Shown one piece after another: positions 1 to 64,000 of a DNA stretch of 64,000 bases; positions within the stretch are counted from its first letter, which is position 1; each line of letters starts with the position of its first letter. This DNA comes from Macrostomum lignano (Eukaryota). Made by a program: the position numbers and the translations under genes. The stretch is taken from NCBI GenBank assembly GCA_002269645.1, contig NIVC01001247.1:220928-284927 (forward strand). The letters run 5' to 3'. The notes below the pieces were generated by a model, which saw only the letters and a list, made by a program, of their open reading frames with translations, searched no databases and had not been told where the DNA came from.

Positions 1-2137
1 ACTGACAGATACTTGAAGACGTGCAAATACAGTCCGGACAGTCCAGTTGATAAATACTGTCCGATATTTCGTTTGGGTGACATCATCAAGTACGGACAGT
101 CTATCAGTCAGGAGGCTGCGAAACAAATTTGGATCACAGGAGGTGAGACTACTACTGATAAGTATTTGGCGTAAAGATAAATATTAATCTAATTAAGATC
201 TGAGATACGAGAGGCGCTGACTTGGGTGAAGTGTGACTTGGGTGAAGTGTGACTTGAGTGAAGTGTGACTTGGGTGAAGTGTGACTTGGGTGAAGAGTGG
301 CTTGGGTGAAGTGTGGCTTGGGTGAAGTGTGGCTTGGGTGAAGTGTGGCTTGGGTGAAGTGTGGCTTGGGTGAAGTGTGGCTTGGGTGAAGTGAGGCTTG
401 GGTGAAGTGTGGCTTGGGTGAAGTGAGGCTTGGGTGAAGTGAGGCTTGGGTGAAGTGTGGCTTGGGTGAAGTGTGGCTTGGGTGAAGTGTGGCTTGGGTG
501 AAGTGTGGCTTGGGTGAAGTGTGGCTTGGGTGAAGTGAGGCTTGGGTGAAGTGAGGCTTGGGTGAAGAGTGGCTTGGGTGAAGTGTGGCTTGGGTGAAGT
601 GAGGCTTGGGTGAAGTGAGGCTTGGGTGAAGTGTGGCTTGGGTGAAGTGAGGCTTGGGTGAAGTGAGGCTTGGGTGAAGAGTGGCTTGGGTGAAGTGTGG
701 CTTGGGTGAAGTGAGGCTTGGGTGAAGAGTGACTTGGGTGAAGTGTGACTTGGGTGAAGTGTGACTTGGGTGAAGAGTGACTTGGGCGAAGTGTGAACAA
801 GAACCTAGGTGACGTGTGGCTTGTGTGAAGAGTGACTTGTGTGAAGAGTGACTGGGGTTAAGAGTGACTTGGGTGAAGAGTGACTAGGGGAAGAGTGGCT
901 TGGGTGAAGTGTGGCTTGGGTGAAGAGTGACTTGTGTGAAGAGTGACTGGGTTAAGAGTGACTTGGGTGAAGAGTGACTAGGGGGAAGAGTGGCTTGGGT
1001 GAAGTGTGGCTTGGGTGAAGTGTGAACCAAGAACCTAGGTGAAGTGTGGCTTGGGTGAAGAGTGACTTGGGTGAAGAGTGACTTGGTTGAAGAGTGACTA
1101 GGGGGAAGAGTGGCTTGGGTGAAGAGTGACTGGGGTGAAGAGTGAGTCTTTTTTGTCCTATGAACCTGTGAACGGTGAATAGGGGCTCTATAAGAAGTCA
1201 ATTAATAAGTAATTATGATATTCTTGCAGGCATGGTGGCTATCGATATTCACTGGGAATGTAACTTCGACTTCGACGAAGAGCACTGCAACCGGACTACA
1301 GATTTCGGAGTCTGGAGGACGGCAAAGTCGGTCAGGGTTGGAATTTTCGGTCAGTAATTAAGCATGTAGCTGTCGTTTTGATTTTGCGTAATTTTCTGCA
1401 CTTACTACTTAGGTAAAAACGAATAGTATAGCGGTACGTGTCGAGTTGAACAACTAATCCCTAAAATCTTGTTTTTAAAATCTAAACCTCCATTTAAACA
1501 CATTTTTGTAAACACAAATTCTAAACCACAATATAAATACACACTGTAAACACACATTATAGAGTCTAGACCACCATTTAAATACACACTGTAAACACAC
1601 ATTCTAAACCACAATATAAATAAACACTGTAAACACACATTCTAAACCACAATATAAATACACACTGTAAACACACATTATAGAGTCTAGACCACCATTT
1701 AAATACACACTGTAAACACACATTCTAAACCACAATATAAATACACACTGTAAACACACATTTTAAACCATTGAGTGTTTCGTAGTTTCTAATTTTATTT
1801 GAAAAAAATAAGCAGAAACTAATCGCATGAATCGACGGTTTAATTGCATTTTATTTCATTGAATTTTAGTTAATTATCCTCAACCAATTTCTTTTTCTTC
1901 AGTCACGCCTATCACTACGAAGAGAATGGCGTTCACAAGCGCACATTGGTGAAAGCTTTCGGCATTCAATTCTTTATCAGCGTCACGGGCCGAGGCGGAA
2001 AATTTGATATTCTCAACTTTACTATGAATCTGGGCTCTGGATTGGCGCTGCTCACGCTGGCCACTGTGCTGTGCGACATCATTGTGCTCAACATTATGCG
2101 CAAGAGAAAGAAGTACCGACACGCCAAGATTGACAAG
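1..2137 (+). CDS. P2RX: P2X purinoceptor (ATP-gated cation channel), 3' exons: <1-142, 1230-1349, 1903-2137
   Basis: Exons translate to TDRYLKTCKYSPDSPVDKYCPIFRLGDII / GGMVAIDIHWECNFDFDEEHCN(P)DYRFRSLEDGKVGQGWNFR / HAYHYEENGVHKRTLVKAFGIQF...GKFDILNFTMNLGSGLALLTLATVLCDIIVL. These contain P2X ectodomain cysteines, the NFR ATP-binding motif and TM2. Junctions are GT-AG with matching phases (1, 2). One -1 nt frameshift lies at 1291-1292. Confidence 0.93.
219..1146. repeat. 16-bp G-rich minisatellite (CTTGGGTGAAGTGTGG) in a P2X intron
   Basis: Direct reading; about 55 variant units. It produces the spurious ORFs 189-800 and 884-1201. Confidence 0.95.
1495..1770. repeat. Approximately 38/45-bp alternating tandem repeat (TCTAAACCACAATATAAATACACACTGTAAACACACAT)
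   Basis: Direct reading; two unit types alternate. Confidence 0.85.
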
Positions 2138-2187
2138 GTAGGGGCGATTGTCTCACTTGGTTTAGGGTTGAGATGGCTTGTGTTTAT

Positions 2188-2202
2188 GATTGACTGATTG
2201 AC

Positions 2203-2250
<48 letters not shown>

Positions 2251-2301
2251 CGATTGATTTATTGATTGATTGATTGTTTGATTGATTGATTGATTGATCG
2301 C

Positions 2302-2342
<41 letters not shown>

Positions 2343-2382
2343 CACTTGATTGATTGATTAATTGATTGATTGATTGATGTAC

Positions 2383-2429
<47 letters not shown>

Positions 2430-2497
2430 CTGGTTGATTAGTTGACTGATTGATTGGTTTGGTAGATTAATTGATTGATTGATTGGTTGATTGATTA

Positions 2498-2591
<94 letters not shown>

Positions 2592-2594
2592 CGC

Positions 2595-2631
<37 letters not shown>

Positions 2632-2759
2632 CACTTGATTGATTGATTAATTAATTGATTGATTGATGTACTGATTGATTGATCGATTTATTGATTGATC
2701 GATTGATTGATTAATCGATTGATTGATTGATTGTTTGATTGATTTATTGATTTTATCGC

Positions 2760-2799
<40 letters not shown>

Positions 2800-2909
2800 C
2801 TGGTTGATTAGTTGACTGATTGATTGGTTTGGTAGATTAATTGATTGATTGATTGGTTGATTGATTAATTGATTGATTGATTGATTGATTGATCGATTGA
2901 TTGATTGAT

Positions 2910-2940
<31 letters not shown>

Positions 2941-2993
2941 CTGGTTGATTAGTTGACTGAATGACTGGTTTGGTAGATTAATTGACTGATTGG

Positions 2994-3066
<73 letters not shown>

Positions 3067-3145
3067 CGATTGATTGATTGTCTGATTGATTGATTGATTG
3101 ACTGATTGATTAATTTATTTATTGATTAATTGATTGATTGATTGG

Positions 3146-3184
<39 letters not shown>

Positions 3185-3220
3185 GTTGACTAATTGGTTG
3201 GTTTGATTGATTAATTGATT
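2188..3220. repeat. (GATT)n microsatellite
   Basis: Direct reading; internal variant blocks are duplicated. Confidence 0.97.
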
Positions 3221-4347
3221 GAATATATTCGTAGTTGATTTGTTGTCGTGAAAAATTTAATAATTAATTAATCGACTTTTCTATTTAGTGATGAAATGAC
3301 TGATTAATTTTATGTTAGTATTAATTAATTGATTCGTGAACGTTCAGAAAATTAATCACCTTCAGGCCGAACAACCCCTACAGCAACCGAAAAACAGCCC
3401 TTGATCTGTCTGTTCAGTCGAGAGAATTGCTGAACTTGCACTTTAGCTCGCTCCTGTAAATCATGCTGGTTTCATTCACCAATCCCTAAGAAGCTTTTAT
3501 GGGGATTAATAATTCACCAAATGTTGTCAATTATAGCTTGGAAATGTTTTTTGACCGAGGGACGAAAGCGAAACGAAGAGAGCGGGAAAAGGAATACCTA
3601 AAAGCAGGCGGCCCACAAGATTGAGCTCTTCATTATCAGTCTGTGGGATTAACATTTTGAAGCCCTGGGAAATTTTGGCTCAACTTATATTAGGTAACTG
3701 TCTGAAGCAGAAGACGTCAGAGCAGCGACTCAGAAAGGAGACAGAGTTAGAAAAGGAAATTAGAGTCAAATTTCAACGCAGCGAAGGCCTCAGAGTTTTG
3801 AGACTCGCGAGCATTCAGCCAATGAGGAATGTAGCTAGGGAATTAATAAGTAAAATAAGCAACTCAGCTTACTTGCCAGCGACTATTTCTGATGCTTCAT
3901 CGGTGCCTGCGCAGGACAGGCAAGTTCTAAATATAGTTTAACTTTTTGCGGAAATTAGCCTAATTATTAAGAAGCTGTGGGGCGCCCTGGCGACAGCGTC
4001 CCGCAACCAGGGCTGATGGCAGTTCTGCCATCAAATTTGGTATGTTTGATGGCAAATTTTCCTAGAAACGTCCTTCTACCGGTACTTGAGTAGTCCTTGA
4101 AAAAAGCTTCTAGGTTGATCAGAGCACTCAGCTTTTAAGGCTGAAAAAGCAAGCTAGAAACGATTAGTTCCTTAAAAAATTCTTCACGAAGCTCTGTTGC
4201 AGAAATTAGCCTAATTTAGAGTCTGTAGTTTAGAGTATCGTCAGAAAAATCAATAATTATAACAAAATAAAGACATACGTCACAAATATAAAAAATCAGT
4301 CTATGAAATCAAACAATTTAAATATTGAATGTCAACATGACAAACAG

Positions 4348-4818
4348 GTTAAACGGCGTCAAATTGAGCGGGCCAAGACCACACGGGAGAGCGGTCGAGT
4401 CCCCCAATCGGGAGAGCAGCAACAACAGAAGCCAAGAAAGAAGAGCGCAGTTTACAAGAAACGCACCGCAGCCGCAGCAACGACCTGGAAGCACGAGCGG
4501 CCTCAGACCAGACTCAACGAGAAGCACCGCGACAAGACCAGCTCAACCATCGGGGACGAGATTGAATGCCTCGACTCCAACAACGGTGCCAGCCAGCAAC
4601 TGCAACAGCAGCTAGGCGTACCCAGCCAGCCCTTCTATCCGCACGGTTCGCTATCATCATTTCCCTACATGTCGGCCTCGCAGACTGAGAATAATTCGTC
4701 AAGTTCTGGCGGCAACAGCGACGCTCTTGACAATCGCGATGAAGTCAGCAGCAGCGACAGCGACAGCGACACGGAGCGATGCAGTCCCAGAAAGTCTGGC
4801 GACACTACAATGTGCTGA
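4348..4818 (+). CDS. Candidate terminal exon of the P2X gene (low-complexity cytoplasmic tail)
   Basis: CAG acceptor at 4345-4347 is in phase 0 with the AAG|GT donor at 2137, giving ...YRHAKIDK|VKRRQIE.... The frame is open for 156 codons to TGA and is Ser/Gln/Asp rich. The polypyrimidine tract is weak. Confidence 0.45.
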   Translation, partial: VKRRQIERAKTTRESGRVPQSGEQQQQKPRKKSAVYKKRTAAAATTWKHERPQTRLNEKHRDKTSSTIGDEIECLDSNNGASQQLQQQLGVPSQPFYPHGSLSSFPYMSASQTENNSSSSGGNSDALDNRDEVSSSDSDSDTERCSPRKSGDTTMC

Positions 4819-5028
4819 GCATGTTTTTTTAACACGCCGTTGTGTATTAACGATTTTAAGCCAGATTCCCGAACTTTTTTGGGTTCATGCTTCAAGAATA
4901 ATTTCAGTGTCTACTTAGAAAACGATTTTTTAAACTTAAATTATAATTAAACTACACAACGCCTTCGGCGAAAACCGTTGCGCGCCAATACTGTACGCTG
5001 GCACTGCACATTTCGCACATTTTGGTTA

Positions 5029-7231
5029 TGATGTAACCACGCTCTGGTCGCGGGATAGGGCATGGGAACTTTTTCGAAAGTGCCTCCTATCCCGTGCACC
5101 CCCTGCACAGAGTTGTCGAGACTCGGCCAGGTCTCCGACCAGGCCTGGAGACTCCCGCTCTGCTGCACCCCTCCTGCTGCCTTGGTTCCGTCTCCCCTGC
5201 CGCCACACCTGCCTTTCCGGAGCTCCCTACCCCTTTCTGTACCTCCCCCTCTACCCTATCTCTTCTGTTATCCGCCCTATTCTTCCTGTACTTTCCCTAT
5301 CCCCCCTCTTTTTGTCTCCCTCTGCACTCTTTTCCTGCGCTGTCCCCTCTTTCCCTGTGTCTACTTACAGTATTTTGTGTGCTCACCGTCTCCCCATCCC
5401 CTCCCAAACTCCCAAACGGTGACGCAAGTCGTGTGACCCCTTCTCCCCCTCGGGGACTCATCGATGACTCATCCCCCTCTTGCGCAACCTTTTCTCACGC
5501 CATTGTTCTCCTTCCCAAATTTCTCATGCGACACCCACCCCACCTCCGCTTCTATTGTTCTCGTTTTTGATTCTTTTGTTCTCTCGACCCCCACCAATTA
5601 TCACATTTTCTCCGATTTTCTCTTTCTTTTGTTCTCGTTTTCGCACCTAATTATCACCTTTTCCCCAATGTTTACTTTTCCATTGTTCTCAGTTCTCCCC
5701 AATTATCCCCGATTTCCAATTCCTTTGTTCTCGACCCCAGCCCTATTGTTCTCAATGTTTGCTTGCGCAACACTTTCGCGACCACCCGCTGCGCCAATTA
5801 TCCCCCCACCCCACCTCCGGATTGCGCAATTTCCCTATTTCTCATGTTGCTATGCCGGTCTCATGCTTCTCATCATGACTCATTCTGACGTCATTCTGCC
5901 GGCAGCCAATCAGAGAGAGGGAGCCATGGTAACGACCTTGAGGAGGCGGCAGTGAGGTCTATAAAAGGAAGCGATTTCGGCATGAGAATCCTCAGACGCG
6001 TTCCTTCTCGTCCTACTGTGGACTTGCTGTCAGACCTTGATCTGACCTATTCGTCTATAGGACGAACCTCTGCCGGTCCGCGGTCTGATACCGCCAAGTT
6101 ACCTTTGCTCCCCAAGTGAGCTCGCCTATCGGCCAGCGGTCTGATACCGCCCAGCATCATCAGCATCGCCTGATCTACATCAGCGCCTCGTCGCTTCAGC
6201 GCATCGCCGCTTCACTGTCTGCCTGACTGCAGCTTACAGCCGCCCTTGGTCACCCCGCCTCTCTCTCTCTCTGTGCAGCTGCCGGTAAGTTCCTGTTACT
6301 AATTTGTGCTCTAATCGCCTTGCTTATCCGGGGTTTGCCTATTTTTCCATTGTCTGATTAGAGAGCTGAGCCAATTGTGATACCGTAACTCATTGCTGTA
6401 TTCTACTCAGTAGTGAAGCCGCCTAATTGCCTGCTTATTTGCCTAAGGGCCTAATTATTAACTATTAACTAACTCCATCATTATTCACTCTTTAACCATC
6501 ATTTCACTCATGGCTTGCTAAGCCTTTCTCCCGGGGTGGCAAAGCATAAGGAAGTTTGGGTAAGCTAATGGTCTCTCCCCGTGCAAAGCCCGCCTGTGAG
6601 TGCGTGCTGCGGGGCCGCGTGTGCGTGCAGTAGAGGGATTAGCGAGTCTTGGCACAGAATGGCAGTAGGAAGGTTGCAACCCCATGCTGACGCGTTCCTT
6701 CGCCCTGAGCAATCTAAACTACAGACAGTACATGTTCGCCTCATACTACTCTTAGTAATCAAAGTCGTAAGTTAGCCTCGCTCACAGCCACAAAGGATCC
6801 CCTGCTGAGAAATCCTCCAGATTGAGCCCAGAGTTCCCGATCATGCCCCAAGCAGAGTCCCTGTACTCGGCTGCATGTGTCTCCCCTGTTAGCCTAAATC
6901 TCCTGGTAACCATCCTAGGCGGGGCTCTAGCCTCGAGAGGTCTGGTAGAAAGATCCAGGTGCGCCAGGTCACATAGAGTGGTGGCAGCCACTCGGTCAAA
7001 CTCTGACCGAGTGACCAACTATTGCACCTTGGCTACAGGTGGGGTCCATGTGGGTCCTTGGCCCTCTGGTCACAAAGCGCTACCAAAGCTATCAATCATG
7101 TGGGCGGGACAGTCTGGTGCTGGAGGTCCGTCAGGCCATTGCCCGGTCATAGGCAGCCTACGGTCATTGCCCCCTCTAGTCATGTGTTCGTCTCTCAACG
7201 GAGCGGACAGGCGACAAGGGCGGTTACATCA
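5029..7231 (+). mobile_element. Solo LTR (Gypsy-type), 2203 bp
   Basis: Begins TGATGTAACC and ends GGTTACATCA (perfect 10-bp inverted termini, TG...CA). Flanked by a GTTA 4-bp TSD (5025-5028 and 7232-7235). Has an internal promoter cluster and no coding capacity. Confidence 0.8.
5886..5966 (+). promoter_or_regulatory. LTR promoter: CRE TGACGTCA (5886), CCAAT (5906), X-box-like CCATGGTAAC (5924), TATAAAA (5960)
   Basis: Motifs read directly, in canonical order and spacing. Confidence 0.6.
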
Positions 7232-7609
7232 GTTATTTCTATCAGCTTTCGCATTCACTTGGCGTTTGACACATTTCAATAATTTTGATTATTATTATTA
7301 TCAATAAAAGCATGGTTTATGAGCTTCAATCGTCAACTGCTCGCCTGTATGTAGTTTAAAAGCAATGCTTGTTCTTGGACATTGTTTGAATATCTACTAT
7401 CTCAAGTATCGTAGTCAATGCTTGCTTTCTGGTAATAATTTGTGTTTCTTGCTATCCTGGCATATTGTCTGAGTAGTCTGTACTGCCCTCTTGGCTACGG
7501 CAGCCGCTGCACTGGCGTATGAATCGTAAAAAATTCACCTATTTAATATTTATCTGCAAGGTGCTTCACTAATGCATTAATAATTATTTAAGAAATTTTT
7601 AGCACCCAT

Positions 7610-7804
7610 CAAGAGACAGGGGCGCTCAAAAAGAGACAGGGGCGTCCACCAAGAAATAAGGGCGCCCAACAAGAGACAGGGGGCGCCCACTAAGAGACAG
7701 GGGCGCCCACCAAGAGACAGGGGCTCCCACCAAGAGACAGGGTCTCCCATCAAGAGACAGGGGCTCCCATCAAGAGACAGGCGCGCCCACTGCGAACGCC
7801 ACTG
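7610..7804 (+). repeat. Short array of the 20-21-bp CCAAGAGACAGGGGCGCCCAC minisatellite, ending in a MITE-like terminus (GCGAACGCCACTG)
   Basis: Direct reading. Confidence 0.8.
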
Positions 7805-8457
7805 ATCTGTGTGCTGACCGCCATTTCCCAGTGAAAACTTAAACAGACGCTAACCCGATTTCGAGTGCAGCGTCCCACATTTTCGGTATTCATAGTTCTC
7901 TAAGTCTCAACCATAAACCCATTGAATATGCAGTATGCTCGTAACTATCAGGATCATTTTTAAAAATCGCAATAATCCACATGAAAGCTTTCTTTCACAT
8001 GTTACGAGCTATAAACTAACAACTATAACTGTCGAAAATGAAGTTTTAATTATTCAAGACTTTTCATCGAATTGGGAGGCTTTTTTATATTTTCTGATAT
8101 TCAACAAGCATTTTCATTCTGCATGGTTAGAAAACGCTTACAAAGTTAATTAACGTTGACCTGCTGAAATATTATCTTGAAATGAAATGCAATATATCGT
8201 TATACAGTTGACTCTCTACAGACTTTGTCATCGAGTTCCTACAGCTTGGATGCTTAGAATTCAGGCATTGCTTCAGTAAAACATAATGTACTATTATTAG
8301 CGCAATCAATCCTATTTTAAAGTTTATAATATTCCACATAAATGTTATTGATTATTGTTATGATTCAATATTAAACTTATAAAACCACTATAATTAAAAA
8401 TGTTTATCGTAAGTATGGAGTAGTATGGAGTGATCAGAAACTATAATATGGATGTTT

Positions 8458-9350
8458 GAGTGAGGTGCGTGTGGAGTGAGGTGGGTTTGGAGTGAGGTGG
8501 GTGTGGAGTGAGGTGGGTGTGGAGTGAGGTGGGTGTGGAGTGAGGTGGGTGTGGAGTGAGGTGGGTGTGGAGTGAGGTGGGTGTGGAGTGAGGTGGGTGT
8601 GGAGTGAGGTGGGTGTGGAGTGAGGTGGGTGTGGAGTGAGGTGGGTGTGGAGTGAGGTGGGTGTGGAGTGAGGTGGGTGTGGAGTGAGGTGGGTGTGGAG
8701 TGAGGTGGGTGTGGAGTGAGGTGGGTGTGGAGTGAGGTGGGTGTGGAGTGAGGTGGGTGTGGAGTGAGGTGGGTGTGGAGTGAGGTGGGTGTGGAGTGAG
8801 GTGGGTGTGGAGTGAGGTGGGTGTGGAGTGAGGTGGGTGTGGATTGAGGTGGGTGTTAAGTGAGGTGGATGTGGAGTGAGGTGGGTGTTAAGTGAGGTGG
8901 AGGAGGAGTAAGGTGGGTGTGGAGTGAGGTGGGTGTGGAGTGAGGTGGGTGTGGAGTGAGGTGGGTGTGGAGTGAGGTGGGTGTGGAGTGAGGTGGGTGT
9001 GGAGTGAGGTGGGTGTGGAGTGAGGTGGGTGTGGAGTGAGGTGGGTGTGGAGTGAGGTGGGTGTGGAGTGAGGTGGGTGTGGAGTGAGGTGGGTGTGGAG
9101 TGAGGTGGGTGTGGAGTGAGGTGGGTGTGGAGTGAGGTGGGTGTGGATTGAGGTGGGTGTTAAGTGAGGTGGATGTGGAGTGAGGTGGGTGTTAAGTGAG
9201 GTGGAGGAGGAGTAAGGTGGGTGTGGAGTGAGGTGGGTGCGGAGTGAGGTGGGTGTGGAGTGAGGTGGGTGTGGAGTGAGGTGGGTGTGGAGTTAGGTGG
9301 GTGTGGAGTGAGGTGGGTGTAGAGTGAGGTGGGTGTGGAGTGAGGTGAGT
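8458..9350. repeat. 16-bp G-rich minisatellite (GAGTGAGGTGGGTGTG)
   Basis: Direct reading; a variant block is repeated at a 304-bp offset (8841 and 9145). Confidence 0.97.
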
Positions 9351-10304
9351 TCGAAATCGCAGAAGTTTCTGATCGCCATGGTAAGCATAGAAATTTTACG
9401 CAATTGAAAAAGGCAAGCTCTATTAATGCACTCAGCTAGAGTTCCGAAGTTTTTTTCTGATTTTAATCCCACCTGAATACACGGTTCTGAGGACAGCCAC
9501 AAATGAATCTTATGAAAATAGTTATAATGTCAATGTATAACATTGAACCATAGTAAATTGTTCTTTTAAAAGGAGTTTGAACACTAAAAAATAGAAGTGG
9601 GAGCGGAATTCGATATTTGGACCCCAATAACATATTTTTAAGAGGCATGTGATAGAAATAATAATAACAACAGCTTAGATGATTCTGAGTAAATATTACC
9701 TCAACTTTACAAGACATTTTACAAGATTGTGAACCATCAAAATATTACCAGCTAGCTAATGAACATTTGACGTATTGCAATTTTTGTATCCTTTAATCGC
9801 AATTACATATAAAAGTGCATTATTTTCAAAATATTTAATGTAACAACTGCTACTAGCGTAGATTAAAATTTGATGGACAAATCACCGACAAGGAAAGCAA
9901 ATATCACTACAACAGAAACAAAACAAGTAACTATTGGTTGTTTTTTTAGTGAAAACTGATGGACAGACAATATTGACAATTGAGAAGGAACACTCGCATT
10001 TATGATTACAAAAAATTCAACTTTAGTCTTCTATAACGCACGAGATTTTCTGGATGCCAATTTTTATCCTAAGTACCTAGATTTGCCTTAACTTATTTAT
10101 CTTGTTCACGCGTTTGTCTCTCTGGTTGCTATAAGGTCTCTCTTGGTTATTTCCTGACAATAATCTCAGCTCCTATAATTACATGACTCGCTATGATTAA
10201 AAACTTGCAAAACATCTACGAGCGTGTAACAAAGACTAGCTACTCAAGTAGGACGGGAGACCTCGAAAATTTTATGAGGCAGATTTTTCCACAAAATTTC
10301 GAGG

Positions 10305-12268
10305 CAGAGACAGGGGCGCCCACCCAAGAGACAGGGGTGCCCACCCAAGAGACAGGGGCGCCCACCCAAGAGACAGGGGTGCCCACCCAAGAGACAGGGG
10401 CGCCCACCCAAGAGACAGGGGCGCCCACCCAAGAGACAGGGGGCCCACCCAAGAGACAGGGGCGCCCACCCAAGAGACAGGGCGCCCACCCAAGAGACAG
10501 GGGGCACAGCAAGAGACAGGGGCGCCCACCCAAGAGACAGGGGCGCCCACCCAAGAGACAGGGGTGCCCACCCAAGAGACAGGGGCGCCCACCCAAGAAA
10601 CAGGGGCGCCCACCCAAGAGACAGGGGTGCCCACCCAAGAGACAGGGGTGCCCACCCAAGAGACAGGGGCGCCCACCCAAGAGACAGGGGGGCACAGCAA
10701 GAGACAGGGGCGCCCACCCAAGAGACAGGGGTGCCCACTCAAGAGACAGGGGTGCCCACCCAAGAGACAGGGGCGCCCACCCAAGAGACAGGGGCGCCCA
10801 CCCAAGAGACAAGGGCGCCCACCCAAGAGACAGGGGCGCCCACCCAAGAGACAGGGGTGCCCACCCAAGAGACAGGGGCGCCCACCCAAGAGACAGGGGC
10901 GCCCACCCAAGAGACAGAAGCGCCCACCCAAGAGACAGGGGCGCCCACCCAAGAGACAGGGGCGCCCACCCAAGAAACAGGGGCGCCCACCCAAGAGACA
11001 GGGGCGCCCACCCAAGAGACAGGGGCCCCCACCCAAGAGACAGGGGCGCCCACCCAAGAGACAGGGGCGCCCACCCAAGAAACAGGGGCGCCCACCCAAG
11101 AGACAGGGGCGCCCACCCAAGAGACAGGGGCGCCCACCCAAGAGACAGGGGCGCCCACCCAAGAAACAGGGGTGCCCACTCAAGAGACAGGGGTGCCCAC
11201 CCAAGAGACAGGGGCGCCCACCCAAGAGACAGGGGCGCCCACCCAAGAGACAGGGGTGCCCACCCAAGAGACAGGGGTGCCCACCCAAGAGACAGGGGTG
11301 CCCACCCAAGAGACAGGGGTGCCCACCCAAGAGACAGGGGCGCCCACCCAAGAGACAGGGGTGCCCACCCAAGAGACAGGGGTGCCCACCCAAGAGACAG
11401 GGGTGCCCACCCAAGAGACAGGGGCGCCCACCCAAGAGACAGGGGCGCCCACCCAAGAGACAGGGGCGCCCACCCAAGAGACAGGGGCGCCCACCCAAGA
11501 GACAGGGTGCCCACCCAAGAGACAGGGGCGCCCACCCAAGAGACAGGGGCGCCCACCCAAGAGACAGGGGCGCCCACCCAAGAAACAGGGGCGCCCACCC
11601 AAGAGACAGGGGCGCCCACCCAAGAGACAGGGGCGCCCACCCAAGAGACAGGGGCGCCCACCCAAGAGACAGGGGTGCCCACCCAAGAGACAGGGGCGCC
11701 CACCCAAGAGACAGGGGCGCCCACCCAAGAGACAGGGGCGCCCACCCAAGAGACTGGGGTGCCCACCCAAGAGACAGGGGTGCCCACCCAAGAGACAGGG
11801 GCGCCCACCCAAGAGACAGGGGCGCCCACCCAAGAGACTGGGGCGCCCACCCAAGAGACAGGGGCGCCCACCCAAGAGACAGGGGCGCCCACCCAAGAGA
11901 CTGGGGCGCCCACCCAAGAGACAGGGGTGCCCACCCAAGAGACAGGGGCGCCCGCCAAGAGACAGGGGCGCCCACCCAAGAGACAGGGGCGCCCACCCAA
12001 GAGACAGGGGCGCCCACCCAAGAGACAGGGGGGCACAGCAAGAGACAGGGGCGCCCACCCAAGAGACAGGGGCGCCCACCCAAGAGACAGGGGGGCACAG
12101 CAAGAGACAGGGGCGCCCACCCAAGAGACTGGGGCGCCACCCAAGAGACAGGGGGGCACAGCAAGAGACAGGGGCGCCCACCCAAGAGACTGGGGCGCCC
12201 ACCCAAGAGACAGGGGGCACAGCAAGAGACAGGGGCGCCCACCCAAGAGACAGGGGGCCCACCCAAGA
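10305..12268 (+). repeat. 2-kb array of the 21-bp minisatellite CCCAAGAGACAGGGGCGCCCA
   Basis: About 93 units. Accounts for all the long ETGAPTQ/KRQGRPP/RDRGAHP ORFs. Confidence 0.98.
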
Positions 12269-12717
12269 CAAAATACATTACGGACATAGGAAATTTTCAT
12301 TTTCAGCACAAAGGTTTTATTGCTTTTGATAGGAGGCAGACCCAAAGTTCATCTTTTGATATGTTTTGCCTTTCTTATAGCTCTATTGACATTCATAATT
12401 GACATTCGTAAAGCGTTTCGTCTAGAAAATTAGAAGTCTACGTCAATTTTTCAATCCGCGTACAATTGCATATATCTTGTGCATGAAAACCATTAAAATG
12501 GCACGGCTTCGCTCATTAGTTTTAGAAATCTATTTTATCATTCTTGGCTGAGTGTGTAACAATATGTGTAACAGAAATGATGAAATAGATTCATAAAACA
12601 AATGAGTCGAGCTGTAGCTGTGTCATGAATTTTTATGATTTCTAAGCGCTGGGAAAGCACGTATAGAATAAAAAATGAACATAGAAGCCTTAGTGTTGGG
12701 CTTTCAACTAATCTCAA

Positions 12718-14067
12718 TCAGAAACACCTGCTGGTGATCTCAGTGGTTTCCGCACTCTCTTCTAAACTGCTGCCAGTCCAGCCGCGACAGCTCTCGTTGT
12801 TGAGTTGAACTGAGACAGTCGACTCGCACTGTAGCTGCAGCTGCTCATGCTCAACTTTCTGTGATCGGTCGTCACCACTGCGCAAAGAGACGCTGGTCTT
12901 GGGCAGGCGTTCGAGTCGTAGGCAGTTCCTGGAGGACAGTCTGTCCCGGTACAGCAGCTGCTGTTTCTGCCGACGCTGCTGCAGCTGCTGCTGCCGTTTG
13001 AGTCGTGTCGGACAGCAGATTCGGCAGAAGATGTTCGCAAGATCGCCTCGGAACTTATTGGACGAAGCGGCATAGACAAAGAAGTTCAGCAGGGAATCCG
13101 TCACGAGCAGCACGTTGGTGACGCTGTCAGGATGGATTGGCAGTTTCTCGGGCAGGTCCGGGTTGTGCTGCAGGATGGTTGTTGAGATAAACGTCGGTAT
13201 CTCGAAGATGCAGAACAGGATGGCCAGGCCCAGGACCATCTGGCTGGCTCGCAACGACGACAACGGGCCGCTGTCAGAGCCGCCGCAGCCGCCGCAGCTT
13301 CGAGGAGTGGTATCGGCTCGTTCAAGTCGATTCTTGCGAATACGAAGCCACATAGTGATGGTGGGAAATGGGATCAGAACAGTGGGGATCAGAGCCTGGA
13401 ATACGTAGATCGCCCAGGGCACCAGGTCCATCTGCAGGTAGGGCCGCATGACAATCACTGCGTCGCCTGGGGCCTTATCTGGCGCCAGAACCGCCGCGTC
13501 GTTCTCAAACGACAGCAACTCGTCAGAGTTGGTGCAGAGCACGCCCAGACCACCCAGGTGGGCCAGCAGGGCCAAGGCCAGGGCTGTGCAAATCACCAGC
13601 GCGAAGGCGATCGCCAGGCGAAACCGGTTGAAGAACAGGAACCTCCTGGAGGCCAACGGTCGGACGATGACTTCGCAACGGGCCGCGCTGATTAGCAGGA
13701 CGTTCCAATTGCGAATGGACACCAGGGCGTTGATTGCGACGTGCGTGACGGTGGTGAACACGTAGGTGAACGCGCTGTGCCAGTGCTCAAAGTTGCTCAA
13801 CACGATGCCAGTCTCGGTGAGCAGGGCGCACTGCAGGCAAATCTCCGTGCTAGAAATTGACAGCAGCGAAAACCTGACCGCTCGATTGTCGAACTTCTGC
13901 CGCGAGAAGACGAACAGGGAGAGCGAATTTGCCAGCAGAGCGATTAGGGCTATTGGTAGGATGACCAAACAGTTGAGTCGTTCGGTCAGAACGTAGCTGT
14001 GATCGTGCAGATCCAAGGTCTGGTTGATCTCGTCCGGTTTGCAGCTGTCCCTGATGAAGTGCAGCAT
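12718..14067 (-). CDS. Intronless class A (rhodopsin-like) 7TM GPCR, peptide/FMRFamide-receptor-like
   Basis: 449 aa from the ATG at 14067. Seven hydrophobic segments; TM1 LLANSLSLFVF, TM3 end AARCEVIVRP (DRY position), TM6 FCIFEIP, TM7 LNFFVYA; poly-Q C-tail. Confidence 0.88.
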   Translation of the reverse strand: MLHFIRDSCKPDEINQTLDLHDHSYVLTERLNCLVILPIALIALLANSLSLFVFSRQKFDNRAVRFSLLSISSTEICLQCALLTETGIVLSNFEHWHSAFTYVFTTVTHVAINALVSIRNWNVLLISAARCEVIVRPLASRRFLFFNRFRLAIAFALVICTALALALLAHLGGLGVLCTNSDELLSFENDAAVLAPDKAPGDAVIVMRPYLQMDLVPWAIYVFQALIPTVLIPFPTITMWLRIRKNRLERADTTPRSCGGCGGSDSGPLSSLRASQMVLGLAILFCIFEIPTFISTTILQHNPDLPEKLPIHPDSVTNVLLVTDSLLNFFVYAASSNKFRGDLANIFCRICCPTRLKRQQQLQQRRQKQQLLYRDRLSSRNCLRLERLPKTSVSLRSGDDRSQKVEHEQLQLQCESTVSVQLNNESCRGWTGSSLEESAETTEITSRCF

Positions 14068-14512
14068 TCTGGATAAACACAAAACAGTGCGCTAACTAGT
14101 TAGCCATGTTAGTTGTTAGATAGATGCATATTTTTTAATAATGAAACAAAAAGCAAAACTATATCTAGAGCTGGGATTAAAGCAAATCTTTCGTCTTGTT
14201 CCGAGAATTCTTCATCTGTAGGATATTCATAATTTACCGGGTGGGGGGAGTGTGCCTTTGTGTCCGTTCGACAGTTCCCTAGATAATAGCATGCAATTTA
14301 CAATCTATTCCGCTCCTTTGAGAAACCCACAAGCACCATTATCAGATGAAGCAGTGTGCCGGACACCTGCCCAAGAAGAAAGCATGGAGAGAGACATTTG
14401 GGTCGTATATGTATATTTTAGCAACGAGTTTTAGCAAAAACAAGTCTCTCGCTGCGAAGTGCACTCCAAAGAGTATTTGTGTGAATTCGCATACACACAG
14501 ATGTGCAGAACG

Positions 14513-14762
14513 CAGTGGTGTACACAGAAGGGGCAGGGAACCCGCCATGAGACAGGGGCGCCCACCAAAAAAACCGAGGCGCCCACCAAAAAAACCGGGG
14601 CGCCTGCCGAGAGAGGGGCGCCTACCGAGAGAGGGGCGCCCACCCAAGAGACAGTGGCGCCCACCCAAGAGACAGGGGCGCCCACCCAAGAGACAGGGGC
14701 GCCCACCCAAGAGACAGGGGCGCCCACCCAAGAGACAGGGGCGCCCACCCAAGAGACAGGAG
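14513..14762 (+). mobile_element. Truncated MITE-like copy: CAGTGGTGTACACAG head plus 21-bp minisatellite
   Basis: The head resembles the terminus at 22315 and carries the same repeat unit. No right terminus was found. Confidence 0.55.
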
Positions 14763-15170
14763 CATCCTCATCCTCAAAGTTGTGACAAGAGCAAAATCAC
14801 GAGCTACGAGTATATTCAGATACTCAAAAAGTTATTTGTGCTGCATAATACGCTCTTCAACGTTTTGCTTACCTGTTTCGAATTGACGGAGACTTTGAGC
14901 TGGTCAAATATTAGTTTAACTTGAATCGTTTTGGCCGGGTTTATTGTAGACTTCTGAAGGTTGAAATCTACTGCAGACTTGATCTACTCTATTATTAGCC
15001 AAATTTGAGCAGCTCTCCTTGCGTCGGGTCGAAATAGCGTCGAAAAATGGGGTGGCAGGGGGCCAGACAGGAAGGGGTAGGAGGTGGGAATATGAGGGTC
15101 GAGCAGAAGCCTATCCAGCTAGTTGGGCCGCCAATGCGAACTCTAGCAGCCAATCCAAATGCTTGAAGAA

Positions 15171-15742
<572 letters not shown>

Positions 15743-17339
15743 ACATCCATCTATCTGCAATAGCTAGATAGATGAATGTTCTTCTTCGACTTACTTACGA
15801 TATCTATTCGATTAATTGAATTGCAGTTTTCCTACGTGAAATCTTCACGACAGTAGAAATTTGTTTCTGCACTGGAAGAAAAGTTCACTAAGTAAATTAG
15901 GTTAAGCACAGTAGAAGTGAACGTGTTTGGGAATTAGGAATACCTAAAGGAAAGTATACCATTATTTTTGTGATGCACTACTCTCGTATTCAGATTGTAG
16001 CATAACAGAACAAATGACTGGGAAAATGAAGATCGATAACGATATTTAAAAACGAAGACTTGATTTACAATGTAGCATAACTAGCTCATGTACCGAATGC
16101 ATGAGGACATCGTCACAAATTTTAGACAGGAGGGAGCCAAGTAATAGAAACTATTCTTTACTTGACCAATCATTTCCATGCTGACGAGACCGCTAATTGC
16201 ACTCGCAGTGCAGTCGGGTCCAGTTAGCCTAATTATAACTTTTGGCTGGCTGCCACAAAATTATCGGGTTGGTTAAGAACTCCTTCAAATGCGTTCAGCT
16301 ACAACTATTTTTTCATTTTTCTTAACATTGTCTATTCTTTTAATCAAGTAACTTACTCATTTGCCTTGCTCCCTGTCAGATACTCATACTTCACGCTCAT
16401 TTGCATGTACACTTTGCCCTCTGCCCAGTGTGTACACTGATAAGCTATGCTGATTCGCATGTATACTTTGGCCTCTGCCCAGTGTGTACACCCTGTGTGA
16501 GCGTGTGAGCATGTGCGCGTGCTAATTAGGAGTCAGCGGAATGGGCAGAATGGCCGTCAGCTCTGGTTGTGGGACGATGTCGCCAAAGACGTTGCGTCAG
16601 AGGTACTGCAGCCGTCCTGCAATTATTATTATTAATACACATGTACATGTCAACCAGCTCTGACAGTTCTGGCCGATCATACGGAAGAAGCGGCATAGAT
16701 AGATAAGCAGGGCATCTAGCAGGGCACAAGAAACAGATGAATTGAGCGAGTGAAACATAAAAAATCCCATTGGATTAACTTATTAAATCCCTGACTGTCT
16801 CTCTGGCGCAAATATCAGACTATAAATCTTGAGCAGCTGCTATTCGGGAGGACAAACCAAGTTCGAAGCTGTGGAAAACTTCGATGTTATCCAGCGAGTC
16901 AGATGAAAATAGATTAGAATTTAATTAATTCACCCGCTCTGTGAGTTTATATCCCGCAGTGACAAAAACAACATAAAGCCACAAGTCAGTTTTGTTCTTT
17001 TCGAGATTCACCGACTCGTTAAAATTTCTAAGCAAAACGAAGACAGGCCCTCCTTGCCATCAATTTACTGTGCAGTTTTCATGCAGACAGGCAAATCTGT
17101 GATGCTGCATCTAATTTCGGAAAGTCTGACAACTTTTTCTGAGAGACATCTGCTCCGTTAACGAAATGGCAGTTTTTTCCTAGAAAGCTGGACAGAAGAT
17201 ATCTAAGATATAAAAATAAATATTTACCTGAATGTTGTAGGCACCCTGGCACGTCATCGTCCCCCACAATTTTACCTATTCCAAAAACAACAACAACAAC
17301 AACAAAAGACGCGGCCCCGCATGCAAAGTCAGAGTTAGA

Positions 17340-17705
17340 GCAGGGTGCGTCAGATGGCTTGAGAGCGGACGAAGTCCGTTGGCAGTGTCGGGCGCCCCAG
17401 CGTCGCACAGCAGGCAGTCCGCGTATCGACAGCTTCGGGCCTGACCCCGCCTGAACGGGCCTGAAAGGTGAGCAGCAGGACGACCTGAACAGGTTGGGGG
17501 CAGTAGCCCTCGGCCCGCATCACGTGACCCGCCAGTTGAAGTCGCCGCCTGTGCAGGATGATGGACGGGCGCCCGATCGTACAGGGCCTCGGTCTCGACG
17601 CTCTCGTCAGCTCGAAAGGCCGCACGGAGCAGCCCTGAGTCCAGCTACAGCTCCAGCGTAGCCGCGTCAGCGTCCACGTCTCAGCCCCGCTGACTCCTGA
17701 TAATG
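17340..17705 (-). mobile_element. Degenerate 3' fragment of an RTE-clade LINE ORF
   Basis: Translation GAETWTLT...LHRRRLQLAGHVMR matches the C-terminal post-RT motifs of RTE elements (YGAETWTLT; RRLRFAGH). Established motif knowledge. Confidence 0.75.
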
Positions 17706-18494
17706 CATCCAGACACGCACTCATACACACGCTCTTACAGAGTGTGGACATTCATACTGTCTGCGCCTTGAGAGTTGGTCCTCATGGCTGTTAATCGTTT
17801 TTTTTGTGTACCTAATCTCACTTTTCAGCTTGTATTTTAAACGGCTATTTATTGTAGTAAATATCAGACCATAATTTTTATAAAAGGCTATTTTTACATT
17901 GGCCGAAAGACTGCCTCTAACTATTCAGGTTAAACAGAAGCTCTACAAAGCAGAGTGGACTTGATTGTGCCCAAACTCCTACTGAATGGCATGCATACTA
18001 GTGAAATGTAAGACACAACCTAGCTAACCCACCCACCAGTCCGTATTTCTCCGTCTCTCTCCCCGTGTGTGAATTTTGTTTTTTAGTGTCCATTTATTAT
18101 TATAGCTATTCAAACAACGATTGTCTTCAACTGTAGAGGTATGTATATATATAGAGAGAGTTAACAGAAAGGTCGACGAAGAAAAAAGCTGACATGCATG
18201 AGGGGGTTTGGTGTAGAGGCAGTAAAAGTTGAAATAGCTATATCTGATTCGTTTGCAACAGCGGGATAGAGGCTGAATAGCGAGAGAAAGCTATGGCTCA
18301 AGCGCCAACGCTGACGGACAAGATGTCGCATCGCGGTGCGTTCTCATTTAAATGCCAAGGGTGGGTAATAAAACATTTGAGTTCATTGTTTTTTAAAGCT
18401 TTTTATGTTTTGATGCTTTGATGCTTCCGACCCTTTCCCACCGCCCCGGCACTCATTGCGGGCATATAAATGTGAGTTATTTGAGTTGCCACAG

Positions 18495-19548
18495 GTATCG
18501 CGCGTCGACTGCATTTCTGCAATGAACGCTGACGAGCAGCATCCAGCATTCGATGTCTCCTATGTCAGGTCGAAAATCTGGGCGCCAGTCCGTGTGGACA
18601 TTGTCCGACACGAGCGCACGGTCGATCTGGACATCAGGCGGCATCCGCTGTACGCCCGACGGCCTGATCTGTTGCGACGAACTGGTCCGAAGCATCTACC
18701 GGGCGCCGGTAGCACCTGGGTGAGCGAATGGCTTCAACAGCGGTTTGAGAAGCCGAAAATGAGCGAACCGAAGCTGGCTAACCGGCCGAAGTCTGAGCTG
18801 CCCCCGTGCACACCTGGACGAGTTATAAAGCAGAGTCAACAGCCAGGAAGAGGTATGGTAGGCTTTACTTTGTACAGACGATGCACTTGATGTCTTAGAT
18901 TGTACAAAGTGCTGCAAGGTGAACTCATCAACTGAGGCCCAGTTTAGACCACACACGACTTAGTACGTAAATTTTACGCAACTTTTGTACATGAGTTGTT
19001 TTTATTGATGTCCCAACTTGTTTAACTCACTCTCAGAATGAGTATAAAAATGTTATAGAATGTTTTTATGCATTTGCTAAACTACAGGGAAGCAGAAGAG
19101 TCATCAGCAGCAGCACTATCCTGAGGAAGATCTCAACTATGACAACTGCAGCCTCGATGATTCCTGCTGCGAGGACTGCTGCTTCTGCTGCCCCGGCCGA
19201 CGACGGGGTGGGCAAGCCGGACATCAATTTGTTCAGCCACTCGCTGCAGACAATAGATCAGCTACCAGCGTGGCTCTGCCGCTTCCCCAGCTGTCGCTGC
19301 TTGGAGACTCCAACAAGCAATTGTCCCTGTCGTTCGACAGTCGACCGAGAGCGAAGTCATCGGCTGCGGATCTGACGCGTCTGCCGACGACATTCCGAAC
19401 TGAAGCTTCGGCTACCTGCTTGACCAGTGCGTCTCAGCTGACCCTGCTCAGCTGCAGGTCCGAACTGTCAAAGTGCGACCGACAGCAACATCTGACGGAT
19501 CGTCTGGAGCGCAGTAAAAGACAAGAAGCAGCGCGAGAAGAGTCCTGA
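18495..19548 (+). CDS. Candidate exons of an unidentified gene (18495-18719; about 19088-19548 with a Cys cluster)
   Basis: AG/GT-bounded open frames with coding-like composition (VSRVDCIS...GSTW; KQKSHQQQHYPEEDLNYDNCSLDDSCCEDCCFCCPG...). Splice phases could not be joined unambiguously. Confidence 0.35.
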
Positions 19549-19661
19549 AGTCGACGAGTGACTCTGCAGCTGGATGAAGGAGTCTACGAAAGCCGAGACA
19601 GCTTCAAGATTAAAGAAGGTAGACTGCCAGTTTATTGACATTTGAAAAGTCTGAAACAACA

Positions 19662-19882
<221 letters not shown>

Positions 19883-20404
19883 ATGTCCTTGAATTTTACA
19901 CGCATGTAATTTTTCTCCAGCGGAACCAATTGAGCTAGTCATATATTTTAACGCTCGACCTTATTTTGTTTTGTTCTCAAATTTCCAAAACATATTTTGA
20001 ATCAATGTACTTTTAAAGACATATTCTAATTCAGGATGAAATGAATATTTTATCTGTAAGAGGAACCCAAGATATTCAGGGCTGGATCAAATATTCTGTC
20101 CACATCTTGGCAGCAGTATTTTCAGCTGCCTTGTGACTTGCATCTTGCTCTAGCTTATTGCAGAAGCCTAATTCCCTTGGTGGTCTACGTCTGGGCCTCC
20201 CTAGTTCGGTCATCGCACGCTTCAGTGCACCCTTATCTCTGCCGTGCGGCACGTCTTGCTGCATCCTCTTCAACTGGAAAAGAACATTCGCGTACTTTTT
20301 TGACGGCGGCAGTTTGCCATAATCAAGCATCAAATTATATTTCCGTTGCAAATAGAGCGAATAGTTGATAAATAGACCGATTTCATCATGTTACTAAACT
20401 TCAG

Positions 20405-28409
<8,005 letters not shown>

Positions 28410-28776
28410 AATTATGGCTAGAAAGGAAGCTTTCCTCACTGTTTGACTTGCTAATTTTGCGGATAGAGAAAATTAGTTATAACTTACTTACATGTACACC
28501 GCATTGTAAAACGACTCCGCGACTCAGCGTGCATTAATTGGGATTTGAAGGCTCTCGCCTTAGTCTATAAAAACGTTTGCTCCAGTTTGGAAGCAGAAAG
28601 CGTATGAAAGCGAAGAAAGAAGGATTTATTAAACGATGAAACGTTATATCAACAGCTGCACCGATTCGCTGAGGAACATTTTTCTTTCCTATTGGAGCAC
28701 CTTCTTCATAGACAAAAGGGAACAATACTAAATACTAAATACAGATTGCACTATCCCCACCATAGACAAAAGGGAA

Positions 28777-29926
28777 TGTAGTGAGTCGCTAGTTTAGTTA
28801 GGCGCCGCACTAGTCAGCTGTTGCCCTCGCCTTCTCCCCAGGTTTCTGTCTGCCGCTGGGCAGTTGCCTGTCCCTCCCGCCTGTCTCCTGGCCTGTCCTC
28901 TGCCCGTTTGTCTGTCTGTCTGTTTGTCCTCGTTTGCCCCCTTTTGTCTCGTTTTCCCTTTTTGCAGTGCCCAGACAGCTTGGTCTGGCCTGCCTCTGTT
29001 TCGTTCTCTGTCAGGCATCTCCAAATTTGGAGTGCCTTTCTGTTTTCCGGTCCCACGGTCACGAGTGCCTTCACTTGTGGGCCGTTTCCCCTTGTCATGT
29101 GAGCCAGTCACATGACAAGGCCCTCTTCCTTCTTTAGTCCAAAGTACAATGATTTCATCATTGTACGCTGGGCTCGTGTTTATGGGGAGATCACGTGCGC
29201 CCGGACCCCCCCCCTTTGCCTCCTCTGAGGCAGGGCCCGCTTGTTTGTTGCTAAAAATAGCAACAGAGTCACTCATGACTCTCAGCGGGGGCCTTTCGTA
29301 ATGTGTGCAATCGATCCTCCCTATAAATGCGGCCCCTCTCATGGCTTGGCTCAGACAAGCGTGCCAACCCTTCCTTCCTTTCCTTCCGTTAACCGTTCCT
29401 TCCGTTTCAAGCGCCTTCCGTTTCTAGCGAACTCTAAGTTTGTGTGCCAAGTGTGCGCTTCAAGTGAACTCCAAACTCCCGACTTTGCGCGTGACTGCCT
29501 CTGATTGTTCCTGCTATCAATTAGCAGGCCAGCTCGGATCGCCCGAAGCTAGCACTTTCGCTCTCACCCCGCACCAGCCCGGCAGGGACTGCTGACGGTG
29601 GGCACCTCTGCGCGAGAACTGCTAAATCTGCACGAAGTGCGAGTCTCTTTCTCTCGTCTTATTTATTTGCTTCTACGAGCTCAGCACCTCACCGAAGGCT
29701 GCGACTCTGCGAAGCTGGTGGCAGCACTACCAACGCTACTAGATCAACCCGGAGACTTCCCAGGAGAGCTCAAGGTAGGCAGCTCAAGCAACTGTACTTC
29801 TAGACGCTATCGAGGAAAGTACAAGCAACCACTTCACTGGTGGCAGCGGTGGGATTCCAAGACCTACGCCCGGCTAGGCCACCCGAGACAAAATAAGAAA
29901 CCACCAACAACGCGAACTGTACTTCA
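28777..29926 (+). repeat. 5' LTR (1150 bp); TATAAAT at 29322; splice donor AAG|GTAGGC at 29775; internal PBS copy at 29838-29857
   Basis: Matches 37731-38893 apart from a 14-bp indel and a 1-bp G-run difference seen by eye. Confidence 0.96.
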
Positions 29927-29927
29927 C

Positions 29928-29945
29928 TGGTGGCAGCGGTGGGAT
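29928..29945 (+). other. Primer-binding site TGGTGGCAGCGGTGGGAT, complementary to the tRNA-Leu 3' end
   Basis: Starts one base after the LTR end. Its reverse complement ATCCCACCGCTGCCACCA is the known 3' end of metazoan tRNA-Leu(AAG/UAG). Confidence 0.9.
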
Positions 29946-30027
29946 CCGACAAGTCAAGATTCGACTACTACTACACCCAAGACAACCGCTCTTTCGAGTA
30001 AGAATTCGGCTATTCTACTAATTTGAA

Positions 30028-31197
30028 ATGTTTAACGAGAGAGAAGAGAGCCGGTGCAGCAGCCGGCTGGATCAGCACATCAGCAGTTCGAGACCTGCAG
30101 CAGCATCGGCTGCCGCAGCAGCAGCGGTCAACGACCTTGGTCAGCAGATGCCGCGGCGAAGTGCGAGAAGCGAAGTGTCCGAAGACCCGCCAGACGAGCT
30201 TCTGCCAGGTTTGGACGACCTCGGCCAGAACATCAGGCCCCAGGATGTGAGAACGATGATGGCAGCTCTGCAGCAGCAGATGGAGCGGCCGGTAAGCAAA
30301 TCTGTTAAGATTGTAAAGTACACGCCCAGCCAGGACATCCACGTCTGGCTCGCCGCGTTCGAGCAGCGCTGCGAGATGGAGCGTATCGAAGACCCGATCG
30401 AGATGAAGCAGCACCTCGTTGCGAGTCTAGATCTGGCAACCGCTTACCCGGCTCTGCTCAGTATGCACCTCCCACGCTATGCTGGCTACGAGGAGGTCAG
30501 GCAGCGACTGATCGAGAGATTCGCCCGCCACGGTGGCGCGGATGAATATCGAGAGCTGCTGAGGCGCCGTCAGCAAGGCAAGAACGAGTCAGCAGAAGAG
30601 TACGCTGATGCCCTGCGCACCTTGGGAGAGCGAGCGTACCCTCGAATGCACCCTGAGGATCGAGAGCGGGAGCTGGCTGATCAGTTCCTAGCTGGCATCA
30701 GGACGACACCAGATCTGCGCGAGCGGCTCTATTGGGTCCGCCCGAACAATCTGCTGGCCGCTATTCGAGAACTCCATCGTCTGGAAGGCGCCAAGGAACT
30801 GGCGCAGCGCTCTGCTCAACCCCCGGTTCGCATGCTGAACGGGGAGCGCGACGGTGACCCGACGCCCGACGCCACCGCTCAAGCTCTCCTGGCTCTGACT
30901 GATCTGCTAGAGAAACAGCAGCGACTGCTAGACAACCTGGTGCAGCGTGACCAGCAGCAGAAGACGAGTCCGCCTGCGAAAGCCATGATCTGCTATGGCT
31001 GTGGTCAGCCTGGTCATCGCAATGCACAGTGCCCGTTACGCCAGAACCAGGGAAACGGCGAGACGGAGAGCGCCCACGGCAACGCCCTCCGCAGAGCCCA
31101 AGCCCCGGCTACTTGGCAGACTCCGAACGCTCACCAGAAGAAGAGGATGTCGGCTGCGCAGGCGCCAATGCCCAGTCCGACAGTCGCTCATCAGTAA
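30028..31197 (+). CDS. gag: Gag
   Basis: 389 aa; capsid-like WLAAFEQRCE and QGKNESAEEYADALR motifs; CCHC knuckle CYGCGQPGHRNAQC. Confidence 0.93.
   Translation: MFNEREESRCSSRLDQHISSSRPAAASAAAAAAVNDLGQQMPRRSARSEVSEDPPDELLPGLDDLGQNIRPQDVRTMMAALQQQMERPVSKSVKIVKYTPSQDIHVWLAAFEQRCEMERIEDPIEMKQHLVASLDLATAYPALLSMHLPRYAGYEEVRQRLIERFARHGGADEYRELLRRRQQGKNESAEEYADALRTLGERAYPRMHPEDRERELADQFLAGIRTTPDLRERLYWVRPNNLLAAIRELHRLEGAKELAQRSAQPPVRMLNGERDGDPTPDATAQALLALTDLLEKQQRLLDNLVQRDQQQKTSPPAKAMICYGCGQPGHRNAQCPLRQNQGNGETESAHGNALRRAQAPATWQTPNAHQKKRMSAAQAPMPSPTVAHQ
31050..31091 (+). promoter_or_regulatory. -1 ribosomal frameshift signal (G GGA AAC, 7-nt spacer, stem-loop)
   Basis: The heptamer is in gag phase and pol is in the -1 frame. 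CGGAGAGCG (31064-31072) pairs with CGCCCTCCG (31083-31091) with one mismatch. Confidence 0.75.
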
Positions 31198-32366
31198 GTG
31201 AGGCTGAGTGCGGAGGTTTCGTGGACACCTCCGATGATCAAAAAATCCATGCGCGTGAGGCCGATCCGTACGTCACCGGCCGATTGGCGGGCCGAGAAGT
31301 CCCTTTCCTACTAGACAGCGGCAGTCGGAAAAACTTTCTTGGAGCGTCGACCTGGGCCAATGTTAGACGTCGGATGCCTCGTTGTATCATATCGCATGCT
31401 ATCCCGGATTGCGTGACCATGTACGACGGTACGCAGCTACCCCTTGCGTGTAAGGTGATCATCCCGGTGGAGTTCGGTGATGTCGTCGCGGACACCGAAT
31501 TCCTGGTCACGGTCACCGATTGTGAAAATTTGCTTGGTATTAATTTCATGCGTGAACACTGCCAAAACTTGGACTTTGCGCAAGGAATGTTAAAGTTCAA
31601 CAATGGCGCGTGCATTCCCGTTCGCTATTCGCGCCGTGAGCTTCAATCATGCCGGGTGTACACCTCCGAGAAGTGCACTCTGCCGCCGAGAAGTTCAGCG
31701 CTGTTGGCCGTCCAGTTGGATGTCGGCCACCCCGAGAACCGAGGATCGCCATCAATCGTCGAGCTGGTGAAGTCGAGACTGCACCCCAGCTGCAACACTC
31801 TGGAAGCAGCTCCAGCTCTGATGACGATGCCTGAAGGTCGAGGCTACATCGAGGTCGTCAACACTGCTGACTGCGAGGTGTTCCTGCAGTCGGGCATCCG
31901 CGTTGGTGTTGCGACACCACTTAGAACTGCTGACCTGATGTACCTGGAAGAGACGCCGGAACCTGAAGTTCGACATTTGCCAAGGAGCCCTGAAGAGTCC
32001 AGCACAGCTTGGCTAGAGGAAGTCGAGATCAACAGCGAGCTGTCCGAAGATCAACGACAGAGAGTGCGAGATCTACTAGTTGAGTGTCAAGCAGCCTTCT
32101 CGAAGCATCTGCTAGACGCTGGCCTGACACACCTGGTGACCCACGAGATCATCCTGAAGGATCGGACACCAGTTGCGCTACCACCGCGCAGGATCCCGCC
32201 TCATCTGAAGGACAAGCTAGACGCCCTGCTAGACGAGATGCTGGCGAAGCACATCATTCGCCCGGCTTATTCTAGCTACAACTCGCCAATGCTGATAGTG
32301 CCCAAGAAGGACGGCAACATCAGGCTGGTGCATGACTTCAGAGCTCTCAACGACAAGTGCGTGTAG
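31050..32366 (+). pseudogene. pol: Pol part 1: aspartic protease and RT N-terminus, ending at a frameshift
   Basis: FLLDSGS protease motif; PPRRIP, YNSPMLIVPKKDG and DFRALN RT motifs. Confidence 0.9.
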
Positions 32367-33916
32367 TCGTGTACCACCCGTACCCGCTGCCGCACATTCA
32401 GGAGACCTTCGCGAAGCTGCGTGGTGCCCAGTGGTACTCTAGCTTGGATCTCGCTCAAGGATTCTGGCAGATCCCGCTGCGCGACTGCGATCAGCACCTG
32501 ACGGCGTTCTCTGTGATTGACCGCGGACAATTCTGTTTCAATGTTCTACCGATGGGTCTCCACGATAGTCCAGGCAGCTTTCAGCGTTGCATCAATAAGC
32601 TCCTGGATGGCCTGACGCCAAAGACTGCGCTTGGCTACATGGATGACATCGTGGTGCACTCCGTGACCTTCGAGGAGCAGCTGGACAACCTGCGGACTGT
32701 ACTCCAGCGGATTATCGCAGCCAACCTCAAGGTCAAGCCGAAGAAGTGCCATTTGTTCCTCAAGGAGCTGCATTATCTAGGCCACGTCGTGACTCCCGAC
32801 GGCCTGAAGACCTGTGAGGACAAGATTGCGCAGATCCGTGATTGGCCCGTGCCACAGTCCGTTACTCAACTGAGACAATTCCTAGGCCTCGCCAATTACT
32901 ACCACAAGTTTGTCAACGGCTACGCTGGATTTGCTGCGCCGCTGCATGCCCTGACTCGAAAGGACATCGGCAGCCTGCGGCAGCATTGGACTGATGAGCA
33001 CCAGGTAGCGTTCGACACGTTGAAGAAGAAGTTGTGTTCGACTGAAGTTCTCGCTCTGCCTGAGTTTAACTCAGATCCTGATGTGAAGTTTGTCCTAGAC
33101 ACTGATGCCTCAGACATTCGCATAGGCGCTTGTCTTGGACAACGGCAATCCGACGGCGTCGAGCGCCCAATTGCATTCTTTAGCCGGAAGCTTCGTGATC
33201 CTGAGAAGCGCTACACGGTCACGAAGAAAGAGCTGCTTGCAATCGTGGACGCGATGCGACATTTCCGTCATTATTTAATCGGCAAGAAGTTTGAAGTTCG
33301 TTCTGACCATCGGGCCTTGCTGTGGCTGCTGAACCAGACGCAGGTCACAGGCATCTTGGGCCGTTGGATTGAGCGATTAAGCGAGTTCCGCTTCCAGCTT
33401 CACCATCGCAAAGGCAAGGACCACGCCAACGCTGACGCCCTGTCAAGACGCCCGGAGACACCACCGGTTGACTTCGAACATGGCCGACTGCTGGAGCACC
33501 CCGGTTCTGCAGCCCGACCCGGTGATGACACCAGCCTGGAGCCGGAATTGGACACCACACGTGAGGCCACTGCGAGAGCAGCCCGCACGAAGAAGGTCCA
33601 CACTCGCAACAAGGAGGCCGAAACTGCCCTGGCCGAAGACCTGGAGGCCACTGCGCCAGCAGCCCTTCAGCACGACGACCATCGCTGCAGTCAACGCCTG
33701 GAGACCGGTTTGGACACCAACCCGGAGGCCACTGACCCCTCAGCCCTCCGCAGCGACGCCCACGCCGACTGCCGTTACTTGGAGATTCGCCCGGACAAAA
33801 CCTCGGAGGCCACTGCTGACGTAGACCTCCTTGATGATGTCCAAGACTGCGGGTCTCGGAATCTGGAGACGCCCATGGACCACGACTCAGAGGCCACTGA
33901 ACAAGCAGCCCTCTGA
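32367..33916 (+). pseudogene. pol: Pol part 2: RT core and RNase H, followed by a repetitive linker
   Basis: YPLP, LDLAQGFWQI, YMDD, LDTDAS, KELLAIV, SDHRAL and ANADALSR motifs. Confidence 0.92.
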
Positions 33917-33998
33917 TGACAGCCCACAACGCGAATCCAGACCAGCAATGTAAGTTCAACTCCCCGGAGTTTTGCGCTGAGAGTTCTCGCCGTGTTGA

Positions 33999-35564
33999 CA
34001 GAGGCCAGACTCTCGCGACGGCTGCAAGGTCAACGCTCTGTCCCCCGAGCCGACAGACAGCTGCTCATCGCCTGTGCGGAAAGTCGAGTCCCCCTTTGCG
34101 ACACCGCCCAGTGCTGGAGAAGACTCACCCAATGACGACGATGATCGAGCCGACGGCTACGGCTGCTGTGACGAGGCGTGCTTCACGTGTTGCGTCTCGC
34201 CCTACAGCCAAGAGTCGCCTGGGCTGTGCAGTGGAGGCAAGTGCACTGCTCCAGCTGCGGAAATTCCTGTCAAGAGAGCGACGATGAGAACTTCGAAACG
34301 AGATCAGCGATCGTACGCCGACGTTGTGAAACAAAGTCCCTCGGAGCGACCTAATCCTGACGCCGACAAGACGGAGTCGTGTGATCAACTGCGAGCCACA
34401 GAAGCGGAGACTGCGGGAGTCATGAACCCTCAGCCATGCCGCGCCGTGCTCACCGATTTTATGAGGTTGCCGATGACGCGGCAACAGTTTGTCGACGCGC
34501 AGCGCGCCGACCGAGCAATCAGCTATGTGCTCAACTTGGTCGAGAACAAAGCCCCGAAGCCTGAGTTCGACGCCCGGTTGCGACTGACGAAGGAGCAGCG
34601 GAATCTGCTCGGATATTATGATAATCTGCTAGAGGACAACGGCCTGCTGATGATCGACCTGACCGACGGCCAGCAGTCCCCGAAGGTTGTCCTGCCTGAG
34701 TCTCTTGATGCCCAGGTGCTCCAGGAGCTCCACAGTTCGCCACTGTGTGGACACCTCGGCCAGACGAAGACGTTGAAGCGGCTACGTGAACGATTCTGGA
34801 GGCCCGGATTAGCCCGTGTCACCGAGAGCTTTATCAGTAAGTGCCGCGCCTGTCTTGAAAGTAAATCCCGAAGACGAGACCGAGTACCTGTACAAAGCTT
34901 CCCTGTGTGCGAAGTTCTGGGAAGAGTAGTAGGCCCAATTGCCCAGAAGAGCAAGAGCGGGAACCGCTACATCTTGACGCTATGCGACGCGACGTCGAAG
35001 TACCCGTTCGCCTATCCGATGAGGAACCAGAAAGCCAAGACGGTCATCAAGATCCTGCAGGAGCGCTTGATCCCTGACTTTGGTGTACCATGCTGGATAC
35101 ACACTGATCAAGGAACCAATTTCACTGGCTCAGCTTTCAAGGAGTTCTGTGACCTGTTTGGCATCCGGCATACGACGACAACACCGTACAACCCAGCTTC
35201 TAATGGGCAAGTCGAGAACCTCAACAAGCAGCTGAAGAGTGTCCTCACCTGCCTCCTCGAGCGCAACCATAACGACTGGGACACCTTCCTCCCAGCCTGC
35301 TTGATGGCGCTCCGCTCTAGTGTACACCCGGTGACAGGTTTCACGCCTCACTACCTGGTGTTTGGTCGAGACTTTCGACTACCAATCGACAACGCGATCA
35401 AGAAGCTGCCGGAGTATGCCAATCTGCCTGACTATGTCAAGGACTTCCAGCGCCGTTTGGACGAAGCGACTGAGCTAGCTAAAGAACGCCTGCATTCTGC
35501 ATCAGCAACTGCGCGACGAGCACTATTCGAACCTGCCCGCTGCCAAGAAGCTCCAACCTGGTGA
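33999..35564 (+). pseudogene. pol: Pol part 3: Cys/acidic linker and integrase (HHCC finger and core, first catalytic Asp missing)
   Basis: H-x6-H...C-x2-C finger; IHTDQGTNF; SNGQVEN; HPVTGFTP. The GRV-[xxDx]-VGP segment is shortened. Confidence 0.9.
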
Positions 35565-37365
35565 CCTGGTTTTCCTCAACAACCCGGTGCTCGAACCGGA
35601 TGAAGCGGCGAAGTTCCATCGACCTCGCAAAGCGCTGTACGAGGTAGTCGAACCCAAGGGCGAGGTCGTCTACAAGATTCGCCGTAGAGTGCCAAACCCG
35701 CGGGCCAGGCGCGACGAGCTAGTAGTCCATCGCCGGAATCTGCTACTCGTCCCTGATGCCGACTACCAGCTGACTTCGGATCCAGAAGTCGACCAGGCCA
35801 AGAAGCGCTGCAGGTTGACTGATGCCCCGGACGGTGCAGGACCCGCGACCCTGACACCGATCCCGGAGGACGATCCTGATGATGATGATGATGACGATGA
35901 CGCATGGCCGGCCTTCCGGTGGCGCTTCCGGCCGGTGGCGATCCCGGATGTGCAGCCAGGAGGTGGACCGGTCACGACACCAGCGAACCAGGCAAGTGCA
36001 TTTCGGCGTGAGCCACTGCCGTATGGTGATCGCCATGATGGTGTGCCTGGTTTGAATGCGTCTGCACCTGTTGCTTCTTTTTCACCTGTCCATGCGTCCC
36101 CCCTTCCCGAACCTTTTTCTGCGGTGCAGTCTCCTGCGCCACCTTCTTGCACCACTCGGGTGGAAGCGTCTCCCATACCAGTAGTGGTAGGTAGGCCAAT
36201 TAGGGATCGGAGGCCGCCGGAGAGGCTTCTGATTAGCGATCCTAGGGCCAAAACGTACGTCAGTCGCACCGCCCGCATGCGTGTGCACAAATTAAAACAT
36301 TTCAGCGCAGCAATGCACAAGCGCCCTTATCAGGCGAATTCAAGCGCGTCCTCTGAGGATGAGCAGGGTCGGCCTAGCCGGAGCCGCCACAGGCAGGGAA
36401 CCCCGTCCTCCCCGGAGGTCATGGGTATACCGCGCCGACCTTTAGCGGCGCGGCAATTGCTGCAGCCCGATGGTCAGGAACACCCGGTGCGCCCACCCCG
36501 GCGTGGAAGGGAGCGAGAGAGTCGCAACGACTCCCCATCACCCGAGAGTCGACGGAGCCGACCTAGCCACCTAGCCCGAGGAACGGTCCGCGTGGAACTC
36601 CCCGAGGTCATTGACCTCACGGGTGACTCGCCGCCGGGCGATGCCCCGGTTCGCCGGCTCACGGCTCAGCGGCTGGCAGCTGCCCTTGCCTATGCTCAAC
36701 TAGAACAGGAGGTGAGCCGCGGGTTACGCGCGGTCCGCCGCCAGATACGAGCCGCCTTTCCAGATCCCGACCCGGAGCCCGGCCACCTGGAGGCGCACCG
36801 AAATGATCTTAGCGAGGCCGTCGCCGGAGGCCCAAGGGACCCCCCGCAGCCAGGGTCCCCCATGTCCTTGGTCGAAGGCGCCCCGTCGCCGAGAGCCGGC
36901 CAAGAGGCATCGGCTGAGCCGGCCGGTCTGTGGGACGGCCTGACGGCCGCACTGAGCCGCGAGTTACCACGTGCGCCACCGTCAACGCCAGAGAATCCGC
37001 CAACGATGGCGAATGCCAGCACGCAAACGGCCGACCCGGAGCCAGCTTCGCCCGCCGACGAAGCGCGGGCGGCTCTGTTGATGGCCGGTGCTGGCCTGGC
37101 GCGCAACCTCCTGGTCGCCGCGGCTCGACACGGCCACTGGCCGCGGGTGTTCGCGGGTCCGATATGGAGCAGCCTGCGCTGGACGACGAGGGAGAAGCGC
37201 TCGGCCCTGTTCGAAGAGGCTGTTCGTCTGGGCGGGCCGGACTTGCAGCCACCGAATCGCCCATACGCTGTACACCTGGCGGCGATCGAGATCGCCCGGC
37301 ATCTCGGCGGCAGTGATGCTGACCTGCCGGCGGCCCTGGCCCGGCCGTCGATGCAGTATTTCTGA
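35500..37365 (+). CDS. Integrase C-terminal (GPY/F-like) domain continuing in frame into an accessory ORF (ATG 36313, 350 aa)
   Basis: QPGDLVFL...FHRP..YEVV..VHRRNL and RDRRPPERL mark the IN end. They are followed by a Pro/Arg-rich region, VIDLT and a helical C-terminal segment. No signal peptide or TM segment is apparent. Confidence 0.65.
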   Translation, partial: HQQLRDEHYSNLPAAKKLQPGDLVFLNNPVLEPDEAAKFHRPRKALYEVVEPKGEVVYKIRRRVPNPRARRDELVVHRRNLLLVPDADYQLTSDPEVDQAKKRCRLTDAPDGAGPATLTPIPEDDPDDDDDDDDAWPAFRWRFRPVAIPDVQPGGGPVTTPANQASAFRREPLPYGDRHDGVPGLNASAPVASFSPVHASPLPEPFSAVQSPAPPSCTTRVEASPIPVVVGRPIRDRRPPERLLISDPRAKTYVSRTARMRVHKLKHFSAAMHKRPYQANSSASSEDEQGRPSRSRHRQGTPSSPEVMGIPRRPLAARQLLQPDGQEHPVRPPRRGRERESRNDSPSPESRRSRPSHLARGTVRVELPEVIDLTGDSPPGDAPVRRLTAQRLAAALAYAQLEQEVSRGLRAVRRQIRAAFPDPDPEPGHLEAHRNDLSEAVAGGPRDPPQPGSPMSLVEGAPSPRAGQEASAEPAGLWDGLTAALSRELPRAPPSTPENPPTMANASTQTADPEPASPADEARAALLMAGAGLARNLLVAAARHGHWPRVFAGPIWSSLRWTTREKRSALFEEAVRLGGPDLQPPNRPYAVHLAAIEIARHLGGSDADLPAALARPSMQYF

Positions 37366-37718
37366 AACAATGGTGACGAAGAAGCTGCAATTTAACTATG
37401 GTATTCCGGATGAGGTGCTCTCGCCAACCCGCAACTCTCTCCCAGTTAGGGATGGAGATGCCTCCACGCGTGCTTAGGCGCCCCCCCCTGTTTTCTTTTC
37501 TCTGGTGGGCTGGCGCCCCCACTTCGTATTTAGGCGCCTTGCTAATAGCAGGCCGGCGCCCCTGCGGTAGCGGGCAACAACCTTTTTGGCCTGCCCAGCC
37601 AAGCAGTTAAAGACAGAAATTTTGCCGTTCATGTTTAAGTTGTTTCTCTTTGGTCAGTAAATGCATGTTCATCTTGTTTTAAATAAAGCGCGCGCCGCTT
37701 CACTCCGCCTCTTTATTT

Positions 37719-37730
37719 GAACGGGGAGAG
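37719..37730 (+). other. Polypurine tract GAACGGGGAGAG
   Basis: Abuts the TG of the 3' LTR. Confidence 0.9.
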
Positions 37731-38893
37731 TGTAGTGAGTCGCTAGTTTAGTTAGGCGCCGCACTAGTCAGCTGTTGCCCTCGCCTTCTCCCCAGGTTTC
37801 TGTCTGCCGCTGGGCAGTTGCCTGTCCCTCCCGCCTGTCTCCTGGCCTGTCCTCTGCCCGTTTGTCTGTCTGTCTGTTTGTCCTCGTTTGCCCCCTTTTG
37901 TCTCGTTTTCCCTTTTTGCAGTGCCCAGACAGCTTGGTCTGGCCTGCCTCTGTTTCGTTCTCTGTCAGGCATCTCCAAATTTGGAGTGCCTTTCTGTTTT
38001 CCGGTCCCACGGTCACGAGTGCCTTCACTTGTGGGCCGTTTCCCCTTGTCATGTGAGCCAGTCACATGACAAGGCCCTCTTCCTTCTTTAGTCCAAAGTA
38101 CAATGATTTCATCATTGTACGCTGGGCTCGTGTTTATGGGGAGATCACGTGCGCCCGGACCCCCCCCCTTTGCCTCCTCTGAGGCAGGGCCCGCTTGTTT
38201 GTTGCTAAAAATAGCAACAGAGTCACTCATGACTCTCAGCGGGGCCTTTCGTAATGTGTGCAATCGATCCTCCCTATAAATGCGGCCCCTCTCATGGCTT
38301 GGCTCAGACAAGCGTGCCAACCCTTCCTTCCTTTCCTTCCGTTAACCGTTCCTTCCGTTTCAAGCGCCTTCCGTTTTCCGCGTTCCGTTTCTAGCGAACT
38401 CTAAGTTTGTGTGCCAAGTGTGCGCTTCAAGTGAACTCCAAACTCCCGACTTTGCGCGTGACTGCCTCTGATTGTTCCTGCTATCAATTAGCAGGCCAGC
38501 TCGGATCGCCCGAAGCTAGCACTTTCGCTCTCACCCCGCACCAGCCCGGCAGGGACTGCTGACGGTGGGCACCTCTGCGCGAGAACTGCTAAATCTGCAC
38601 GAAGTGCGAGTCTCTTTCTCTCGTCTTATTTATTTGCTTCTACGAGCTCAGCACCTCACCGAAGGCTGCGACTCTGCGAAGCTGGTGGCAGCACTACCAA
38701 CGCTACTAGATCAACCCGGAGACTTCCCAGGAGAGCTCAAGGTAGGCAGCTCAAGCAACTGTACTTCTAGACGCTATCGAGGAAAGTACAAGCAACCACT
38801 TCACTGGTGGCAGCGGTGGGATTCCAAGACCTACGCCCGGCTAGGCCACCCGAGACAAAATAAGAAACCACCAACAACGCGAACTGTACTTCA
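37731..38893 (+). repeat. 3' LTR (1163 bp), with the internal PBS copy at 38805-38824
   Basis: Near-identical to the 5' LTR; ends ACTTCA followed by the GGAA TSD. Confidence 0.96.
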
Positions 38894-39230
38894 GGAACAA
38901 TACTAAATACAGATTGCACTATTCCCACCATAGACAAAATGAAACAATACTAAACAGATTGCACTATCCCCACCATAGACAAAAGGGAACAATACTAAAT
39001 ACAGATTGCACTATCTTCACCATAGACAAAAGGGAACAATACTAAATACAGATTGCACTATCTCCACCATAGACAAAATGGAACAACACTAAATACAGAT
39101 TGCACTAATCCCCACCATAGACAAAAGGGAACAATACTAAATACAGATTGCACTATCCCCACCATAGACAAAATGGAACAACACTAAATACAGATTGCAC
39201 TATCCCCACCATAGACAAATTAAGGGAGCA
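38894..39230. repeat. Approximately 47-bp minisatellite (CATAGACAAAAGGGAACAATACTAAATACAGATTGCACTATCCCCAC); its left part lies at 28708-28776, split off by the Gypsy insertion
   Basis: The unit continues in register across the TSD. Confidence 0.93.
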
Positions 39231-42220
39231 ACACACATGCAGTGGACGGCACGCGGCTTCAGCTTACGCAATTGCTGCCGAAAAAATCTTTATGCATTGT
39301 TAGATTACTTTTTAAGATTGCCTTGACTTAATTAACAGAATTTCTACGCGAGAAAACATATAATCGTTAAAAAATATTGTTTTCTTTCCTTAGATTGCAA
39401 GAATAATTTTTGCGGAGATATTCTCAATTTTTATTCACACCACCGAATAACTGATTGCTTATTGGCTAGAGTCATTTCATGCACAAGAAAAACATCCCGA
39501 CTACGATGTAGGATTCGCGTCCAGTTTTGAGTACCTAAATGTCTACCCCTCATTAAATATTGAATTGCAGAGTGGCTCAGGGGTAACACTCGTCTGTGTC
39601 TAGCGCTGCAGTGTAACAGGGTATGTTCTCAATCTTATACTCGTAGTTGGTCAGGATCGCTGTGCACCCAGTGTGAGCGTGTGCATGAGTGCGTCCATGC
39701 GCACAGTATTGGCGCTCATGTGCTCATGCAGGAGTCAGCCAAATGGGCATGACTAATTTTTGAATCTTAAGACTCGAAGCAATAAACATTCAACATATGT
39801 TAGCAACTGCACAAGATAGAAACTTGTACTTTAACCCATCGCGACGGACTGGCTTTTTAGATTTGCTCTCTTTTTGCCAGTCTTAAAAAAATGATGTTTC
39901 CATATTGGCCGACCACATGCCCGGCAGGAACACGCAGACTTTTCGTGCTTAATTCCCCAGTGACTCTGCCACAAGAAGCTTATGTTAGCCAATTTCCTGA
40001 GTGAACTGAGTCAAACCTTCTTCCGTTGTGTCTTAGAGGGCAAAAGACAATCGTGCTGCACAGGAATGCAGATTTCTGCTTCTTGAGAGTTAAGTACTAC
40101 AGAGAGCGCAGCTGTGGGCACAAAAGGCGAGGCCTGGATGCAAGTAAACAACCGCTACAGTTCCCATGCAGGCCGCACACACAGAGAGGCAGAAATTGGA
40201 TGGACTAGCTGGGAGCTTTGTTACGATTTGATCCGAGGTCGCCAGACAGAAAGCGTCGTGTGATACTACAGCAAACTTCTCTCCATCAATACACGCTGTT
40301 AGTTAATCCAAAGACATCGCTAAACCCGATTTTGTCTCGCAAAAACATCGAATAGACCAAAAACTTACATATTGCATATGCACACTTTGCGTGAAAGGAC
40401 TGTACAATATCAATGTCAATACGAGCCAGTTACTCGCATCAGTCAAGCTGACAATTTATCTTCTACAGTTGCGAACGCTTGGACTCAAACTTGAAGTTGG
40501 TAAGCTGCAAAAGTTTTGTAAGGGAGCTGAAACTATCACGTATGGGCCAAGTTTGAAGCACAAAGTGCGTGCATGTGCTCAGAAGTCAGCTGAATGGGCA
40601 GAACTACCGTCAGAGCTGATTGTGACGCCAATTTCGTTGCGCAATGGTGCCCCAAAACCTTCCCAAAAATTTATTGATTGCATATTGATATATTACAGAC
40701 GGTTAAAGACTGCCTAATAGGCTCTGCATAATTTATTAATAATTCGTTTCTCCCCTCTCTTTGTGCTGATCTGACTCAGTTGAATAACTTTTATTTTGAG
40801 CTAGTAGGAGCTTACTAATACTGTAAATATTGCAATCGTAAATCGTAATTCACAGAAGCAATGAAACGAAAGACTAACTGCAATCACATTCCCATTATCT
40901 ATACTCACTTAGGAATAAAATATTAATCTTTTTGAATTAGCAACTTCAAAGAGGTGAATCAAGTCGTTGGAGTAGTTTTCTTTTTTGACTGCAGGACTTG
41001 CTTGGCAGGGGTTAGTCTGAGACATTTAAAAACGTCATTAGGAAAAGACGACTTAGGATTTTTCTTAGGGACACGGCGAGCCTGCAGAATGAAAGGTAAA
41101 GTCAAGCTCAGAAATACTGCTGAATGAAAGGATTGCGCGTAGGATTTCCCAGAAAGAAGACTTCATACGATTTAATTCATTTTTGGACGCAACTTTGGTT
41201 TGATTGATTTAACACGGTTAAATCTGAATGAAATTCGAAGATAAAAACTTAAATTAACGCTTATCAAGCCGTTTTAACAAATTATTTATTTCAATTTTCT
41301 ATTGCATTCTGGCATTTACGTTATTTAGAAAAACGTTACATTAAAAACACGAAGGTTGTCGCAGGCTGTTTTAAGGCGTTTTAATTGAGGGGTGACAGAA
41401 CCCGCAATATTGAAATTTTGCAAACTAGATCAAGATAGCTTGGAGCCAGAGTTAGTCATTTTTTGTTTCACTCCTAGCAGTACGAGCCATTTCCTTTTGG
41501 ATCCATATTTAATCTTATTCAAGACAATTTAAACAAATTGACATGTCTAGCTAAGCTGAGACAACATACTTATCAGTGATAGAATGTTTAAAAAATATAA
41601 TATACAGACTAATAAGCATAATTAATTTTGCGTAGTTTTCGAAGCATTCAGCAATCGTGAACACAGAAAAATTCAGGTATTTATAACTACAATTGTGAAC
41701 GTTTTACACAGGGACAAATTATGATTAAAAAAGCAGGCTACAATATATGACATGCTTTTTGCTGCATTTAAAGCGACAATTTTCTCATCTTGCTACCGCT
41801 CTGCAGGAAGCTAAAAAAATGTCTTGCAAAGCACAAAAAAATCGCGGCGCGACTGCTAGCTATCAGGCTTTTTGGTCTAGCAACCGGCAAAAACCAGATG
41901 ATCTATTCGGGGAGTTTTGTCCGAAAAAAGACTAACAGCTTGCTCTTTTTACACGATTTGGCTTCGCAACAAGACAACAGGTTTGCATCTCAAGAGAGAC
42001 AGTTTGCTTTTTTGGTCGGGGGGTCTCGGCAGCTCTATAATCTATTGTCTATCTTACACCAAGTCTGCTCTAAGCCCTGCTCTAGAACGCTTCCTTCCCC
42101 TCCTCGTCGCTGTCACGCTAACGTCTTTGTCTTTCAATATCTACAGGTGAAATTGCGGAATAATCTTTGCAATGATCTGTCGAATTTTAATCGACTGGCC
42201 GCTTCGAATTGTCTGCCGAA

Positions 42221-42436
42221 CCTAGCCCTTACTCTAGCCCTAGCCCTAGCCCTAGCCCTAACCCTAGCCCTAGCCCTAACCCTAGCCCTAGCCCTAACCC
42301 TAGCCCTAACCCTAGCCCTAGCCCTAGCCCTAGCCCTAACCCTAGCCCTAGCTCTAACCCTAGCCCTAGCCCTAACCCTAGCTCTAACCCAATATAAGCC
42401 CTAAGTCTAACCCTCAATCAAACCTAGCTTAACCTA
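42221..42436 (-). repeat. Interstitial telomere-like array (CTAGGG/TTAGGG)n
   Basis: Mixed CCCTAG/CCCTAA hexamers on the + strand, degenerating to the right. Confidence 0.9.
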
Positions 42437-42806
42437 AATCGTGAATTTCTGACAGTCCATTGTCGTGCTCTGATCGAATTCAGTGAATCCGGTGATGGGA
42501 CTTTAGATTGAGTTTTATTGCTTTATTACAACGTTATTGACTAAATTAACAAAAATCTGGCGCAACGCAATCAGCTAGGGCGGAGTTAGGGTTTAGGAAG
42601 CTGAAATTTTTATTTGGAAATTGTCCAATGCGAATTAAATATTACTTCAGATATACCTATCATGATGAAAATATTTTACGGCAATGGCAACGTCAGTTCA
42701 ATGCGTTTTAAAACGGGGCATAGGCTACAAATCATTTTAACATAAAAACAATAATGGAACAGTATGATTCACGCAGACAAACACTATCTTAACCCATTTG
42801 TAGTTA

Positions 42807-49618
<6,812 letters not shown>

Positions 49619-51093
49619 TATTTGTTTTTAGGATGGTCAAGGATTCTGCAAACAATTCGACGAGGAATTGGAGGAGCTGACAGACGGAGGGGAACAGAAA
49701 TCAGCGACGCGCAATTTTTTTATTTGCTCTGCCCTTTAGCTCGCAGGCTTTGAAGGAGAATTAAGTCTGAGGGAGGGAGACAGAGACAGACAGAGAGAGA
49801 GGTCGAAAAGGAGGCAGAGACGACAGGATTGGGGGGGGGGACGCGAGGGGGCGCGAACGATAACAGAAAGAGAGAATAAAGGAGGTTCTTTATCTAATTG
49901 AGTCAAACTCTGAATCTGTACTGGGGCGACCAAAGTGGGCGAATCAGTGGGGAGGACGTCCTCCTTTTTAGCTTGTATTTAGCATAGGCCTTAGTGTGCC
50001 TGGAAGGAGGAGAGATACGTAGAGAGAGGGTCCCGGTCAGGTTTTGGACCTTTATGTCGACAGCCTCCCCTCCGCAGCAGAGAGAGAGGACACGCGTTAC
50101 TATCGACGACCGTTCACTCTCCGCTCTCCCCCTCTCTTCCTTGCTTTAAGTCCGCCCTCTAACTCCCCAGCTGCGGCCAATGGTGCATTGTGGGCCAAGA
50201 GGGCAGACTACGCTGAGGTACAGCCTAGGATAGAGGAACGGCTAGATGGGCAACAGCGGGGCAGGGATTGGGGGAGGAGGTTGTTTGGGGCATCTTGGAT
50301 TCCAATGAAATCCTCTGTCTCTCTTCTCCTCTCTCCCCTCCGGCGGACCGTGCTTTCCCGTTGCTCCCCTCCCCCAGCGTAGCGACCAACCCGACCTCCG
50401 CACCCGAGCTTTCCTGACGCTTAACGCGGCTGCTACCCGTTCCAGAGATTTTACACGCAAGCGCACTCTGCTATCTATCTCGTCTCCTCCCGGCTGCTCC
50501 CCCCCCAATCTCTGCACCCCTCTCGCTTGCTCTTGCCTAGATCCCAAGCCTCAAATCAAACCCCTAACGGCCTCCCTTCTGCGTCCAGGCCGACTGAATC
50601 TCCATACGTCGGCATTACTTTCTGGCACTAATTCCTTCGCTATCCCCAAAAAACTCTTCGCCTATTTTCAACCCCATTCGCCCCCTATACTGGCTCGTCC
50701 TCAGCCCTCTGCTAACTCCGACCTCTCAAGCTCTCACCCACACCCCCCGGTAGCAGCTTGACGCAGTGAGGATGAAGTAAAGGAATCCATAGGCAGCAGA
50801 TAGCTAGCTGATGAGCTGCCATGAAGATTCACCCCCGCCCCCGAGTAGCCGATGAAAGGATGCGAAGTAAAGTAAACAAAACCGAATTCGTGTGGCTGGG
50901 ACGGTTGCTGACTTTAGGAATAATGGCCTTCATCAAAATTCATAGTAAGAGATTTAAACAATAAGGCAGACAGTAAACAATACTCAAAATCATTTATTTG
51001 CGGGATGATAAATTGCTTCTATTATATTTTCAACTTAAAAATAATTAATATACTGATAAATCCAGAAACAATTCAGTTGCACAGGTCGACCCC

Positions 51094-51840
51094 GTCAGTA
51101 GCTCACTGTATGACCATGTTAGTTACTCACTGTATGACCATGTCAATAACTCACTGTATGACCATGTCAGTAACTCACTGTATGACCATGTCAGTAGCTC
51201 ACTGTATGACCATGTTAGTTACTCACTGTATGACCATGTCAATAACTCACTGTATGACCATGTCAGTAACTCACTGTATGACCATGTCAGTAGCTCACTG
51301 TATGACCATGTTAGTTACTCACTGTATGACCATGTCAATAACTCACTGTATGACCATGTCAGTAATTCACTGTATGACCATGTCAGTAGCTCACTGTATG
51401 ACCATGTCAGTAGCTCACTGTATGACCATGTCAGTAGCTCACTGTATGACCATGTCAGTAGCTCACTGTATGACCATGTCAGTAGCTCACTGTATGACCA
51501 TGTCAGTAACTCACTGTATGACCATGTCAGTAGCTCACTGTATGACCATGTCAGTAGCTCACTGTATGACCATGTCAGTAGCTCACTGTATGACCATGTC
51601 AGTAATTCACTGTATGACCATGTCAGTAGCTCACTGTATGACCATGTCAGTAGCTCACTGTATGACCATGTCAGTAGCTCACTGTATGACCATGTCAGTA
51701 GCTCACTTTATGACCATGTCAATAACTCACTGTATGACCATGTCAGTAATTCACTATATGACCATGTCAGTAACTCACTGTATGACCATGTCAGCAGCTC
51801 ACTGTATGACCATGTCAGTAACTCACTGTATGACCACGTC
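51094..51840. repeat. 24-bp minisatellite (GTAGCTCACTGTATGACCATGTCA) with a 96-bp higher-order unit at its 5' end
   Basis: Four unit variants recur three times in the same order, then the array becomes homogeneous. Confidence 0.96.
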
Positions 51841-52668
51841 AGTATCCGTCGCAATCTGTCAAAACAATAATAAACAGTGAGACGAGAGCTCATTAAAACA
51901 CATTTCAGTGGATTTCGGTCAGTGAAGTGGAGCTACCGGCCGTACTCAGGGCAGAGAGTTAAGCTTAGTCGTTGGATTAGCTCGGCAAAATGCTCTTTCT
52001 AAAAGATAAGGCCAGGATTTGCAAGGCCGTGCATGTGAGCGGCTCAAGCAGCAGGTGGCACGCAAGCAAGACGCTTGCGGATCTTAAAAACGGACCTTTG
52101 TAAAAACAGAATCTTGTTGAAAAATAGGATCGATTTTAGTGCATTTTTTATTCGTCTCTGTCACACACATACACACACAAACACACACACACAAGAGCCG
52201 CAGTCAGGGTTGCGTTCCTTCTTCTGTAAGTTGATCAGTTCTTTTTCCAGTAATTTTTTGTTAAATGCAAAAGAAACACATGAAGGCGCACGTGTTAGGA
52301 GGGCTTATGTTTTGTGCGATTTTTATTAGCTAACACACTGAACAGCAAGATTGTAAAAACGAGTACGCACTTGCCAACTTCCTAGTTGAGCGGCTTGTAA
52401 GCTGATCTCCCTGCAGCCATGTTCGGGAGACCTAGTTAAAAGGATAAAAAAGTTTTTGATCCTGCCTACGCAAAGGGAGAAACAGGAGAGGAAATCTGCA
52501 GTCGATTAAGAGCTTTCCGCGGTGTCGGAATAGGCCCGAGTACAGCTGGAAAGTGTCACGTGACGTGCGGCGAACTAATTACTATTTGTCTGTGTCTTGG
52601 CGATTTTTCGATACTCTAACCATGTCGATTAATTGCACATTTATTGATTATCTAGCAACCCTGTTCCC

Positions 52669-53367
52669 TGTAGTGTATCTAGCACCCCTGTAGTGTATCT
52701 AGCACCCCTGTAGTGTATCTAGCACCCCTGTAGTGTATCTAGCACCCCTGTAGTGTATCTAGCACCCCTGTAGTTTATCTAGCACCCCTGTAGTGTATCT
52801 AGCACCCCTGTAGTGTATCTAGCACCCCTGTAGTGTATCTAGCACCCCTGTAGTGTATCTAGCACCCCTGTAGTGTATCTAGCACCCCTGTAGTGTATCT
52901 AGCACCCCTGTAGTGTATCTAGCACCCCTGTAGTGTATCTAGCACCCCTGTAGTGTATCTAGCACCCCTGTAGTGTATCTAGCACCCCTGTAGTGTATCT
53001 AGCACCCCTGTAGTGTATCTAGCACCGCTGTAGTGCATCTAGCACCTCTGTAATGCATCTGTTACCCCTGTATTGCATCTAGCACCGCTGTAGTGCATCT
53101 AGCACCTCTGTAATGCATCTGTTACCCCTGTATTGCATCTAGCACCGCTGTAGTGCATCTAGCACCTCTGTAATGCATCTGTTACCCCTGTATTGCATCT
53201 AGCACCGCTGTAGTGCATCTAGCACCTCTGTAATGCATCTGTTACCCCTGTATTGCATCTAGCACCGCTGTAGTGCATCTAGCACCTCTGTAATGCATCT
53301 GTTACCCCTGTATTGCATCTAGCACCGCTGTAGTGCATCTAGCACCGCTGTAGTGCATCTAGCACCC
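52669..53367. repeat. 20-bp minisatellite (ATCTAGCACCCCTGTAGTGT), switching to a 60-bp trimeric unit after about 53020
   Basis: Direct reading. Confidence 0.96.
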
Positions 53368-55122
53368 GTGATCTACTGCACAACCATCAATAAATTCCAG
53401 TGAATACATTTTACGCTCACTAGTTGGTTAACCTGCACTCTTTTTGCTCCGTTGAAAACTTACTTTCGGTTCTTGTCAACTTGATCCAGTGCTGTGTGGA
53501 CTCCCCACTCCCTTAAAACTGCGTTCAATCCCGTCGCTTGCGTCGCCACAGAGAGTCATAAAACTACTTTTGTTTTCGCCAAAAAGCAGATTCTTTAAAA
53601 ACTGCAACAGTCACGAGTACAAGGAAAACTGGGAATGGAATAGTTTTGCATGGCTGCGGAGAGATTTCTTCGCCTTCGACTAAGCTTGCATGGCATTTAC
53701 TAATGGGATTGCAAGTTGTGCGCACTTGGGTGGCTGGGCGAAGCTTGAAGCGGAAAACACACACGCGCAGATTCTACCCCTGTTGATGTGGTGGACAACT
53801 GGAAAGACAAACGAGTATTAGAGTTAAGGAAATAAAAAAGCTAAGAACGCAACTATTCGGTCTTCCTTTGGTGGCCAATTCAAGCGCAAAGCAGACCGTG
53901 GTCGACGAGTGTCCTTTTTTTAGATTCGACAGTCTGTCTTGTCATTTTCGATTCTCCCCGACTGGCAACTGCAGATCGAGAATTGAATGACGAGGAGCGA
54001 CCGACAACTCAATCATGCTTTGCTTCATTCATGAGAAACTGCAGTAGAAGGAAAGGACGAATAGTCGGTGTTGTCGCGCGATGACCTATGAAGGCCAACC
54101 CCCAAGGCTATCAGAGTGTTTTTTTAGAGGCAGGGGTTGTGTGCACCCTGGTGCACTTTAAGCGACATTGGCACGCAACCGGCGAGAGGCATTACTGCCC
54201 ATTCTGCCGACTCCCCTAAGCAGGCACACAAGCGCGCGGATACGTACGCAGGCGCACACTCACACAGGAGTGTACAGCGGCCCTAACGTTTGTTTCAATA
54301 TTGATAGACAAGTTAGTTGATATTCGATAAAACATGGTTGAATCTCATTGAGAGTGTTTCATAGTTCATCGTGTTTCATAGAATATTTAGTTCCGCTACA
54401 ACAATGGATTTTAAATTCTTCTTATAAACAACAGTATATTTATACGACCGTAAAAATCAATCATTTTTTTGAAAATAATCGTTGAAAATTTTACAACTGA
54501 AATAGAAAAATCCGTCAATATAAAGAAATAAAAAGCTGCTTATAGCTATACTCAAAAGTGAATTCTAGAAATATAATTTGTTTGGCATTGTAAAGTGAAT
54601 TTCGCAGCTATCTAAATATTGAAATGAGTGAATTAATAAAAGCGTTAATCAATTTTGATTATTTTTAAGTCCGGGCAAACACGCAGCCAAAGCATCAGGC
54701 ATAAAGCGTACGTGAAGCATGATGGTTCATCACTGTTAAACTGATTAAGTTCCCTCTTCATTTAGAATTACAAATGAAGCTAAAAGTGTGTATTTAATGC
54801 AAGACAGGGTTGGCAAACTCCAGTCTGCAACCTGATTCTCTAACCTGCCCTCGGGTCCTTAGATGCGAGTATTTCATCTTTTCTTTCATCTTCTCTCTCC
54901 TTGATTCCAACAAACTTATTTAACTTAAAAGTCCAGTTCCCGTCAAAAACAACCTATGCTATGGATCAGTAGAGAACCGTCTCTTGCAAATGGAAACTAA
55001 TTTACTAAACCGTCCGACCTTGACAATAAGCTCTCGACAGTACACGTATACGCGAATACAAAACGTGCAAAACGTGACTTTTGGTCCAAAAATCAAAAAG
55101 GTGCATGAAACGTCGTGAAAAA

Positions 55123-55158
<36 letters not shown>

Positions 55159-55484
55159 CCTTCGATTGCACTTGCTATGTAGATACTATAGTGCACTCGA
55201 TCCCTACATATAATTCGAAAAAATAGCCTGTGAATCGATGATAAAGTGACTTGAAAAAGCGACTTATGTCCGGATGGGGAAAAACTTAATAAAAAAATAT
55301 TGCAAAGGAACAACTGAGTGACTGTGAAGAGTTGAAAAAACGGTGAATTTCAGGACAGTCGAGTTGAAAAAGTGCAGTTTAACAAACCGGTGATAGATAA
55401 ATAAAACAAATAAACAAAAAGCGACCCAAACAACGGTAAAGTTGGCGGTTATTCATCTTCAACTGAAGCCAATCGCCAAGAACG

Positions 55485-62572
<7,088 letters not shown>

Positions 62573-62697
62573 ATTTTTTTCGGATTTTGTAACAACAGAA
62601 GAATATGACCCTATGTAGTTCTAGACCGACCAGAAGTTAAAAAAATTAATGCTTAAAAAGCTACATGCTAAGTAACCGTTAAAATCGCACTAAAAAC

Positions 62698-62711
62698 ATT
62701 GTTATGGTAAC
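62698..62711 (-). promoter_or_regulatory. RFX X-box candidate (GTTACCATAACAAT), about 130 bp upstream of the SAXO ATG
   Basis: One mismatch to the consensus GTHNYY-AT-RRNAAC; position is typical of ciliary gene X-boxes. Confidence 0.55.
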
Positions 62712-64000
62712 TATTTAAAAGTAAAACACAGTATAAGCTAAACTGTTTTATTAAAGGATAGTTTTAGCTAATACAATCTAGCATTATAACCAGAAAAACA
62801 ATAAAAACGAAAAATCTTGTCTAGAATTGCTACATCTTTGTTAGCTACTATATTTATTACGATACAACTATTAGCTAAACTGCCGAAGTTCTATTCTCTT
62901 TCATACGGTATTATTAAATTGAATATAATGCTAATAAATCTGGTATAAATTACAATTCTTTAACAGCTTTTGATAAGTGAATGCTTTGAAATGCTTTTCC
63001 TGACGATGCACACTTTGAACTGCATGTACGATGCAGTTGACAGTTTTTTGTTCTATTTAAAAAAATTGTCTACTTCTGCTGAACGTCTACCAGCTTATTT
63101 TCCGTTGCGTGCACACCTGGCTCACGCGGCTTGGCGGCAGAATTAAGTATTGCAATCTTCTTTCCGTCGCTTGGGGCGAGAGATGGAATTTTCAGATTTT
63201 TACCTTTCGTGCGCAGTGCTGAGTTTTGCATCTGCCATCAACCGTTTATAATTTCTTCCCAATTTCTTGCCTCTCATTAATTCCCTTTTTCAATCTTCCG
63301 CAGGCCAAACTGGATTATTTAAGATTAGGACGTCCAAATTCTCTCAGAGCCATTTGACGCGTTTTGAAATCTCATCCCCAGTGGGAAATTCTGGTACGCC
63401 CAAGGGTGCGCAGACCGCGGCGCCCGGTGGCCTGTGGCCGGTAGCGGGGCGCACTCTTTGTCCAGTCGGGGCGCCGGCCTTATACCCGGCGCCCGGTGGA
63501 CTGCCCAATAAATTAAGGCAAGAATTGGTTTACTCTACTAACAGTAGTATGCATGGCTTTTACTGATATATTTTGCTCTGGCAGCAGGCTAGCTTTCTGG
63601 TTGTTTCAAAATTGAATTTATTTCCAAATAATTTTCAGAGCTATCTGATTTTTTAAGCAATTGTCTCTTCCATTATAAATTTAAACAACCTTGCTGCTAC
63701 TTGCTTACGAAGTTTGCCTTTTGTGAATTTTTTGCAGTTTTTTAGAAAATTAGTTTAAGTCTATGAATGAAATCGAATAAGAAACTTAAATCTAATGAAA
63801 TTTGAATTTATTTAGCGAAGGTAAATGGAACTGATATTAAAACACAATATTAGAACGAAAAATAGTTGGCAACAAAGGTGTTGAAAGAATGTCAGTTTTA
63901 GAATCATTTTGTGACAGCATTTACTCGTAAAATACGTGCTCTCATAATTAGAAGATTTTAAATTGTCCATCATCCAGCTCTCGCTGATCTTCGGACCAGT

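Follow-up and report, generated by a model that had tools for sequence, protein, structure and literature searches.

An open frame behind the integrase of a young Ty3/Gypsy element

If a retrotransposon carries a long open frame behind its integrase that does not resemble an envelope gene, is that frame a gene of its own, and what might its product do for the element? This question was raised by the window, a stretch of 64,000 nucleotides of Macrostomum lignano DNA in which a complete Ty3/Gypsy LTR retrotransposon, at 28777-38893, houses the frame as its third ORF. Gag and the order PR-RT-RNase H-integrase were found between the LTRs, along with a primer-binding site (PBS), a polypurine tract, and a target duplication. 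The main features of the element are listed below.

28773-28776, 5' of the 5' LTR: 4-bp target duplication GGAA, found again after the 3' LTR
28777..29926, + strand: 5' LTR (TG...CA), defined by comparison with the 3' LTR
29928..29945, + strand: PBS, presumably of the tRNA-Leu type
30028..31197, + strand: gag with a CCHC knuckle (zf-CCHC E 0.0014, below Pfam's cut-off)
30951..35564, + strand: pol, with PR, RT, RNase H, and the zinc-binding and core domains of integrase
35479..36276, + strand: integrase C-terminal region (Integrase_p58_C E 0.011) and acidic/proline-rich tail, ending at RDRRPPERL...KTYV
37719..37730, + strand: polypurine tract
37731..38893, + strand: 3' LTR, followed by GGAA and a 47-nt satellite

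The two LTRs aligned with 1148 matches, 0 mismatches, and two indels (1 and 14 nt), and because they are without mismatches this copy appears to be very young. It was inserted inside the 47-nt satellite. Pol is interrupted in the window copy near 32.36, 33.9, 34.2, and 35.5 kb; several of these sites differ between the window and the contigs of four sequencing runs, so the interruptions would be private lesions or assembly errors. The integrase was 94% identical to an M. lignano gene model, and the second-best match was likewise from M. lignano. SCAN-bearing fish elements, which we take to be linked to Gmr1, rank among the closest integrase matches outside this species, and on that basis the element probably belongs to the Gmr1/Osvaldo cluster.

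Several other properties of the element and its surroundings were recorded. No canonical heat-shock element was present in its LTR. Upstream of the true PBS (29928), the LTR contains a full PBS-like copy (29838), preceded by the LTR-end-like ACTTCA, and a partial one (29716). These copies and the true PBS (region 29715-29945, also 38682-38822) are spaced about 90-120 nt, and the LTR may have grown by capture of PBS units. Five GAGGCCACTG units, 81-84 nt (27-28 codons) apart at 33563-33899, sit between RNase H and integrase, in a linker of roughly 1 kb that is much longer than in the Pol protein P0004. The flanks hold large tandem arrays of short period and strong skew, which run in opposite orientations (25841-26999 and 43298-46149).

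Extent of the third ORF

The initial annotation had described about 350 codons open from an ATG at 36313, and re-derivation returned exactly these coordinates, from the start codon at 36313-36315 through 350 codons to a stop at 37363-37365. The same annotation placed the end of integrase near RDRRPPERL...KTYV, in agreement with three M. lignano Pol proteins (P0004, P0054, and P0055, near-identical and in one cluster) that end 16 residues past the matching K[ST]YV; because they end there, the 350 codons would be extra to Pol. In 20000 Markov simulations per order, 0.3-0.7% gave a fully open 1050-nt frame on the + strand, and the other five frames across the third ORF contain 6-11 stops each. 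A frame of this length is unlikely to come from composition alone.

The integrase tail at 35479..36276 shares its reading frame with the third ORF, and no stop interrupts the 628 codons from 35479 to 37365. A stop between integrase and the ATG was absent from the window and from one X12 relative over the sequence shown. Since no stop follows integrase, genomic RNA would also encode an integrase-third ORF fusion. The initial annotation had offered a plain Pol extension as its alternative. This reading may hold, since it predicts an open frame across the junction, as the window has and also, over the stretch covered, the X12 relative.

The features of the third ORF and its upstream edge are as follows.

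36300..36305, + strand: splice acceptor TTTCAG, likely a spliced-leader trans-splice site (junction in run X1, start of P0057, and motif)
36313..37365, + strand: third ORF, 350 aa, non-env (homologues and open frame)
36313..36603, + strand: Arg/Ser/Pro-rich N-terminal region, predicted to be disordered (composition and model)
36604..36630, + strand: EVIDLTGDS, a predicted SIMb-type SUMO-interaction motif (SIM) (invariant columns and rejoining contigs)
36922..37050, + strand: conserved Trp-led helix, proline linker, and TQT (LC8-type) motif at residues 237-239
37051..37347, + strand: all-helical C-terminal domain of about 100 residues with a GxWPxxF...W motif (model)

Homologues and conservation

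A phmmer search with the third-ORF protein over 1.84 billion proteins returned a single match, P0053 (E 5e-5), with residues 177-344 as the scored stretch. A profile search added P0056, and P0057 falls in the P0056 cluster. All three are hypothetical proteins of M. lignano annotated as stand-alone; P0053 and P0056 correspond to gene models Mlig002074g2 and g3, and are known here as gene models alone. The window ORF was 31-33% identical to P0053 and P0056, and the identities in the comparison that includes P0057 were 33%, 31%, and 49%. Beyond M. lignano proteins, the searches were negative: a word-index search with the third ORF found no match, two ESM Atlas searches gave no usable match, and there were 0 relatives among 425 and 59 pattern matches in metagenome and viral contigs. 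Pfam held no family for the protein, the sole match being one homologue to the disordered DUF5315 (E 0.041), and the PDB sequences returned only C/EBP basic regions (E 3). A DnaJ domain was not matched at E up to 1 in any of the 3 proteins (window and homologues).

The window ORF, P0053, and P0056 have in common a Met-His start, EVIDLTxDS, the Trp helix, TQT, the C-terminal domain, and Arg richness. Because EVIDLTxDS lies outside the phmmer-scored residues, it independently confirms the homology. Invariant columns made up 8 of 9 in the SIM, compared to 19/97 in the N-terminal region, 14/97 in the middle, 12/43 at residues 204-246, and 20/99 in the C-terminal domain, so that the share outside the SIM was 14-28% by region (about 20%). 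A run of 6 invariant columns occurred in 3% of column shuffles, and [VI][VI]DLT had 0 occurrences in 64390 background residues. Because homologues at 31-33% identity keep the start, the motif, and the C-terminal domain, the third ORF is very likely a real gene under selection.

Variation among the contigs pointed in the same direction as to the motif. In diverged contigs the alignment to the window breaks off after 36281 or 36326 and resumes only at 36604 (20 nt; depth 109 in run X1 and 21 in X15) or at 36607 (27 nt; depth 27 in X5), and this rejoining at the VIDLT codons indicates that the motif is tied to integrase tails in diverged copies. Scoring 39 of the 40 best-supported of 397 variant rows (the other lying past the stop) gave 27 variants within the ORF: 15 silent, 12 replacement, and 0 stops, in a sample biased to well-supported rows that is not a dN/dS. 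Third codon positions accounted for 16 of the 27, and the silent share (15/27, compared to about 31% expected) gave P 0.008 for variants that were scored singly and are not independent. Among 12 of 65 indel rows, none fell inside the ORF and three fell within 40 nt after the stop; one listed contig piece inside the ORF has 2 gaps.

These results bear on the reading that the frame is a passenger, either a captured host fragment or a GC-rich open frame without a role for the element. A GC content of 69% favors open frames, and just two homologue clusters were found, all in one species. However, motif islands are kept at 31-33% identity, silent sites are in excess, and indels occur just after the stop with none inside the ORF in the 12 of 65 rows; we consider a passenger very improbable.

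Divergence in the ORF far outpaces that in the integrase tail. The depth of alignable relatives drops 10-20 fold in the middle of the ORF and climbs 3-5 fold over the C-terminal domain (X2 and X5). An X17 contig (record 23) had 7 differences in 353 letters up to 36323 and then about 1060 unlike letters, and in an X5 contig 1029 nt within 36516-37546 were replaced by 1334 others. Since the sequence past the ATG is unlike in copies whose integrase tails are near-identical, these contigs suggest that the third-ORF slot is exchanged as a cassette between subfamilies. In X18 there was no cover over 36581-37274, which was not read as absence. In contigs of X17 and X18 (depth 43 and 31), the beginning of gag (30125) is joined to the integrase tail (35830) and 5.7 kb are skipped; they may stem from a non-autonomous relative with a deletion, in which the end with the third ORF is retained, or from a different splice form.

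Features of the predicted protein

The product is not an Env, in agreement with the initial annotation. N-terminal hydropathy was negative in all 3 proteins, which gives no sign of a signal peptide, and the third-ORF protein has 0 Cys, unlike a Cys-rich ectodomain. The best 19-residue hydropathy was 1.62 in the window protein and was not kept in the homologues (0.99 and 1.31).

The basic, Arg/Ser/Pro-rich start of the product that had been noted corresponds to the predicted disordered region at 36313..36603. Arg residues number 19 in the first 110 residues of the window protein and 26-27 in the homologues; Arg clusters are present in all three, with the region conserved in composition only. 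VIDLT begins at residue 99, at 36607-36621 as annotated, and its conservation, which had been put forward as a check, is borne out in the M. lignano homologues. The motif has the VIDLT core, acidic/Ser flank, disordered context, and conservation of a SIMb. According to passages of PMC3901395, VIDLT is the optimized core of the PIAS SIMb, and by this sequence likeness we consider it quite likely that the third-ORF protein binds SUMO.

An LC8-type TQT anchor lies in the disordered region of 3/3 distinct proteins, where about 0.04 would be expected per 400 aa of background. The window TQT is not aligned with that of the homologues; its counterpart in the alignment is a second, weaker site of theirs. 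As described in part of PMC7861614, TQT serves as the anchor for LC8, which dimerizes the Panoramix complex in Drosophila silencing. Conservation of the C-terminal helical domain, likewise suggested as a check, was found in P0053 and P0056. A single-sequence model of the protein had pLDDT 44, too low for use, and a further model had pLDDT 63.7; fold searches gave generic helical matches only (best Foldseek E 0.7 and 1.2; best VIA Z 6.6).

Expression of the third ORF

The acceptor-like AG annotated at 36304-36305 is present as TTTCAG, 7 nt before the ATG. It fits the [T/C]TNCAG expected just before the first exon of a trans-spliced gene, a motif that is weak by itself (the element's internal region has 21 occurrences of [T/C]TNCAG and 2 of TTTCAG). 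One contig marks this site: X1 record 5 (908 nt, depth 13) has 888 letters identical to 36305-37192 and then 20 unaligned upstream letters, the junction standing in that one contig, with the 20 letters unread and the run type guessed (DNA). The size of X1 (130 million letters) and its few variants resemble the runs guessed to be RNA. The sequence CATTTCAG is kept even in diverged relatives (X12 contig), yet X1 record 5 departs there. X1 also has the window's exact ORF haplotype to 37703, but the alleles private to the window at 36199 and 36261 are absent from it. This pattern fits a spliced RNA that starts at 36306. Likewise, P0057, which is 5'-partial, begins two codons before the Met, as would an exon starting at 36306 with 7 nt ahead of the ATG; according to part of PMC5730564, M. 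lignano gene models were cut at leader trans-splice sites. We consider it likely that RNA is cut at the acceptor at 36305.

The partner of this acceptor was taken in the initial annotation to be a 5' LTR donor, AAG|GTAGGC. The donor is at 29774|29775 as described, but it is off the top M. lignano donor motif, GT[G/A]AG. It would align back two letters rather than the one letter (36305) seen in the junction contig, and no 29774-36306 joint was found among the 15 of 29 joints listed from four RNA-guessed runs. Of 15 GT[A/G]AG donors upstream, only 30291 aligns back one letter; it fits the edge, but puts the ORF out of frame behind the start of gag. A cis junction should also share about 30 letters, a figure inferred from the overlap of X1 records 5 and 8, compared to 21 seen. 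Passages of PMC8629364 state that the M. lignano spliced leader ends in ATG, that it is joined to 30% of genes, and that its top acceptor motif is [T/C]TNCAG. Alignment from exactly 36305 is predicted for this leader because its ATG end matches back one letter. On balance, a cut by the spliced leader rather than from a cis donor seems slightly favored; the initial annotation had overlooked that this host practices spliced-leader trans-splicing. The leader AUG would be out of frame and opens a 16-codon ORF over the start of the third ORF. Taken together, the conserved non-env ORF, its VIDLT, its C-terminal helical domain, and a probable acceptor at 36305 are supported from the initial annotation, and the LTR donor is not.

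The related Pol proteins P0004, P0054, and P0055 end in LLFQLE, about the same distance from K[ST]YV as the window acceptor. The LLFQLE ends may conceal an acceptor, and trans-splicing to a site where pol ends may be a general feature of the clade. The sole AATAAA between the ORF stop and the element end is at 37682-37687, just before the polypurine tract, with none in the 3' LTR, and the third-ORF mRNA might end there.

The junction also bears on a reading in which the third ORF is an integrase-fused targeting tail: it would be made by read-through from pol, and its SIM would hold the integration complex at heterochromatin rich in SUMO. Chromodomains target integration in other Gypsy elements. 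In the window, integrase and ORF are read without an intervening stop, the same stop-free spacing is present in the X12 relative, and the window copy is inserted in the 47-nt satellite; functional SIMs are described for HIV-1 integrase in part of PMC10144533. However, the Met-His start is kept in all homologues, which are annotated as stand-alone, a junction is seen at the acceptor, related Pol proteins end here, and a single insertion site shows no preference. We regard a targeting tail as unlikely.

Proposed role

We tentatively prefer, at somewhat less than even confidence, a nuclear SUMO-binding adaptor that would shield transcription of the element from SUMO-dependent silencing. Silencing of transposons through SUMO is reportedly documented in Drosophila, including in work on Su(var)2-10; for flatworms, none was found in the open-access literature searched. 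Spliced-leader trans-splicing at 36305 would free the third gene as its own mRNA, with the element behaving as host operons do; ribosomes would come to the ATG through leaky scanning past the out-of-frame AUG of the leader. EVIDLT would dock the predicted adaptor on SUMO, and there is an even chance that LC8-driven dimerization makes the single SIM bivalent. The Arg-rich part could provide nuclear import or RNA binding. The protein would then act at the loci of the element itself, in competition with silencing factors that bear SIMs; this is the least certain step, which we hold only tentatively. The full picture of an operon-style element that uses an exchangeable, fast-evolving mimic, a PIAS-type SIM with an LC8 anchor, as a decoy for SUMO silencing is an unlikely conjunction. 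Passages of a 2019 review (PMC6719617) state that no transposon-encoded antagonist of piRNA silencing is known and that such factors should be rare.

An export adaptor resembling Rev or CERV would account for many of the same features. The Arg-rich region would bind unspliced genomic RNA, and LC8 and the helical domain would provide oligomerization, so that genomic RNA passes the splice and trans-splice machinery; the SIM would only place the protein in nuclear bodies. An internal acceptor, if always used, would destroy genomic RNA, hence a regulator would be needed, and Arg clusters occur in all three proteins. In the Cer1 element, as described in parts of the Cer1 papers, the non-env CERV is made from a spliced mRNA with and without SL1 and is required for export of genomic RNA. 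However, phmmer returned no sequence match to CERV, the protein has 0 Cys and thus no CERV-type Cys finger, and the SIM is the most conserved element, with the Arg-rich region kept in composition only. This reading is somewhat unlikely. It and the targeting tail are close rivals to the shielding adaptor, and the three are not mutually exclusive.

The same motifs could also serve self-restraint, with the protein recruiting SUMO-dependent silencing to copies of its own family to limit copy number or harm. Host silencing scaffolds have such motifs (SIM and TQT), and self-control strategies of transposons are discussed as common in part of the 2019 review. However, rapid divergence of the ORF and its apparent exchange between copies would suit conflict better, and self-restraint appears improbable.

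For the shielding adaptor, the wider interest lies in the arms-race model, which expects transposon anti-silencing proteins; none are known against the piRNA or KRAB pathways according to the same review passages (PMC6719617). The decoy reading, if true, would be a kind of protein counter-defense unreported for animal transposons in the open-access literature searched. If the junction is a spliced leader, it would be a new way of expressing a third ORF in LTR elements. The motif of the third-ORF family is short and sharply conserved, which makes it a suitable target for mutation in a transgenic animal.

Comparison with known systems

The third gene appears to be of no known family; non-env third ORFs as such are already known from bdelloid elements and Cer1. 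The open-access literature searched held no description of a SIM-bearing retrotransposon ORF3, of this protein family, or of leader trans-splicing directly behind pol. Ty3/Mdg4 families of M. lignano, from the same host and superfamily as the window element, are described in part of PMC12801592, whose main text has 0 occurrences of 'ORF' and 'splic'.

Bdelloid LTR retrotransposons have non-env ORF3s that, according to passages of PMC5408684, are family-specific, follow pol, and are modular and exchangeable, as here. Those ORF3s are enzymes (DEDDy, GDSL), coiled-coil, or membrane proteins, whereas the window ORF would encode a motif-bearing disordered adaptor with a helical domain of no known family. 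PIAS/RNF4-type SIMb proteins and viral antagonists of SUMO such as ICP0 of HSV-1 share with it the VIDLT core, the acidic/Ser flank, and the disordered region (PMC3901395 and PMC4907222, in the parts available); in contrast, the window protein has one SIM and no RING or ligase domain, is encoded by a retrotransposon, and binds SUMO by prediction. VANC of the plant VANDAL transposons is, in the review passages (PMC6719617), likewise a transposon accessory protein that is proposed to lift silencing from its own family. However, VANC comes from DNA transposons, acts on the DNA-methylation pathway in a sequence-specific manner, and has a function that was shown, whereas that of the third ORF is inferred.

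The closest parallel in layout is CERV of C. elegans Cer1, a Gypsy element with a non-env ORF in the env slot that has no outside homologues, as parts of PMC10309623 and PMC3315495 describe. Both have a spliced mRNA able to carry a spliced leader (predicted here) and a nuclear role (proposed here). No sequence likeness between them was found, CERV having a Cys finger and the third-ORF protein a SIM and TQT, and 'SUMO' has 0 occurrences in the text of the Cer1 paper. In those descriptions, cis-splicing gives a CERV mRNA that has exons in common with gag, whereas in the window element the leader would join directly behind pol.
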